DNA from: Candidatus Multivoradales bacterium
Lineage (GTDB): Bacteria; Acidobacteriota; Thermoanaerobaculia; Multivoradales; JAHEKO01
Reading direction: 5' to 3'
Assembly (NCBI GenBank): GCA_965223155.1
Contig: CBDCVR010000014.1
Coordinates: 352,001-416,000 of the forward strand
DNA length: 64,000 nt
Position numbers and translations under genes: made by a program. Below the pieces are notes generated by a model. It made no database searches and was not told the DNA's origin. It saw only the letters and a program-made list of their open reading frames with translations. This document shows, piece by piece, positions 1 to 64,000 of the stretch (position 1 is the stretch's first letter; each line of letters begins with the position of its first letter).

Positions 1-817
1 CCGGGCTCCAGCGCATCGACACGGCGCTCGCTTCTTGAAGCTCCCGCAACCGGTTCCAGGCGAAGTCACTCCGGCGACCCAGAAACACCAGATCGGGCAC
101 CCACAGCAACGAGTGTCGCGCGGCTCCCAGCGCCGCGGCAAGGAGGCGCTCAAAGAAGGCGTCCGCAGGTGCCGGCGTCAACGCCTCGACGCCTCCCCAG
201 GCCCCACGAACCGCCGATACCAGCATCGCTTCGAAGGCGGCGGCATCGTTTGCAACCGAGCTCGGCATGACGCTGGGCGAGCTGGCGAGAACGACCGAAA
301 AGCCCGAGGAATGCTCGAAGGACACCGGCCCACGGCCGCCCTGCCGGCGCCGCGGTTCGAAATCCTGAACGGCAAGGACGGCAGCGGCGGCACCGAGCTC
401 GGCCTCCCGCACGATCAGCCGGGGCCTGGGGGAATGGCGGGCGCCCGGGTGAGGCCAGGCGGCCTCGGCCAGAAGCGGACCGTCCGACCAGATCACCTCG
501 AGCCCGGCGGCCGCGAGCCCTCCGGCCAGGCGCCGGCAAAAACCAAGCGATGTACGGTGACGCAGCTCCTCGCGCACCAGGGCGGTCCGGACGACCGTCC
601 GTAGCATTGGGTCGGCGGCGAAGCCCACATCTTCGAGACGCAAGGCAATCAGCGGCAGCAGGGCTCGATGCCGGTCGGTCGCCTCGACCCGAACCAGGGC
701 CAGGGGATCCCGAACCCGCTCCCGCCAGGCGCTCCATGAATCCCTGGCCGCATCGCCCTCGAGCAGGAGCGCACGCAGCAGATGCTTCGAAGGACTTTCG
801 GGCAGCAAGCTCCCCAC
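1..817 (-). CDS. Nucleotidyltransferase-like protein (NTP_transf_5-like, degenerate motifs); runs off the left edge
   Basis: Absent from the ORF track because it has no stop in the window. Manual translation from GTG 817: MGSLLPESPSKHLLRALLLEGDAARDSWSAWRERV...ALLPLIALRL...REELRHR...GLEVIWSDGPLLAEAAWPHPGARH...LLWVPDLVFL...DFAWNRL. The layout resembles NTP_transf_5 proteins; it starts just after the GT2 stop. Confidence 0.6.
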   Translation of the reverse strand, partial: MGSLLPESPSKHLLRALLLEGDAARDSWSAWRERVRDPLALVRVEATDRHRALLPLIALRLEDVGFAADPMLRTVVRTALVREELRHRTSLGFCRRLAGGLAAAGLEVIWSDGPLLAEAAWPHPGARHSPRPRLIVREAELGAAAAVLAVQDFEPRRRQGGRGPVSFEHSSGFSVVLASSPSVMPSSVANDAAAFEAMLVSAVRGAWGGVEALTPAPADAFFERLLAAALGAARHSLLWVPDLVFLGRRSDFAWNRLRELQEASAVSMRWSP

Positions 818-831
818 CCTCCGCTCCCGAC

Positions 832-1515
832 TCAGCCGCTCCGCGAGCCGCGCTTCGCATCGAGCCGGATCTTGATCAAGTCGAAGAGGCTCCGCGCGGG
901 CAGCTCGGTGCGGCTGTGGTTGCCAGGGTGAAAGCGCCGGCGCATCAAGACATCTTCTAGGAACTCGATCTTGACGCCCTCGGCCGCGGCCCGGGCGAAC
1001 CAGCCGGTGTCGCTGCCGGCGGCGGCGAACCCGCCCACCCGATCGAACACCTCCCGGCGCGCCAGCAGAGTGGGCACCACGTAGCCGGCCATGGGCTCGG
1101 CCAGCGGGTGACCCCGGTAGCGCGCTTCCTCGGTGGCCAGCTCGGGCTCCCAGAAGTTGACGAAGCGGGTCACGCAAAGGTCGAGCACGGGATCGGCTGC
1201 AAAGACCTCGAGCTGTCGCTCCAGTTTGCCCGGCAGCCAGAGATCGTCGGCATCGAGATATGCGATGAAGGACCCGCGAGCGGCCGCCAGGGCCGCGTCA
1301 CGAGCTCGCGTGTAGCCCTGGTGGAGCGTCCGGACCAAACGGACGCGATCGCCGTAGCGCTCGGCGACGGCGGCGGTGCCGTCGGTCGAACCGTCGTCCA
1401 CGACCACGATTTCGGCCGCCGGCGCGGTCTGCGCCAGGACACTGTCGATGGCGGCTCCTAGGTACCGCTCGACGTTGTAGGCGGGGATAAGACAACTGAT
1501 TCCGTCTGCCATCAC
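832..1515 (-). CDS. Glycosyltransferase family 2 (GT-A)
   Basis: ISCLIPAYN, VVDDGSTD and YLDADDLW (DxD) motifs. Confidence 0.92.
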   Translation of the reverse strand: MMADGISCLIPAYNVERYLGAAIDSVLAQTAPAAEIVVVDDGSTDGTAAVAERYGDRVRLVRTLHQGYTRARDAALAAARGSFIAYLDADDLWLPGKLERQLEVFAADPVLDLCVTRFVNFWEPELATEEARYRGHPLAEPMAGYVVPTLLARREVFDRVGGFAAAGSDTGWFARAAAEGVKIEFLEDVLMRRRFHPGNHSRTELPARSLFDLIKIRLDAKRGSRSG

Positions 1516-2225
1516 GACTCCGGCCCGCCGGTCGCCTCCTTCCGGCGACGATCCAGCCGCGCCTTGAGCAGGGTCAGGTACTCATCGAGGCTCTCCCCGC
1601 GCTGGCTTTGGCTTATGTTCTCGCCGTGGAGACGCCTGTGCACCAGAACCTCCTCGATCTCTGCTCCCCGCGCACCGGCATCGCGCGCCCGCAGGAACCA
1701 GGAGGTCTTGGCGGCGTGGCGCAGCTCAGGCTCGAACAGGCCAACCCGGTCGAAGGCCCGCCGCCGCGCAAGCAACGTCTGGACCCCATAGCCTCTCTGC
1801 GGCGCGAGCAGCTTCGCATCCAGCAGACAGTCGGCGGTTGCGCGGTCGGGCGAGATGAAGTTGCGAAGTCCTGTAACACAGTAGTCGAGATCCGGGTCGG
1901 CGGCGAAGCACTCCAACTGCCGCTCCAGCTTCGGCTCGAACCAGAGATCGTCGGCGTCCAGGAATCCCAGGAAGTCGCCGCTGGAAGCCTCGATTCCGCG
2001 GTTCAACGCGGCCGGATGTCCCCGGTTCTCTTGGCGCACCACGGTTACGGGACCGGCATCGCGGTAGCCCTCCGCCACCGCCGCCGAACCGTCGGTCGAG
2101 CCGTCATCAACGACGATCACCTCGTGCGGCGACACGGTCTGCGCCAGCGCGCTCTCGATCGTTTCGCCGAGGTACACTTCGCCGTTCCACACCGGGATGA
2201 TCACGCTGACACGGAAATCGGTCAT
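1512..2225 (-). CDS. Glycosyltransferase family 2 (GT-A)
   Basis: VSVIIPVWNGE, VVDDGSTD, FLDADDLW; 4-bp overlap with the next GT2. Confidence 0.92.
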   Translation of the reverse strand: MTDFRVSVIIPVWNGEVYLGETIESALAQTVSPHEVIVVDDGSTDGSAAVAEGYRDAGPVTVVRQENRGHPAALNRGIEASSGDFLGFLDADDLWFEPKLERQLECFAADPDLDYCVTGLRNFISPDRATADCLLDAKLLAPQRGYGVQTLLARRRAFDRVGLFEPELRHAAKTSWFLRARDAGARGAEIEEVLVHRRLHGENISQSQRGESLDEYLTLLKARLDRRRKEATGGPES

Positions 2226-2294
2226 GACGCTGCAACTCAGCCGAGCATCCTACCGAAGCCGACCGGGCAGCCCTCGGATCTTGCAGCCCCCGCC

Positions 2295-3413
2295 ATGCGA
2301 ATCCTGATCTGGACCGGCGCGTTTCCGCCCAGCCGTGGCGGTGTCGAGGCGATCACCTCGGGCCTGGCGGCGAGCCTCATCGAACTCGGCGACGAAATCG
2401 CGATCGTGACCGACGGCTCCGGCTCCCCCCCGGACTCCGGAGATCCCGGGGCGAGCCCCGCCTACCCGGTCCATCGTTTGCCATTCCACGAAGCGCTCTC
2501 GGTGCGGGATCCGGGCCGAATTCAGGATCTCACGCGCCGGGTGCGGGCGATCAAGGCGCGATTCAGGCCCGACCTCGTCCACGTCCACGCCATCCATCCA
2601 TCGCTTTTCTGGCACCAGCGGACGCGGACGGACGGACGCCCAACCCTGCTGACGATGCACGGGCTGGGACGAGTCGAGTTTCGGCCCGGGACTTTGGCCC
2701 GCCGGACGCTCCAGAGTTCGAACTGGGTGACCGGTTGCAGCCGCCGGGTGCTCGAACGGCTGCGTGAGATCGAGCCGGCAATCGCGGACCGCAGCTCGTG
2801 CGTCTACAACGGCTGCCGCCTACCCGCGGCGAAGCCCGAACCGCCATCCTTCGATCGGCCCCTCCTTCTCGCCATCGGACGTCTGGTCCCGAGCAAGGGA
2901 CACCGGCTCGCCATCGAGGCCTTCGAGCTCCTCGCCCGCCGGCATCCCGCGGCCCGTTTGGCGATCGTCGGCGGCGGCCCGCTAGAGGCCGCGCTCGAGT
3001 CCCGCGTCTCCGAATCGCCCGCGGCCGAGCGCATCCGATTCGTCGGCCCGGTGCCGCCGGACGCGGCCGCGGCCTGGCTCGCACGCGCTGCGGTCGTGCT
3101 CCTGCCGTCGCGCCGTCCGGAAGGGCTGCCGCTTCTTTCCATCGAGGCCGCCCTGGCCGCTCGCCCGGTGGTGGCCTCCGCCGTTGACGGGCTGACCGAG
3201 GCCGTCGTCGACGGAGAAACCGGTATCCTCGTCCCCGCGCGCGATGCTGGGGCCTTGGCCGCCGGAGTCGAGCGTTTGCTGGCGGATCCCGACGGAGCAC
3301 GCGGCCTAGGCGAAGCCGCAAGAAGGCGCGCCTTGAAGCTTTTCGACTGGGACCTCCAAGTCGAACGCTACCGCGACCTGTACCGAAGACTCTCCAGGAG
3401 ACCTCTTTCATGA
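2295..3413 (+). CDS. Glycosyltransferase family 4 (GT-B)
   Basis: Start moved to ATG 2295 (MRILIWTGAFPPSRGGVE); GRLVPSKG and EGLPLLSIEAALAARPVV GT4 motifs. Confidence 0.9.
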   Translation: MRILIWTGAFPPSRGGVEAITSGLAASLIELGDEIAIVTDGSGSPPDSGDPGASPAYPVHRLPFHEALSVRDPGRIQDLTRRVRAIKARFRPDLVHVHAIHPSLFWHQRTRTDGRPTLLTMHGLGRVEFRPGTLARRTLQSSNWVTGCSRRVLERLREIEPAIADRSSCVYNGCRLPAAKPEPPSFDRPLLLAIGRLVPSKGHRLAIEAFELLARRHPAARLAIVGGGPLEAALESRVSESPAAERIRFVGPVPPDAAAAWLARAAVVLLPSRRPEGLPLLSIEAALAARPVVASAVDGLTEAVVDGETGILVPARDAGALAAGVERLLADPDGARGLGEAARRRALKLFDWDLQVERYRDLYRRLSRRPLS

Positions 3414-3850
3414 ACCAGACCGAACGACGCCTTTGCCCGAACGAGCCGCCCATCGCCTCCAAGGTCCTGGACGGCGAGGCCATCTTGATCAACCTCGACA
3501 CTGGGGCGTACTACAGCCTCACCGGCTCGGGCGCGGTCGTCTGGGAGGCCGTGACCGGCCACCGGACCCGAACCGAAATCCACGACCATGTCGCCGCCGC
3601 CTACGACCGGGAAGTCGAGGCCATCGCAGCCGACGTTGATGCCTTCCTGGACCGACTCGAGGGCGAAGAGCTCATCCGCCACTCGCCCGAGAACGCCCCC
3701 GTGGCTGCCGGAACGGAGCCAAGCGACGCCGGTGAGTACCGGGCGCCCGAGCTCGAGAAGTTCACCGACATGGAAGAGCTCCTCGCCCTCGATCCCCCCA
3801 CGCCGGGCGCTCTCGACAACTTGATGCGACAGCCGCTTGGCGACGACTAA
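3410..3850 (+). CDS. PqqD-family / RiPP recognition element protein with C-terminal leader-like tail
   Basis: DGEAILINLDTGAYYSLTGSGAVVWE...FLDRLEGEELI is a PqqD-type pattern; tail YRAPELEKFTDMEELLALDP. Confidence 0.85.
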   Translation: MNQTERRLCPNEPPIASKVLDGEAILINLDTGAYYSLTGSGAVVWEAVTGHRTRTEIHDHVAAAYDREVEAIAADVDAFLDRLEGEELIRHSPENAPVAAGTEPSDAGEYRAPELEKFTDMEELLALDPPTPGALDNLMRQPLGDD

Positions 3851-4880
3851 TCGAACCGATCCGGTCGCGGCGAGCTTCGAGGAAGCTGCGCGCCGGTTCG
3901 CGCTTGCCACCGAGGCGGAGCCGCCGACCGCCGCCGACTACGACCTCGCCGGACAGCACGTGGCGGTGCGGACGGTGGGCCACGAGCTGGGACGGGAGCT
4001 CGCCCAACCGCTCGGCCACCTGACCGCCCACCGCACAAAGACACCCGCGCTCGAGATCGACCTCTGGCTCGGCTCGGAAACCGGAATCGGCTGGCCGGAG
4101 CTCGCCGACGAGCTCGACCCCGCCGACCGGTTCCCGCTTCGCACCTCGGCCGACGATCGTTTCGTCGTGCACCGCCAGATCGAGACGGCCGTCTGGCTGG
4201 ACCGCCAGGAAGGCCGCATGGTGGGCGCCGTTCGCGATCTTGCGGGTAGATCTCTCTATGAGCGTGGCCGGCCCCTGGAAACGCCGCTCACGGTCTGGAT
4301 GCGCGACCAGAACGTTCAGGTCGCCCACGCCGCTTGCGTCGCCCTCGAAGGCCGCGGAGCCCTCCTCCTGGGAGCGAGCGGCTCCGGCAAATCGACCCTG
4401 GCCGCCCGCTGCCTGGCGGCGGGGTTCGAGTTTCTGAGCGACGACAAGGTCGCTCTCACCGGCGATGCCGCGACCGGATTCACCGGGCACAGCCTCAACA
4501 ACTCCCTCCATCTCTCGGCCGATTCGATCGACCTGGTGCCCGAGCTGGCGGCCAGCGCCGTAGCCCCAGCCACGAAGCTGGACGACAAGTTTCGGGTCCC
4601 TCTCGCGGAGAGCCGGTGGGCACGCCGGCTCCGCGCCCACGCCGCCATCACCGTCCTGGTGCTGCCGCGGCTCGAGGCCGCGCCTGCAACTGGACGGGCA
4701 AGCCCGCGCGAGGCTCTGCTCGCCCTGTCGCTCAGTACCCTGCTCTCGCTTCCGGTTCGGCGAGCGACCAGCCTCGACCGGCTGGCCGAAGCCGTCCGAG
4801 CCCTGCCGGCGCTTCATCTCGACGCCCGGGACGACGCCGCGCCCGAGCGGCTGCGCGAGATTCTGCGCAGCGGAGTCTAG
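3837..4880 (+). CDS. HPr kinase-related P-loop kinase
   Basis: HAACV...LLGASGSGKSTLA...FLSDD, typical of HprK-related kinases; overlaps the PqqD gene. Confidence 0.8.
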   Translation: MATTNRTDPVAASFEEAARRFALATEAEPPTAADYDLAGQHVAVRTVGHELGRELAQPLGHLTAHRTKTPALEIDLWLGSETGIGWPELADELDPADRFPLRTSADDRFVVHRQIETAVWLDRQEGRMVGAVRDLAGRSLYERGRPLETPLTVWMRDQNVQVAHAACVALEGRGALLLGASGSGKSTLAARCLAAGFEFLSDDKVALTGDAATGFTGHSLNNSLHLSADSIDLVPELAASAVAPATKLDDKFRVPLAESRWARRLRAHAAITVLVLPRLEAAPATGRASPREALLALSLSTLLSLPVRRATSLDRLAEAVRALPALHLDARDDAAPERLREILRSGV

Positions 4881-4908
4881 ACCCGAATCGCCCTCGATCG
4901 GACGGCGC

Positions 4909-6006
4909 TCAGGAGCCCGGCCCGCGTCCTAGGAGCCGGTTGCCGATCCGCCGGGCCGGGAAGGTCACCGCCGTCCACGGATAGCGCGCGGCGATCTTGA
5001 CCGCCGACCCCCACCACGGCCATCGCGAGAGGCCTTCGAGCCGGGCTGCGCGCAGGCCGCGGCGCACGAAAAAGTAGCGCCGATGCGGTCGGCGCCCGAG
5101 ATCCTCCACGAGTCCCGAGAACCAGGGCCTGCGAGGCGGCCGCCAGCCGGCCCATTCCGTCTCTTCCAGAAGACGAAAGAATTCCGGAGTGAAATCGTCC
5201 GGGCACTTGGGCATCCAGGGTTTCTCGACCCCGGCGAAATGGGCGACAGACGGCCTGGCAAGCGCCGCCTCGAACTCGTCGGCATCGAAGCAGGTCGAGC
5301 GGTGCGAGGGGATCTCCTGCACGTGGGTCATGCGATTCCAGACCAGAGGCAATGGCGTCCAGCGCCCGGCCAGTGCACAGTTGAGTCCCTGCTGGTCGGG
5401 CGACCAGAACTGCCGGCGGTAGCGAACCGCGAAGTCGATCGCCCGCCCGCAGACGTCCTCGGCGCGCCAGCGGTCTAGTGGAATCAACATGAGCCCCGAG
5501 TTGAAGACCGGCAGCGGCCGCGAAGCGTCGATCTCGGGAGGCACGAAGTGGTGGTGCAGATGATGCACCATCGTGTCCTGCACCGCCGCCACCAAACCGT
5601 CCGCAAAGTCCATCGACCACAGCGGCTCGAGGTCGGCCAGAACGATCATGTCCGCGTCCAGGAACAGGACCTTCGCCAGATCCCCTGGCAGCAAGCGATC
5701 CAGGACCAGGGGGACACAACTCGCCAGCGGAAACGAGTACTCGGCCAGGCCCAGGGCGGCCAGCCGCTCACGGTTCAGCCGATGCCAGACCACGGCAACG
5801 CCGTCGCCACGCCAGGAGCGCGTCAGCCGTTCCCGGGTCGCGGTCTCGAGTCCGGCGTCGATGGCATGAAACTCGAGCGGCCGCTTCGGGCCCCGATGCT
5901 CGATCACCGAAACGCCGAGCGCCGCCAGACCGATGGCGAAGCGCTCGTCGGCGCCCGCCACCACCACCATCGGCTCATTCGAGGAGCCGCTCGTCTCGCC
6001 GGTCAC
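4909..6006 (-). CDS. Glycosyltransferase family 8
   Basis: VVAGADERFAIGL, KVLFLDADMIV, FNSGLML, DQQGLN, HFAGVEKPW; GTG 6006 overlaps the sulfotransferase stop. Confidence 0.88.
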   Translation of the reverse strand: MTGETSGSSNEPMVVVAGADERFAIGLAALGVSVIEHRGPKRPLEFHAIDAGLETATRERLTRSWRGDGVAVVWHRLNRERLAALGLAEYSFPLASCVPLVLDRLLPGDLAKVLFLDADMIVLADLEPLWSMDFADGLVAAVQDTMVHHLHHHFVPPEIDASRPLPVFNSGLMLIPLDRWRAEDVCGRAIDFAVRYRRQFWSPDQQGLNCALAGRWTPLPLVWNRMTHVQEIPSHRSTCFDADEFEAALARPSVAHFAGVEKPWMPKCPDDFTPEFFRLLEETEWAGWRPPRRPWFSGLVEDLGRRPHRRYFFVRRGLRAARLEGLSRWPWWGSAVKIAARYPWTAVTFPARRIGNRLLGRGPGS

Positions 6007-6941
6007 GTCTCGAGCCAGTGCCCGAGGTCGCGGCCGGTGATCGCCTCGACCCGGCGAACGTCGTCCGCGAACCGATCGTTGAGCCGGCGCCGGGTCTCCG
6101 GGCGCATCGTAGGCGGCTTGACCCAATTGAGCCGTCGGTTGACTGCCATCGCCGCCTCCCAGAGACGGCGCGACGACCCTCCGGGCAGCAACCTCTTGAG
6201 CGCCGAGCGCGTCGGACTGGGAGTGGTCAGCCAGTTCTCGGCCGCGGGCAGCCGGGTGATGCGGGCCCGATTGTGGCGCTCGCCCACGTCCACTTCGAAA
6301 TCGTCCCGAACCCCGAGGAATCGAAAGAGCTCGACCAGAAACGACGCCGGATCTCGCGCGAGGTCTTCGAAGAAGAGAACCTTGAGGCGTGCGGGCTCGA
6401 ACAGGCGCAGATACCGCTCGAGCTGCTTCGCGTACAGCCCCTTCTGAACGTAGTGATACTGCTGACCCCAGTTCTCGGCAATCCGCCGCGGCTCGGCCGT
6501 CAAAGCCTCTTCGAAGCTCAAGGTCTCCTTGCCGCCTCTCAAGTTCATCAGATAGGCCGAGTAGGCGCGATCCGCCGGCTGGCGCAAGATCGCCACCAGC
6601 AGAGCCTCGCTGGCGTATCGCGCGATCTTCTCGGCCGCCCATTCGTCGTACAGGTACAACGTCGTCGCTTCACCGGCGACCTTCTCGTCGGTGCGTCCGG
6701 CGAAAAGCGCTCGGTACTGCTCGAAAGTGCGGATACCGTCCGGGCGCCTCGTGGCTTCCAGCGGTCCCCCCCATCGCTCCCGTCCATCCACGAGGGCGAA
6801 AAACGCCGGCTCCTTGCGGGGCGACATATACACCTCAGGGTGCTGGCGCAGGTAATGGTACACCGAGGTCGTGCCCGCTTTCATGGCACCCAGAATCAAG
6901 AAGTCGGGCATCGCCCCGGAGCCGCTCCGCACGGTGAGCAT
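6003..6941 (-). CDS. Sulfotransferase
   Basis: PDFLILGAMKAGTTS (5'-PSB), KEPAFF, LRQPADRAYS (3'-PB). Confidence 0.92.
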   Translation of the reverse strand: MLTVRSGSGAMPDFLILGAMKAGTTSVYHYLRQHPEVYMSPRKEPAFFALVDGRERWGGPLEATRRPDGIRTFEQYRALFAGRTDEKVAGEATTLYLYDEWAAEKIARYASEALLVAILRQPADRAYSAYLMNLRGGKETLSFEEALTAEPRRIAENWGQQYHYVQKGLYAKQLERYLRLFEPARLKVLFFEDLARDPASFLVELFRFLGVRDDFEVDVGERHNRARITRLPAAENWLTTPSPTRSALKRLLPGGSSRRLWEAAMAVNRRLNWVKPPTMRPETRRRLNDRFADDVRRVEAITGRDLGHWLET

Positions 6942-7005
6942 AATACTCCGCAGGCTCCGGCGCCTCGGCCCTTGCTATCCTGGCCTCGGGAGGACACCGC
7001 ATTCG

Positions 7006-7725
7006 ATGCGAAATCTAGGTCTGGTCGGTCTGGCTCTTCTTCTCGCTCTGTCTTCGTTCGCCCCGGCGGCCGAGGCGGCGCGGATCCCCGATTGCCTCGA
7101 CAATCCCGGCGTACCCGATCGGCTGGGTTTCACGCACCGAGTACCGATTCGCATTGGCGGCACATTCTGGTACTTCGCGGATCCGGGACTCCAGCTCTCC
7201 TCGACGCCGGACAACGTCGGCCAGCCGCAGGACATCCCCGGTCACTGCTGGTCGGTCTCGGCCCCGCTGGGCCGGTATCCACGCTTCTTCGGGCACCACT
7301 ACAACACCGGTCCGCTGGGAGCCGGGGCGCCCGGCCGGTTCTGGTCCAGCAATGCCCCGGATCACTCCCTGCTCTTTCTGGTCGACATCATCATCTCGCG
7401 CTGGACGCCCAAGCTCGCCCTCGAGCGCTTCAATGACGGCTACGTCCACTACCACGAGCTGGTGCGCGAGGGCGACGGCTGCGTCCATCCCCGACTCGTG
7501 GCCTGGTTCAAGCACACGGCCATCGAGAGCTTCTCGTTCGACGGCGGACCACCGCCGGTACTCCCGGACGGCACGTACTTCCGGCCGCGCAACGTCCCGT
7601 TCAAAGCCCGACCCGGTGTCGCCCACGGCTTCATGGTCAACTACGACGTGCCCTACAAGCCGCAGCAGCAGCGCATCGGCCGCGAAGCGTTTCCGGTCGA
7701 AGTCTGCAAGCTGAGCCGCAAGTAG
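7006..7725 (+). CDS. Secreted hypothetical protein (His-rich GHHYNTGP / GYVHYHEL motifs)
   Basis: Signal peptide MRNLGLVGLALLLALSSFAPAAEA; host-like codon usage; stop lies ~10 bp before a REP-like arm. Confidence 0.75.
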   Translation: MRNLGLVGLALLLALSSFAPAAEAARIPDCLDNPGVPDRLGFTHRVPIRIGGTFWYFADPGLQLSSTPDNVGQPQDIPGHCWSVSAPLGRYPRFFGHHYNTGPLGAGAPGRFWSSNAPDHSLLFLVDIIISRWTPKLALERFNDGYVHYHELVREGDGCVHPRLVAWFKHTAIESFSFDGGPPPVLPDGTYFRPRNVPFKARPGVAHGFMVNYDVPYKPQQQRIGREAFPVEVCKLSRK

Positions 7726-7837
7726 GCATCGTCGAATTCGGTGACAGATGAGATGAGTCGGTCGGTCTCCAGCTGGGACACTGTGCCAGTTGGAGATAAC
7801 CAAGAATCGGCATCAGAGCCGAGAAAGGAGACCGACC

Positions 7838-8851
7838 ATGGAGTATCTTGGCATCGATGTTCACTCGAAGTACAGCGAGGTGTGTGGCGTATCAGAAGAC
7901 GGTGAGGTGACGGTTCGCCGGCGGGTTCCGACGACCGAGACGGGCCTGCGAAGGTTCTTCGCCAATCGGGAACGCTCGCAGGTGACGCTCGAGAGCGGTC
8001 CGGTCACACCCTGGGTCTATCGACTGCTGTCTGAGCTCGGCCATGAGGTGATGGTGGTCAATCCACGCCGGGTACGTCTGATCGCGGAATCGACCCTGAA
8101 GACGGACGGAATCGACGCCGAGATCCTGGCTCGTTTGAGCCGGTTGGATCTGGGTTTGCTTCGACCAGTCTACCAGCGCACAGGTGAGGCCCAAGAGCTT
8201 CGGACGCGTCTTCGGGTCCGAACGAGTCTGGTGAAGACCAGGACCTCGCTGATCAACTCCGTACGCGGAACGCTGCGGGCACAGGGCTACCGAGTGCCCT
8301 CATGTCCGGCGAAGAGCTTCGTGGCTCGGTACGCGTCGATGTCGGTCGAAGCCGGCCTGTTGGGAGCGCTCGAACCTCTGGTAACGACAATCGGCGAGCT
8401 GACCGATCGGATCCACCATCTCGAAGACGACCTCATCTCCGAGTCGAGATCAAACGAGCTGGTCCGTCGGCTGCAGACGGTTCCTGGTGTGGGGCCTCTG
8501 GTGAGCCTTGCGTTCGTCGGCTGGATGGATCGTCCGGATCGGTTCGAGAAAAGCCGCGACGTCGGAGCGTGTCTGGGCTTGAGACCGTCGCTTCGCAGCT
8601 CAGGAGGGCATGAGGTCAGGGGCCGGATCACTCGCGAGGGCGACTCGGAGATGCGCAGACTCTTGGTGCAGGCAGCTCATGCGGCGTTGAACTGTCGCAA
8701 AGAGTCGTCACTCAAGAGATGGGCTGAGGGCCTGGTCGAGAGGCTGGGTAAGGGCAAGGCCGTGGTCGCGCTAGCTAGGAAGATCGCGGTGTTGCTCCAC
8801 AGGCTGTGGGTGACAGGTGAGAGCTTCCGAGCCTTTCCCAAGGCAGCGTAG
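7838..8851 (+). CDS. IS110-family DEDD recombinase/transposase
   Basis: MEYLGIDVHSK, LESG, KTDGIDAEILA, TVPGVG, GLRPSLRSSG (catalytic Ser region), VALARK; RBS AAAGGAG. Confidence 0.96.
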   Translation: MEYLGIDVHSKYSEVCGVSEDGEVTVRRRVPTTETGLRRFFANRERSQVTLESGPVTPWVYRLLSELGHEVMVVNPRRVRLIAESTLKTDGIDAEILARLSRLDLGLLRPVYQRTGEAQELRTRLRVRTSLVKTRTSLINSVRGTLRAQGYRVPSCPAKSFVARYASMSVEAGLLGALEPLVTTIGELTDRIHHLEDDLISESRSNELVRRLQTVPGVGPLVSLAFVGWMDRPDRFEKSRDVGACLGLRPSLRSSGGHEVRGRITREGDSEMRRLLVQAAHAALNCRKESSLKRWAEGLVERLGKGKAVVALARKIAVLLHRLWVTGESFRAFPKAA

Positions 8852-9090
8852 AAGAGATAACTAGACGACCAACAAGCAAGGACGGATTGAGAGGTTCGAT
8901 GACTCCGAAAGTATCCTTGGTGGCCCCGACACCGTGTGACAGATGGGAGCATCGATTCCTAAACGGACGCAAAACTCACCATGCACCGGTTCAAAGAAGA
9001 ACCCTACAGAGTGCGAATAGAAGCTCGTCCCAAGCCTCGATCCAAACCTAAGGAAAACTACAAAAAGAAGAAACGAAACTCTTGACGCCA
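8852..9090 (+). ncRNA. Putative bridge RNA / seekRNA of the IS1111 element
   Basis: Target loop with AGTATCCT (8910-8917) and GTGACAG (8936-8942) matching the two halves of the insertion site; donor loop in a GGACG...CGTCC stem with ATAGAAG (9017-9023) matching the right end plus core. Boundaries approximate. Confidence 0.8.
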
Positions 9091-9254
9091 ACCGACCGAC
9101 TCATAGAAGGATACATATTTCGGGACTGTCCCTCTGCGGCCGGACCCTTCCCTTGAAACGAGTATCCTGTCACCGAATCCGAATTCACCGAATCCGAATT
9201 CTGTCACCGAATCCGACACCGAATCCGGATTTAGTGAGATGATGGCCGGGCAGC

Positions 9255-11267
9255 GTGCACATCAAGCGTCGATTCAGGGGCGCCGCCGTTACGGCGGCCA
9301 TCTGGACCGCGGTGGTGACCCCGGACCCCGCGGCGGCCCAGCCGGCGGTCGTCCGTGTCACGGTCACCCAGGTCACGGCCCTTGACTGCCTCGATCCGGC
9401 GGGTCTGTCGTGCGCCGGCGCCGACTTCTACGCCAAGCTGAGCGTCGACGGCGAGACGGTCCAGACACCGCACATCGATGATGCGACCTCGATCTCGCCG
9501 AACTGGACGCTGGAGCGGTCCGTGGCCCGCAATCCGGTGCCCGTCCAGATCGAGATCTGGGAGTCCGACAGCTGGTTTCGCGACGGCGACGACCCGGTGG
9601 ACCTCAAGTCAGCCCCGGGCCGGAGCCTCAATCTCTCGGTCGATACCCAGGCCGGCAGAATCTCGGGCAACCTCACCGGCAAGACCAACACCCTCCTGAC
9701 TTCGGCCGGAACCCAATCCGGCCGGGCCCGAATCACCTTCCGCATCGACGTCGTGACCCGTCCCAGGCTGGGAGAGCTCGCGATTACCGTGGAGCGCTTG
9801 ACCACCCTCGAGACGGTGGACGACGGCGTCACCGGACGCCAAGGCCGGGCCGACTACTACGTCCGGGTAGCCATCGACGGCATCGTCACCAGCAACCGCG
9901 ACGACCCGACCACCTCCGTCTACTACGACCACGACGAGCTGGCTCCGTACTGGACCTTCAAGCGAATCGTTAATTTGAACCGTCGCTCGATTCCGTTCGC
10001 CCTCGAGCTAATGGATGCCGACAACAACGCTGACGACCGGGTCGACATCCAGCCCGGCCTAGGCCGGGTCCTGCACATGACGGTGACGCCGAGCACCTGC
10101 CGGATCCAAGGCGACGTCACCGGCCGTTGCGCCGGTCCGTTTGACGCCAGGGGGCGGATCGTGGCCTCCGGCGAACAGGACGACCGCGCACGCATCCAGG
10201 TCCGCGTCGAGCTGCGCCGGCCGCCGCCCTTCGCATTGCGCTGCCTACACTCGCCACTCTGGCCGCGTCCCGGACAAACGGTCTCGATCCGGGCCGAGGC
10301 CCTCGACAGCCAGCTCGACCCGGTGGTCGCGGACGGCATTCAAATCGGCGTCGCGGGCACCGGCAGGATCCACTCCTGCGACAACGCTGGGGCCTGCACT
10401 CTCAACGTCATGATGCCGGCGGGCGCGACACGGTTTGACTACATCTGCCAGGCGCAGCGCTTCCGCAGGACGGTCACGACCGGCCTACGCCAGGTAGCCG
10501 TCGGGGCCAGGCCCGGCGAGCGAGCCGTCCCGATCTTGAGACATCAACCCTCAGCCAAGGCCCTCGACCTCGTGTTCCTGGCCGATCTCGACACCTTCTC
10601 GACCGCGTCCGAGACCGCCTATCTCGGCGCGGTCGAATTCTTGATCCGCTCCGGTCTCTTTCGGAATCCTCCGTTGGTCCTCAACCAACAACGTCTCAAC
10701 CTGTGGATCGCCAAGGACCTGGCCGATGCCAACGGTTTCGTGCCGGGAAGCACGGTGCGCTGCAGCCAGCCGCCGTCGAACTGGACCACCGCTTACGGCT
10801 TCGCGGACTCGGGCATCGTCGTGCACCAAGAAGCGATTCGGGACTGCGCCGACTTCGCCACGGTCGGGCCTCAGGGCCAGATCTTGCGCCCGATGGTGAG
10901 CACTCCGGCCAACTCTCCCGGCGTTCTGCTACACGAGCTGGGGCACATGCCCTTCGGCCTGGCCGACGAATACTGCTGTGACGGCGGCTACTTTCAAACC
11001 GGATTCGCCCCTAACGTCTACGCCTCGGCCGACGCGACCCAGTCGAGCACGGCCTGCCGGGCCGATCCTCTTGCTGCTCTCCTGGGCGCCTGCGGCGCCT
11101 TCACCGAGAACCGCCCACCGAGCCGGCGGCGGGTGTTTCGCCTCGATCACCCTCCAGGAAGCCGGTTCGACTTCCGTGACGTCTCGAACGACCTGATGGT
11201 GGACGACGGCACCCTCCGGCCCGCCGACGTTCGACGATTTCAACACGTGTTCCGAAGCCTTCCGTGA
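9255..11267 (+). CDS. Secreted multidomain zinc metallopeptidase (two C2-like beta repeats + M64-like HExxH domain)
   Basis: Signal-like N-terminus; repeated ADFY/ADYY...W...IEIWESD/LELMDAD...DD.VD modules; HELGHMPFGLADEY. Confidence 0.75.
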   Translation: MHIKRRFRGAAVTAAIWTAVVTPDPAAAQPAVVRVTVTQVTALDCLDPAGLSCAGADFYAKLSVDGETVQTPHIDDATSISPNWTLERSVARNPVPVQIEIWESDSWFRDGDDPVDLKSAPGRSLNLSVDTQAGRISGNLTGKTNTLLTSAGTQSGRARITFRIDVVTRPRLGELAITVERLTTLETVDDGVTGRQGRADYYVRVAIDGIVTSNRDDPTTSVYYDHDELAPYWTFKRIVNLNRRSIPFALELMDADNNADDRVDIQPGLGRVLHMTVTPSTCRIQGDVTGRCAGPFDARGRIVASGEQDDRARIQVRVELRRPPPFALRCLHSPLWPRPGQTVSIRAEALDSQLDPVVADGIQIGVAGTGRIHSCDNAGACTLNVMMPAGATRFDYICQAQRFRRTVTTGLRQVAVGARPGERAVPILRHQPSAKALDLVFLADLDTFSTASETAYLGAVEFLIRSGLFRNPPLVLNQQRLNLWIAKDLADANGFVPGSTVRCSQPPSNWTTAYGFADSGIVVHQEAIRDCADFATVGPQGQILRPMVSTPANSPGVLLHELGHMPFGLADEYCCDGGYFQTGFAPNVYASADATQSSTACRADPLAALLGACGAFTENRPPSRRRVFRLDHPPGSRFDFRDVSNDLMVDDGTLRPADVRRFQHVFRSLP

Positions 11268-11917
11268 CGACTCGCATGCTCGACTACATCAGCCTTTCGA
11301 AGCTGCCCGATCCAACCGGGCTTCTCGGCACGTTCGTGCTGGCTGTCGCCGTCGCGCTGGCCGGCTGTGCCGTCGAGGAATCGGCCGAGCTGGGAACCGC
11401 CGCGACCCGGACCGAGCTCGTCCAACCGACGGTAGCGATCGAAGCGGTCGAGACCGCCCCGGCGGTGCCTCCGGCCGCAACCGTCGAAGCCGACCCTCCC
11501 GACGCCAAGGTCATCGCCGTGGACTTGACCGCCAGCGGCACCGGCGACGACTTCGACGTCGAGCTGTCAAACGTTCGCATCCTCCCTGGGGTCGCGCCCA
11601 ACACCGTCGGCAATCCCCCGCTTCTCGACATCGAGCTCCGGGATTCCGAGGGCGAGAGCCTGTCGCGCTTCTTCGCGTGGGATCCACGCTGGACCTTCGT
11701 CTGGGACGCCGACCACCGCGGGGAAGAGCTCGTGGTCCGGCAAGAAGCGACGGTGCCGGTACTCTTCCCGTTTCGGCCCGACCTCGCCGAGATGCTCGTC
11801 TTCACGGAACAGCAGGGACGCCGGCACCTCGCCTCGATCGACCTCGCACCCACGATCCTCGATTTCTGCGCGGTCAATCCGGGAGATCCGGACTGCGCCG
11901 CGGTACGCGTGCCCTAG
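11264..11917 (+). CDS. Lipoprotein, probable partner of the upstream peptidase
   Basis: Lipobox VALAGC; GTGA overlap with the peptidase stop. Confidence 0.7.
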   Translation: MTTRMLDYISLSKLPDPTGLLGTFVLAVAVALAGCAVEESAELGTAATRTELVQPTVAIEAVETAPAVPPAATVEADPPDAKVIAVDLTASGTGDDFDVELSNVRILPGVAPNTVGNPPLLDIELRDSEGESLSRFFAWDPRWTFVWDADHRGEELVVRQEATVPVLFPFRPDLAEMLVFTEQQGRRHLASIDLAPTILDFCAVNPGDPDCAAVRVP

Positions 11918-11929
11918 GAATCCGCCCCT

Positions 11930-11980
11930 AGCCAGGCAGTCTGGCGGTCGAAACGGGGAAGATGCCGTCCACCGAATCCC
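11930..11980. repeat. Degenerate REP-like arm
   Basis: GAAACG...GTCCACCGAATCC resembles GAAACGAGTATCCTGTCACCGAATCC (9155-9180); ends 2 bp from the ATPase stop. Confidence 0.55.
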
Positions 11981-11981
11981 C

Positions 11982-13130
11982 CTAGAGATCGCGTACCAAT
12001 CGCGCGGCTGCGACAGCTCGCACCTTCTTGGACAGGGCAAACGTCTCTTGGCCCGCGTGGATCACGTTCAGCTCATGGAGGTCGAGCGACTCCAGCGCCG
12101 CTCTCATCGATGCCGTGACCCTAGGACTCGATGTCCGCTTGAACTCGAATCCGATCCGGCGGCGGCCAATCCGAGCGAAGAAATCGAGCTCCGCGCCGGT
12201 GTGTGTAGCCCAGAAATGGACCTGGTCATCCGCGAGGCCAAGCTCGCCGATCACCTGTTCGAGCAGAAATCCTTCCCAGGAAGCTCCCACTTTGGGGTGC
12301 GACTCCAAATCCTCGTGCGCGTCGATTCGAAGAAGCGAATGCAGCAATCCACTGTCGCGCAGATAGACCCTCGGAGACCGGACCTGGCGCTTCGAGGTAT
12401 TTGCAAACCACGGCGTTGCTTGCCTGACCACGAGTGCCGACGTCAGAAGATCCAAGTAGCGACGGACCGTGACATCCGAAACTCCGAACGAACGCCCGAA
12501 TTCGGATCCATTCCAAGTCTGGCCATGCCAGTGTGCCAGCATCGTCCAGAACCGCCGGAGCGTGGTCGCCGCAATCCGAATCCCTAGCTGCGGCAAATCT
12601 CGCTCCAAGAAGGTTCGCACGAAGCTCTCCCGCCAGGTTCGGCTATCCCGGAGCGACCGAGCCAGGAAAGACCGAGGGAAGCCTCCGCGCAGCCAGAGCT
12701 TCTGAAGGGATCCCTCCCCTACCTCGGACAGCAAGAAGCCAGGCAGGTTGTAGTAGGAAATCCGACCCGCCAGGGTTTCGGACGACTGTCGCAACAGCTC
12801 GGGCGAAGCGCTTCCGAGCACTAGAAAGCGAGCTCTTGTCGGTCTTCGGTCGGCCAGGACACGAAGTACCGGAAAGAGATCCGGCCTGCGCTGAACCTCG
12901 TCGAGCACAACGAGGCCCTGGAGGTCACTGAGCGCCAAGTGGGGATCGTCAAGACGCGCAAGATCCGGAGGGTTTTCCAAATCGAAATGATGGCACGGCT
13001 TCGTTTGAGAGCGCGCGATCTGCTGACTCAGAGTCGTCTTACCGACCTGGCGGGCTCCCAGGATGGCAACCACGGGGAACGTCCGAAGCCGATCCAAGAT
13101 TGTCTTGACATGATGAGACCGCTCGATCAC
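11982..13130 (-). CDS. AAA_14 ATPase with DUF4143 domain
   Basis: GARQVGKTT, VLDEVQ, LGSAS, ETLAGR, RGGFP, DSGLLH, ASWEGF, ELDF...FEFK. Confidence 0.92.
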   Translation of the reverse strand: MIERSHHVKTILDRLRTFPVVAILGARQVGKTTLSQQIARSQTKPCHHFDLENPPDLARLDDPHLALSDLQGLVVLDEVQRRPDLFPVLRVLADRRPTRARFLVLGSASPELLRQSSETLAGRISYYNLPGFLLSEVGEGSLQKLWLRGGFPRSFLARSLRDSRTWRESFVRTFLERDLPQLGIRIAATTLRRFWTMLAHWHGQTWNGSEFGRSFGVSDVTVRRYLDLLTSALVVRQATPWFANTSKRQVRSPRVYLRDSGLLHSLLRIDAHEDLESHPKVGASWEGFLLEQVIGELGLADDQVHFWATHTGAELDFFARIGRRRIGFEFKRTSSPRVTASMRAALESLDLHELNVIHAGQETFALSKKVRAVAAARLVRDL

Positions 13131-13191
13131 CGGAGAACCTTACCACGAAATCTCGAAGGTAAGCGTCGAAATTTCAGGCAAGATTGCCGGC

Positions 13192-13260
13192 TGGCGGATG
13201 TTTATCCTCATCTCGCCAGGATCAGGCCTCGACGAAATGAATACCCTGTCACCGAGAATT
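13192..13260. repeat. REP-like hairpin (right arm conserved, left arm degenerate)
   Basis: GACGAAATGAATACCCTGTCACCG (13231-13254) matches the reverse complement of 14084-14107 at 20/24 positions; abuts the stop of 13260-13967. Confidence 0.75.
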
Positions 13261-13967
13261 CACGGGCCGGGGATACACGGTCGGCAGCGGCAGGTGAAGA
13301 AAAAGAAGAAGCACTTGCAGCATGCGAAGTCATCCGGATTGCCGCAGCTCACCTCGCAGCCGGAGAAGACCGAGCAGGTCACGCTACACGCGTTGGCGCC
13401 CTCGCCGCCGGCATCGCAGTCGTCACCGTTCACGCACTGCCCTGATGCCGGGTCGTGGTAGTCGTACCAGAACGACTCGGGCCAGGACTGGAGTTGGTCC
13501 CAAACGTGGTCGTGAACGCCGTGATCGATCCCGAAAAGCGGGCTGTTCGTCACCATCGCGAGCTCGAGTCCATTCGTCGCTCGAAAGACGAATGCTCCCG
13601 GAGGCGCCTGGCCTGGCCCTTCCCCGTTCCCGCTCCCGGAGGCGCCCTTCGGATTCCTGACCGTCAGCAGAACGACGAACCGCGCGTCGGGACCGACGAC
13701 CTTGAGCGACCTGTCCTTGACGGTCACGACGGCGTCGTCGACGTGCTCCCACCAGGTCGGCTCCAGACGATCCTCGCCGGTGAAGAGAAAAAACTCGTCG
13801 ACCTTGTCGTCGCTGTCGGCCGCGGAGTCCAAAGCAACAAGCACCCGCCCGAGCTCATCGACTCCAACCACGACGTCTCCAAACTCCACTCGCGCCGAGT
13901 CGCTCGATCCCAGCGCCGGACCGGCAATGAGACACGAGCACAGCACGATCAGCGAAGAACACCTCAT
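13260..13967 (-). CDS. Secreted protein with 12-Cys C-terminal domain
   Basis: Signal peptide; C-terminus CVNGDDCDAGGEGANACSVTCSVFSGCEVSCGNPDDFACCKCFFFFFTCRCRPC; RBS GGAGGAG. Confidence 0.8.
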   Translation of the reverse strand: MRCSSLIVLCSCLIAGPALGSSDSARVEFGDVVVGVDELGRVLVALDSAADSDDKVDEFFLFTGEDRLEPTWWEHVDDAVVTVKDRSLKVVGPDARFVVLLTVRNPKGASGSGNGEGPGQAPPGAFVFRATNGLELAMVTNSPLFGIDHGVHDHVWDQLQSWPESFWYDYHDPASGQCVNGDDCDAGGEGANACSVTCSVFSGCEVSCGNPDDFACCKCFFFFFTCRCRPCIPGP

Positions 13968-14083
13968 AGCTCCTCCGATCAGGGGCCGTCGGAAGCGAAT
14001 GCCCCTCTACTTATCTAATTTCCGTAGCGAGGGGTTTCCTGACAAGAAATTGCTGCTTCTTGAGCGGGGGAAAGCGGAGAAAG

Positions 14084-14107
14084 CGGTGACAGGATACTCA
14101 TTCCGCC
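14084..14107 (+). repeat. REP-like left arm upstream of the RAYT remnant
   Basis: CGGTGACAGGATACTCATTCCGCC, same core as the IS target site. Confidence 0.8.
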
Positions 14108-14123
14108 AGGTCGGAGCCCCGGT

Positions 14124-14261
14124 TTCCGTCTCGGTAGCATTGTTGTGCCCGGACTGGCACACCACGTCACTCAGCGGGGAGCGAGGCGAATGCAGGTCTT
14201 CTTCAGCCAAGACGACTACCGCATCTATGCCTCCATCTTGAGCCGACAGGCCCGTCGATAA
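14124..14261 (+). pseudogene. Remnant of REP-associated tyrosine transposase (RAYT, Y1 HUH family), N-terminus only
   Basis: Frame from 14127 reads RLGSIVVPGLAHHVTQRGARRMQVFFSQDDYRIYASILSRQARR*, matching the RAYT N-terminal pattern (R...PG.PHHVTQRG.RR...FF...DY..Y). Start codon lost; no HUH motif follows. Confidence 0.8.
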
Positions 14262-14334
14262 GGCACCTGGGCCCAGGGAGGGGGAATTCTCTTCTTGCCA
14301 ATGCCCTCCTCCCAGTGCCGAGTGCAGCGAGGCT

Positions 14335-14379
14335 TGGTGGGCCGTGAGGGAATCGAACCCCCGACCATCAGATTAAAAG
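14335..14379 (-). repeat. att site: 45-bp duplication of the tRNA-Lys 3' half
   Basis: TGGTGGGCCGTGAGGGAATCGAACCCCCGACCATCAGATTAAAAG is identical to 32663-32707. Confidence 0.97.
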
Positions 14380-14504
14380 AAAGCCCCAGAGCAAAAGACG
14401 TCAACGCCCTCCAACTCTCGGCGGCTCCAAACCACTGTGGGTACTGAGGAAAGCCCGGATCACAGTTCTTGACCTCTGTTGAGATCTCTGTCCGGAGTTG
14501 CGGC

Positions 14505-14527
14505 CAACTGCACCAGGAGTGCACCAT
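14505..14527 (+). promoter_or_regulatory. Putative integrase arm-type binding site (paired with 32571-32593)
   Basis: CAACTGCACCAGGAGTGCACCAT vs CAACTGTACCACGAGTGCACCAT, 21/23 identical, each ~70-130 bp inside an att site. Confidence 0.65.
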
Positions 14528-16001
14528 GGGAAGGTCTACTGCGAGCCCGACCATGCCGACTGCAAGCGAGAGATACCTGGATCGGCTCTGCCGGCACTCC
14601 TTTCTGAGTCTCTGGAGCTGGCCTCATCTCTACAGGGACCAGACCTGGGGCTCATCAGAGGGCAAGGAACTCTCTGACCTCCTTGTGGTGTTTGACCCGC
14701 ACGTTCTCATCTTCTCGGACAAGTACTGTGAATTCCCGACTGGTCCGGATGTCGCCCTGAACTGGGTTCGCTGGTACAAGAGAGCCATTCTGAAGTCGGC
14801 AAAGCAAGTCTGGGGAGCTGAACGGTGGATCACGAAGCACCCCACGCGTATCTTCCTCGACCCTGCGTGCACCGAGCCCTTCCCGCTCCCCTTGCCTGAA
14901 GATCCGGTTTTCCACCGGATTGTGGTAGCCCACGGTTCAGCTGAGGCCTGCAGGGAGTTTTTCGGATCAACACCCAGCCTCATGCTGAATAATCGGGTCC
15001 AAGGGAGTGCCCATACAGACACGGCTACCCCGCTGTTTAGGCCCTTCACCGTGGGTGACATCGACCCTTCCAAGGGCCTCGTCCACGTTATGGACGACGT
15101 CAATCTAGACTTCCTGATGAGGCACCTAGACACGGCCACAGACCTCGTCAGATATCTAGCGAAGAAGGAAGATGTACTCCGTGGTACCCAGGCGATCTCA
15201 GCAGCAGGCGAGGAAGAGCTTCTCGCGTGGTACCTGTCTCGGATGAACACAGAGGGTCGCCATGACTTCAACATACCGAAGGACCCAACCTTTATCGCCA
15301 TCGATGTCGGCTTCTGGGCGGACTATGCAAAGAACCCTGACACCCTAGCTCGCGCTAAGGCGAATACGATCAGCTACGCCTGGGACAAGCTAATCGAGAA
15401 GTTCACCACGTCACGGCTGACTACCATCACGTCCCTTGCAGATCGAGAGGCGGCTCTTCGGTTCATGGCGCGAGAGCACCGAGTACGCCGAAGGATGCTC
15501 GCCAAGGCACTGATCGGCATACTCCGGCGAGGAGACAGTCTCTACCGCGCGGCACGTGTCGTTGCTCCCGATGAGCCGGACCAACCTCACTACATCTTTC
15601 TCTGTCTCCCGTTCGACGCTGACGAGTTTGCCGACTACAGCGAGTACGTGAAGCTTCGCGAGGAGCTACTTGGCATTTACTGCCAGGTAGTACGACTCCA
15701 GTATCCACAGGTAACAGATGTGGTTGGGATCGCAACCGAGCCCTTCAGTGCGGACAAGAGAAGTGAGACCCTCGCGTACTTCGATGGCCGGGCATGGTCA
15801 AAGGAACTTGAGGAGGAAACCCGCGACCTTCAGGCCAAATGCAACATCCTGTTGGAGACGAAAGAGCTTCGAGGGACTGAGTACGAGTATCCCAGAGCTC
15901 ATATCAAGGCGATGAAGAAAGGGAGGAACCGCAACAGACCATGCCATTGCGGCAGCGGTCTCAAGTACAAGAGGTGTTGCGGCAGAACGATCACCAGATA
16001 G
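14526..16001 (+). CDS. NERD-like PD-(D/E)xK nuclease with C-terminal SEC-C motif
   Basis: KELSDLLVVFDPHVLIFSDK...KSAKQVWGAERW; C-terminal RNRPCHCGSGLKYKRCCG. Start may be 14553. Confidence 0.8.
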   Translation: MGRSTASPTMPTASERYLDRLCRHSFLSLWSWPHLYRDQTWGSSEGKELSDLLVVFDPHVLIFSDKYCEFPTGPDVALNWVRWYKRAILKSAKQVWGAERWITKHPTRIFLDPACTEPFPLPLPEDPVFHRIVVAHGSAEACREFFGSTPSLMLNNRVQGSAHTDTATPLFRPFTVGDIDPSKGLVHVMDDVNLDFLMRHLDTATDLVRYLAKKEDVLRGTQAISAAGEEELLAWYLSRMNTEGRHDFNIPKDPTFIAIDVGFWADYAKNPDTLARAKANTISYAWDKLIEKFTTSRLTTITSLADREAALRFMAREHRVRRRMLAKALIGILRRGDSLYRAARVVAPDEPDQPHYIFLCLPFDADEFADYSEYVKLREELLGIYCQVVRLQYPQVTDVVGIATEPFSADKRSETLAYFDGRAWSKELEEETRDLQAKCNILLETKELRGTEYEYPRAHIKAMKKGRNRNRPCHCGSGLKYKRCCGRTITR

Positions 16002-16039
16002 TCTGAAGCTCAGAGCTGCCCTTCTTCATACCTTGTCGT

Positions 16040-16212
16040 CTCTATAGTTATTTATATTTATCTATACTTAATAGAGAGCTGCAAAAAGTGCGCGGCTTGG
16101 CCGCAAGACCTGCAGCCTTGGCCCTGCAAACTTTGCAGGGGCACTGCATCCAGTAAGTCGACTTATCCCCACTTCCCTGCCACGGTGCAGGCACCCTGCA
16201 AAAACTGCAGGG
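16040..16212. repeat. AT-rich tract plus iteron-like CTGCA-N-TGCAG repeats (putative origin)
   Basis: Copies at about 16079, 16101, 16124, 16177 and 16196; AT tract TCTATAGTTATTTATATTTATCTATACTTAATAG. Confidence 0.6.
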
Positions 16213-16229
16213 CTTTCGTCCTTCAGCCT

Positions 16230-16649
16230 CTAGTGGAGTCGTCGTCGGCAAAGCTCGACAGCTCTGTCCCACTTCGCGGTGGTCCGGAGCAGGTCTTGAC
16301 GAGCTTCATTGTGCTCAACAAGCTCGAGATTCTTGAGGGTCTTCAAGCTGTTAAAGACGGTTCTCTCCGAGACTCGAGTGAGTCTCGCCAAAGTCGGCTT
16401 CGACGCGTTACACCATCCTGGTACCGGTCCGTGGTTTCCGGACAGCTTCTCTATCGCGTCGGCCAGCAGGTAATCGGTATGCTTCAGGTCGAACTCTTCG
16501 AGGACTGGCCAGAACACCATCGTGTAAAGAGGGCCCCAGCTTGGCGGCTTGGTCCTCCTCTTCTTCTCGCGCATCTCGACCGCCTCAGCGAGGCGAGCCG
16601 TGGATGCGGCAAGCTGGTTCTTGAACTCTTTGTACGAATCGTCCCCCAT
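16230..16649 (-). CDS. Winged-helix protein resembling the N-terminus of a replication initiator
   Basis: GWCNASKPTLARLTRVSERTVFNSLKTLKNLELVE (HTH_36-like); start reassigned to ATG 16649. Confidence 0.7.
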   Translation of the reverse strand: MGDDSYKEFKNQLAASTARLAEAVEMREKKRRTKPPSWGPLYTMVFWPVLEEFDLKHTDYLLADAIEKLSGNHGPVPGWCNASKPTLARLTRVSERTVFNSLKTLKNLELVEHNEARQDLLRTTAKWDRAVELCRRRLH

Positions 16650-16762
16650 ACCTTGGTTGCTTATACCTACAGAGTGCCCGGAGGACGCCCGGGCGTCAAG
16701 CGTGGAATGTGTGGACTGTGCGCTTGCAAGCAAGCCGTTTCCCCGGTCACTCGAGCTCGGCA

Positions 16763-17716
16763 CTAGTCGTCCGCCGGCTCCCGCTCGAGCATTGACCTGT
16801 ACTTGGCTCTCACCAGATCAAAGAACCTGCCGTCCTTTTCCCAGCTCTTCACAACCCATTCTACGAACGCGTCGTTGTACTGAGGAGCTGCCGTCGCAAA
16901 CGGTTGGTAGCAGAACTCCGGGTGCTTGCTCCACAGCTGAAAGACGTTCTTCAGACACTTCATATCGTGACTGTTGATCCTGTATCGCTCACCGAGTCGC
17001 TTGTTGACCAACTCAATCACATCCTTAGATCGATGTGGAAATTCCCTATCACCGTCGGTGAGTCTCACGGGTGCCGCCTTGGGGTCGGTTACCAGCCGGA
17101 CACGGGCATCACCAGGACCACCTTCAGTCAGTCCCGGCTTGAAGACCTTCACCACGCTTCCGGCAGGTGCATCCGTAACCTTCTTGATATCCCCGAGCCA
17201 GGCTTGTCTTTGACGGTTTACTTCTCGCTCAACGACTTTTCTGAGATCGCTTTCGTTACCAGGTTGGCTCTTCGCACCATGGCGAAAGTAGACAGTGCCC
17301 TCCTGAAAGGCGACCTTCTCCTTGCCTGCTTCGTTCCGATACGTGCCTGGTTTCTCAAACACCATAGGCATCGAGGCCGCTCCGACAACAAGTGTCGTCT
17401 TCTTGGTCCGTCCCCTGATGACAGACAGGAGCTCGAAGTCCGAGAACTGCCGTCCGGTGTAACGAGCGAGCTTGTCCGTGATCTTCGCTGGGTCGTACTC
17501 ACGAAGAGCCTCATCGTCAAAACGAGTCGCTCGTCCATTGTTCTTGACGCCAAAAACAATAACTCCGCCTCCGGAGTTCGCCATCGCCACGATGTCCTTC
17601 ACGACCTCGCACCACTCTCCCCTGGATTCAACATCGAAAGCCTCCTTGAAGTCCAAGTACTTGGACTCTCGTTTGGCGACCCTCGCACGATGAATCAGCT
17701 TCCCCTTGTCCATCAT
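16763..17716 (-). CDS. AlbA_2 / Schlafen-like domain protein
   Basis: RESKYLDFKE...KDIVAMANSGGGVIVFGV...YFRHGAKS; start at MMDKGK. Confidence 0.85.
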   Translation of the reverse strand: MMDKGKLIHRARVAKRESKYLDFKEAFDVESRGEWCEVVKDIVAMANSGGGVIVFGVKNNGRATRFDDEALREYDPAKITDKLARYTGRQFSDFELLSVIRGRTKKTTLVVGAASMPMVFEKPGTYRNEAGKEKVAFQEGTVYFRHGAKSQPGNESDLRKVVEREVNRQRQAWLGDIKKVTDAPAGSVVKVFKPGLTEGGPGDARVRLVTDPKAAPVRLTDGDREFPHRSKDVIELVNKRLGERYRINSHDMKCLKNVFQLWSKHPEFCYQPFATAAPQYNDAFVEWVVKSWEKDGRFFDLVRAKYRSMLEREPADD

Positions 17717-17808
17717 CTCAATTGTAGACCCGGCACGATGTTGTGCAGCTTGACCGCTATCAACACCCGGGCTCTTGCCAACCTCGCAGCACCGCGTACG
17801 ATGAAGGC

Positions 17809-18477
17809 ATGGATCCCAGCAGATCGACAGAAGAAGAGACCCCGCGGAAGAGAGGCTCCGAAGAGGACGGTCCAAGACCGTCCAAAGCGGAACCAGGCGG
17901 CACAGGACGGACTGGATCCGTATTAGACGGAACAGCTCCGCTTCATGCGGAATCGAACCGCACCGTTCCGCAGGGAACGGAAGCCCAGGCTTCAGAGCTA
18001 CCCTGGGAGCGGGAAGAGCTCTACACTACGACCATCCGCGAGGCAGTCAAGCTCTTTGAGGCTGCAGGCGTGCCCCGAGCTGAACGAACGCTGGTCAAGT
18101 GGTGTTCCCGGGACGCGACAGGAATTGGCCGACTCGACTGCCAGTATGACTCCAACGACCGGAAGTACTACATCACGGAGGAGAGCATCAGCCGCGTCAT
18201 CGCTGAGGAGCAGCAGAAAGCGAACCGCAAACCAGCTGTAGAGCAGACGGTGGACAGCGAGAAAGGGGCCGCGCCAGTCGAACTACCGCACACGAAGGAA
18301 GTGAGGGAATTGGAACTCAAGCTCCGCGACCTAGAGATCTCAAACCGCGCCAAGGACCACGTCATCGACCGGTACGAAAAGGAAAGGGAGGCTATGCTGA
18401 ACCAGTTGACGGCGGCGAGTCAGAAAGTTGGATCTCTAGAGACGGAGTTGAGGAGGTTGGAGGAGCCTACAGAGTAG
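17809..18477 (+). CDS. Hypothetical HTH-like + coiled-coil protein
   Basis: TIREAVKLFEAAGVPRAERTLVKWC...GRLDC...KYYITEESI, then a coiled coil. Confidence 0.65.
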   Translation: MDPSRSTEEETPRKRGSEEDGPRPSKAEPGGTGRTGSVLDGTAPLHAESNRTVPQGTEAQASELPWEREELYTTTIREAVKLFEAAGVPRAERTLVKWCSRDATGIGRLDCQYDSNDRKYYITEESISRVIAEEQQKANRKPAVEQTVDSEKGAAPVELPHTKEVRELELKLRDLEISNRAKDHVIDRYEKEREAMLNQLTAASQKVGSLETELRRLEEPTE

Positions 18478-18548
18478 GCTAGAGGCGACGGTCCCTCGGC
18501 GATCCTCAGCTGAGGATCCCCTCGTAGGGACGAAGAAGGTTCGACGAG

Positions 18549-18785
18549 ATGAAACGGCAGGCGGTCAGCTCTTCCAGCATCGCTTCAGTTGGCTACGACG
18601 AGAGCTCAAACACTCTCGAAATCGGCTTCCAGAATGGCCGAGTCTATCTGTACCTTCAGGTGCCAGGGATTGAGTTTGAAGGCTTGATGGCGGCGCACTC
18701 GAAGGGGCGATACTTCAATTCCAGAATTGCGGGCCGCTTCGACTACCGACAGATTCGAGGACCGCATGAACGAGAGTTCAATTGA
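18549..18785 (+). CDS. KTSC domain protein
   Basis: VSSSSIASVGYD...LEIGF.NG..Y.Y..VP...F..LM.A.SKGRYFN. Confidence 0.92.
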   Translation: MKRQAVSSSSIASVGYDESSNTLEIGFQNGRVYLYLQVPGIEFEGLMAAHSKGRYFNSRIAGRFDYRQIRGPHEREFN

Positions 18786-18809
18786 CAGGCTTCTTCGAGA
18801 GGGTATTCT
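18782..18809 (+). promoter_or_regulatory. Sigma70-like promoter for the R-M operon (probably leaderless)
   Basis: TTGACA-16 bp-TATTCT, with ATG 18817 seven nt after the -10 box and no RBS. Confidence 0.55.
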
Positions 18810-18816
18810 GACTAGC

Positions 18817-19566
18817 ATGATTGCACCTGAGATTTTCCGTCACTGCGTTTCGGCAATTCGCGATGGCGAACTGATTCGACGTGAGAGCCGAAAGGACAAG
18901 GAGTTTCACTTCCAGAACTGGTTCAAGGAGCGCCTTCGACAAACGGAGCACAACTTCGAAGAGGGTGGTAGGAATAGCTACCCCGATTTTCGGCTTGTCC
19001 AGCACACAGAAGGCTACGAACTCAAAGGACTTGCGTATCCCGGACGAGACGCAACCTTCGACAGCAACAGCCAGGTTCCGACAGGCTTTCACAATGGTAG
19101 ATCCATCTACTACGTCTTCGGGCGATACCCGAAGAAGCCTGATGGAAACAGCTATCCCGTTCTGGACCTTGTTCTTTGTCACGGCGACTTCTTGAATGCC
19201 GATCACGAGTACGAGCACAAGAACAAGAGCGTGAAGGGCTTCGGAACGTACGGAGACCTAATGATCCGAGATCGGAAAATGTACGTAGTCCCGACACCGT
19301 TCAGACTAGCTGACGGGCTCGCGCACGAAATGACGATGATCCTTCCCGCCGAAGATGAGCCGGGAGAGCGATTCGCGGAGGTCGGCCAGCTGCTTCGCAA
19401 AGAAGCTGAGGATGTCGTAGTTGGATACTCGTTCGACCTGCGGACCAATGAACTAAAGACGGAGAGAGTCAGCAATCCCCATGCAGGTCAAGAGCACGCG
19501 TTCCGAGCTTGGCGGTTGCAGGGCACCTCAGAAACGGCTGTTGCGATGGCCGCACAGAACACATGA
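18817..19566 (+). CDS. Putative type II restriction endonuclease (PD-(D/E)xK)
   Basis: NSYPDFRL...GYELKGL; translationally coupled (ATGA) to a DNA methyltransferase. Alternative start 18766. Confidence 0.75.
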   Translation: MIAPEIFRHCVSAIRDGELIRRESRKDKEFHFQNWFKERLRQTEHNFEEGGRNSYPDFRLVQHTEGYELKGLAYPGRDATFDSNSQVPTGFHNGRSIYYVFGRYPKKPDGNSYPVLDLVLCHGDFLNADHEYEHKNKSVKGFGTYGDLMIRDRKMYVVPTPFRLADGLAHEMTMILPAEDEPGERFAEVGQLLRKEAEDVVVGYSFDLRTNELKTERVSNPHAGQEHAFRAWRLQGTSETAVAMAAQNT

Positions 19567-21668
19567 GTGGAAGACGGCTAATCGAAACGAACGAGTTTCC
19601 TTTTGAGTTCTTGTCACTGCTCGCCAAGAGGGAGAGCTGGCGCAAGGAGATTCACAGGCCCATCTACCACGTACACAAGTGGTGGGCGAAGCGGCTTGGC
19701 TCGGTCTTCCGAGGCTTGGCTCTTGGCAGCACCTTGGACGCCGATCAGGCACTGGAAGACTCGTTCTATGCTCCGCCCAGCCTACCGAAGACGGTGGTGT
19801 TTGACCCGTTTATGGGATCAGGCACGACCATAGGTGAATCGCACAAGCTCGGTCTTACCGCGCTCGGTCGTGACATTAACCCTGTGGCAGTCGAGGCAGC
19901 CAGGGTCGCCTTTAGCGAGTTAGATGAGGACCTTCTAGAGGAATCCTTCGCCGAGATCGATCGAACAGTCGGGAACAGAATCCAGCGGCTCTACTATTCG
20001 AAGGACTCCCTGGGACGTCTTTGTCAGGTTCTGTACTACTTCTGGGTCATGGAGTTGCAGTGCCCGTTGTGCAGCGACAGCGTGGACCTGTTTCCTTCGT
20101 GGATCAGAGCGCGAAACGCGTATCCAAAGCGTAAGCCAGAGGTGCAGATTCTCTGTCCATCTTGCGGAAGCCTCTTCGAGGGGCACTACAAAGACACTCT
20201 GGTGCAGTGCACGGCCTGTAGTCACGAGTTCGATCCTCGGCAGGGGCCGGCTCGCGGGTCACGCATCACCTGCGGCAGTTGCGCCAAGCAGTTCACAGCC
20301 CTTGATGCTGTTGCTAGGGCTGGTGGCGGCCCCCCCGCGTTCCGGCTCTACGGCAAGCTGGTCTTGACGAAAAAGGGGGACAAGGAGTACCTGCCAGCTA
20401 GCGAAGAAGACATAGCTCAGTACAACGATTGCAAGAAGATTCTCGAGAGTGAGCTGAAGCGAGAAGGTTTCAAGCTGCCTAGCCTGGAGCTCAGCGAGGG
20501 CTATAACACCCGACAGGCGATGGCGTATGGCTTCACGGCTTGGCGGCAGTTCTTCAACGTGCGCCAACTTCTAGCGTTGGGTTGGCTCCACGAGGCGATT
20601 GCAGCGCTCCCCAAAGAAAAAGGAAGAGGGGCCTTTCTGACCCTCTTCTCCGGCGTACTTGAGTTCAACAACATGTTCGCTTCCTACAAAGGAGAGGGAA
20701 CCGGTGCCGTGCGGCACATGTTCTCTCATCACATCTTGAAGCCAGAAAGGACGCCAATAGAGGCTAACCTGTGGGGTACTCCGAAGAGCTCAGGCTCATT
20801 CTCTGGCCTCTTCCGCACACGACTACTTAGAGCGGCTCGCTACCAAAAGGCACCCACCGAGCTCAACGGCGTTACGAACGGAGAGCGAGCGGTGGTCTGC
20901 TCTCCGGCCTTTAGCGGACAGCTAGAGGCAGACTGGCCAACAGGTACGGCACCTCGAGAGCGGAGGATCTACCTGTCATGCGGAGATTCCGCTTCGAGTG
21001 GGCTCGGCTCCAAGACCGTTGACCTGGTACTAACGGATCCGCCCTTCTTCGACAATGTCCACTACTCGGAGCTGGCGGACTTCTTCTACGCATGGCAACA
21101 AGTGAACAGCGAGGGACCGGCTGAGTCGACTCGAGCAGATGAGGAAGTCCAGGATGTTGATGCCGACGGGTTCTCGCAGAAACTTGAGAGTGTCTTTCGA
21201 GAATGCAACCGAGTACTGCGAGACGACGGACTCCTTGTGTTCACCTACCACCACTCACGCGACGAGGGCTGGACAGCTGTAGCAAAGTCGATTCTGGGTG
21301 CAGGTTTTCAGGTGGTGAACGCACACCCGTTGAAGGCAGAGATGTCCGTGGCAACGCCGAAAGCCCAAGCGAAGGAGCCGATCCAACTCGATATTGCGGT
21401 TGTCTGTCGAAAGCACGGGGGTCAGGTAGCCGAGAGACCTACGCAAGAGGAGGCTCTGGCAGCGGCGAGAGCGAAGATCGAACGGCTGCAACAAGCTGGC
21501 TTCTCGCTGTCTCTCAACGACCGTCGAACAGTCTTGTTTGGCCAGCTGTTAACGGCTATGCGTTCTCCTTCCGATCTTCTGAAACTGGCCGATGCTACCG
21601 TTCCGCAGATTTTTCCAACAAGCATCCGTCTCGAGGATGCCTCAAATCAGCTTACCCAGGAGGTCTAG
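19563..21668 (+). CDS. Amino (N6A/N4C) DNA methyltransferase with Zn-ribbon insertion (DUF1156-like)
   Basis: HKWWAKR, FDPFMGSGTT (motif I), four CxxC, LTDPPFFDNVHYSELADFFY (motif IV). Confidence 0.9.
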   Translation: MSGRRLIETNEFPFEFLSLLAKRESWRKEIHRPIYHVHKWWAKRLGSVFRGLALGSTLDADQALEDSFYAPPSLPKTVVFDPFMGSGTTIGESHKLGLTALGRDINPVAVEAARVAFSELDEDLLEESFAEIDRTVGNRIQRLYYSKDSLGRLCQVLYYFWVMELQCPLCSDSVDLFPSWIRARNAYPKRKPEVQILCPSCGSLFEGHYKDTLVQCTACSHEFDPRQGPARGSRITCGSCAKQFTALDAVARAGGGPPAFRLYGKLVLTKKGDKEYLPASEEDIAQYNDCKKILESELKREGFKLPSLELSEGYNTRQAMAYGFTAWRQFFNVRQLLALGWLHEAIAALPKEKGRGAFLTLFSGVLEFNNMFASYKGEGTGAVRHMFSHHILKPERTPIEANLWGTPKSSGSFSGLFRTRLLRAARYQKAPTELNGVTNGERAVVCSPAFSGQLEADWPTGTAPRERRIYLSCGDSASSGLGSKTVDLVLTDPPFFDNVHYSELADFFYAWQQVNSEGPAESTRADEEVQDVDADGFSQKLESVFRECNRVLRDDGLLVFTYHHSRDEGWTAVAKSILGAGFQVVNAHPLKAEMSVATPKAQAKEPIQLDIAVVCRKHGGQVAERPTQEEALAAARAKIERLQQAGFSLSLNDRRTVLFGQLLTAMRSPSDLLKLADATVPQIFPTSIRLEDASNQLTQEV

Positions 21669-21692
21669 AAGTTATCTGGAGGGAAGCCAAGA

Positions 21693-21920
21693 ATGGGAGT
21701 CTATTGGGTCAATGAACACTGCCCAAAGTGTGGTGATTTCAACAAGATGAAGGGGATGGACATCCAAGACCTATGGGATCCCCACCCCGACGCTTACGAC
21801 CTGAAGTACCACGGAAGAACATACCGAGAACTGGGAATCTCCGGTCGGGGCAAGTGGAATACTTACCATTGTGAGAAGTGTGGTCACGTGTGGGCGAAAC
21901 TGAGGAAGCGCTACGAATAG
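21693..21920 (+). CDS. Small Zn-ribbon protein
   Basis: CPKC...CEKCGHVW; plausible RBS (GGAGG). Confidence 0.6.
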   Translation: MGVYWVNEHCPKCGDFNKMKGMDIQDLWDPHPDAYDLKYHGRTYRELGISGRGKWNTYHCEKCGHVWAKLRKRYE

Positions 21921-21970
21921 GAAAAGCGCCCCCAGGAAGCGGGGGCGCGCAAGGATCAAGCAAGAAGCGC

Positions 21971-22930
21971 TTAGAGCTCCGTTACACAGACGTAGACCTG
22001 AGAAGCCAGTCGCACAAGGAGATCATCGCGGCTTCGGCCTGCTGGCAACGCCAGCGTCACCTGTTGCAGCTCGCCAGCGAAAGCGGTGATGAGCGCTTCC
22101 TGGCGATTGCTTGCCGTTTCGCTCATCAGAGCAACAACCCTCTCGGCGCCTGAGAATCGCCAGACGTCAAGAATGTCGGCTACCACAACCAAGTGTTTCT
22201 CGTTCGCGTTAACAGCCCGGTGGAGGTTGTAGAGCTCCAGCTCCGAATCAAACTTCGGCGGGAGCTTCCAGCCTTCACCCTCGAGGCTCCAACCTGCATA
22301 GGCGAGCAACTCGCCGGTTGCGGAATGGATAGGAACAGCGAGTCGCCCTGCCATGATTCCTCGGCTGCAGTAACCAGCCTCGAAGCGTTCGACAGTTGCC
22401 CGATCAAACCCGAGCGGCTCGAGCAGCTCATGGCCGGAGTCGAGCCTGAGGGCAAACCCGAGGGGTCGGTTACGGTCCTCGGACGCTGGAGAAACCCTGT
22501 CAGAGGGGGTACTTGGACTCACGACAGGGTCGTCAGATGTGCTCTCACCGTCACTGGGAGCGTCGTTCTTGGCCGGCTGGTGCTCTGCAGGCCGCTTGCG
22601 TGGCTTCTGAGCACCTGTGAGACCAAACACCTCGGCCAGGGTCGAGGCCACCTTGCGGATTGAAATGTCCTCCATGCGGGCGGCGAAGTCGAGGACATTG
22701 CCGCCCTCCTCGCAGCCGTGGCAGTACCAGGCGTTCTTGGACGTCGAAACGTGGAACGGCCGCGGGCTTTCCCCTTCGTGGAAGGGGCAGGGCCCGCAGT
22801 AGCCGTCGTCCTTCTCCTCGAGCTCGGCCAGGAGACCGTAGTGCTCGAGAACCTGCTTCATGGTGACCTGTCGCTTTACGGCAGCAAAGTCGATCCATCC
22901 GGAGCGTCGCTTGCGACGCGTCTTCGGCAT
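21971..22930 (-). CDS. CHC2 zinc-finger DNA primase-like protein (degenerate TOPRIM)
   Basis: CPFH...FHVS..KNAWYCHGC..GGNVLDF; GRLAVPIH..GELLAYAG; ELYNLHRA; RBS AAGGAGG. Confidence 0.85.
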   Translation of the reverse strand: MPKTRRKRRSGWIDFAAVKRQVTMKQVLEHYGLLAELEEKDDGYCGPCPFHEGESPRPFHVSTSKNAWYCHGCEEGGNVLDFAARMEDISIRKVASTLAEVFGLTGAQKPRKRPAEHQPAKNDAPSDGESTSDDPVVSPSTPSDRVSPASEDRNRPLGFALRLDSGHELLEPLGFDRATVERFEAGYCSRGIMAGRLAVPIHSATGELLAYAGWSLEGEGWKLPPKFDSELELYNLHRAVNANEKHLVVVADILDVWRFSGAERVVALMSETASNRQEALITAFAGELQQVTLALPAGRSRDDLLVRLASQVYVCVTEL

Positions 22931-22980
22931 TGGTACCTCCTTCTTGTTCTGAATTCTGGAAAGTGGTCGGGGTCCGGCTC

Positions 22981-23460
22981 TTACCACCCCCCGCGCTGGC
23001 GGAGGGAGACGTACTTCGGGGACTCCCCGATGATCAGATGGTCGACAAGTCGAACACCGACGACGTCGGCGGCACCCTCGAGGCGACGAGTGAACGCCAG
23101 GTCCTCGGCGCTCGGTGATGGATCACCGCTCGGGTGGCTGTGAAAGAGAATGATGCCGGCAGCATTCGCGAGGAGCGCTGGCACGAGAAGTCCGCGAGGC
23201 TCGACGGCCGCACGGTTCAACGTACCCATGAACACGACGAGGTGCTCTATCGCGCGATTGCGCGAGTCGAGCATCACCTCTCCCATGACCTCGTAGGCGT
23301 AAGGACCAACAACGGTCGAGAGAAACCTCGACACACTCTCTGGTCGATCGCATACACACGGCTCGTCATAGGGAGCTTCGTGCTCCTGTACGAGCTCCAG
23401 GCGATAGCGGGTCGCTATCGACACCTCTTCTGCGGAGACGCACGTCTCCTGTTCGGCCAT
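22981..23460 (-). CDS. radC: RadC-like JAB domain protein
   Basis: GTLNRAAVEPR, HSHPSGDPSPSAED, LVDHLIIG. Confidence 0.92.
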   Translation of the reverse strand: MAEQETCVSAEEVSIATRYRLELVQEHEAPYDEPCVCDRPESVSRFLSTVVGPYAYEVMGEVMLDSRNRAIEHLVVFMGTLNRAAVEPRGLLVPALLANAAGIILFHSHPSGDPSPSAEDLAFTRRLEGAADVVGVRLVDHLIIGESPKYVSLRQRGGW

Positions 23461-23529
23461 ACGTGGCCTCCTTTCTGTGGTTGGTTGTGGTGGGAACTCT
23501 GGCCCTAGCGAAGGCTAGGTCTAGGGCTC

Positions 23530-23557
23530 ACATTACGGATCAACTGCGGGCTGTCAA
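23530..23557 (-). promoter_or_regulatory. Sigma70-like promoter for radC-primase
   Basis: TTGACA-16 bp-TAATGT on the minus strand. Confidence 0.55.
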
Positions 23558-23572
23558 GGCAGCTGCACCCGC

Positions 23573-23812
23573 TTACTTCTGCGGCGCGGTCTTTCGCGAA
23601 TCAATGCCCAAGTGCGTGTCTATAACCCTGAGACGGTCTTCGAGTTGGTCGAACTTCACGAGCTGCTGTAGGAGCTTGGTGTGCTCATCAAGCTCATCCT
23701 GCATTGCGCCGAGAACAGCGCGCATCACCGCTCGATCCTCGGATGCCTCATTGAAGCCCTCCGCGATCATCTGAGCAAGGACATCGAGACTGATTTCATT
23801 TTCATCCGACAT
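23573..23812 (-). CDS. Small coiled-coil hypothetical protein
   Basis: MSDENEISLDVLAQMIAEGF...LEDRLRVIDTHLGI; own promoter TTGACA-16-TACTCT at 23888-23915. Confidence 0.65.
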   Translation of the reverse strand: MSDENEISLDVLAQMIAEGFNEASEDRAVMRAVLGAMQDELDEHTKLLQQLVKFDQLEDRLRVIDTHLGIDSRKTAPQK

Positions 23813-23942
23813 AGCTGAAGTGGTTAGCTGATAAGCAACCTGCAGCGGGGAACCTCACCGGTAGCCGCGGCTGCAGGACTTCACTTCAGAGTACGCGGCC
23901 TCGGCCGCCTGTCAAGCAGAGGCGACAACTGCGGCGAAGGAC

Positions 23943-24890
23943 CTAGCTACCTGCAAGCAGCCTCACCGGCACACCCTTGGCGTTCTGCCATCTATGGGTG
24001 AGAAAGTCACCTGCCATAAGGTCCGTATGCGAAGCGAAGAGGGACATCCCCGGCGTTGTAGGAGCGACCTTGAGTGCGAGGTCCTGGAGGTTCCTGATCC
24101 TCCGGTGAGCCTGCTTCGTGGTGACCACCGTCAAGACTCGTGGATGTCGAAAACCGTAGGGTGGCGTCACCGCCTCATCGCGCCAGCGCATCGAGGACTG
24201 CCAGTACAGAAGGAACTTCTTATACAACGACGAGCGATGCCTGAGGTCCTTTCGCACCAGGGGCTCGGTGCCGCGATCTGCCTCGAGGAATAGGAGAGAG
24301 GGAAGCCTCTTTCCCGGTACGGCGAAAATAGCGTCCGGGTAGATTCTCAGTCGGTAGCGCTTCCGGTCTTCGTGGATGAAGTCCACCTCCCACCCAGATA
24401 CGTTCTCGACTCCCAGAAGATGCTTCTGGCGAGTCGCAGGCGGTGACTGCGCGAGGATGTCGTTGAAGTCGAGGACCTCGATCCCGTGACGACGTCTGGA
24501 CGTCTCGAGAGAGACAAGTAGATCAGAGACCAGAAGGACGTGCTCGAAGTGAGCGTGAGATGTGGTCTGGGTCGGGTGGTCGAGGCCGAATCTTTCGGAA
24601 AGGACCTGGGAGCCTTTCCGACCGAGCCCGTAGACCAAGGGTCTCGAACCCGTTTCCCCGAAGTATTTGAGCTGAGCTTTCGGCCGAGTCAGGTATCCGT
24701 GGTGAAAGAGCTTCGCCAGCCGATCAGTGATGACCTTGCGCCCCGGGGCTTCCAGGAGTGCGACGATGTGATCGGAGTTGAGAAAGCGGTGCTTCGCAAC
24801 CAAGCTGATGATCTCAACATCACGGTCGGTCAGCCGGTGCCCTGCAGTCGGCTTTCTTCTGAATCTTGGTTGGCGCTGCCTCTTTGCCAT
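23943..24890 (-). CDS. Replication-relaxation (Replic_Relax-type) relaxase
   Basis: LTDRDVEII..VAKHRFL (wHTH), RLAKLFHHGYL.RP, HFEHVLLV, YPDAIF...LFLEADRGTE. Confidence 0.85.
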   Translation of the reverse strand: MAKRQRQPRFRRKPTAGHRLTDRDVEIISLVAKHRFLNSDHIVALLEAPGRKVITDRLAKLFHHGYLTRPKAQLKYFGETGSRPLVYGLGRKGSQVLSERFGLDHPTQTTSHAHFEHVLLVSDLLVSLETSRRRHGIEVLDFNDILAQSPPATRQKHLLGVENVSGWEVDFIHEDRKRYRLRIYPDAIFAVPGKRLPSLLFLEADRGTEPLVRKDLRHRSSLYKKFLLYWQSSMRWRDEAVTPPYGFRHPRVLTVVTTKQAHRRIRNLQDLALKVAPTTPGMSLFASHTDLMAGDFLTHRWQNAKGVPVRLLAGS

Positions 24891-24921
24891 TCTTCAGTAT
24901 GCAGAGAATCGAACGGCAGCG

Positions 24922-26604
24922 CTAGCCCTCCCAATCCTCGGGCTCGGGCGGATTGACCAGCTTTTTGGCAGCCGACAGAAGCTTGGCTCGTCGCTCTTCG
25001 AGACGTTCCTCAGCAACCGTCCTCGGAACTGCGAATTCGGTCTGCTCGAAGATCTCGAGTTTCTTCTTAGCCACGTACTCGTCGGTGATCACCGCCTCTT
25101 CTACGTATGGGGCGAGGATCTGCTCTGGCGGTCTTCCCGCGAGCTTGACAACCGCATAGCGGGTGGGCTGCCCCGCGAGCGTGGCCATGGCACGATGGAT
25201 CTGCTCCTCCAGGCTGAAGACCTGCGTTGGCAAAGACTCCAACACCGGCTCAAGGGTCTCGCTAGCGCTGAAGACACTGGATTCCGAGTATGCCTGTCCC
25301 AAGGTGGCAGCGGACCCGAGAGAGCTTCCTATGCTCTCCGTGTGGGGCAAGGCCCCTGGGTCGGCTGCTGTTCCTGCCATTTCCACAGTGCTCTCAGAGA
25401 GGCCCTCGCTGCCGGTCGAACTCGAGCTGTCTGAGTGGCTCTTAAGCCAAGAGCGGATGTAGCGGGTGACGGTCGGCTTGTCGAGCGTGTGCTTAGCCTC
25501 CTCGTAGTCAATGGAGCCGAGAAAGATGTCCTTCGCCATGAGCTCCACGTCGGCGATCGGGAGGCCCCCGAAAACGACCTTGTTGCCGATCTGCATCACA
25601 GAGCTAAACACGGCCTCGCCACCAGCTTGCTTGAGCTGCCCGAGGTTCTGGTGAGCAAGAGTGAGCCGGATACCGAACTTCCTTAGTCCGGTGATCATCT
25701 TCTCGACATCGTCGTTCAGGAACTGATAGCACTCGTCGATATAGACGAAGAACGGCCGGCTTGTGTCCGGCTTCCTCAGAGCTGCCTTGGTCGCGATCTC
25801 GTTCACCATCAGTGACCCCAGGAGCCGCTGATTCTCGCTCGTGAGGCCCTGTAGGTTCACCAGTACCACGGTGCCTTCGTCCATGATGCTGGAGAAGTCG
25901 ATGGTGTCCTGCGTCTGACTGACCATGGTGCGAAGGCTCGGGTTCCGCAGAAACCTGGACAACCTGTTGCGAGCGCTCTCGGTTTGCTCAACGTACTGCG
26001 CTGGGGGCACCGATCGCAGGTACTCCCACTCTTCACGGACAATCGGATTGTCGATGTTCGCCGTGATCAAGCGCTGCATGGGCATGTCCTGCGCTAGCAG
26101 GTCAGTGGCTTCCCGAAGAGTCAGCCCCTGCTCACCCAGAGCAAAGAAGATCGCTGAGAGGATGCGAGCGAGCCTTGGCGTTCTGTCCGTGTCCTCGCCT
26201 CCCCACACCTGGGCGCACGCCTTCACCATATTGTCGACCGCGTCGGAGATGGCGTCAGCACTCCTGTTGCTGAAGTCGAGCGGGTTGAACCCGAACGACC
26301 ACTCTTGCTCAGCCGGGTGAAAGAGCAGGACCTTCCGTCTCCTGAAGACATCGTTTGCCGCACACCACTTGACGATGTCGTCGTACAGGGAGCCGTGCGG
26401 GTCGACGAGGCAAAGTCCTTGCCCGGAGAGAATGTCTTGGCGGATCAGGTGCTCGAGGAACTTGCTTTTTCCCAGACCGAAGCGACCGAGTACATGGAGA
26501 TGGTATTGCCGGTCTTCGGACGGCAAGTAGAGTTTCTTCTTCGCATCCGTCGTACGGCGGCCAAGAAGAACCGAGGAGCCAGCACGGTGAGGACTAGGAA
26601 CCAT
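24922..26604 (-). CDS. VirD4/TrwB-like coupling-protein ATPase (copy 1)
   Basis: HLHVLGRFGLGKS, LVDPHGSL, FNPL, FFVYIDECYQF, LRKFGIRLTLAHQNLGQL. Confidence 0.85.
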   Translation of the reverse strand: MVPSPHRAGSSVLLGRRTTDAKKKLYLPSEDRQYHLHVLGRFGLGKSKFLEHLIRQDILSGQGLCLVDPHGSLYDDIVKWCAANDVFRRRKVLLFHPAEQEWSFGFNPLDFSNRSADAISDAVDNMVKACAQVWGGEDTDRTPRLARILSAIFFALGEQGLTLREATDLLAQDMPMQRLITANIDNPIVREEWEYLRSVPPAQYVEQTESARNRLSRFLRNPSLRTMVSQTQDTIDFSSIMDEGTVVLVNLQGLTSENQRLLGSLMVNEIATKAALRKPDTSRPFFVYIDECYQFLNDDVEKMITGLRKFGIRLTLAHQNLGQLKQAGGEAVFSSVMQIGNKVVFGGLPIADVELMAKDIFLGSIDYEEAKHTLDKPTVTRYIRSWLKSHSDSSSSTGSEGLSESTVEMAGTAADPGALPHTESIGSSLGSAATLGQAYSESSVFSASETLEPVLESLPTQVFSLEEQIHRAMATLAGQPTRYAVVKLAGRPPEQILAPYVEEAVITDEYVAKKKLEIFEQTEFAVPRTVAEERLEERRAKLLSAAKKLVNPPEPEDWEG

Positions 26605-27211
26605 GCTCGCGCTGGTACTTCTCTTTCCAGGCCTTGAAGATGGCTTCCTTTCTGTCGCGATCTTCCGGAGGGGTGTTCGCGAGATCTTCTTTCCACAACC
26701 TCTCGTACTCGTCGAGAGTTACGTCCACGCCCTTCGCTTTCCGAAAGAGGCGCTCAGCGTCGCTCAAGTTGGACTCACTGGATTGGGCCTGGGCTTGCGA
26801 CCGACCCTTCTTGTCCAGTTCAAGCTGCTCCAGCTCCCGTCGCCGCCGTTCGACGGCGATCTTGTGGTCTAACTGAGACAGCTCGAAATCCTGACCCTTT
26901 TTCTGTTGGCGGATTACCCAGTCGTCGACCTTGTCCTTGTTGGCGGCGTAGGCAGCAACACCGGCGAGCGCTATGAGCGCCTCTCCACCTGAAAGGCCAT
27001 CCTTCTCCTGGACCCGGAGGTCCGCCGCCTCGCGGCCCTGTCGCCTGGCGTAGGTTGGTCGGGAGGGAGGACGCTGTCGGATGGTGGTGGCCTTGCGCTG
27101 GGGCTTGAAGAAGAAATAGAGAGGCAAAACCACGAAGACAAGAACCAAGAGGACTACCGGCGTGACAACCCAGTAGTTGAGTGAGCTCAACCATTCCAAC
27201 GTGTTTGACAA
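26594..27211 (-). CDS. Membrane-anchored coiled-coil hypothetical protein
   Basis: N-terminal TM segment YWVVTPVVLLVLVFVVLPLYFFF; overlaps the coupling-protein start. Confidence 0.7.
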   Translation of the reverse strand: MSNTLEWLSSLNYWVVTPVVLLVLVFVVLPLYFFFKPQRKATTIRQRPPSRPTYARRQGREAADLRVQEKDGLSGGEALIALAGVAAYAANKDKVDDWVIRQQKKGQDFELSQLDHKIAVERRRRELEQLELDKKGRSQAQAQSSESNLSDAERLFRKAKGVDVTLDEYERLWKEDLANTPPEDRDRKEAIFKAWKEKYQREHGS

Positions 27212-27360
27212 GCCTAACCCCCTGATTTACTGTGACTTACAGATACTCGCCATAGAGCTAGTGGCTTCCGAGCCTCTCCCTAGTGGGGATCAGCCAGCAG
27301 CGCCTGAGCCATGTGCTGGGGCCCTGCAGAACCTGATTTTCCCACGAAAGGGGGTAAAGC

Positions 27361-27702
27361 ATGAAGGAAACCACCGTATCTGCTGAGCTGAGGGGCGAGA
27401 TCGCCGCCGTTGTCGGCCGGCTATTCTCCACCCAGTCGATGCTGAGTACAGCTCTGGACTTCCTGGAGGCTCGCCGAGAGAGTCCTTCCGTCACCAAGGA
27501 GGACCGTGATCTCGATTCCAAGTTCGTCGCCTTGCTCCGCAAACACGCCCTGCCGAGCGGTGTTGAGTGGGACGACCCGTTCATGCGGGAGTTGTCGCGG
27601 GCAATGACCGCGGTCCAGACGCAGGACCGTCTAGCTCGCAGAATTCGAGGGTTCCGGGAGGAACATCGAGATGTCGCTCCCCAACTCGAAGCAATTGGCT
27701 GA
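27361..27702 (+). CDS. Hypothetical protein
   Basis: 113-aa ORF with purine-rich RBS, fills the gap between minus-strand genes. Confidence 0.55.
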   Translation: MKETTVSAELRGEIAAVVGRLFSTQSMLSTALDFLEARRESPSVTKEDRDLDSKFVALLRKHALPSGVEWDDPFMRELSRAMTAVQTQDRLARRIRGFREEHRDVAPQLEAIG

Positions 27703-27728
27703 ATCGGCCAGTACACACCGAGCCCGTC

Positions 27729-29015
27729 CTAGTGGACGGGCTTTTCTTGATTACCGAGCCAGCGTTTGATCCTGTGCTCTACAGAGCGACGAGAACTTGC
27801 ATGTCGTCGCCTCGAGAGATGAACCAGCCGTCGACGGTTCCCGACAGTTGAGTACGCGGTAGGCGGAAGGGTCTCAGCCGAGAAGGGCTGGAGGGTCTCT
27901 CCGTCAACCATCAACCGAACCCAGATACGGTACTTCCCGAGCTCGACAAGACTCCGGGCCGGAACCGGGAGCTCCTTCTCGAGAATCTCGGCATCCCGTG
28001 CTCCCACTCCGAAGACCAGCAAGGTCCCTACGTTTCCGAGCACTGCTTGCCTTAGATCCGGATCTAGCTGCTCGAGGTACTGATGTCCCAGAAACAGGGA
28101 TAGGCGGTACTTTCGAGCCTCGGAGAGGATTGAAACGAAGGCGTCCGTCCCAAAGCTCTGAAACTCGTCGACGTAGCAGTAGAAGTCGCGTCTGTCGTTC
28201 TCTGGAAGCTTGGCCCGGCGCATGGTGGCAACGTGAATCTGGGATACGAGGAGCGATCCAAGGAGGTTGGTGTTGTCTTCGCCGAGTCGGCCGATGGACA
28301 GGTTTGCTATCAGAATGCGTCCCTCGTTCATGATCTGCTCGATATCCACCGTACTCCGGACCTGGCCGAGGATGTTCCGAAGCATCGGTGTCGCCAGGTA
28401 CCGCCCGAGCTTGTTCTGAACGGGGGCGAGCACCTCAGCACGGAAGCGGTCACTGTAGGCGGCGAACTCCTCCTCCCAGAAGACACGAAGCACAGGGTCC
28501 GTAACGCGGCGGATGAGGCGGTCTCTGAAGTCCGCCTCACTGAGCAAGCGGTAGACGCCGAGCAATGAGTGGTTACCCTCAAGCACCACAGTCTGTAGAG
28601 CGTTCGAGAGCACGTACTCGAGGCGGGGGCCCCAGGAGTCTCGCCAGAGGTGTTTGAACGCAGAGAGGACCCCAGAGATGACCAAGTGGTGCTCCTCAGC
28701 ATCGGGGGAGGCCAGGACGTTCAAACCAGATGGGTGCCGCAAGTCCGCTGGGTTGAAGTAGACAACATCATCGTGTCGATCCTCCGGAATTCGATCGAGC
28801 ACCTCCTCGGCGAGATCGCCGTGCGGGTCGATCAGCGCAACACCCGCGCCTGACGCAATGTCTTGAAGAACCGCGTTTTTGATGAGGGTCGATTTCCCCA
28901 TACCGGTGCGGCCTACCGTGTAGCAGTGATGCCGTCGGTCCGCATGAGAAAGACCGAACACCGGAGAGGTGCCGCGTTGGACGGTATGGGTGCCGAGGAC
29001 GACGTGGTCTTTCAT
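27729..29015 (-). CDS. VirD4/TrwB-like coupling-protein ATPase (copy 2)
   Basis: HCYTVGRTGMGKST, LIDPHGDL, SWGPRLEY, FYCYVDEFQSF, ILSEARKYRLSL.LGHQY..QL; start set at MKDHVVLG. Confidence 0.88.
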   Translation of the reverse strand: MKDHVVLGTHTVQRGTSPVFGLSHADRRHHCYTVGRTGMGKSTLIKNAVLQDIASGAGVALIDPHGDLAEEVLDRIPEDRHDDVVYFNPADLRHPSGLNVLASPDAEEHHLVISGVLSAFKHLWRDSWGPRLEYVLSNALQTVVLEGNHSLLGVYRLLSEADFRDRLIRRVTDPVLRVFWEEEFAAYSDRFRAEVLAPVQNKLGRYLATPMLRNILGQVRSTVDIEQIMNEGRILIANLSIGRLGEDNTNLLGSLLVSQIHVATMRRAKLPENDRRDFYCYVDEFQSFGTDAFVSILSEARKYRLSLFLGHQYLEQLDPDLRQAVLGNVGTLLVFGVGARDAEILEKELPVPARSLVELGKYRIWVRLMVDGETLQPFSAETLPPTAYSTVGNRRRLVHLSRRRHASSRRSVEHRIKRWLGNQEKPVH

Positions 29016-29249
29016 GGTTCCAGGGGAGGCTCCTGTTGCCATCCCATGCACCTCTAAAGGCGAGAGGGGACATCGCTCCACGATCTCGTCTGCTACCCCC
29101 TCGGGGCAGAAAAGAGCGCACGATTTGCCGGCACAGAACGGTTATGGCTGACCCACGGCCGGTAGGGAAACAGGAGCCTCCTTTGGAACTAGAGGTCTGA
29201 CACTCAGTATGCGGGAGCCAGTACTGAAGAGCCAGTGGATAGCCGCTCA

Positions 29250-29690
29250 GGAGCCCGCCAGCCACCCCGGTAGGGCGAGCCATTGCTGGCGGGCTCCAGC
29301 TGCAGACGCTGGGTCAAGAAGAAGCCCAAACAAGTGGCGGCCAGATCTGGCCGTCAAAGGTCGCCACCTTTGGTGGCGCTCAAACACGTATTCCCTCGCA
29401 ACGCGAGGAAACGTGCTGGTAGTTCCCCCCATCGTCGGAGGCGGCGATAGCCGCCGAACCGCGTAGCGGCCGACTCCGGTCTTTTCGGCTGAGGCTCCGG
29501 CGATTCCGCCGGTGCCGAATGCCCCAGCGATAGCGCAGCCGAGCAAGAGAAATTTCTCGTCGCGAGGGAAAAGGCCGGAGTCGGGCGCAAGCCCGACGAT
29601 GGGGGGAACCAGGAAGACGCTGTAATTGCTGGCGATATGCCATCTCAGCGTCAACTCGCACCCCCTCTTATCATGTAAGAGGGGGTTTAA
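29250..29690. other. Hairpin-dense non-coding region (candidate single-strand origin / oriT / structured RNA)
   Basis: Many perfect or near-perfect inverted repeats, some nested (see findings). Confidence 0.7.
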
Positions 29691-29736
29691 GAGCAGTCCA
29701 AAAGGGCCTTAAGTCCTTTATAATCAACAGTTTGCC

Positions 29737-29765
29737 TTGACATTTCTTGATTCCTGTCCTACTTT
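29737..29765 (+). promoter_or_regulatory. Sigma70-like promoter for the excisionase-like gene
   Basis: TTGACA-17 bp-TACTTT. Confidence 0.65.
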
Positions 29766-29816
29766 CCGCATTCCATAGCGACTCGTGGCAATGACCGACC
29801 ACAGAAAGGAGCGCTG

Positions 29817-30053
29817 ATGCGGACGACATTGGACTTTCAAAACCTTCGGAGCGTTCGGCAGATCGTCGACGCTTCGCGCCCGGCAGGACCGGATTCCGAA
29901 CCCGCTATCACCGAGGGTAGCCTTCGCTGGCTAATCTTCAACGCCCAAGAAAACGGTCTGGATCAGGCCCTGGTTCGGGTCGGAAGACGCGTCCTTATCG
30001 ACCTCGACGCATTCAACGACTGGCTCGAAAGCCAGCGCGCCCGGCCCGTCTAG
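29817..30053 (+). CDS. AlpA/excisionase-like DNA-binding protein
   Basis: SVRQIV...ITEGSLRWLIFNA.ENGL...RVGRRVLIDLDAFNDWLE; RBS AAAGGAG. Confidence 0.8.
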   Translation: MRTTLDFQNLRSVRQIVDASRPAGPDSEPAITEGSLRWLIFNAQENGLDQALVRVGRRVLIDLDAFNDWLESQRARPV

Positions 30054-30329
30054 CCGGACCACCCAGTTCACAGCAGAAGAGGGGAACTTCCGCGTCGGTG
30101 GTGACCAAGCTCAGGGTCGTGGCTGTCCAACACCGACATGAAGACGTCAATATCGACATCTCACCGACATGGAAATGTCGGCCAGGGGACTAACAACGCC
30201 AGCGTCGCACAATATCTGTTTCGCGACGGTCACGGGCAAGTAACCGACTTCATCGTCGAGGCGCTCTGCGGATACTAGCTCGCGGTCTTGTAGTTCAAAC
30301 GAGCGCGGACCGCGCTCGTTTGTAGATCG

Positions 30330-31376
30330 CTAGAGCTTCATGATGTAGACGACTTTCACGTACGGCGGGAGGATCTCATACGATCGAACGTCGCGTGTTC
30401 CTCGGATGAAGAACTGATATCCGTGATGGATGTCATCGTCGCGGGCAGGGCCAGCCTCATAGCTCGCCTTGCCGCCGGCATCACCTACCTCCTCGATAGT
30501 GACTGTCCCCCTAAGAAACCGGTCTCGTAGATCTGGCGTGCCGTTGGCCCCGTCGCAGATCGCCCAACCAGCAGGTATGTCACCAGCTGTCCAGTACCAC
30601 GGAATGATGGCACCCTGGGGCAAAGAAAGTGCTAGGCGAATCTCATCGGCAGTCTGAGGGCTAAAGCGTCTTAGCGGCGGTAGATTCAGATCCAGTCCAC
30701 CCTCGTTGGTGTCAATGCCGATCTCGGCACGGTCGTATTCTGCGTCGACGCCTGGCGCGGGCGCTACGCGACGCTTTCGGGCACATCGAATGTTGACTTG
30801 ACCGACGTCTACTTTGATGTCGATTCTTGCGCCTGAACTGGCCTCCTCGCCGTCGACGGAACATCTCGCGAATCCGTCGTTGAACGTGAGTGTCTTCAGA
30901 ACAACATCTGCGTTGCCCGTTCGCCGAACTGAGAAACCCAGGAGTTCGCCATCTAGATCACCGATTGAAAGCTCTACTTTTCGGTCGCTGAGACTCTGAC
31001 ACTGGTTCCACGCCTGCAGCGCGTCGACGGACAGCAGACTCAGCCGAGCCGCGTCCATTTCCTTCCCCTGAGACTGGTCGGCCTGTCTCTGGCAGAACTC
31101 GTCCTTGTCCTTTTGACTGCCAAACCAACTGCCAGCGATGCCTAGTGGTACTGACTGCAACCCTACCTGCCCATCATGGGAGAAAGACCAAGAGTTGTCC
31201 TTCTTTCTGCAGTAGCGATGGAAGACGAGATTGTTCCATTCCTTTTGAGATACAGAAGACCATTCGTTGCGTATGCCATGAGTGAGAAGAGCGTTGCAGT
31301 GCTCTTGAGCAGTAGCCGTAGGTGGTTGAAATGAGCTGCAGAGCAGCGCCAAGAAGGCAGTCGTTCGGAATCGCAT
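30330..31376 (-). CDS. Secreted protein with C-terminal phage tail-collar-like domain
   Basis: Signal peptide MRFRTTAFLALLCSSFQPPTATA; LPQGAIIPW...IPAGWAICDGANGTPDLRDRFLRG...LPPYVKVVYIMKL. Confidence 0.75.
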   Translation of the reverse strand: MRFRTTAFLALLCSSFQPPTATAQEHCNALLTHGIRNEWSSVSQKEWNNLVFHRYCRKKDNSWSFSHDGQVGLQSVPLGIAGSWFGSQKDKDEFCQRQADQSQGKEMDAARLSLLSVDALQAWNQCQSLSDRKVELSIGDLDGELLGFSVRRTGNADVVLKTLTFNDGFARCSVDGEEASSGARIDIKVDVGQVNIRCARKRRVAPAPGVDAEYDRAEIGIDTNEGGLDLNLPPLRRFSPQTADEIRLALSLPQGAIIPWYWTAGDIPAGWAICDGANGTPDLRDRFLRGTVTIEEVGDAGGKASYEAGPARDDDIHHGYQFFIRGTRDVRSYEILPPYVKVVYIMKL

Positions 31377-31506
31377 TCGAAACCCTCCCCTAGCGTGGAC
31401 GTTTGGAAACTCGGGGAATATATCGCAGACCGCATCTCTCGGCACCTTCAAGGAGAGGCCGAGTCAGGCGGACTGCGGTCCGGCCCTAGCGCAGAAGACG
31501 GCCGCC

Positions 31507-32550
31507 CTATTCGAAGATCTTGTCGTTCATGCGGGCCACGACATCGCTCGTGTGCAGCTCGCTCAGGTGTGAGTACCGCTTGACCATCGCCAGGGTCTTG
31601 TGCCCCAGAATCTCGGCGATCTCGGCCAGGGTCGCGCCATTCATGGCCAGGTAGCTCGCGGCCGAGTGGCGCAGGTCATGAAAACGGAAGTTCTTAACCT
31701 TGGCCTTAGCGACCGCCGCCACCCACGGCTTCCTCGGGAAATGTGCTTGGCCCGCGTCGCCGACGAAGACCAGGTCGGATTCCAACCTGCGGACCTTCCG
31801 AAAGTCCTGGAGAGTCGCCCTCGCATGGCCTTGCAGCGGGAGAGCTCGGCGCTCACCGTTCTTCGTGTCGTGGACCACCGCTGAGCCCCGAGCAAGGTCG
31901 ACATCCTTCCATCGCAGGCTCATTAGCTCGCCCTGCCGAGCACCGGTTGAGATCGCCAGGACGACTAGCGGGTAGAGCCGCCGGTCGCGGCTGTCTCGGC
32001 ACGCGTCAAGGAGACGCTTGCGCTCTTTGTCGGACAGGAATCTCACCCTTCCCCTTGCTTCCTTGAGCCTGCGAACCCGCCGAACCGGGTTGTGTTCTAT
32101 CCACTCCCACTCCCGAACAGCGACGGTGAAGGCGTGGCTCAGGGTTGCGAGGTAGCGATTGACTGTAGCCGGCGCTCGCTTCCCTCCCCTGGCCAGTTCA
32201 TCCCGCCTACTCGCTATCAATCCTGGGGACACATCGGCCAGAACGAAGGCGCCGAGGGCTTCCTTCCAATACTCGAGGTGCCGCTCTTGCACCTTGGCTG
32301 TCCGCGGGCTCTTCGTCGGAACCACCTCAGCCTGGTACCGATCAAGAAGGGCCTGAAGGGTGTGCTTCCTCGCTCTGCTGGCCTTGAAGTACCTTCCCTC
32401 TCGAATTGCCGACTCAGTGTCCTGAGCCCAGCGCTTCGCGTCGGTCTTTCGACGGAAAGTCGCCGACTCCGGCGGGCGCCCCTTCAGCCGAACTAGCACG
32501 CGGTAGCGGACCTTGCCCGACTGTGTGACTCTCCGCTCGATGGTAGCCAT
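31507..32550 (-). CDS. int: Tyrosine recombinase / integrase
   Basis: TGARQGEL (R), TKNG (K), FHDLRHSAAS (HxxR), LGHKT..MVKRYSH (H, Y); next to the tRNA att site. Confidence 0.96.
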   Translation of the reverse strand: MATIERRVTQSGKVRYRVLVRLKGRPPESATFRRKTDAKRWAQDTESAIREGRYFKASRARKHTLQALLDRYQAEVVPTKSPRTAKVQERHLEYWKEALGAFVLADVSPGLIASRRDELARGGKRAPATVNRYLATLSHAFTVAVREWEWIEHNPVRRVRRLKEARGRVRFLSDKERKRLLDACRDSRDRRLYPLVVLAISTGARQGELMSLRWKDVDLARGSAVVHDTKNGERRALPLQGHARATLQDFRKVRRLESDLVFVGDAGQAHFPRKPWVAAVAKAKVKNFRFHDLRHSAASYLAMNGATLAEIAEILGHKTLAMVKRYSHLSELHTSDVVARMNDKIFE

Positions 32551-32662
32551 ATCACTCGCGATCCAGTTCTCAACTGTACCACGAGTGCACCATCAGCCCT
32601 TTTCGCCGTTGACCGGACCGGGGCCTGAGATATAGAAGTCTTTTTCTTTCAGTGCTTTACGA

Positions 32663-32738
32663 TGGTGGGCCGTGAGGGAATCGAACCCCCGACCATCAGA
32701 TTAAAAGTCTGCAGCTCTACCAACTGAGCTAACGGCCC
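32663..32738 (-). tRNA. tRNA-Lys (anticodon UUU)
   Basis: GGGCCGTTAGCTCAGTTGGTAGAGC...anticodon loop CTTTTAA...GGTTCGATTCC...CGGCCCACCA, 76 nt with encoded CCA. Confidence 0.97.
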
Positions 32739-32777
32739 GAGGCGCGGAGTATAGCGAAGGCCAGGGGCCTGAAACCG

Positions 32778-33740
32778 TCAGCCGGCGGCGCTCGAAAGGT
32801 GCTGGTCGCGGTACCAGGCGTAGGTGGTTTCGATGCCGTCGCGGAGGTCGATGCTGTGGCGCCAGCCGAGGTCGTGGAGGCGGGAGACGTCGAGGAGTTT
32901 CTGCGGCATGCCGTCGGGTTTCGACGGGTCGAAGACGATCTCGAGGCCGGGGGCGACGACATCGCGCAGGGTCTCGGCCAGCTCGCGGATGGTGAGGTCG
33001 GAGCCGGTGCCGACGTTGACGTGGAGATCGTCGTCGTAGCGACGCATGAGAAAGAGGCAAGCGTCGGCCAGGTCGTCAACGTGCAAGAACTCGCGCCTCG
33101 GGGTGCCGCTTCCCCAGACGACGACCTCGGAGCGCCCGGCTTCGCGCGCTTCGTGGAACTTCCGCATCAGGGCCGGCAAGACGTGGGCTTCCTCGAGGTC
33201 GAAATTGTCGCCCGGGCCGTAGAGGTTGGTGGGCATGGCCGAGATGAAGTCGCAGCCGTACTGCCGGCGGTAGGCCTGGCAGAGCTTGATGCCAGCGATC
33301 TTGGCGACGGCGTAGGGCTCGTTGGTGGGCTCGAGCGGACCGGTCAGGAGCACGCCTTCGGACATCGGCTGCGGGCTCTCCCGCGGATAGATGCAGGAGC
33401 TCCCCAGGTAGAGCAAGCGCTTGACCGGATGAGCGTGGGCGGCATGAACCACGGTGGCATGGATCATCAGGTTGTCGTACAGGAACTCGGCGGGGCGCGT
33501 TGAGTTGGCCAGGATGCCGCCGACCGTGCCCGCCGCCAGGAAGACGTAGTCGGGCCGGTTGGCCCGGAACCAGGCGTTGACCGCAGCCTGGTCGCGGAGA
33601 TCCAGCTCGTCGCGACCGGCCGTCAAGAGGCTGGTGAAGCCCTCGGCCTCGAGGCGGCGCACGATGGCCGAGCCCACCAGGCCTCGGTGTCCGGCGACGT
33701 AGATCTTGGAGTCCGGTTCCGGAACCGGGATCGGTGCCAT
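32778..33740 (-). CDS. fcl: GDP-L-fucose synthase
   Basis: [55 protein letters not shown]. Confidence 0.96.
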
Positions 33741-33897
33741 GTGGCGATTCTACTCGCCGCCTCGGGCATCCAGTGCTCCGGGGGCCGTTTGGATTGGGGT
33801 GGATCCGGGCCAGGTCCGAGTCAGGCCCGCGCCAGATCCGAGTCAAACCCAGCCCGGCCCGATCCAGTCGGCTTCGCTTCACCGGCTGCTCGGCCGG

Positions 33898-35199
33898 CTA
33901 GAGACGGGGCGCGAGCTCGGCCAGCCGCCCCCCGGGCCGAACGATGGTCTCTTCGCGCTTGGGGCCGGTCGAGAGGATGCCGATCTCGGTGCCGAGGGCC
34001 TCTTCCACGAACTCGACGTAGCGCCGGGCGTTCTCGGGCAGGTCCTCGTAGCCGAGACAGCCCACGGTGTCCTGGCGCCAGCCGGGCAGCGTCCGGTAGA
34101 CCGGCTGCGCGCTCGCCAGGCGGTCCAGACGGGCCGGCACTTCGGTGACCTCGTAGCCATCGATCTCGTAGCCAACGCAAACGTCGATGGTTTCGAAGGT
34201 GTCGAGGACGTCGAGTTTGGTGAGCGCGATCGAGTCCACCCCGTTGACCAGGCAGGCGTAGCGGGCGACGACCAGGTCGAGCCAGCCGCAGCGGCGCGGC
34301 CGGCCGGTGGTGGTGCCGAACTCGTTGCCGCGTTTCCGCAGAAACTCACCGGCTTCGTCTTCGAGCTCGGTGGGGAACGGCCCCTCCCCGACCCGCGTGG
34401 TGTAGGCCTTGAGAACGCCGATCGAGCCGTCGATCTTGGACGGCGGCACGCCGGAGCCGGTTGCGGCCCCGCCGGCGGTGGCGTTGGAGCTGGTGACGTA
34501 GGGATAGGTGCCGTGATCGACGTCCAGGAGCACGCCCTGGGCGCCTTCGAAAAGAACGCTCTTGCCTTCCCGAATCCAGTCGTCCAGCCGGTAGGCGGTG
34601 TTGGCGGTGAAGGGCTGGAGCCGCTCGCCCCAAGCGCGGCAAGCCGCGACCAGCCGGTCGAGCTCCTCGGTGGCCAGGGGTCTGCCGACCAGGGCGCGGC
34701 CGGCGGCGAGCTTGTCCGCGAGGTCGGGAGCTTCGAGGTCGGCAACGCGAATGCCCCGGCGGGCGACCTTGGCCTCGTAGGCCGGGCCAATGCCCTTGGC
34801 TGTGGTGCCGATCTTGCGCTCGCCGCGGGCGGCTTCCCGCTCGCGATCGCTCTCGGCATGACCGGGCAAGAGCACCTGGGCGCGGTCGGAGACCCAGAGC
34901 CGGCCGTCCGGGCGCACGCCGGCCTCGGCCAGCCGCTCGAGCTCCGCAAAGAGCGCCTCCGGGGCGATGACCATGCCGTTGCCCAGGACGCAGTGCATGT
35001 CCGGCCTCAGAATGCCCGAGGGAATCAGATGGAGCGCGAAGTGGCGCTCGCCGGTGCCGTCGGCGAACTTGACCGTGTGGCCGGCGTTGTTGCCACCCTG
35101 GAAGCGCACCACCGCGTCGAAGGCCGGACAGAGCAGATCGACGACCTTGCCCTTGCCCTCATCGCCCCACTGCATTCCGGTGACGACGACGTTGGCCAT
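33898..35199 (-). CDS. purA: Adenylosuccinate synthetase
   Basis: QWGDEGKGK, GGNNAGHT, HLIPSG, EGAQG.LLDVDHGTYPYVTSS, GTTTGRPRRCGW. Confidence 0.98.
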   Translation of the reverse strand: MANVVVTGMQWGDEGKGKVVDLLCPAFDAVVRFQGGNNAGHTVKFADGTGERHFALHLIPSGILRPDMHCVLGNGMVIAPEALFAELERLAEAGVRPDGRLWVSDRAQVLLPGHAESDREREAARGERKIGTTAKGIGPAYEAKVARRGIRVADLEAPDLADKLAAGRALVGRPLATEELDRLVAACRAWGERLQPFTANTAYRLDDWIREGKSVLFEGAQGVLLDVDHGTYPYVTSSNATAGGAATGSGVPPSKIDGSIGVLKAYTTRVGEGPFPTELEDEAGEFLRKRGNEFGTTTGRPRRCGWLDLVVARYACLVNGVDSIALTKLDVLDTFETIDVCVGYEIDGYEVTEVPARLDRLASAQPVYRTLPGWRQDTVGCLGYEDLPENARRYVEFVEEALGTEIGILSTGPKREETIVRPGGRLAELAPRL

Positions 35200-35392
35200 G
35201 AGAAGTTCCTTGGTATCGCTCGGGTCGGTGGGCGGTGGTTTCGAAACCGCGCACAAGCACCGACGGGCAATCGACTCGGATCGGTCTGGAGCCGGCGCGA
35301 TGCCGGGCCGGAACCGGCAGGCTAGCAGAGGCGAGGGGCCGGACGAAACCTGTCCCGATTCGTGGCGTAGAGTGAGATGGGAGGGTCAAGCC

Positions 35393-36091
35393 ATGAACCG
35401 ACTCGCTATTCGATCCACGATTCTTTTTTCGCCTCGCTTCGCCGCGGCTCTCGCGGCCGCGTTGACCGCCTGCGGCCTCGCCGCCCTCGCCGCGAACCCG
35501 GCCTGGGGCGCCGAACGGCGGGACATCGAACAGACCTACGACGCCAAGGAATTGACGCTGTTGCGCGTCGAGATCCCGGTGGTCGAGGTCCGCTTCACCG
35601 GCGGCTCGTCCCGCGAGGTCGAGGTCGCGATCGACGCCCGCTGCCGGCGCTCGTCCAACGACTGCGAACGCGCTCTGGAGGACTTGCACCTCGAAGAGCG
35701 GCGGCGCGGCGATCGGCTGACCCTCGAGCTCGACGGCTATCCCAAGTGGGGCAAGGGCCGCCTCGAGATCGAGGCCACGATCGCCGTTCCGGCCACAGTC
35801 GACCTGGATCTCGACGTCGGCGTGGGCGAGGTCGAGGTCGAAGGCATGCTCGGCGACATCGACGTCGAGCTGGGCGTCGGCGAGCTCGAGATCTTCACCG
35901 GCACCGAGCATCTACGCTCGATCGATCTGGACGTGGGCGTGGGCGAGGCCGAGATCTACGGCAACGCCCGTCACGTCGAGGGTCGACGCTCCTTCCTGGT
36001 AGGCAGCGAGGTCTACTGGTCGGAAGGCGAGGGCGAAAAGCGGATCACCGCCGACGTGGGCGTTGGCGAAGCCACGGTCCGCGTGGACTAG
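35393..36091 (+). CDS. Secreted DUF4097/adhesin-like beta-repeat protein
   Basis: Signal peptide; repeated D(V/L)GVGE motifs. Confidence 0.7.
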   Translation: MNRLAIRSTILFSPRFAAALAAALTACGLAALAANPAWGAERRDIEQTYDAKELTLLRVEIPVVEVRFTGGSSREVEVAIDARCRRSSNDCERALEDLHLEERRRGDRLTLELDGYPKWGKGRLEIEATIAVPATVDLDLDVGVGEVEVEGMLGDIDVELGVGELEIFTGTEHLRSIDLDVGVGEAEIYGNARHVEGRRSFLVGSEVYWSEGEGEKRITADVGVGEATVRVD

Positions 36092-36169
36092 TTCCGCCGC
36101 ACCGGGCGCAGCAGAAACCGGGCGGGGCCACCGGCTGAGCCGGCGACCCCGCCCTCCCCCACCCACGCT

Positions 36170-39100
36170 TCAATTCGCCAACGGGTCGGTGCACCCTGAG
36201 TACACCGAGTCGAACGCCTGGAGGAACTCGGGGCCCCCACCGATGCCCCGCCAAAATCGCTCCCAGGTGGCATACGCGTGTGGCATGACCTGAGGGCTGT
36301 CGCACACCACCGAATCGGCGAATGCGTGCGAGAAGTTGGCGTCGTTCCACGCCAGGCTGCTGGCCTGCGAGATATGGCAGGTCCGGCACGACTTGGCGAT
36401 GATGTTCTTGTAGTAGAGCTCGTTGTCGGCCTGGGTGTGGGAACTTGTGGCCTGTTCCCAGCCGGGCACGACGAAGCCGACCGCTTGATTCCCGGGGAAT
36501 CCGGCGTCGGGATTGGCCGCTAGCGCCGGGTACATCTCTTCGATGGTCTCGGTGGTGGCGCTGTTGGCCGTGGTGATTGAGGTCCGGAGCACGATCTTGT
36601 TGAGCTCGAAGAAGTTCGGCTCCTGCCCGGCGCGGTCGAGCCCCAGGCTCTGGACCGTGCGCGGCACGACCTCATTGATGTCGGCGAAATCGATCGCGTT
36701 GTCGTTGTTGGCGTCGACGTAGGTGATGATCGCGCCGTCATCAACGAAGGTGAAGCTCTCGAGATCGAATGGAATGAAGCGCGCCCCCGGCGTGCCCAGG
36801 CGCGCGTCGGCGAAGCGCTGGACCGTGCCCGAAGTCAGGTCGGTCGGAATCTCGAAGGCGTACTTCTGGAGGTTCGCGGGCACCGGATCCGGGAGCTGGG
36901 CCACGCTGCCGCCGTGGCAGACGGTGCAGAGCTGCGGCACGGCGCGCTCACCGAAGCCATCCAGGTTGACGCCGGTGTTGACGACCAGGTTGCCGGCTCC
37001 GTCGTAGACGTAGAACTTGACGAGCCGATCGCCCGAGGACGTGCAGCCGGCCGCCGGATTGGCCGGATCCACGAGTTCGTCGAAGGGCGTGTACTCCATC
37101 GCCACGGTCGCGATGACGCCAGGATCGGGCACGCCCGAGAGCCCCGGATCGGCCTTCAGCAGGGCGTGGATCTCGAGACCGGTCGCGGCCCGCAAGAAGT
37201 CGTCGTTGTCGGGCGTCGGGCTGTTGGAACCGCCATTGTTGTAGCCACCCTGGCCGTAGTTGCTGACGTAGCAGGCGACGTCGCAAGCCACGTCCCCGGC
37301 TAGACCGCCGTCGCAGTTGGACTTGCGGCAGTACATCTCCCGGCCGAAGCCCAGGTCCACGGTGTTGGCGTAGACAGCGCGGACGACGCCCCCCGAGGCA
37401 AAGCCGTTGGCGTTGCGAAACTCGGTCAGAGTGGCGCGCTCGTCGCAGGGATCGATGGTCTCGTAGTAGGCGGCCTGCGACTGCTGGAAGCTGCTCTTGA
37501 TGGTCTGGTCGGCCTCGTAGGGAACGTCGGTGCTGCCGACCGAGCTGGCGCCGAAGAGCCCCGGCCAGGCGCTCAGGAACGCGTTGTCGTCGGCTCGGTC
37601 GGGCATGTCGATCACCTTGGGCTGGACGGCCTGGCCGCAGGCCGGATAGCCCTGGGCCTCCTGGGCCTCGAGGGCGGCGTTCGAGATGCCGTAGGGCGCG
37701 CCGGTGTTGGCCTCGTAGGTGCCGACCAGCAGACCCGGATCGAGCGTGTTGCCGCCGAGCTCGGTAATCGAGTTGTCGTAGATACGAATCTCGACCTGCT
37801 CGTTGGGCGGCAGATTGTAGAGGGCGTGAAGCGTGGACGGGGAGTTCTGGATCGTCGAGGGGATCGGCGTCAGCACCTCGCTACTCGAGAGCACCGTCAT
37901 CTCCAGGGTGAAGACGTCGGGCATCTCCGAGGCGTCGATGGCGATGCACGCGGGATCGGACTTGTACTCGTCCATGTTGACCGCGCTGAAGTGACTGACC
38001 TTGGCCTGGTACTGGTTCCCGACCAGGTCGGCCATGAGCTGCTGCCCGCCCGCGGTCTGGTAACCGCGCCACAGGCCGCTCGACGGCTCGTAGCTCAGCA
38101 CCGGGATCTTGGTCTGCGGCTGGAAGGCCGGTCCCTGGCGGTCCGGAGGAATCGGAATCTCGATGGTCGCCGCCGAGCCGGCACTGAGCTGCGCCGGCTT
38201 GCCGCCCGAGGAGAGCTCCACGTAGCCGGCGCCGAAGCTCTGCATGAATCTCTCGGCGCCGGTCACGGTCGCGGCGGTGTAATCGCCGGGCATGGCGTCC
38301 GGCGCTCCCAGATCGACGGTACCGATCGCGATCTGAATCGTCGCGTTGGGACCGAGCGCCGAGCCGTCGGCCAGAACCACCCCCATCGGCGGGATCTCGA
38401 CGGTGATACCGGGGCCACAGTCCTTGGGATAGCGCTTCGAAGGCACGTGGCTTCGCGTCGGGTCCTCGGTCTGGCGCGGCCGGATCACCCGGCCCTGGCG
38501 ATCGAAGCCCACTCGGGTCGCCCGCAGTGCCGTCCGTTTGGCACCCAGGATCTCGGTCATGGCGCGCCAGTCGATTCTCGCGCTGGGCGGGCCCAGGCAG
38601 TCCTCGGGCCGGCGCTCGTGGGTGATCCTGATGCCATCCTCGTGCGGGAAGGTCGCGACCTGGGCCCGCGCCAGCGTCCATCGGCCGTCGGTGACGGCGT
38701 CGGTATAGACCCGCGAAACCGGCGCGTATCCTGGATGGTGAATGTTGAGCACGTAGCGGCCGCGCTCGGGGACGTTCAGCCGGAAGCGCCCTCCGGCCAG
38801 AGCGACGGTCTCTTGTCCGGCGACCGAGACGCGGGCACCGCCGAGCAAGGCGCCATCGTTCCCCCGCACCAGGCCGGAGAAGGTCACGCCGTCCCCGGTC
38901 GTCGAGACCACGACCTCGTGGCTCTTGTAGCCGCCGAACCCATCGTGGGCCAGAACGGTTACCCAGTGGCGCCCGGGCGTTGCCGGAAGCTTCCACTCGA
39001 CGGCGGGACCGGTGGCCGCGGACAGCGTGCCGCCGCCAGCCGAGACCCGCCAGTGGTAGGTAAGCGGGTGACCGTCAAGGTCGTTGGCGACGGCCTCGAG

Positions 39101-39934
39101 CTCCAGTACGTCGCCCGACGTTCCGGTCCGCACCACCTCGCCCGCCGCGTTGCGGGCGGCAAGCGGTGCCAGCGTCGGCTCGTGGTTGGCGAGAACGAGA
39201 TCGACGCGGCTCGGGAAGTGGTCTGTCGCAAGCGCTGGCGGGACCGCCACGCTGGTGCTCGTCTTCTCGATCGAGCCAACCAGAGTCGGGATCCCCAACG
39301 GAACTTTCGGTAAGAGATACCAACCGAAGTTGTCGACGAAGGCCGAGTTGCCACTCGGATCCGCGACCACGCCCAGAGCGTTGACCTCGAAGAACGGCAA
39401 GAGCGTGCGCACGGTCCCGCCGTCGGCGAAGCGGACTTTGCCGAAGAAGGCCTTGAAGCCGTCTTCCCGAGCCAGCCGGATCGGAACCTGTCCAAGATGG
39501 ACCCGTTCGCCACTGACGGTGAACGCCTTGCCGCAGCCCGGGATGAAGCCGTCCCGCTTCCAGCAGAGCTGGTAGGTGCCCGGCACCTGCGCGGGGAAGT
39601 GGAAGCGACCGCTCAAGTCCGTCCGCACGGGGTCGGAGTCAGCCTGGGTGGCCATGTTCTGCAGCCAGGCGTCAACGTCCGGCACGTGGAGCTGGACGCC
39701 GCCGGGCGCGCCCACGTCGTCGAAGCTCGGGGTCACGACCAGGTAGCCCTTGACCTCGACCGGGGTCAAGGCCAGCGGAACGAGAGCTCCGCCGGGTCCG
39801 TCGGGCGGCAGGATCTCTTTCGGTCCGCACGCTATGGCAGCCAGGACCGCCGCGGCGGCCAGCCCGACCACCAGCGGGACGCCAACGAAGTAGGAGAACC
39901 ATTGACGTGTATTTCGGGGCAATGGACGGCGCAT
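36170..39934 (-). CDS. Large lipoprotein with Ig/PKD-like domains and two c-type heme motifs
   Basis: Lipobox AAIAC; carboxypeptidase-regulatory/PKD-like segments; CTVCH and CRTCH. Confidence 0.75.
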   Translation of the reverse strand: MRRPLPRNTRQWFSYFVGVPLVVGLAAAAVLAAIACGPKEILPPDGPGGALVPLALTPVEVKGYLVVTPSFDDVGAPGGVQLHVPDVDAWLQNMATQADSDPVRTDLSGRFHFPAQVPGTYQLCWKRDGFIPGCGKAFTVSGERVHLGQVPIRLAREDGFKAFFGKVRFADGGTVRTLLPFFEVNALGVVADPSGNSAFVDNFGWYLLPKVPLGIPTLVGSIEKTSTSVAVPPALATDHFPSRVDLVLANHEPTLAPLAARNAAGEVVRTGTSGDVLELEAVANDLDGHPLTYHWRVSAGGGTLSAATGPAVEWKLPATPGRHWVTVLAHDGFGGYKSHEVVVSTTGDGVTFSGLVRGNDGALLGGARVSVAGQETVALAGGRFRLNVPERGRYVLNIHHPGYAPVSRVYTDAVTDGRWTLARAQVATFPHEDGIRITHERRPEDCLGPPSARIDWRAMTEILGAKRTALRATRVGFDRQGRVIRPRQTEDPTRSHVPSKRYPKDCGPGITVEIPPMGVVLADGSALGPNATIQIAIGTVDLGAPDAMPGDYTAATVTGAERFMQSFGAGYVELSSGGKPAQLSAGSAATIEIPIPPDRQGPAFQPQTKIPVLSYEPSSGLWRGYQTAGGQQLMADLVGNQYQAKVSHFSAVNMDEYKSDPACIAIDASEMPDVFTLEMTVLSSSEVLTPIPSTIQNSPSTLHALYNLPPNEQVEIRIYDNSITELGGNTLDPGLLVGTYEANTGAPYGISNAALEAQEAQGYPACGQAVQPKVIDMPDRADDNAFLSAWPGLFGASSVGSTDVPYEADQTIKSSFQQSQAAYYETIDPCDERATLTEFRNANGFASGGVVRAVYANTVDLGFGREMYCRKSNCDGGLAGDVACDVACYVSNYGQGGYNNGGSNSPTPDNDDFLRAATGLEIHALLKADPGLSGVPDPGVIATVAMEYTPFDELVDPANPAAGCTSSGDRLVKFYVYDGAGNLVVNTGVNLDGFGERAVPQLCTVCHGGSVAQLPDPVPANLQKYAFEIPTDLTSGTVQRFADARLGTPGARFIPFDLESFTFVDDGAIITYVDANNDNAIDFADINEVVPRTVQSLGLDRAGQEPNFFELNKIVLRTSITTANSATTETIEEMYPALAANPDAGFPGNQAVGFVVPGWEQATSSHTQADNELYYKNIIAKSCRTCHISQASSLAWNDANFSHAFADSVVCDSPQVMPHAYATWERFWRGIGGGPEFLQAFDSVYSGCTDPLAN

Positions 39935-40233
39935 GGGGTCTCCTCCGTGAGCTTGGTGGTTCGAGATTGCGGGTACCAGCGATGTCGGTTGGGCGATGTC
40001 GTCGGTCTCGGGACTCGGTTTCGTCGTTGCATCGAGGGTGGGCCTCGAGGGGCTGTCTCGACGGTGCCAGGACATCAGGTCGCCGGCCTCCGCGTCTTCA
40101 AACGCCGGTCAAAGAACTCTCAAAGCGGCGTCCGAGGCCGCGGCCGGCGCTTTGGTATCCTGCCCATGGACCAGACGGCGGGCCTGACCCGCGAGCCCGG
40201 CCGTTCCGGCCTTGCACAACCGCCCGCGAGCCC

Positions 40234-41610
40234 ATGACACTCGGCGCCCCAACCGAACGACGCCGCCGGGCCGTCGGGGTGAAAGCGCTGGCCGCGGGTC
40301 TCGCCACGATCTTGGGGCTGGGACTGGCCGAGATCGCGGTCCGGATCGTCCAACCGGCCTCGCGCCTGGTGATTCAGCCGGGCGGCCTCTACGAACCGGA
40401 TCCGCCGGGACGCTACCGGCTCCGCCCGGGCTACAGCGGGCGCATGACCCGCGCCCGGGAGTTCGATATTGATGTCCACATCAATCAACTTGGCGTGCGT
40501 GGTCCGGAGGTCGGCACCTCTCTTGGAACTTTTCCGGCTGAAGCTTCTCCGGGTACCTCGAAGGCCCAAACCCTCCAGGCGCGAGGTGTCCAGACAGAAG
40601 CCGTGCGCCTCCTGGCCTTGGGGGATTCCTTCACCTTTGGAGTCGGAGTCGAGGACTCGGAGACGTTTTCGACCCTCGCCGCGGCCGCGCTTGCAGAAAC
40701 CGGCCGGCCGGCCCTGGCGCTCAATGCCGGCATCCCGGCCTTCGGCGTGCCGGACGCGGTGGGATGGCTAGCGCGGCATGGAGTCGAGCTCGAACCCGAC
40801 CTGGTGCTGCTGTCGATCTTCCTGGGCAACGATCTGGTGGACGCGTCACCGAACCGCGAGGAGATTCTCGTCGTCGATGGCCTGTTGGCGCCCAAGGAGT
40901 CACCGCGCGGCCCCGGGGCCTGGCTGCACAGGAATTCCCATCTCTACGTGCTGGTCAAGGGCTTCAGCGAGGGTCCGCTGGTCCGGCCGCTGCGGGCGAA
41001 GCTGGGCCTGGGCGAGCCCTGGAGGGTGCGGGTCTTACGCGAAGAGCTCGCGATCTACGACCGGGAAGCGGTCTCGAAGCTGGCTCCGGCGGCGGCCGCC
41101 ACCGACGGGGCCTTGGGGCGGCTTGCGGAACTCGCAGCCGAGGGTGGATTCACCGTTCTCGTCCAGCTCATTCCGAGCGATCTCGAGGTGGATCCAGGAC
41201 GTTGGGGCCGGGTGCTCGCGGAGCTGGATCTCGACCCGAAGCGCTACGACGCGGCCGTCCCGAGACACCTGGTGACCGAGCTGCTTGCAAATCGGGGAAT
41301 CGACTGGGTGGATCCGTCCGCGGCTCTCGCCGAGGGGATCGCGGCGGGGAGAAGGCTCTACTTTCCCGAAGACCGGCACTGGACCGCCGAGGCGCATGCT
41401 CTGGCGGCGGACCTCCTGGCGCCGGCCATCGAACAGGCGCTCGCCGGACGGGTCGGCGGAGGGGTCAGCCAAGAAACCGGCCAGTCCCGGGACGCTGGCC
41501 CGGATCTGGAGCCGCTGGAGCCTGACTTGGAGCTGGACGAAGGGGTTGACGACGGGCTCGGCACAAAGCCGAATCCAGGCCAGGACCGGAGCTCCGAGAG
41601 TTCGCTGTGA
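40234..41610 (+). CDS. SGNH/GDSL hydrolase-family membrane-anchored protein
   Basis: LALGDSFTFG, LNAG, GND, DRHWTAEAH. Confidence 0.85.
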   Translation: MTLGAPTERRRRAVGVKALAAGLATILGLGLAEIAVRIVQPASRLVIQPGGLYEPDPPGRYRLRPGYSGRMTRAREFDIDVHINQLGVRGPEVGTSLGTFPAEASPGTSKAQTLQARGVQTEAVRLLALGDSFTFGVGVEDSETFSTLAAAALAETGRPALALNAGIPAFGVPDAVGWLARHGVELEPDLVLLSIFLGNDLVDASPNREEILVVDGLLAPKESPRGPGAWLHRNSHLYVLVKGFSEGPLVRPLRAKLGLGEPWRVRVLREELAIYDREAVSKLAPAAAATDGALGRLAELAAEGGFTVLVQLIPSDLEVDPGRWGRVLAELDLDPKRYDAAVPRHLVTELLANRGIDWVDPSAALAEGIAAGRRLYFPEDRHWTAEAHALAADLLAPAIEQALAGRVGGGVSQETGQSRDAGPDLEPLEPDLELDEGVDDGLGTKPNPGQDRSSESSL

Positions 41611-41646
41611 GACAATTGCCCGGCGGGATCCGACTCGCCCAACACC

Positions 41647-43389
41647 ATGCCTTCCGCTCCGACCGCGCCAGCCGAATCGTCGCTGGACCGGGCAGCCGAT
41701 CCGGAGTCGGGCACGTCCGCTAAGCCGTTGGCTCCGCCCACGGCCGCCGGCGAGTCGGCCTTCGAGGTCTACGTCGAGACCAAGCCGCCGGGAATCGTCC
41801 GGCGCCTGGCGGCGACCCATCGCCACCTGACCGGCCTTCTTTTCGGCGGCCTGGGCGCCTGGGTCCGGGACCGGCCCCGAGCCGGCAAGCGCGGCCTCAG
41901 GTACCGTGCGGCCCAGCTCGCGAGCGGCGTTGCCCGGCCCTTTCTGAGCCGGAAGTTCCGCGACCTGCCTCTTCCGCAGCAGCTACGCCGCCGGCTCGAG
42001 GCCCTGGGCCCAACCTACATCAAGCTCGGCCAGATCCTGAGCCTGCGCGAGGACATCCTGCCGCGGCCAGTGACCGACGAGCTCAAGAACCTTCTGAGCC
42101 GCCTGCCGGCGATTCCGTACCGCCGGTTCGAGGAGCTTCTGGAGGGGGAGATCGGCCGTCCGCCCTCGGAGGCGTTCGCCCACGTGGAGCCCGAGCCGGT
42201 GGGGTCGGCGTCGATCGGACAGACCCATTTCGCGCAAACGGTGGACGGCGACCGGGTCATCTTGAAGATGGTCAAGCCGGGCATCCGGCGAACCATTCAG
42301 CGCGACGTTCTGCTCCTGCGCTTCTTCGGACGGGTGCTTCAGGTGTTCCTGTCCCGGTTCCAGCCCAAGCGGGTGATCCACGAGTTCTGCGACTACACCC
42401 TGCGCGAGGTGGACCTGCGGCGCGAGGCCGACAATGCCGAGACGTTTGCCGCCAACTTTCGGGACGCCAAAGACATCGTCTTCCCAGCGATCTACCGGGA
42501 GTACACCACCCAGAACCTCTTGTGCATGGAGTTCCTGGAGGGTCCCACGCCCGACTCTGGAGCTGCCCAGAACCTGCCCCAGGAGGATCGAGACAGGCTG
42601 GTGGACCTCGGCGCCGAGGCCATCATCCGGATGCTCTACAAGGATGGCTTCTTCCACGCCGATCTCCATCCCGGCAATCTGATCCTCCTCGACGGCCCGC
42701 GCGCCGGGTTCATCGATCTGGGGATGGTCGGCCGCTTCGACGACGAGATCCGCCGCACGCTTCTCTACTACTACTACTGCCTGGTCATGGGCGATTCTCA
42801 CAACGCGGCCCGGTATCTGGCGGCACTGGCCGATCCGACGCCCGGATCGGATCCGCGCGGCTTCCGGCGCGAGGTCGAGGAGATCTCGGGCCGCTGGCAC
42901 CGCACGCCCAACTTCGAGGACTACTCGCTGGGGCAGCTCATCCTGGAGTCGGTCTCGCTGGGCGGGCGCTATCGGATGTACTTTCCGGTCGAGTTGGTGC
43001 TGATGGTCAAGGCGCTGGTGACCTTCGAGGGCGTCGGCCAGATCTTGAATCCGGGGTTCAACGTGGTCGAGGTCTCTCAGCGCCATATCAATTCGATCTT
43101 CTTGCACCAGTTCTCGCCGCTCCGCATCGCCAAGGAGAGCTTGCGTGGAGCGCCCGAGCTGGTGGACGCGCTGGTCAAAGCGCCAATGCTGGTCACCGAG
43201 GGCCTGCGGGTGCTCGAACAGGCCACGCGCCAGCCCGCGGAGAACCCCTTCACCGGCATCCGGGGCACGGTGTTCTCCGGCTTTTGTATCGTCGCCGGCG
43301 CGATCGTGGCCGCGGTCCAGGGCCCGTGGCCGCTGTGGGCCGCCCTGTTCCTGATCGGGCTGGTAATCGCGCTACGCCGTAGCGGCTAG
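41647..43389 (+). CDS. ABC1/AarF/UbiB-family kinase
   Basis: LGPTYIKLGQILS, SASIGQ, FFHADLHPGN, IDLGMVG; C-terminal TM helices. Confidence 0.92.
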   Translation: MPSAPTAPAESSLDRAADPESGTSAKPLAPPTAAGESAFEVYVETKPPGIVRRLAATHRHLTGLLFGGLGAWVRDRPRAGKRGLRYRAAQLASGVARPFLSRKFRDLPLPQQLRRRLEALGPTYIKLGQILSLREDILPRPVTDELKNLLSRLPAIPYRRFEELLEGEIGRPPSEAFAHVEPEPVGSASIGQTHFAQTVDGDRVILKMVKPGIRRTIQRDVLLLRFFGRVLQVFLSRFQPKRVIHEFCDYTLREVDLRREADNAETFAANFRDAKDIVFPAIYREYTTQNLLCMEFLEGPTPDSGAAQNLPQEDRDRLVDLGAEAIIRMLYKDGFFHADLHPGNLILLDGPRAGFIDLGMVGRFDDEIRRTLLYYYYCLVMGDSHNAARYLAALADPTPGSDPRGFRREVEEISGRWHRTPNFEDYSLGQLILESVSLGGRYRMYFPVELVLMVKALVTFEGVGQILNPGFNVVEVSQRHINSIFLHQFSPLRIAKESLRGAPELVDALVKAPMLVTEGLRVLEQATRQPAENPFTGIRGTVFSGFCIVAGAIVAAVQGPWPLWAALFLIGLVIALRRSG

Positions 43390-43534
43390 CAGCCCGGTTT
43401 TTTCTCCGGAAAACGGGCGCGAAGCCGCAAGTGCCCGACGGGGCCGGCGCATCTTGGCGAAGGGCCGAGGGCGCGGCGTAGACGCACCTCAAGCGCCAGC
43501 GCCAGGCGCTTGCGACTTCGCAACGAGACGGCGT

Positions 43535-43852
43535 TTAGTCCTTGGCCAGCTCGAAGAGGCTCTTCAGGGCCACGACCAGCACCGCCGCGCTCACGAACGC
43601 GATGACGTTGGCGATGATCTGGGTCAAGGCCCCACCGACATACGGCAAGCCACCGACCGCGTTGGCCGCAACAATGAGCGCGATCGCCGCCAGCAGGAAG
43701 CGAAAGCTCTCCTTGCCGGCGATGTTCATGAAGCCCACGACCAGACCGAGGACGGCCAGAACCCAGCCGAACCAGGACTGCGTGAAACCCAGACCGCCGA
43801 TGATGGCGATAACCAGGCCAAGTACGAAAGCCCACTTACCGAGTTGTTCCAT
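43535..43852 (-). CDS. Small four-TM membrane protein
   Basis: Hydrophobic 105-aa ORF with RBS; GLVVGFMNI..KE..FL motif. Confidence 0.8.
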   Translation of the reverse strand: MEQLGKWAFVLGLVIAIIGGLGFTQSWFGWVLAVLGLVVGFMNIAGKESFRFLLAAIALIVAANAVGGLPYVGGALTQIIANVIAFVSAAVLVVALKSLFELAKD

Positions 43853-43915
43853 AGTTCCCCCCTTGTTTGGAACAGCAGTTGACTGTGTAGGCCGAGTATA
43901 TCAGCCCGACTCGGT

Positions 43916-45196
43916 TCAACGGGGTGTGGCGAGCTGCCGTTCGAGGCGGTCGAGAGCGGAGTCGAGGTCGTCAAGGACCTCACGGGGACGGGCTTCCCGG
44001 CCCCGCTCTCGCCCCTGGTTCTTGATCGCTCGCTCGCCGGCTTGCACTCGGAGCTCGGGCAGGCCGACGCTGGTCCAGACGTCGCGTTCTTCCTCGAGAC
44101 GATCGACGCGAAAGACGATGCCGCGGCGGTCGAAGAGCTCGGTGAGCTCCTCGCGCCGATCGTAGAGTTCGCGGCGGGTCGCCCGGTAGGCATGCTCGCA
44201 AATCCAGCGTCGGGACGAGAAGCTGAAGGTGTTGCTGAAGAACATCCGGTAGTCGTCCCTCTTAGGCTCGATCAGCACCACTTGAGCACCTTCGTAGAGA
44301 TCCTCGTAGCGAGACAACCCGACCTCGAGACGCGAGTGGATGAGCGTTCGGAAGGTCTGAGATAGCACCGTGGGCAGGCCCCGGTTGATGAGCCGGCCGC
44401 GCTTCATCACGCCCTTCTCGACCGCCGTCCGGGTGTCGACCGGCACGATCGGGTTAAGGCAAATGAGGAGATTGGCACCGGCGTCAAGCGCCACGGAGCC
44501 GTGCAGGGTCTTCTTGAGGACGCCGTCAACGTAGTGGCGGCCGTCGATCTCGACCGGCGGATAGAGACCGGGCAGCGCGGTCGAAGCCTGAACGGCGCGG
44601 GAGATCGGTACGTGGTCGAAGCCGGGCTCTCCAAAGCGTACGGCCTTGCCCCTGTCGAGATCGACGGCGACAACGTAGAGCTGCTTTCCCAGGCGGCGAA
44701 AGTCGTCGGTGCGGCCCCGAATCGTGTAAATCTTTTCGAGATACTGCCGGATGGGCTCGTTGTCGAAGAGCCCGACTGGCAGTGCCCGGGCCACCCGGGT
44801 CAGGGAATCAAAGAGGCTCTTGTCGTCGGGGTGGAGCAGGTAGTCGGTGAATGCCTGCCACAGGAGTCCCGGCACCGAAGCTCCCCGGCGCAGCATCTCG
44901 TGGAAGGCCGGGCGCAGAAAGTTCTCGGCCACGAACGGATGCTCGCCGGGCTCGCTCTTGACGATAGCCCGGCACATCTGCGCCGTGGTCAGATCGTTGG
45001 CCAGGTTGGCCGTCAGGAAGGCGCCGGCGCTAACCCCGACGTAGACGTGCAGATCGGTGAAGTCCACGCCTTCCAGGACTTCGTCAATGGCTCGGAGGGC
45101 GCCGATCTCGTACACGGCGCCCTCCGGCCCCCCACCGGCGAGAGCCAGCCCGATCTTGGTGGCTGGCCCCGCCGCTCGCTTTCCCCCGCGCCTCAC
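43916..45196 (-). CDS. Patatin-like phospholipase
   Basis: LALAGGG, GVSAG nucleophile elbow, YVDGV. Confidence 0.9.
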   Translation of the reverse strand: MRRGGKRAAGPATKIGLALAGGGPEGAVYEIGALRAIDEVLEGVDFTDLHVYVGVSAGAFLTANLANDLTTAQMCRAIVKSEPGEHPFVAENFLRPAFHEMLRRGASVPGLLWQAFTDYLLHPDDKSLFDSLTRVARALPVGLFDNEPIRQYLEKIYTIRGRTDDFRRLGKQLYVVAVDLDRGKAVRFGEPGFDHVPISRAVQASTALPGLYPPVEIDGRHYVDGVLKKTLHGSVALDAGANLLICLNPIVPVDTRTAVEKGVMKRGRLINRGLPTVLSQTFRTLIHSRLEVGLSRYEDLYEGAQVVLIEPKRDDYRMFFSNTFSFSSRRWICEHAYRATRRELYDRREELTELFDRRGIVFRVDRLEEERDVWTSVGLPELRVQAGERAIKNQGRERGREARPREVLDDLDSALDRLERQLATPR

Positions 45197-45202
45197 GAAC
45201 GG

Positions 45203-45649
45203 TTAGGCGCTCTTGCGGGCTCGCGACCTGGTGGTCTTCTTGGCCGTCTTCTTGGCGGCCTTCTTGGCCGAACGGACGGGCTTGCGACCAGCCTCCTCGA
45301 CCTTCTTGGTGAGCTGCTCGACCCGGCGGGTCAGCTTCTGGATCTCCATCCGGCTGGGCACGCCCAAACGGTTGAGGGTGTCGGCCACGCGGGCGTCAAA
45401 GCCCTTGCCGAGCTTGCCGAAGGCCGACTCGGCCTTGTCCATGGCATCACCGACCTGGTCCTCGACCACTCCCTGGACCTTCTCGATCTTCTTCTTGCCA
45501 CGCTTTTCGAACGACTCGCCCTTCTTGACCAGGTTCTTGAAAAGCTTCGAGCCTTCATCTTCGGCCATGGAGAGCGCGCCGAGGCCGGCGAGCCATATCT
45601 TGTGGGCAGATTCCTTCACGTCGGACTGAACTTTCTTCTTCTTTGTCAT
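45203..45649 (-). CDS. Phasin (PhaF/PhaI-like granule-associated protein)
   Basis: SAHKIWLAGLGA...EGSKLF..LVKKGE, LNRLGVPSR.EI..L, Lys/Ala-rich tail. Confidence 0.9.
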   Translation of the reverse strand: MTKKKKVQSDVKESAHKIWLAGLGALSMAEDEGSKLFKNLVKKGESFEKRGKKKIEKVQGVVEDQVGDAMDKAESAFGKLGKGFDARVADTLNRLGVPSRMEIQKLTRRVEQLTKKVEEAGRKPVRSAKKAAKKTAKKTTRSRARKSA

Positions 45650-45707
45650 GGTTCCTTCTCCTATCGAGGATGCGTTCCGTCGCGCGGTACGCGGTTCTTG
45701 AATCGCT

Positions 45708-46263
45708 CTAGGGCTTCTTGGTACGCCGCTTCCTGGTGGAAGCCGACTTTTTCTTGGTTTTCGTCTTGGCCTTGGCCTTGGCTCGGGTCTTCCGAGGCTT
45801 GGCCTTGGTCTTCTTGGGGGCCGCGGTACTCCGGGACTGGGACTTGTCGCGATCGGCCACCTCGAGCCGCGCCAGAGAGCTTTCCAGCTCTTCGAGCCGG
45901 TCCCGTAGATGGCCCATCTCCTGGCGCGCCTGCTTGACCGGACTGATCCGGTCCATCGAGACCTCCAGAATCCGGTCGACCCCGTGCTGCACCTGCTGGA
46001 CGCCGCTATGCAGAGCCCGTTCTCCCGCGCGCAGTAATGTCGTGCAGGAACTCGGTCGAAACCGGGCTCTTGCCATTGCGCCCTTCTTCCAGAATGACCT
46101 GGGTCAGCATCTGGGCGGTCACGTCCTCTTGGCTCGAGTTGTCGATGACACGGATCTGCTGCCCTCGACGAACGAACGTGGCGATCTCGTCGAGCGAGAC
46201 GTACCGGCTCTCCTCGGTGTCGTAGAGCTTGCGGCTCTCGTAGCGCTTGATCAGGCGAACCAT
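45708..46263 (-). pseudogene. phaR: PhaR-like PHA regulator, split by a frameshift (real or sequencing error)
   Basis: MVRLIKRYESRKLYDTEESRYVSL...DVTAQMLTQVILE...FLHD continues as LLRAGERAL...coiled coil in another frame; one extra base near 46038. Confidence 0.75.
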
Positions 46264-46379
46264 GGTGCGTTTCCTTTGGGCTGGGCCTTCGTTCTTGCCG
46301 CCCTGCGGCAACTCGTTCTCACTTTATACCGCACTGCGGCATTCCGGTCAAGCCCTTTTTGCCGCGACGCGGCAAAGAT

Positions 46380-47537
46380 TCAGCGCGGCGCCCAGAGCTC
46401 GTCGAGAGCCTGAGCGAACCGAGCGAGGCTCGCGAGATCGGCAGGGGACTCAGTCAGCAGTGGAATCCGAACTACCGGAACCGAGGTGCCGGCAAGGGAT
46501 TCGAGCTCCGCCGCTACCCGCCGATCCCGCTCGGCCAGCCAGCACAAGAGCTCGAGACCAGGCGGGCCGGCCTCGACTCCGGTATTGCCTCGCTCCTGCC
46601 GTCCCCGCCGCCGGCTGCGTCGCTGCAAAGGATGCATGCGGTTGACCACCAGCCGGTCAAGACGCTGGCCGCGCTCCGACAGGCCGCGAGCGAAGAACAT
46701 CGTGTCGGCGACCGCTCCCGCCGACGGCGCGGTCACCAAGACAAAGCCGGTCTCCTCGGCGGCAAGCAGCCGCCGAACCTCATCGGCCCGCGAGCGGAAG
46801 CCGTCGAATAGCGGCGCGAAGGCGCGAAAGAATTCGGTCATGTCGCGCAAGAGATCCAGCCCGACCAACTCGTCCAGGAAACGGTCGAGCCGGGCGCCCA
46901 AGCCCGGCAGAACCGCCGCGGCCCGGAGCCGGCCGGAAGCATCGAACCAATCGCGCGTCGCGAAGCGCACGGCGCCGCTGTCCAAGAACGAGACGATGCG
47001 CTCAGGAGCATCCAGAAAGGCGAGGGCCTCACCGATCGGCGGCGTGTCCAGGACGATTCGATCGTAGCCGCCGTCGGTCACCGCTTCGTACAGCCGCTCC
47101 ACCGCCATGTATTCGAGAATGCCCGCCAACCGGCCCGCCAGGCGGTCGAAATAGGGATTCCGCAGAATGCGTTCGCGCGAGTCACGATCGGGCGCGTAGC
47201 GCTCGACCAGGGAGACGAAGGTCGCGCGGGCATCGAGCAGATGCGCCCACAGCTCGCCGGTGCCCTTGCCCGACCTGGGAAGGGCCACCGGCACGGCCCC
47301 GGTGCCAGTTCCGTGGCCGGTTCCGGGCCCGGTTCCGGAGCCGGCACTTCCCGCTGGATCGTCCACGGCCAGCCCCAACGCCTCCCGCAGACGCCAGGAC
47401 GGGTCAAAGGTCATGACCAGAGTGCGGGCGCCTTCCCGCGCATGGCGGAGCGCGGTAGCCGCCGCCAGAGTGGTCTTGCCGACACCGCCGCCGCCGACGA
47501 AGACGAGCCGTTCCGGAAGCTCGCGCGGCGCGGTCAT
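46380..47537 (-). CDS. ArsA/Get3-like ATPase (subunit 2)
   Basis: GGGGVGKTT, MTFDP, EYMAVERL, IVLDTPP. Confidence 0.88.
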   Translation of the reverse strand: MTAPRELPERLVFVGGGGVGKTTLAAATALRHAREGARTLVMTFDPSWRLREALGLAVDDPAGSAGSGTGPGTGHGTGTGAVPVALPRSGKGTGELWAHLLDARATFVSLVERYAPDRDSRERILRNPYFDRLAGRLAGILEYMAVERLYEAVTDGGYDRIVLDTPPIGEALAFLDAPERIVSFLDSGAVRFATRDWFDASGRLRAAAVLPGLGARLDRFLDELVGLDLLRDMTEFFRAFAPLFDGFRSRADEVRRLLAAEETGFVLVTAPSAGAVADTMFFARGLSERGQRLDRLVVNRMHPLQRRSRRRGRQERGNTGVEAGPPGLELLCWLAERDRRVAAELESLAGTSVPVVRIPLLTESPADLASLARFAQALDELWAPR

Positions 47538-48466
47538 GTCCCGTCCCCACTCTCAGGCTGAGTCTCAGGGTCTCCCGCCAGGCCTCGGGCCAGCGCCGCG
47601 ACGAGCTTCTGGCCCTCGTCCAGAGCCAACAGGGGCAACTCGCTCAGCGGCACGGGAACCGCCCGGGCCAGACGCTCGAGCTCGGATTCCTGGATCCCGC
47701 GGCGGGCGCGCCAGAGGCGCGCCGCTTGCGAGCGGCCCGTGTACCCGGTCGGCACCGGCGGATAGAGCTTGTTGGCGACGACGAAGTCGAGGCCGATCCG
47801 TGTCTCGGACGCGAGCCGTTCCGCCAGCTCGACCGTCTCAGACACCGGCAGCTCCTCGCCCAGAGTCACCGCCACCACCGCCGTAGTGTCCGCGCCCACC
47901 CAGCCCGCCACCTCGGCAGCAAGCCGCGCCACCGGGCCGGCCTGAATGGCCTCTGCCACGAGCTCTGGAGCGCTGAGCAGGCTGAGCGCATGTCCGGTCG
48001 CGGGCGAATCCAGGACGACGAGCGGTCGTGTCGACGGCGCCCCGGCGGGATCGATCGTGCGGCCGGGCGGAGGGGCCGCCTCGCCGCTGGCCGCGAAGGC
48101 ATAGCGCAGGGTCGCCAATTCCTTCAACCCGGGACAGCCCTCCACGAAGTGCCGGTAGACCGGACTCCGGAAAAGCCGGCGGGCCAATCCGGGCAGCGGC
48201 AGCCGTTCGGCGACGAGCTCGTCGATCACCCGCTCGGGGCGCAGGTTGACGAGCTCGAGTCGGGGCGAGACCTGGATCCGCTCGCCCCCGGAGGGCGCGG
48301 TCTGCAGGAAGCGATGGGCGCTCTCGCGCGGATCGGCCTCGATGAGCAGGGTCGGGCGCTTCCGCGCCAGCGCGGTCGCGAGCGCGGTGGCGACCGCGGT
48401 CTTGCCCACCCCGCCCTTGCCGGTGACGAGAACGAGCTCCTTGGCGGCCAGGTGTTCGAGCAGCAT
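47534..48466 (-). CDS. ArsA/Get3-like ATPase (subunit 1)
   Basis: VTGKGGVGKT, PGLKEL, VLDSPATGH, EELPVSET. Confidence 0.88.
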   Translation of the reverse strand: MLLEHLAAKELVLVTGKGGVGKTAVATALATALARKRPTLLIEADPRESAHRFLQTAPSGGERIQVSPRLELVNLRPERVIDELVAERLPLPGLARRLFRSPVYRHFVEGCPGLKELATLRYAFAASGEAAPPPGRTIDPAGAPSTRPLVVLDSPATGHALSLLSAPELVAEAIQAGPVARLAAEVAGWVGADTTAVVAVTLGEELPVSETVELAERLASETRIGLDFVVANKLYPPVPTGYTGRSQAARLWRARRGIQESELERLARAVPVPLSELPLLALDEGQKLVAALARGLAGDPETQPESGDGT

Positions 48467-48597
48467 GATCGAGTTGCGGGAAGTTTCGGCAAAGCCCGGA
48501 GAGACCAGGGAGCGACCTCGAGCCTCCAAGCCTGAGGTGAGAGGGTATTCGAAAAGAAGGCGCACGACACCGGCCGGCCGAGTATCCTTGGTGCGCC

Positions 48598-48951
48598 GTG
48601 ACCTTCGTCATCACCGAGCCCTGCCGGAACGAGAAGGACCGCTCGTGCGTCGAGGTCTGTCCGGAGGACTGCATCTACGACGCCGAGGGCTGGGACACGC
48701 TCCGCATCCATCCCGGCGAGTGCACTGACTGCACCTTGTGCGTCGAGGCCTGTCCCGTCCAGGCGATCTATCCGGAGGCCGAAGTGCCGGTGTGGTGGCG
48801 CGACTGGATTGCGGTCAACTACCGGAGTTTCGGCTTGGAGCCACCGGCGCCCACCGGAGTCTCGAAGCAAGCGATTGGAGCGATCGGAGCCAGCCCGGCC
48901 AGATCGGCCGACTCAGGCAACTCAGGTAGCTCAGAAGCCGCCGATGGGTGA
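48598..48951 (+). CDS. Ferredoxin (7Fe/2[4Fe-4S] type)
   Basis: MTFVITEPC...CVEVCPEDCI...ECTDCTLCVEACPV. Confidence 0.92.
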   Translation: MTFVITEPCRNEKDRSCVEVCPEDCIYDAEGWDTLRIHPGECTDCTLCVEACPVQAIYPEAEVPVWWRDWIAVNYRSFGLEPPAPTGVSKQAIGAIGASPARSADSGNSGSSEAADG

Positions 48952-49759
48952 CGATCCGGCGGTGCGCAAGGCGGTGATTCCCGCGGCCGGACACGGCACG
49001 CGCATGCACCCGGTGAGCAAGACCGTGCCCAAGGAGCTCTTGCCCATCGGCTCGAAGCCCGCCGTCCACTGGGTGGTCGAGGAAGCCGCCGCCGCCGGCC
49101 TGACCGAGATCGCGGTGGTCTTGAGCCCGGCCAAGCGTCTGCTCTTCGAGTACCTGGCTTCGAGCGGGCTGGACCGCGAGCTGGGCGTGCGCTTCGAGTA
49201 CGTCGACCAGGACGTCCAGCGGGGTCTGGCCGACGCAATGTGGCGCTGCCGGGACTTCTGCGACGGCGAGCCCTTCGCGTTGCTGCTGCCCGACAACGTC
49301 GTGCTGGCTCCCGAGTACCGCCTCGAGGGCATGATCGACGTCTACCGGGACACCGGCCTCGACGTTGTCGGCGTGCTCGAGCTGGACGTGAGCCACAGCG
49401 GGCTCTACGGCAACTGCGGTCGAATCCGCTCCGGCGAGGCGAGGGGTCGAGCCTTGCCGATCCACGAGCTTTCGGGCAAGGAGCCGGGCCGGCTCGTGAT
49501 CGAACCGGGTACCACCGTGCGCCGCACCTGCGGCCGCTACGTCTGCCGGCCCCATGTTTTCGAGTACATGGAGCCGCTGCGCGAATCCACCAACGGCGCG
49601 CCCGGCGAGCTCGACGAGGTGCCCGTCTATCAGGCCATCATCCGCGACCACGGAGCCATGGGCTGGATCGTGCCGCCGCCGCTCTTCGATGTCGGCTATC
49701 CCCTGGGCTTCGCCGCCGCCAACGGCTACTTCGCCGAGACGCTGGCCCCAGGGCGCTGA
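48944..49759 (+). CDS. Sugar-1-phosphate nucleotidyltransferase (GalU-like)
   Basis: KAVIPAAGHGTRMHP.SK.VPKELLP, Q...GLADA, FALLLPD. Confidence 0.85.
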   Translation: MGDDPAVRKAVIPAAGHGTRMHPVSKTVPKELLPIGSKPAVHWVVEEAAAAGLTEIAVVLSPAKRLLFEYLASSGLDRELGVRFEYVDQDVQRGLADAMWRCRDFCDGEPFALLLPDNVVLAPEYRLEGMIDVYRDTGLDVVGVLELDVSHSGLYGNCGRIRSGEARGRALPIHELSGKEPGRLVIEPGTTVRRTCGRYVCRPHVFEYMEPLRESTNGAPGELDEVPVYQAIIRDHGAMGWIVPPPLFDVGYPLGFAAANGYFAETLAPGR

Positions 49760-49833
49760 CGCCGAGTCCGAACGACGCCTCGCGCTCGAAAATCGGCGCG
49801 CCCGGCCCAGGATCGATGGGACGAGCAGGCTAG

Positions 49834-50017
49834 CTAGCCTGGCTTTCTCACAGGCGTTTGAATCAGAAGGTCTCAAGTGTTTGGAGATGCAAGGCTTGCG
49901 ACCGAGGGCGACGCAGGCGTAGCTGTAGCTACGTCGAGGAGCCTGAGTGGAGCGTAACGCCGCAGATCCAGACACTCGCGGCTTTCTGGACGAAGGCTTG
50001 TGAGAAAGCCAGGCTAG
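49834..50017. mobile_element. MITE-like 184-bp palindromic element
   Basis: Perfect 19-bp terminal inverted repeats CTAGCCTGGCTTTCTCACA / TGTGAGAAAGCCAGGCTAG, internal imperfect symmetry, CTAG ends. Confidence 0.75.
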
Positions 50018-51204
50018 ACAGGCTCGACTTCGGCGCCCGCGCCGATCCGCGCGCAGAAGCTCGGTGCGGAACGGCCGAAGGCGCGCTCGAAGTCGCGGCT
50101 CATCCGGGCCGCCACCGCCTCGGCCGCCGCCGCCTTGATCAGAGCAACGACGCAACCGCCGAAACCGGCGCCGCTCAGGCGCGCGCCGTAGCAGCCCGAA
50201 GCCGACGCCGCCGAGTGGGCCAGAAGATCGAGCTCCGGAAGCGAAACCTCATAGAGATCGCGCGAGCTCGCGTGCGAAGCGTTCATGAGCTCGCCCACCA
50301 CCCGTACCTTGCCCTGACGAAGCGCCTCGGCGCCCTGCCGCACCCGCTCGCACTCCTCCACCACGTGCCGAGCGCGCTTGTGGAGAGCCGGCGTGAGGAC
50401 TCCGGCGTGCTCGGCCAGGTCCGCAGACGAAAGATCGCGGAGCGACTCGAGGCCCGGGACGACGAGCGCGAGCGCGGCCGTGGCCTGGCGACACTCTTCC
50501 GGGCGCCGGTTGTAGTCGGATTCAGCGAGCCGGCGGCGCACACCGCTGTCGGCGACGAGCACGGCCAGATCCGAGGGTAGCGGCACCCGGTCGAAGTCCA
50601 GACTCCGGCAGTCCAGCAGAAGCAGGCTGTCGGCAGCCCCGTGGATCGAAGTGAACTGGTCCATGACGCCGGAGCTCACTCCTAGGTACTCGTTCTCCAC
50701 CCGGCGGCCGATCTCGGACCGCCGGCGCCCGGAGAGCTCGAAGCCGCCAGCCGCCTCACAGGCGAGCAGCAAGGCCACTTCCACCGCCGCTGACGAGCTC
50801 ACGCCGGCGCCGATGGGTAGGTCGCCGCCGAGAACGGCGTCGATCGGAGCGACCGCATACCCGGCGCGGGCGAGGGCCCAGAAGACACCGCGCGCGAGCT
50901 CGTCCCAGCCGGCCAGGTCATCGCCTCCGCCGCGCCGTTCGGGCACCGGCGGCGGCAACCAGCGACCGTCGATCTCTGTCGTGTCCTCGTAGTCCAAGGC
51001 CAGGATGCGAGCCTTGTCCGAGCTTGCCGGACGGGCCGCCAGCCAGAGGCTCCGGTCGATCGCTCCGGCCAAGACCCAGCCCTGGTTGTAGTCGACGTGG
51101 GCGCCAAGGACACAGACGCGGCCTGGCGCACGGATCATCCACTGGGGCTCGTCACCGAAGGCCTCGGCGAAGGCTTGGAGGACGCGCTGGCGACCGCTCA
51201 CCAC
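50014..51204 (-). CDS. galK: Galactokinase
   Basis: APGRV..LGAHVDYN.G, PIGAGVSSSAA, GVMDQF, GARLSGAGFGG. Confidence 0.93.
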   Translation of the reverse strand: MVSGRQRVLQAFAEAFGDEPQWMIRAPGRVCVLGAHVDYNQGWVLAGAIDRSLWLAARPASSDKARILALDYEDTTEIDGRWLPPPVPERRGGGDDLAGWDELARGVFWALARAGYAVAPIDAVLGGDLPIGAGVSSSAAVEVALLLACEAAGGFELSGRRRSEIGRRVENEYLGVSSGVMDQFTSIHGAADSLLLLDCRSLDFDRVPLPSDLAVLVADSGVRRRLAESDYNRRPEECRQATAALALVVPGLESLRDLSSADLAEHAGVLTPALHKRARHVVEECERVRQGAEALRQGKVRVVGELMNASHASSRDLYEVSLPELDLLAHSAASASGCYGARLSGAGFGGCVVALIKAAAAEAVAARMSRDFERAFGRSAPSFCARIGAGAEVEPV

Positions 51205-51246
51205 GGGGCCTCCCCAACGAGCACGGCCCGGTATGATCGCGGCCCG

Positions 51247-51780
51247 ATGCCGGAAGCAGCGACCGAAGGTTCGGAGGCCGATCCGGGCGGCCTCCTCCCC
51301 CGGGTAGCGGCCGTGCTGGGCGCTCTGGCCGCGGCTCTCCTAGGGCTCGTCGCGCTCATCGCGGCCTTCGACCTCGTGTCCTGGATCGCACTGAAGCGAT
51401 CTTACGCGGCCCTGGACGAGTTTGTCGCGGTGCTGATGGTCTGGTTTGGCCTGATCTCCGCCGCCTTCGCCCTGGCCGAGGGATCCCACGTGGCCGTCGC
51501 TCTTCTCGCCGACCGCCTGTCGGGAGCCGGCCGCCGCGCCGTCGAGCGCTGCGCCGATCTGGCGGTCGCGGGCTTTGGCCTCTTGCTGGCGGTGTTCGGC
51601 CGCGAGCTGACGGCGGCGGCGACCAATACCCTCCCCGGCACGGGATGGCCGGCCGCGGTCCAGTACCAGCCGACGGTCTGGTGCGGCGCGCTCCTGGCCG
51701 TCCTGGGCCTGGCCGCCGCCTTCGTGCCCAGAACCGGAACACGAGCCGCATCCGGCGCCAGGCGAGGCGGCCGGGCGTGA
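51247..51780 (+). CDS. dctQ: TRAP transporter small permease
   Basis: Four TM helices, DE...LMVW.GL..A......HVAV motif. Confidence 0.8.
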   Translation: MPEAATEGSEADPGGLLPRVAAVLGALAAALLGLVALIAAFDLVSWIALKRSYAALDEFVAVLMVWFGLISAAFALAEGSHVAVALLADRLSGAGRRAVERCADLAVAGFGLLLAVFGRELTAAATNTLPGTGWPAAVQYQPTVWCGALLAVLGLAAAFVPRTGTRAASGARRGGRA

Positions 51781-53078
51781 CCGAAGCGGCGCTCATCGGC
51801 CTCGTCGTCGGCACCTTCGCGGTGCTCTTGGTTTTGCGGGTCCCGGTCGCCTTTGCCTTGGGCCTGGCCGCCTTTTCGTACTTCTTCGCCACCGGCCGGC
51901 CGGCGCTTTCGGTCGCCCAGAAGATCGCTTCGCAGATGGCCGAGCCCACGCTGCTCGCCATTCCGTTTTTCATCCTCTGCGGCGAGATCATGAGCTCGGG
52001 CGGCATGGCGGCCCGGCTGGTGGCGGTCGCCAACATCTGCGTCGGCTTCGTCCGCGGTGGCCTCGCCATGGTCAACGTCGTGGCCTCGATGTTCTTCGGA
52101 GGCATCTCGGGGTCGAGCGTGGCGGACACCGCTTCGATCGGTCCTGTCCTGATCCCGCCGATGGTGCGCGCCGGCTACGACCGGGACTTCGCGGTCGCGG
52201 TGACGGTGGCCTCCTCGACCCAGGGCATCATCCTGCCGCCGTCCCACAACGCGATCCTCTACTCCCTGGCGGCCGGGGGCACGGTTTCGATCCAGGCACT
52301 GTTTCTGGCCGGCTACCTGCCGGGCGTGCTGATCGCCTTGGTTCTCATGGCGCTGTGCGGCCTGCTGGCGCGTAGGCGCGACTACCCGGCGGAGCACCGA
52401 ATCCCCATGCGCGAGGCTCTGGGCACGGTCGTCCGGGCGCTGCCGGCGCTGGCAACGCCGTTCCTCATCATCGTGCCTCTGGTGCTGGGCTGGGCGCCCG
52501 CGCACCACGCCGCGATCCTGGCGGTGATGTGGTCGCTGGTTGTCTCGATATTCGGCTACCGATCGCTGCCGGCGGCCGCCCTCGGCGGCGTGCTTCGAGC
52601 CGCCGCCCGGACCTCGGGCATGGTCATGATCCTGATCGGAACAGCGGCCGCCTTCGGCGAGGTCCTGACCTATCTGCACGTCCCGGCCAGGCTGGCGGCG
52701 ACGCTGACCGAGCTGCCGCTGGGACGGGTCGGCGCCCTGCTGCTGGTGAATCTAGCGGTGCTCTTGCTCGGCACGGTCATGGACATGGCCGCGCTCATCG
52801 TCATCCTGACGCCGATCCTGCTGCCGGTCGCCGAGGGACTGGGGCTCGACCCGGTGCACTTTGGCATCGTCTTGCTCTTGAATCTGGGAATCGGGCTCTG
52901 CACTCCCCCGGTCGGCACCACCCTATTCGTGGGCTGCGCCGTGGGCGGGATCTCTCTCGAGGCCGCTTCCCGGGCGCTGGTACCCTTCTATCTGGCGATG
53001 CTCGCCGTGCTTCTCCTGGTGACCTTCATCCCCGAACTCTCCCTGTGGCTTCCCGAGCTCATCGATTCCTTGCGCTAG
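51777..53078 (+). CDS. dctM: TRAP transporter large permease
   Basis: LLAIPFFIL.GEIM, FGGISGSSVAD, IILPPS, GLCTPPVG. Confidence 0.93.
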   Translation: MTEAALIGLVVGTFAVLLVLRVPVAFALGLAAFSYFFATGRPALSVAQKIASQMAEPTLLAIPFFILCGEIMSSGGMAARLVAVANICVGFVRGGLAMVNVVASMFFGGISGSSVADTASIGPVLIPPMVRAGYDRDFAVAVTVASSTQGIILPPSHNAILYSLAAGGTVSIQALFLAGYLPGVLIALVLMALCGLLARRRDYPAEHRIPMREALGTVVRALPALATPFLIIVPLVLGWAPAHHAAILAVMWSLVVSIFGYRSLPAAALGGVLRAAARTSGMVMILIGTAAAFGEVLTYLHVPARLAATLTELPLGRVGALLLVNLAVLLLGTVMDMAALIVILTPILLPVAEGLGLDPVHFGIVLLLNLGIGLCTPPVGTTLFVGCAVGGISLEAASRALVPFYLAMLAVLLLVTFIPELSLWLPELIDSLR

Positions 53079-54091
53079 CGACGGCCTGCCTTGCAGGGCT
53101 CGCCGGCTGTGCCGAGCCCAGGGGCGCTCCGGGAACGAACGGTCCGGCGAGCTGGGTCGCGACCAACGTCCACGTCGAGACCTATCCCACCGCGCAGGGC
53201 CTCACCGACTTGGCCCGGCGCGTCGCCGAGGATCCGGCTCTGGGGTCCCGGATCCGGCTGGATCTTCAGCTCGGCGGCGTCCTCGGCAACGAGAAGGAGA
53301 CGCTCGAGAAGCTCCGCTTTGGCGCCATCCAGATGGCTTGCACCTCGACCGCGCCGCTGGCCGAGTTCGCTCCGGCGGTCGGCGTTCTGTCCCTGCCCTT
53401 CCTTTTCGACGACGCCGAGCACCTGTGGCGCACCCTCGACGGCCCGATCGGCGAGCGGCTCACGGCCGAGCTCGAGGCCGCCGGTTTCGTGGCTTTGGCC
53501 TGGTACGACGCCGGCGCCCGCTCCTTCTATACCAACCGGCGGGCGATCCGGACCGTCTCGGACATGCGCGGCCTGCGCATCCGAGTCCAGCGCTCCGAGA
53601 TCATGCGGGACATGGTCGCCGCGCTCGGCGCCGCGCCGGTCGCCCTGGGGTTCAAGGAAGTCTACACCGCCCTCCACACGGCAGCCATCGACGGCGCCGA
53701 GAACAACGTGCCGTCGTACCTGTCCGAGAGGCACTTCGAAGCAGCTCCCTTCTACTCCTTGGATCGCCACGCCATGATCCCGGACATCGTGCTGGTCGCC
53801 ACCCGTGCCTGGGCCGCGCTCGGACCTGAAGAGCAGACGGCCCTGCGCCAGGCGGCGCGAGCCTCCGCCGAACGCCAGCGCGAGCTCTGGGCCAACTACC
53901 GGCGCGAGGCCATCGCCCGGCTGCGCGAGGCGGGTTCGACCTTGACCGAGGTGGACGAGCCGGCCTCGTTCCGCCGAGCCGTGGCGCCGGTGTACGAGAA
54001 GCACGGCGGTGACTACGCCGAGCTCGTCGCCGGCATTCGAGCCGGATCGGCGATGGCGAGATCCAAATCCTTGACGCCAATCCAGGAATGA
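53045..54091 (+). CDS. dctP: TRAP transporter substrate-binding lipoprotein
   Basis: Lipobox LAGC; GVLGNEKE, LPFLF, GLRIRVQ, EVYTAL...IDGAENN; start approximate. Confidence 0.9.
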   Translation: MASRAHRFLALATACLAGLAGCAEPRGAPGTNGPASWVATNVHVETYPTAQGLTDLARRVAEDPALGSRIRLDLQLGGVLGNEKETLEKLRFGAIQMACTSTAPLAEFAPAVGVLSLPFLFDDAEHLWRTLDGPIGERLTAELEAAGFVALAWYDAGARSFYTNRRAIRTVSDMRGLRIRVQRSEIMRDMVAALGAAPVALGFKEVYTALHTAAIDGAENNVPSYLSERHFEAAPFYSLDRHAMIPDIVLVATRAWAALGPEEQTALRQAARASAERQRELWANYRREAIARLREAGSTLTEVDEPASFRRAVAPVYEKHGGDYAELVAGIRAGSAMARSKSLTPIQE

Positions 54092-54116
54092 ATCGGCGGC
54101 CCGGCGCGTTCCCATA

Positions 54117-54137
54117 CTTGAGGGCTTCGGACTAAGA
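54117..54137. promoter_or_regulatory. HAIR-like (HspR-type) operator upstream of cbpA-clpB
   Basis: CTTGAGG-N7-ACTAAGA vs consensus CTTGAGT-N7-ACTCAAG. Confidence 0.55.
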
Positions 54138-54214
54138 TCTGGAGCGCAGCCCCGCGGGGATGGTCCGACGGCCCATCCGGCCGGCGCAGTCGGGCTGGCA
54201 AGGAGAACTTCGCT

Positions 54215-55177
54215 TTGAACTATCGGGATTACTACAAGACGCTCGGCGTCGCCAAGACCGCCTCCAAGGACGAGATCCAGAAGGCCTACCGGAAGCTCGC
54301 CCGCAAGTACCACCCCGACATCAACAAGGACGAGGGTGCCGAGGTCAAGTTCAAGGAGATCAACGAGGCCTACGAAGTGCTCAAGGATCCCGAAAAGCGC
54401 AAGAAGTATGACCAGTTCGGCTCCGCCTGGAAGCAAGCACAACACACCGGCGCGCCGCCCCCGGGTTTCGAGGAGATCTTCTCGCAGTTCGGTTTCGGGC
54501 CCGGCGGCCGGGTCGAGTTCGACTTCGGCACCGGCCGCTCCGGCGGTGGCGGCTTCAGCTCCTTTTTCGAGACGCTGTTCGGCGGCGGACGTGCCGGAGG
54601 ACAGGCGTGGCCGGGCCAGCGAGCGCAAGCTCGCCAAGCGCGCCGCGGCCGTGATCATGAAGCGCGGATCTCGATGTCGATCGAGGAAGCCGGGCGCGGA
54701 GGCAAGCGGGAGATCACGCTCACCGACCCCGAAACCAGAGAGCAGCGCACTCTCCGCATCACGATTCCCAAGGGGATCAGGCCCGGGCAGCGCATCCGGC
54801 TCGCCGGCCAGGGCGGCAAGAGCGGCGACGGCCAGCGTGGCGACCTCTATCTGACGGTGGACATCCTGCCTCACCCCAGCTTCCGGCTCGAGAACTCAGA
54901 CCTCCATACCGTGATCGCGGTCGCGCCCTGGGAAGCGGCCCTCGGCGGCACCGCACCGATCAAGACCCTGGACGGCGAGGTCACGGTCAAGATCCCGGCC
55001 GGCTCGTCTTCGGGTACCCGCGTCCGGCTGCGGGAGAAGGGCTATCCGAGCAAGAACGGAAAGAACGGCGACCTCTTCGCCGAAATTCGCATCGTCGTGC
55101 CGAAGGAGCTGTCCGACCGGGACCGCGAGCTCTTCGAGGCGCTCGCCGAGGACTCGGAGTTTCAGCCCCGCGGCTGA
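54215..55177 (+). CDS. cbpA: DnaJ-class co-chaperone lacking Zn finger (CbpA-like)
   Basis: J domain with HPD, G/F region, DnaJ_C; TTG start. Confidence 0.9.
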
Positions 55178-55187
55178 GGAGACCACC

Positions 55188-57821
<2,634 letters not shown>

Positions 57822-57876
57822 TAGGTCCCTCCGGGTCCGGCTTGCGCTCCCCCGAGCGCCCGCCCGGCGAGCCTCC

Positions 57877-58572
57877 ATGATCCCGCTTCGCGACACTATC
57901 CAGAGCCGCAGCACGCCCTGGGTGACCCGGGCATTGATCGTGGCCAACGTCGTCGCCTTCGGCTACGAGCTGTCGCTACCCACCGAAGCCTTGGACCGGC
58001 TGTTCGCGACCTTCGGGATCGTGCCGGCGGCGGTCACCGCCGGCGCCGTACCCCTGCCCTGGATCCTGCGCCCCTTCCTGGGCAGCCTCTTTCTACACGG
58101 TGGGCTCTTCCATCTCCTCGCCAACATGTGGACCCTGTGGATCTTCGGCGACAACGTCGAGGACCGGCTCGGATCCGGCCGCTTCCTGCTCTTCTACCTG
58201 GCCTCGGGCCTGTCGGCGGGCGCCGTGCACCTCGTGACCAATCCGGGCTCGGCGGTGCCCACGATCGGCGCCTCCGGAGCCATTGCCGGCGTCCTCGGAG
58301 CCTATTTCGTGCTCTACCCCTTCGCCCGCATCGTCACCTTGATTCCAATCGTCTTCTGGCCGGTCTTCGTCGAGCTGCCGGCCTTTCTCTATCTTGGCTT
58401 TTGGTTCGTATCCCAGCTCGCAAGCGGCGGTGCCTCCGCTGCCGCCGGCACCGCCGGAGGCATCGCTTGGTGGGCCCACGTCGGCGGGTTTCTGGCCGGA
58501 TTGATCCTCCTTCGGGCCTTTGGCGGGCCTCTCCGGCGCGATTCTTCAGTTGATCTTAGTCAAGTCAACTAA
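57877..58572 (+). CDS. Rhomboid intramembrane serine protease
   Basis: FLHGG..HL..NM, GASGAIAG, AWWAHVGGF. Confidence 0.93.
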   Translation: MIPLRDTIQSRSTPWVTRALIVANVVAFGYELSLPTEALDRLFATFGIVPAAVTAGAVPLPWILRPFLGSLFLHGGLFHLLANMWTLWIFGDNVEDRLGSGRFLLFYLASGLSAGAVHLVTNPGSAVPTIGASGAIAGVLGAYFVLYPFARIVTLIPIVFWPVFVELPAFLYLGFWFVSQLASGGASAAAGTAGGIAWWAHVGGFLAGLILLRAFGGPLRRDSSVDLSQVN

Positions 58573-58626
58573 GATTCTCTGTTGCCTCCGGAATATCCCC
58601 GTAGATCTGAGTGTTTCCCAATAAGG
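58553..58626. promoter_or_regulatory. Two HAIR-like operators upstream of hsp20
   Basis: Perfect ATCTTAGT-N7-ACTAAGAT (58553-58575) and degenerate ATCTGAGT-N7-AATAAGG (58605-58626). Confidence 0.6.
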
Positions 58627-58683
58627 ATGGCCCGGAAGAGGGCCGTTCCTGGAAACGCAACGACCTACCAAGGAGGAGACACC

Positions 58684-59139
58684 ATGAGAAAAGCCTACTT
58701 GACGCGACGGCCGTCCGAAGTCTTCGGCGATCCCTTCTTCCGGGGCTTCGACGAGCTCTTCAAGGACGAGCTTCTGCCCCGCAGCTTCTTCGGCCGCGCG
58801 GGCAACGGCGACGGCGGCTTCGTGCCTGCGGTCGACGTCCGCGAGGGCGAAAACGAGTTCGTCTTCACCGCCGAGCTTCCTGGCCTCACCAGCGAGGACG
58901 TCTCGATCACGCTCGACGACAACGTGCTGACCCTGGCCGGCGAGCGCAAGCTCGAGAACGAGGAGAACCGGGAGCAGTTCCACCGCATCGAGCGCCGCTA
59001 CGGAAGCTTCACCCGGAGCTTCACCCTGCCCCACGAAGTCGACGATGAGCAGGTCGCGGCCACCTTCACGAACGGCGTGCTGACCATCACGGTGCCCAAG
59101 ACCGAGAAGGCCAAGCCCCGCCAGATCGAGATCGGCTAA
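58684..59139 (+). CDS. Small heat-shock protein Hsp20
   Basis: PAVDV.E, AELPG, ERRYGSFTRSFTLP, NGVLTITVPK; RBS AGGAGG. Confidence 0.95.
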   Translation: MRKAYLTRRPSEVFGDPFFRGFDELFKDELLPRSFFGRAGNGDGGFVPAVDVREGENEFVFTAELPGLTSEDVSITLDDNVLTLAGERKLENEENREQFHRIERRYGSFTRSFTLPHEVDDEQVAATFTNGVLTITVPKTEKAKPRQIEIG

Positions 59140-59184
59140 CGCGGCCCGGCGCTTCCCGGCGCCCGAGCAAGCATCGATCCATCG

Positions 59185-59216
59185 GCCCGCCTCCGATCTC
59201 GGGGGCGGGCTCTTTT
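59185..59216 (+). terminator. Rho-independent terminator after hsp20
   Basis: GCCCGCCTCCGA / TCGGGGGCGGGC stem followed by TCTTTT. Confidence 0.7.
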
Positions 59217-59271
59217 CGTCCCGGCGACTCCAGTCTCGAGATCCGCGGAAAGCGGATCGCCGGCGCGCCGC

Positions 59272-61371
59272 CTACCAGCGCGGCCGGCTTTGGATCAGCC
59301 GGCCGGCGCGCTCGCCGTCCAGTGGCTTCGAAAAAAAGAAGCCCTGGCCGTACTCGCACTTCAGGCTCCGCAAGCGCTGGAACTGATCCGGGGTCTCCAG
59401 GCCTTCGGCCGCCACCTCCATCCCCAGGCTGCGGGCCAGCGAGACGATGGTCTCGACGATCTCGTCGCGGCCGCCGTTGCCGTTCATGCGCCGCACGAAC
59501 GACCGGTCGATCTTGACCGTGTGAGTCGGCAGCTTGTGCAGGTAGCTGAGCGAGGAATAACCGGTGCCGAAGTCGTCAAGATGGATCTTGCAGCCCAGCG
59601 CGCGGAGCTGGGAGAGCTTCTCGATGGCGCCCTCGGCGTCATCCATGATCAGGCTCTCGATGATCTCGATACGCAGCTTGCCCGGATCCAGGCCGGTCTC
59701 GTCCAGGATCGAGGTGAGCTGCTCGACCAGGTCACCTTGACTGAACTGACGAGCCGACAGATTAACGCTCAAGGCCAGCTCGGTGCCGCCGGGGACGCCG
59801 TTCCAGCTCACCATCTGCCGGCAGGCCTCACGCAGCACCACCCAGCCGATGGGCACGATCATTCCGGTCTCTTCGGCCACCGGGATGAAATCCCGAGGCA
59901 TCACCAGGCCGCGTTCGGGATGCTGCCAGCGCACCAGGGCTTCGACGCCCTCCATCGTGCCCCTGGCCAAGTCCACGATCGGCTGGTAGTGGACCACGAA
60001 CTCCTGGGCGTCGATGGCTTTGCGCAAATCGGTCTCGAGCTTCAGGAGCTCGACCGCGCGCTGGTGCATGGACTCGTCGAAGACCGCGTAGCCCGCCTTG
60101 CCGTTGCCCTTGGCCCGGTACATGGCGATGTCGGCGTCGCGCAGGACGTCCTGGGGACTCGCGTACCCGGTCGTACTGAGCGCGATGCCGATGCTGGCTC
60201 CGGTGAAGACCTGATGTTGGCCCAGGTCGAACGACCGGTTCAGCTCCTGCTGGATTCTCTCGGCAATGCGAGTTGCGTCGGCGGCCTCTTCGATATCGGT
60301 CGCCAGAATGGCGAACTCGTCGCCGCCCAGGCGCGCGACGGTGTCCCCCGGCCGCAAGAACGACAACAGCCGCTCGCCGATCGCGACCAGCAGCCGGTCG
60401 CCCATCTCGTGTCCGAGGCTGTCGTTGATGACCTTGAAGCGGTCCAGGTCGAAGAAGAGAACGGCGAACTTGTAGTCCGAATCGCGCCGGGCGCGGGCGA
60501 TCGCGACGGTCAGCCTGTCGATAAAGAGAGTCGCGTTGGGAAGCTGGGTCAGGCCGTCGTGGAGAGCGTCGTGTACCAACTGCTCTTCGGCCATCTTGCG
60601 CGGGTGGATGTCGGTTAGCGATCCCGCCAGCCGTACGGCGTCTCCCCGCTCGTTGGCTACCGCCAGTCCGCGCGCCAGAACCCAGCGGTAGGCGCCGCCG
60701 GCGTCCATCAAGCGGTGCTCGCACTCGAAGTGTCCGGTGTCGCCCTCGAGGTGCTGGTCGAGGTCGCCGCGGAGGCCGGGAAGGTCGTTGGGGTGAACCC
60801 TCGAGAACCAGGCGTCGGGGGGCACGGCGCCGCCGTCAGGATCCAGGCCCACGATCTCGCACCACCGGTCCGAGAGATAGATGGTGTCGGCCTGGAGATC
60901 CCAGTCCCAGATCCCGTCGTTGGCCCCGGTCACAGCCAGCGAGTAGCGTTCCTCGGACACCCGAAGCTGTTCCTCGACCCGCTTGCGCTCGATCGCGTAG
61001 CGGATGGAGCGCACCAGAACGTCGGCATCGACCCGGTCCTTGACCAGGTAGTCCTGGGCGCCATCCCGCATTGCCGCAAGCGCCGTACGGTCGTCGTCCT
61101 GACCGGTCATGACCACGACCGGCACCTGGCCGGCGTCCGACAGCACGCGGTCGAAGGTCACCTCGGCATTGCTATCAGGTAGGGACAAATCCAGAAGCAC
61201 GACGTCCAGCCCACCCTCGCGCAGGCGCCGCCGGCCGGTCCCTACCCGATTCGCCCACTCCAGTTCGAACGAGGCGTCCGGCACCGGTTCTTCCAGGTAC
61301 CGCTGCACCAGGGTGGCATCTGCCGGATTGTCCTCGATGAGAAGGACCTTGATCGGGTTGTGCTGCATCAA
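59272..61371 (-). CDS. REC-PAS-GGDEF-EAL c-di-GMP signalling protein
   Basis: Receiver LLDLSLPD, PAS/PAC, RLGGDEF, EALVRW, DDFGTGYSSL. Confidence 0.95.
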   Translation of the reverse strand: MMQHNPIKVLLIEDNPADATLVQRYLEEPVPDASFELEWANRVGTGRRRLREGGLDVVLLDLSLPDSNAEVTFDRVLSDAGQVPVVVMTGQDDDRTALAAMRDGAQDYLVKDRVDADVLVRSIRYAIERKRVEEQLRVSEERYSLAVTGANDGIWDWDLQADTIYLSDRWCEIVGLDPDGGAVPPDAWFSRVHPNDLPGLRGDLDQHLEGDTGHFECEHRLMDAGGAYRWVLARGLAVANERGDAVRLAGSLTDIHPRKMAEEQLVHDALHDGLTQLPNATLFIDRLTVAIARARRDSDYKFAVLFFDLDRFKVINDSLGHEMGDRLLVAIGERLLSFLRPGDTVARLGGDEFAILATDIEEAADATRIAERIQQELNRSFDLGQHQVFTGASIGIALSTTGYASPQDVLRDADIAMYRAKGNGKAGYAVFDESMHQRAVELLKLETDLRKAIDAQEFVVHYQPIVDLARGTMEGVEALVRWQHPERGLVMPRDFIPVAEETGMIVPIGWVVLREACRQMVSWNGVPGGTELALSVNLSARQFSQGDLVEQLTSILDETGLDPGKLRIEIIESLIMDDAEGAIEKLSQLRALGCKIHLDDFGTGYSSLSYLHKLPTHTVKIDRSFVRRMNGNGGRDEIVETIVSLARSLGMEVAAEGLETPDQFQRLRSLKCEYGQGFFFSKPLDGERAGRLIQSRPRW

Positions 61372-62939
61372 GTTTCGGCGGCACCCGGCCGCACTTCAAC
61401 CGGAGTACGCGTCTCGTCCTCGCTAACTGCGATGGTAAAAGAAAAATTTGCTCCCCTACCGGGAGTGGATTCTACCCAAATGCGGCCGCCGTGTCTCTCC
61501 ACGATGCGCTGGCACAGCGCCAAGCCGATGCCGCTTCCGGGCCGCTCGGGGTGCAGCCGGCCGAAAATCTTGAAGATCTTGTCGGAGTCGCGCGGATCCA
61601 TACCGATGCCGTTGTCCTGGACCGAGAAGAGCCAGTGGTCTTCGTCCCGGCGGGCGCTAATCGCTACGACCGGCGGCTCGTCGGACCGGAACTTGAGAGC
61701 GTTCGAGATGAGGTTCTGGAAGACTTGCTCGAGCTCGCCGGCGTCGGCGAGGACGGTCGGCAAGCCCTCCCGGCGAACGGTGGCGCCGTTTTCCTCGATC
61801 AGGGCGCTCAGGTTGCGAATCGCGCCATCGACCAGCGTGTTGCAGTCGCACGCCTCGAACCCCTGCCATCCCGTGCTCAGGCGCGAGAACTCGAGAAGGT
61901 CGGCGACCAACCCCTGCATCCTCTCCACGGCCTCCCGGATATAGGTCAACGACTCGCGCGAGCGCTTGTCGAGCGTCTCCTGGAGGTCTTGCTCCAAGAA
62001 CTCGCTGTACTTGCCCACCGCCCGCAACGGCTCCTTGAGCTCGTGCGAGGCCACCGAAGCAAACGTCAGGAGATCCTGGTTCGAGCGCTCGAGCTCGCGC
62101 ATGCGCTCGTCAAGATCGGCGTCCGCCGAACGCAGGTGGGAGATGTCCTGCATCAGGATGTCGACGACGATGTCGCCGTCCACGTCCAACAGGAGGATCT
62201 CGGTCAGGTTGAGCCAGGCCTGGGTTCCATCGGGCCGTTCGATCTCGACTACCCGGGCCTGGAGCTCCCCTTCGCTGCTCAGCCGCTGCAAGAGATCGGC
62301 CTTGCCTTCCGAATTGGCGTGAAAGTGGGTCGGCAGATCCAGCTTGAGCGCTTCGCTGACCGACTGGACGCCCAAGAGCCGGAGCACCGCAGGATTGGCT
62401 TCCACGAGCCGGCCGTCGAGAGAGGAACGGAAGACACCGACGTTGGCCCGATCCAGGAGGGTCTGGAGCCAGGGCTCGGAGCGGGCGATCTGCTGATCCC
62501 GCTCGGCTGCCTCGAGTGCCCGGCGCAGGGACGGCGCCAGCCGAAGAAATCCCTTGGAGGACTTGAGAATGTAGTCTGCCGCTCCATCCCGCATCGCCCG
62601 CACAGCCTCTTCCACGTCGTCGGCCCGGGTGAAGGCCAGTACCGGAGTACCGGGCTTCGCCCGCTGCACGGTCTCGAGCACCTCCCGGCCGGACGACCAG
62701 GAGAGCTCGAAATCCACGATCACCGCGTCGAAGGCGGCGCCCGCAAGAGCGCGGGCAAAGGCCGTGGCGTCGGGCACCTCGACCAGCTTGGGACGGTCGA
62801 GATCCCGCGCCAAGACCACCGCGGCCAGGGAACGATCTTGCTCGTCCTCGTCGATGAGCAGAATTCTCGGCTCGGTTGGCAGGTGCTCCCCCGGATAGCT
62901 CAGACGATCGCCGGCCGGCGAATCACCCAAACGTCCCAC
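61368..62939 (-). CDS. REC-PAS sensor histidine kinase
   Basis: ASHELKEPL (H box), NLISNALKF, DNGIG, GSGIGLA; start uncertain. Confidence 0.92.
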   Translation of the reverse strand: MGRLGDSPAGDRLSYPGEHLPTEPRILLIDEDEQDRSLAAVVLARDLDRPKLVEVPDATAFARALAGAAFDAVIVDFELSWSSGREVLETVQRAKPGTPVLAFTRADDVEEAVRAMRDGAADYILKSSKGFLRLAPSLRRALEAAERDQQIARSEPWLQTLLDRANVGVFRSSLDGRLVEANPAVLRLLGVQSVSEALKLDLPTHFHANSEGKADLLQRLSSEGELQARVVEIERPDGTQAWLNLTEILLLDVDGDIVVDILMQDISHLRSADADLDERMRELERSNQDLLTFASVASHELKEPLRAVGKYSEFLEQDLQETLDKRSRESLTYIREAVERMQGLVADLLEFSRLSTGWQGFEACDCNTLVDGAIRNLSALIEENGATVRREGLPTVLADAGELEQVFQNLISNALKFRSDEPPVVAISARRDEDHWLFSVQDNGIGMDPRDSDKIFKIFGRLHPERPGSGIGLALCQRIVERHGGRIWVESTPGRGANFSFTIAVSEDETRTPVEVRPGAAET

Positions 62940-63035
62940 AATCGGTGCGTTTTGACAAATCGCGATCTATCGATCGGCCCAGACCGAGCCGGGCGGGTAC
63001 TTGCATCCGGGGAGCCGATTCAGTAAGTCTCGGGA

Positions 63036-63443
63036 ATGCTCGTTCGGCGCCAGATACCGACCCGGGGCAAGGGCCTGGTCGGAATCACCCATGTGCTGGA
63101 GGAAGTCATCGCCGAATCGGGCCTGCGGGAGGGGTTGTGCACGGTCTTCATCCGGCACACTTCGGCCAGCCTGACCATTCAGGAGAACGCCGACCCCGCG
63201 GTGCTGGCCGATCTCCAGGCCTGGCTCGAACGGCTGGTGCCCGAGCACGACGCTCTCTACACCCACACCGAAGAAGGCCCCGACGATATGCCCTCTCACG
63301 TCAAGGCGGCCCTGACGTCCACCTCGATCGGCATTCCGATCGTTGACGGCCGGGCGGCCCTGGGGACTTGGCAGGGGCTCTTCTTGTGGGAGCACCGAAG
63401 CGCGCCCAAGAGCCGCAGCCTCATCTTCCACCTCGCGCCCTAG
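63036..63443 (+). CDS. yjbQ: YjbQ / UPF0047 family protein
   Basis: HTSASLTIQENADP, EGPDDMPSHVK, LGTWQG. Confidence 0.93.
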   Translation: MLVRRQIPTRGKGLVGITHVLEEVIAESGLREGLCTVFIRHTSASLTIQENADPAVLADLQAWLERLVPEHDALYTHTEEGPDDMPSHVKAALTSTSIGIPIVDGRAALGTWQGLFLWEHRSAPKSRSLIFHLAP

Positions 63444-63452
63444 CAGCCCGGC

Positions 63453-64000
63453 ATGCCCAAGGTCTCCGAAGAGTATCTGGAAGCTCGCCGGCGGGGGATT
63501 CTGGTAGCAGCCCAGCGCTGCGTCAGCCGCAAGGGCATCCAGGGGACAACCATGCGGGACATCTGCCGGGCCGCCAACCTCAGCCCGGGCGCCGTCTACC
63601 GCTACTTTCCCAGCAAGGACGAGATCCTAGGCGCGCTCGCCGAGCTCCGGCTGGAGCAGATCCGAGCCTTCTTCCGTTCCCTGCGACGCCCGCTCGCAGC
63701 CGACGAGCTGGCTCGCGCGGTGGCCCAGCTCGCCGGCACGCTGGACGATCCGGCGGCACTCGACGGGCTGCGTCTGGACGTCAGCCTGTGGAGCCGCGCG
63801 CTGCAGTCCGATGAGGTCTCCCGCACCCTGGTTCCGGGGCTCGACGCGGCGATCGAGTCGGTCGAAGCGGGCCTCGACGGCTCGAACGCTCCCGGTACGG
63901 CACGCATCGTCGTGGCCTTGCTCCAGGGCTTGGCCCTGCAGAAGGCCCTCGATCCGGATCTGGACCTCGCCACCCTCGACGACGCGCTCCGCTTTTTCCT
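63453..64000 (+). CDS. TetR-family regulator (runs off the right edge)
   Basis: Manual translation MPKVSEEYLEARRRGILVAAQRCVSRKGIQGTTMRDICRAANLSPGAVYRYFPSKDEIL. Confidence 0.9.
   Translation, partial: MPKVSEEYLEARRRGILVAAQRCVSRKGIQGTTMRDICRAANLSPGAVYRYFPSKDEILGALAELRLEQIRAFFRSLRRPLAADELARAVAQLAGTLDDPAALDGLRLDVSLWSRALQSDEVSRTLVPGLDAAIESVEAGLDGSNAPGTARIVVALLQGLALQKALDPDLDLATLDDALRFF

Follow-up and report, generated by a model that had tools for sequence, protein, structure and literature searches.

The region between about 7.7 and 14.1 kb of the window, that is, of the whole 64,000-nt stretch analysed, is very probably explained by a REP/REPIN cluster of a dead RAYT (REP-associated tyrosine transposase) together with a REP-targeting insertion sequence (IS) of the IS1111 type, and all of its parts belong to known kinds of element. 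The region would thereby be a chromosome stretch beside a tRNA-Lys integration site, carrying a small local REP/REPIN cluster whose arms would be the REP sequences of a RAYT lineage that is represented locally by a dead stub; the arms would have been spread by RAYT activity in the past and are probably no longer mobile today. A 1,362-bp IS1111-type element, with a recombinase presumably guided by RNA from its 3′ non-coding region, would have colonised this REP family, entering one repeat element in the window and, in a co-assembled strain, the 14085 arm as well. The genes between the arms would be ordinary single-copy genes, some of them accessory, and the arms intergenic passengers, not capture sites. 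The original prediction had read the same region as genes captured singly as REP-bounded cassettes by a RAYT, an integron-like platform with an HUH enzyme, before the RAYT decayed; on the evidence below, this is extremely unlikely. The features are listed in Table 1.

Table 1. Features of the repeat region, with positions in the window
Feature	Position	Strand	Detail or evidence
239-aa protein gene	7006-7725	+	N-terminal signal-peptide-like stretch, by eye
Left half of REP arm, GAATTC GGTGACAG	7734-7747	+	Profile; IS-flank comparison
IS1111-type (IS110 superfamily) insertion sequence, 1,362 bp	7748-9109	+	Copy comparison; domains
DEDD transposase/recombinase of the IS, 337 aa	7838-8851	+	PF01548, 8.5e-25; PF02371, 4.5e-21
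3′ non-coding region of the IS with candidate seekRNA/bridge RNA	8852-9109	+	Guide-target covariation
Remainder of split element: GATAC, 47-bp spacer, inverted right arm GTATCCTGTCACC (9162-9174)	9110-9174		
17-mer match, exact	9162-9178		Motif search of window
Partial repeats, short and in tandem, of the outer part of the arm, with the copy at 9196-9212 among them	9175-9228	-	
17-mer match, 2 mismatches	9196-9212		Motif search of window
Two-gene module	9255-11917	+	Genes 9255-11267 (670 aa) and 11264-11917 (217 aa)
AAA_14 / DUF4143 ATPase gene	11982-13130	-	PF13173, 5.5e-24; PF13635, 4e-39
Degenerate solo REP arm	13230-13255	-	Profile; alignment to 14085 arm
Cys-rich 235-aa protein gene	13260-13967	-	
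Solo REP arm, core GGTGACAGGATAC at 14085-14097	14079-14109	+	Motif search; profile
17-mer match, 2 mismatches	14081-14097		Motif search of window
Pseudogene stub of REP-associated tyrosine (Y1/HUH) transposase	14127-14261	+	Homology
45-bp copy of tRNA-Lys(UUU) 3′ end, distal att repeat	14335-14379	-	

Searching the 64-kb window with the 17-mer motif at ≤3 mismatches returned three places against an expectation of 0.06, and none of 100 shuffles reached three. Next to this, a profile made from 16 exact unoccupied arms of the three large contigs was scanned over the window. Two window arms match the profile by construction because both are among its 16 source arms; the scan added the minus-strand arm at 13230-13255 (E=0.041), the two halves of the split arm at 7734-7747 (E=0.1) and 9108-9124 (E=0.046), and a site at 9201-9214 (E=0.14), and nothing in the window outside 7.7-14.1 kb matched better than E=3. 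The 13230 arm is identical to the 14085 arm at 19 of 22 positions, a score equalled by 0 of 2000 random 40-mers. The proposed recurrence of the motif at gene junctions is thus far above chance by 17-mer and profile, but its site at ~11970 is at chance level, giving no profile match at E≤100 and being equalled or bettered in alignment to the arm by 59% of random 40-mers. Because this site is at chance level, no arm separates the ATPase from the peptidase-lipoprotein pair, which speaks against one cassette per gene. Similarly, the proposed abutment of stop codons on arms, which would suit captured cassettes, was confirmed for the gene at 7006-7725 (gene end at 7725, arm start at 7734) and that at 13260-13967 (stop codon at 13260-13262, arm ending at 13257), but not for the ATPase at 11982-13130, which no arm adjoins.

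In the three large contigs, 27 arms were counted, 16 intact and unoccupied and 11 occupied by the IS, and they are laid out as single copies or as inverted pairs with ~33-79 bp between. None of 16 arm loci examined has an ORF of ≥90 aa across the repeat, so that the arms are intergenic. They are spread over all three contigs and adjoin housekeeping as well as mobile genes, the neighbours including an O6-methylguanine methyltransferase, an ABC transporter and an ECF sigma factor on the one hand and transposases and RHS genes on the other; such housekeeping-type neighbours are not what cassette capture would lead one to expect. The arms are dense in the window, with four arm loci in 6.4 kb vs 27 arms in 4 Mb. 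This high local density fits clustering near a RAYT gene, yet a capture platform beside the RAYT stub predicts the same. The arm orientations in the window run, in order, +, -, -, +, and because of this there is no one-site-per-gene pattern. The Cys-rich gene had been described as bracketed by matching arms identical at 20 of 24 positions; the similarity held up at the 19 of 22 given above, but the arms face outward relative to the RAYT/REPIN arrangement, being inverted with respect to arms that flank RAYT genes.

The frame just downstream of the last arm was identified as a RAYT stub, in agreement with the N-terminal remnant and the decay that had been predicted there. All 22 matches in the homology search were ~220-aa PF01797 proteins, with identities of up to 80%, and the stub keeps ~residues 3-46 (~44) of the ~220 and has no start codon. 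It breaks off at ...QARR without reaching the NHVHL and RYVLLNP motifs of the homologues (alignment A1), and the HUH and catalytic Tyr motifs, which lie beyond the truncation point, are absent. The 53-residue frame scanned directly vs Pfam and NCBIfam gave no match; three full-length homologues matched NF047646 'REP-associated tyrosine transposase' with E of 2.5e-21 to 8.5e-20, at scores of 71-76 bits that are under the 80-bit cut-off. No intact RAYT copy was found in a search of the genome under study (G000). The system here is therefore a relic, since the stub lacks the HUH and Tyr motifs and a start codon and the genome has no intact copy.

The link between arm and transposase was drawn from the relatives, whose intact RAYTs carry the arm upstream and an inverted copy downstream. 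Among nine loci in relatives, the RAYT homologue is preceded within 160 bp by GGTGACAG in four and by a GGGGACAG variant in three more, and the inverted CTGTCACC lies downstream in four; in genome G014 the RAYT has the exact 13-mer on either side, with a paired element 1.6 kb off. Five relatives have 2-18 copies of the 13-mer each, and 0 of the reversed control pattern. In the window, the arm at 14079-14109 is placed and oriented like the arm that precedes intact RAYT genes, and of the RAYT-flanking arms this upstream one alone survives. Judged from these sequence comparisons, the arms belong to the REP type and go with a Y1/HUH transposase, as had been proposed. It could be argued that the arms are mere targets or footprints of the IS1111-type element, or of another mobile element, and that the RAYT stub is a chance neighbour: 11 of the 27 large-contig arms are occupied by the IS, the genome holds no intact RAYT, and the family is low in copy number, where classical REPs run into the hundreds. 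However, the same arm flanks intact RAYTs of other genera on both sides, and the arm variant tracks the host, the RAYT-adjacent arm of genome G004 being GGTGACAGGCTAC while the IS variant of that genome sits in GGTGACAG/GCTAC (the slash marks the insertion point). Moreover, two sites are occupied in one haplotype and empty in another, namely 14092 (occupied or empty between contigs C7 and C14) and C14:574419 (between C11 and C14), and the empty sites show that the arm is no footprint left by the IS. We regard this alternative as very unlikely.

The span 7734-9228, which had been taken as an arm junction, contains an IS110/IS1111-family insertion sequence that was overlooked. The arms at 7734 and 9162 both belong to a single ~70-bp inverted-repeat (REPIN-like) element with the IS inside, and intact elements of the same build are present at C13:301094-301164 and C13:303669-303739. 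The one element resembled two junction motifs because the IS had split it into 7734-7747 and 9110-9174, and one arm 'pair' on which cassette capture was founded is accordingly lost. For annotation this is a warning that an IS110-type insertion can make a single repeat look double.

By its domains and layout, the IS is an IS1111-type element: it has the DEDD domains, 14-bp subterminal inverted repeats (7753-7766 and 9091-9104) and a long non-coding region of 258 bp downstream of the gene vs 90 bp upstream. Its recombinase scored 241 bits with NF033542 'IS110 family RNA-guided transposase', for which the cut-off is 140. The IS boundary is ambiguous by 2 bp, the 'AG' common to flank and IS end; counting these as part of the left end gives terminal extensions of 7 bp and 3 bp, the lengths described for IS1111 elements in PMC11187229. 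The assembly holds 15 IS copies of >99% identity, and contig depth in runs X1-X3 was ~60-105 for the IS vs ~3-12 in most flanking bins. The left flank was GGTGACAG in 15 of 15 copies, and the right flank was GATAC in 14 and GATGC in one.

Two short segments of the 3′ non-coding region correspond to this target. The first in order, 8910-8916 (AGTATCC), is complementary to the top-strand GGATACT, and the second, 8936-8942 (GTGACAG), is identical to the left half-site on the top strand. Across four natural variants of the IS, both segments covary with the target at the flanks: ISa, with target GGTGACAG/GATAC and segments GTATCC and GTGACAG; ISb, with GGTGCCAG/CCTTT, AAAAGG and GTGCCAG; ISd (G002), with GGTGCCAG/CCACTT, AAGTGGG and GTGCCAG; and ISc (G004), with GGTGACAG/GCTAC, GTAACC (one mismatch) and GTGACAG. 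The two segments are separated by a small hairpin in which, among the variants, GGTG/CACC has become GGAG/CTCC, a compensatory change, and in the minimum-free-energy fold they face each other across a single internal loop. Taken whole, the non-coding region folds no more stably than its shuffles do (z = -0.71), and an Rfam search of this region gave no match. The covariation is as expected of a seekRNA/bridge RNA and suggests RNA guidance; the IS would insert precisely at GGTGACAG/GATAC because its guide segments fit both half-sites.

Strain-level comparison was provided by one co-assembled haplotype, contig C7, at 98.9% identity. Its gene content is the same over window positions 3657-14393, and the differences are an extra IS at the 14092 arm, so that the arm at 14079-14109 is occupied there, and the island at the tRNA-Lys att site, which is not the same one. 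In this one close comparison, the content between arms does not vary as cassette exchange would have it. The arms are scattered genome-wide, and within this haplotype and the contigs of the four runs no gain or loss of genes breaks at them; to the extent of this comparison, this is the outcome that the prediction itself had named as refuting it. In C7, moreover, a four-gene block lies between two like-oriented IS copies, one at the 7747 arm and one at the 14092 arm, which raises the possibility that two such copies mobilise the DNA between them (9110-14092) as a composite, RNA-guided unit. The REP-targeting ISPpu9 is described in PMC12288879 as forming various circular intermediates, by which a 'modular transposition' becomes possible. 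Nevertheless, the second C7 copy is interrupted and broken by a nested IS256-family element, the four-gene block is single in the assembly, and no joint at arms, circle-consistent or other, was seen in the assembled contigs of four runs from one study, a kind of data that drops rare variants and would miss rare excision products. Such composite mobilisation has only a very small chance of being correct. The same holds for its extension, in which the REP arms would be RNA-addressed landing pads, and the IS pair in C7 (9110-14092) would excise the genes as a circle and re-insert them at any other arm, a scenario that we find very hard to credit; if true, it would be REP-addressed, recombinase-driven gene shuffling that outlives the RAYT that made the arms.

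No functional relation joins the genes between the arms, and some are of lower GC, as cassettes might be. The product of the 7006-7725 gene has no Pfam or NCBIfam family match; homologues of 59-67% translated identity are present in three same-genus genomes, where the neighbours are not shared. In the two-gene module, a HELGH motif was read by eye in the product of 9255-11267, with a weak M6-metalloprotease match (TIGR03296, E=0.0067, far below cut-off), and a lipoprotein-like N-terminus, also by eye, in that of 11264-11917. This peptidase-lipoprotein pair, in the same order, was found in 33 of 80 metagenome loci, in many unrelated contexts, as would suit a mobile cassette; but none of the 33 pair-carrying loci holds another window gene, and arm-like 9-mers occur in 7 of the 80 at no consistent position. 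The Cys-rich protein has no family match and no relatives in the genome contigs searched, and no paralogues of the genes between the arms were found elsewhere in the genome, which again does not favour capture. GC dips to 0.61 over 12-14 kb, and the ATPase and Cys-rich genes may therefore have been acquired. An ~18.3-kb integrative element runs from the att repeat at 14335-14379 to the intact tRNA-Lys (32663-32738). The neighbours of the 7006 gene and those of the RAYT show no synteny in any relative examined, and the gene content around the arms has changed over longer times, because the relatives lack this synteny. Collectively, the split element, the missing ~11970 arm, the mixed orientations, the scattered arms and the unchanged content of C7 speak against the capture of REP-bounded cassettes by the RAYT. 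It would, if true, be a new gene-capture route, but it finds no support in the evidence.

What the region offers is a natural example of an orphaned REP family with a putatively RNA-guided IS1111-type element in 11 of 27 arms and four variants whose guide segments follow their targets, which may serve as ready-made natural guide-target pairs for groups working on bridge/seekRNA recombinases and for following the fate of REPIN populations after RAYT loss. An integron-like cassette system is not supported. The likeness to integron cassette arrays is superficial, lying in short imperfect palindromes between unrelated genes near a recombinase gene; unlike integrons, the region shows no one site per gene or cassette, no uniform orientation, no intact, functional recombinase, sites scattered genome-wide and, in the comparison with C7, no content variation at the sites. 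The closer comparison is with REP/REPIN-RAYT systems, which were reportedly treated by Nunvar in 2010 and Ton-Hoang in 2012. As in the systems described by Bertels and Rainey (2011, PMC3116915) and in PMC3337134, the short intergenic repeats occur singly and as spacer-separated inverted pairs, a Y1/HUH transposase gene is flanked by inverted repeats in the relatives, and the same arm is common to related genera. They differ in that the family is very low in copy number (27 arms here and 2-18 exact 13-mers in relatives), in that the ~44-residue local stub, with no intact copy in the genome, leaves an orphaned repeat population, and in that some relatives carry several transposase copies or fragments, unlike the typical single-copy RAYT.

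The IS resembles the seekRNA-guided IS1111 elements (Siddiquee et al., 2024, PMC11187229) and the IS110/IS621 elements with bridge RNAs (PMC11208160) in its DEDD recombinase, subterminal inverted repeats, long downstream non-coding region and pair of short segments that match the target, the complement of the top strand coming first, and in the natural retargeting among close relatives. It differs in being a new IS from an uncultured lineage, with no Rfam family match and with a candidate guide RNA read from sequence alone. REP-targeting members of the IS110 family, namely IS621, ISPa11, ISPpu9, ISPpu10 and ISRm19, have been described (Tobes and Pareja, 2006, PMC1525189; for ISPpu9, PMC12288879), and the table of PMC1525189 gives copies at one fixed REP position in 6/6, 7/7, 7/7 and 4/4 cases. 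Unlike the elements in that table, the IS here has another host lineage and REP sequence, occupies 11 of 27 arms and targets repeats whose cognate RAYT is dead; like them, it sits in every copy, 15 of 15, at one fixed REP position.

Arms, the REP-type repeat units of this family, were located by a profile built from 16 exact unoccupied arms on the three large contigs of the source assembly (4.0 Mb in 15 contigs, GC about 66-67%), two of the 16 being the window's own. The reported 17-mer, at up to three mismatches, occurred three times in the window against 0.06 expected, and three occurrences were reached in none of 100 shuffles. The profile placed arms or half-arms only at the six window positions tabulated below, with directions + (7740), - (9162), - (13230) and + (14085). 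The arms at 13230 and 14085 were identical at 19 of 22 aligned positions, a score equalled by none of 2000 random 40-mers, whereas the proposed degenerate arm at ~11970 was at chance level, with 59% of random 40-mers scoring equal or better. Recurrence of the motif, originally reported at five places, was thus borne out at four by the profile and the random 40-mer tests, and ~11970 was discarded. The family is low-copy, all three large contigs carry arms, and no ORF of at least 90 aa spanned the repeat at the 16 arm loci examined.

Features of the window and of related contigs (positions without a prefix are window coordinates, the window spanning 352001-416000 of contig C14; other C prefixes denote contigs of the same assembly)
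Feature	Position	Description
Arms and half-arms	7734-7747, 9108-9124, 9149-9180, 9201-9214, 13230-13255, 14079-14109	Found by profile
IS element (ISa)	7748-9109	1,362 bp; 337-aa product matches PF01548 and PF02371
Guide-like segment 1	8910-8916	AGTATCC, complement of top-strand GGATACT
Guide-like segment 2	8936-8942	GTGACAG, 3' of segment 1, equal to the top-strand left half-site
Peptidase and lipoprotein pair	9255-11917	HELGH-motif protein gene, then small lipoprotein-like gene
ATPase gene	11982-13130	Minus strand
Cys-rich gene	13260-13967	Minus strand
RAYT stub	14127-14261	Without start codon
Direct repeats	14335-14379, 32663-32707	45 bp, perfect
First gene in island	14469-16001	510 aa; only Pfam match a C-terminal SEC-C motif
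Tyrosine integrase	31507-32550	Adjoins tRNA-Lys
tRNA-Lys(UUU) gene	32663-32738
Unsplit repeat elements	C13:301094-301164, C13:303669-303739	Same build as the split element
ISb copies	C13:297859-299225, C15:372322-373688	Inserted at GGT[G/T]CCAG, followed by CCTTT
Mutator/IS256-family element	C7:11411-12782	1,372 bp, nested inside the second IS1111-type copy
Further copies of the IS256-family element	C14:571680-573051, C13:299686-301056, C15:374671-376045, also C11	99.9-100% identical
Different DNA after the 45-bp repeat	C7:13473-25326
RHS-repeat cluster	C15:953000-982000	Diverged tandem repeats, 84-92% identical

The frame beginning at 14127 had been read as the N-terminal remnant of a REP-associated tyrosine transposase (RAYT). 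Direct scans of this 53-residue frame gave no match in Pfam (E<=10), NCBIfam (E<=1) or the PDB sequences (E<=10), and its homology came only from a protein search against longer subjects, in which all 22 matches were PF01797 proteins of ~220 aa, at up to 80% identity. Three full-length homologues hit the NCBIfam model NF047646, 'REP-associated tyrosine transposase', with E about 1e-20, their 71-76 bits falling slightly short of the cut-off of 80. Alignment A1 shows the stub spanning the N-terminal HHVTQRG block and ending short of the NHVHL (HUH) and RYVLLNP (Tyr) motifs. No intact RAYT copy was found in the source assembly; PF01797 is otherwise represented there by a single gene, an IS200-type TnpA about 330 kb off on the same contig. 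Among nine RAYT-homologue loci of relatives, GGTGACAG lies at most 160 bp upstream of the gene in four and the variant GGGGACAG upstream in three further loci, and an inverted arm copy lies downstream in four of the nine. Furthermore, G014, a relative of a different genus, carries the exact 13-mer on both sides of an intact RAYT gene and a paired element 1.6 kb away. The exact 13-mer occurs 18, 9, 5, 2 and 2 times in the relatives' genomes G014, G002, G004, G001 and G003, respectively, and the reversed control pattern occurs in none of the five. Because of these homologues, flanking arms and 13-mer counts, the assignment of the arms as REP repeats and of the frame as a RAYT remnant proved correct. 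In some relatives (G015:C1:1486700-1490410 and G008:C131), the RAYT-like gene is present as two or three neighbouring copies or fragments, unlike the usual single-copy RAYT pattern.

The first supposed pair of junction arms, at 7734 and 9162, turned out to be one repeat element interrupted by ISa. The product of this insertion matched NF033542, 'IS110 family RNA-guided transposase', at 241 bits (cut-off 140). Fifteen copies at >99% identity were found in the assembly. Of these, 11 lie on the large contigs, and the other four lie on small contigs representing strain variants of the same regions. GGTGACAG directly adjoined the left end in 15 of 15 copies, and GATAC directly adjoined the right end in 14 (GATGC in the remaining one). 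With the IS removed, 7740-7747 and 9110-9174 read as GGTGACAG-GATAC, a 47-bp spacer and the inverted arm GTATCCTGTCACC, and unsplit elements of this build are present on C13. The arms at 7734 and 9162 are therefore the two arms of a single IS-split element. Empty and occupied forms were also seen at single sites: the 14092 arm is empty in C14 and IS-occupied in C7, and the site at C14:574419 is empty and its 94%-identical variant on C11 occupied. Contig depth on the IS was about 60-105 (runs X1-X3) versus about 3-12 in most flanking bins, and contigs of four public runs had breaks at the ends of the IS and at 14091/14092.

The anatomy of ISa is that of the IS1111 type, for which subterminal inverted repeats and a long non-coding region 3' of the gene are described in PMC11187229: it has 14-bp subterminal inverted repeats, and 258 bp of non-coding sequence downstream of the gene versus 90 bp upstream. 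According to the same source, IS1111 seekRNAs carry the complement of the top strand first and then the bottom-strand match. Two guide-like segments lie in ISa in that order, and in the minimum-free-energy fold they are opposed over one internal loop with a conserved closing stem; the stability of the whole folded 3' non-coding region was no better than that of shuffles (z = -0.71). The Rfam scan of 6500-15000 (E<=1) gave no RNA family match, so no curated bridge/seekRNA model fits. Across four natural variants, the segments change with the flanks of the insertion, and the hairpin between them shows a compensatory change from GGTG/CACC to GGAG/CTCC.

Guide-like segments and insertion targets of four IS variants
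Variant	Left flank	Right flank	Segment 1	Segment 2
ISa (window)	GGTGACAG	GATAC	GTATCC	GTGACAG
ISb (source assembly, 82% identical)	GGTGCCAG	CCTTT	AAAAGG	GTGCCAG
ISd (G002)	GGTGCCAG	CCACTT	AAGTGGG	GTGCCAG
ISc (G004)	GGTGACAG	GCTAC	GTAACC (one mismatch)	GTGACAG

This covariation of segments and flanks is the strongest evidence for how the IS would find the arm, and suggests that ISa is guided by RNA. The guide-like segments of ISb, altered to match its target, are a case of natural retargeting inside one genome. The covariation series, together with the IS occupancy of 11 of the 27 arms, constitutes the most useful by-product of the analysis.

The original prediction further held that the genes at 7006-14261 had been captured by the RAYT as REP-bounded cassettes in an integron-like manner. 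The arm directions are mixed: the bounds of a RAYT gene or a REPIN (inverted arm pair) run + then -, and those of the Cys-rich gene - then +; between the lipoprotein and ATPase genes there is no arm at all. The arms are scattered over the three large contigs, and 18 of the 20 flanking ORFs scanned had a Pfam match (none in two). Among these matches were an O6-methylguanine methyltransferase, lying just 13 bp from its arm, an NAD-dependent DNA ligase at a distance of 878 bp, an ABC transporter, a glucose/sorbosone dehydrogenase, an ECF sigma factor, a low-molecular-weight phosphatase and a nucleoside transporter, as well as Mutator-family transposases, RHS proteins and a beta-lactamase-fold protein. 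The between-arm genes have no paralogues in the source genome. Contig C7, the single close haplotype, is 98.9% identical to 3657-14393 with the same genes, differing in one additional IS, inserted at the 14092 arm, and in the sequence after the 45-bp tRNA-Lys repeat; no variation in gene content was observed at the arms. Contigs of the four runs (two samples of a single study, from which the assembly probably derives) showed no arm-to-arm joints, though contigs cannot show rare forms. Two joints (7545>11496 and 10333>11122) were poorly supported, their sides being 21 and 20 letters long; both lie away from the arms and were treated as unreliable. A DNA search of 12 relatives found no synteny, its matches being limited to the 7006 gene, the ATPase, IS relatives and a tRNA fragment, and a translated contig comparison with G001, G002, G003, G004, G007, G014 and G015 yielded nothing beyond the 7006 gene or the RAYT segment, which places arm breakpoints beyond reach at species-level divergence. 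The genome G005, flagged as unpublished, contributes solely to the tallies of this DNA search and of the survey of RAYT copies, and none of the conclusions depends on it. The Cys-rich protein had no relatives in the searched genome contigs, and the nearest metagenome relatives of the peptidase, at <=45% identity, are too distant for strain-level comparison. Taken together, the cassette model is unsupported, contradicted in several particulars and highly improbable.

The peptidase and lipoprotein-like genes are conserved as a pair in 33 of 80 metagenome loci (L027-L106); neither product matched a Pfam family, and the pair may encode an uncharacterised secreted metalloprotease with its partner or inhibitor. 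The RHS-repeat cluster on C15 contains two IS1111-type copies and a REP pair, and variants of this region are present as the small contigs C2 and C9.

The repeat at 14335 reproduces the 3' end of the tRNA-Lys gene perfectly, and the 18.3 kb between the direct repeats have a GC content of 55-60% versus 66-70% outside. This stretch is an integrative element, probably mobilisable, which besides the integrase encodes two T4SS-coupling-protein-like ATPases, a Replic_Relax protein, a primase zinc-ribbon protein, a DNA methylase and a Schlafen/AlbA_2 protein. After the same repeat, C7 continues into wholly different DNA ending in a region ~65% identical to the window's integrase gene, so that this co-assembled strain has another island at that att site. 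The real difference in gene content between strains maps here to the att site, not to any REP arm.

Collectively, the analysis confirms the motif family and the RAYT stub and rejects the cassette array. Each component is of a known kind: a REP/REPIN family left orphaned, a RAYT pseudogene and a new, presumably seekRNA-guided, member of the IS1111 group that targets the host REP. Such REP-targeting by IS110-family elements is already documented, with IS621, ISPa11, ISPpu9, ISPpu10 and ISRm19 named in PMC1525189 and ISPpu9 also in PMC12288879.
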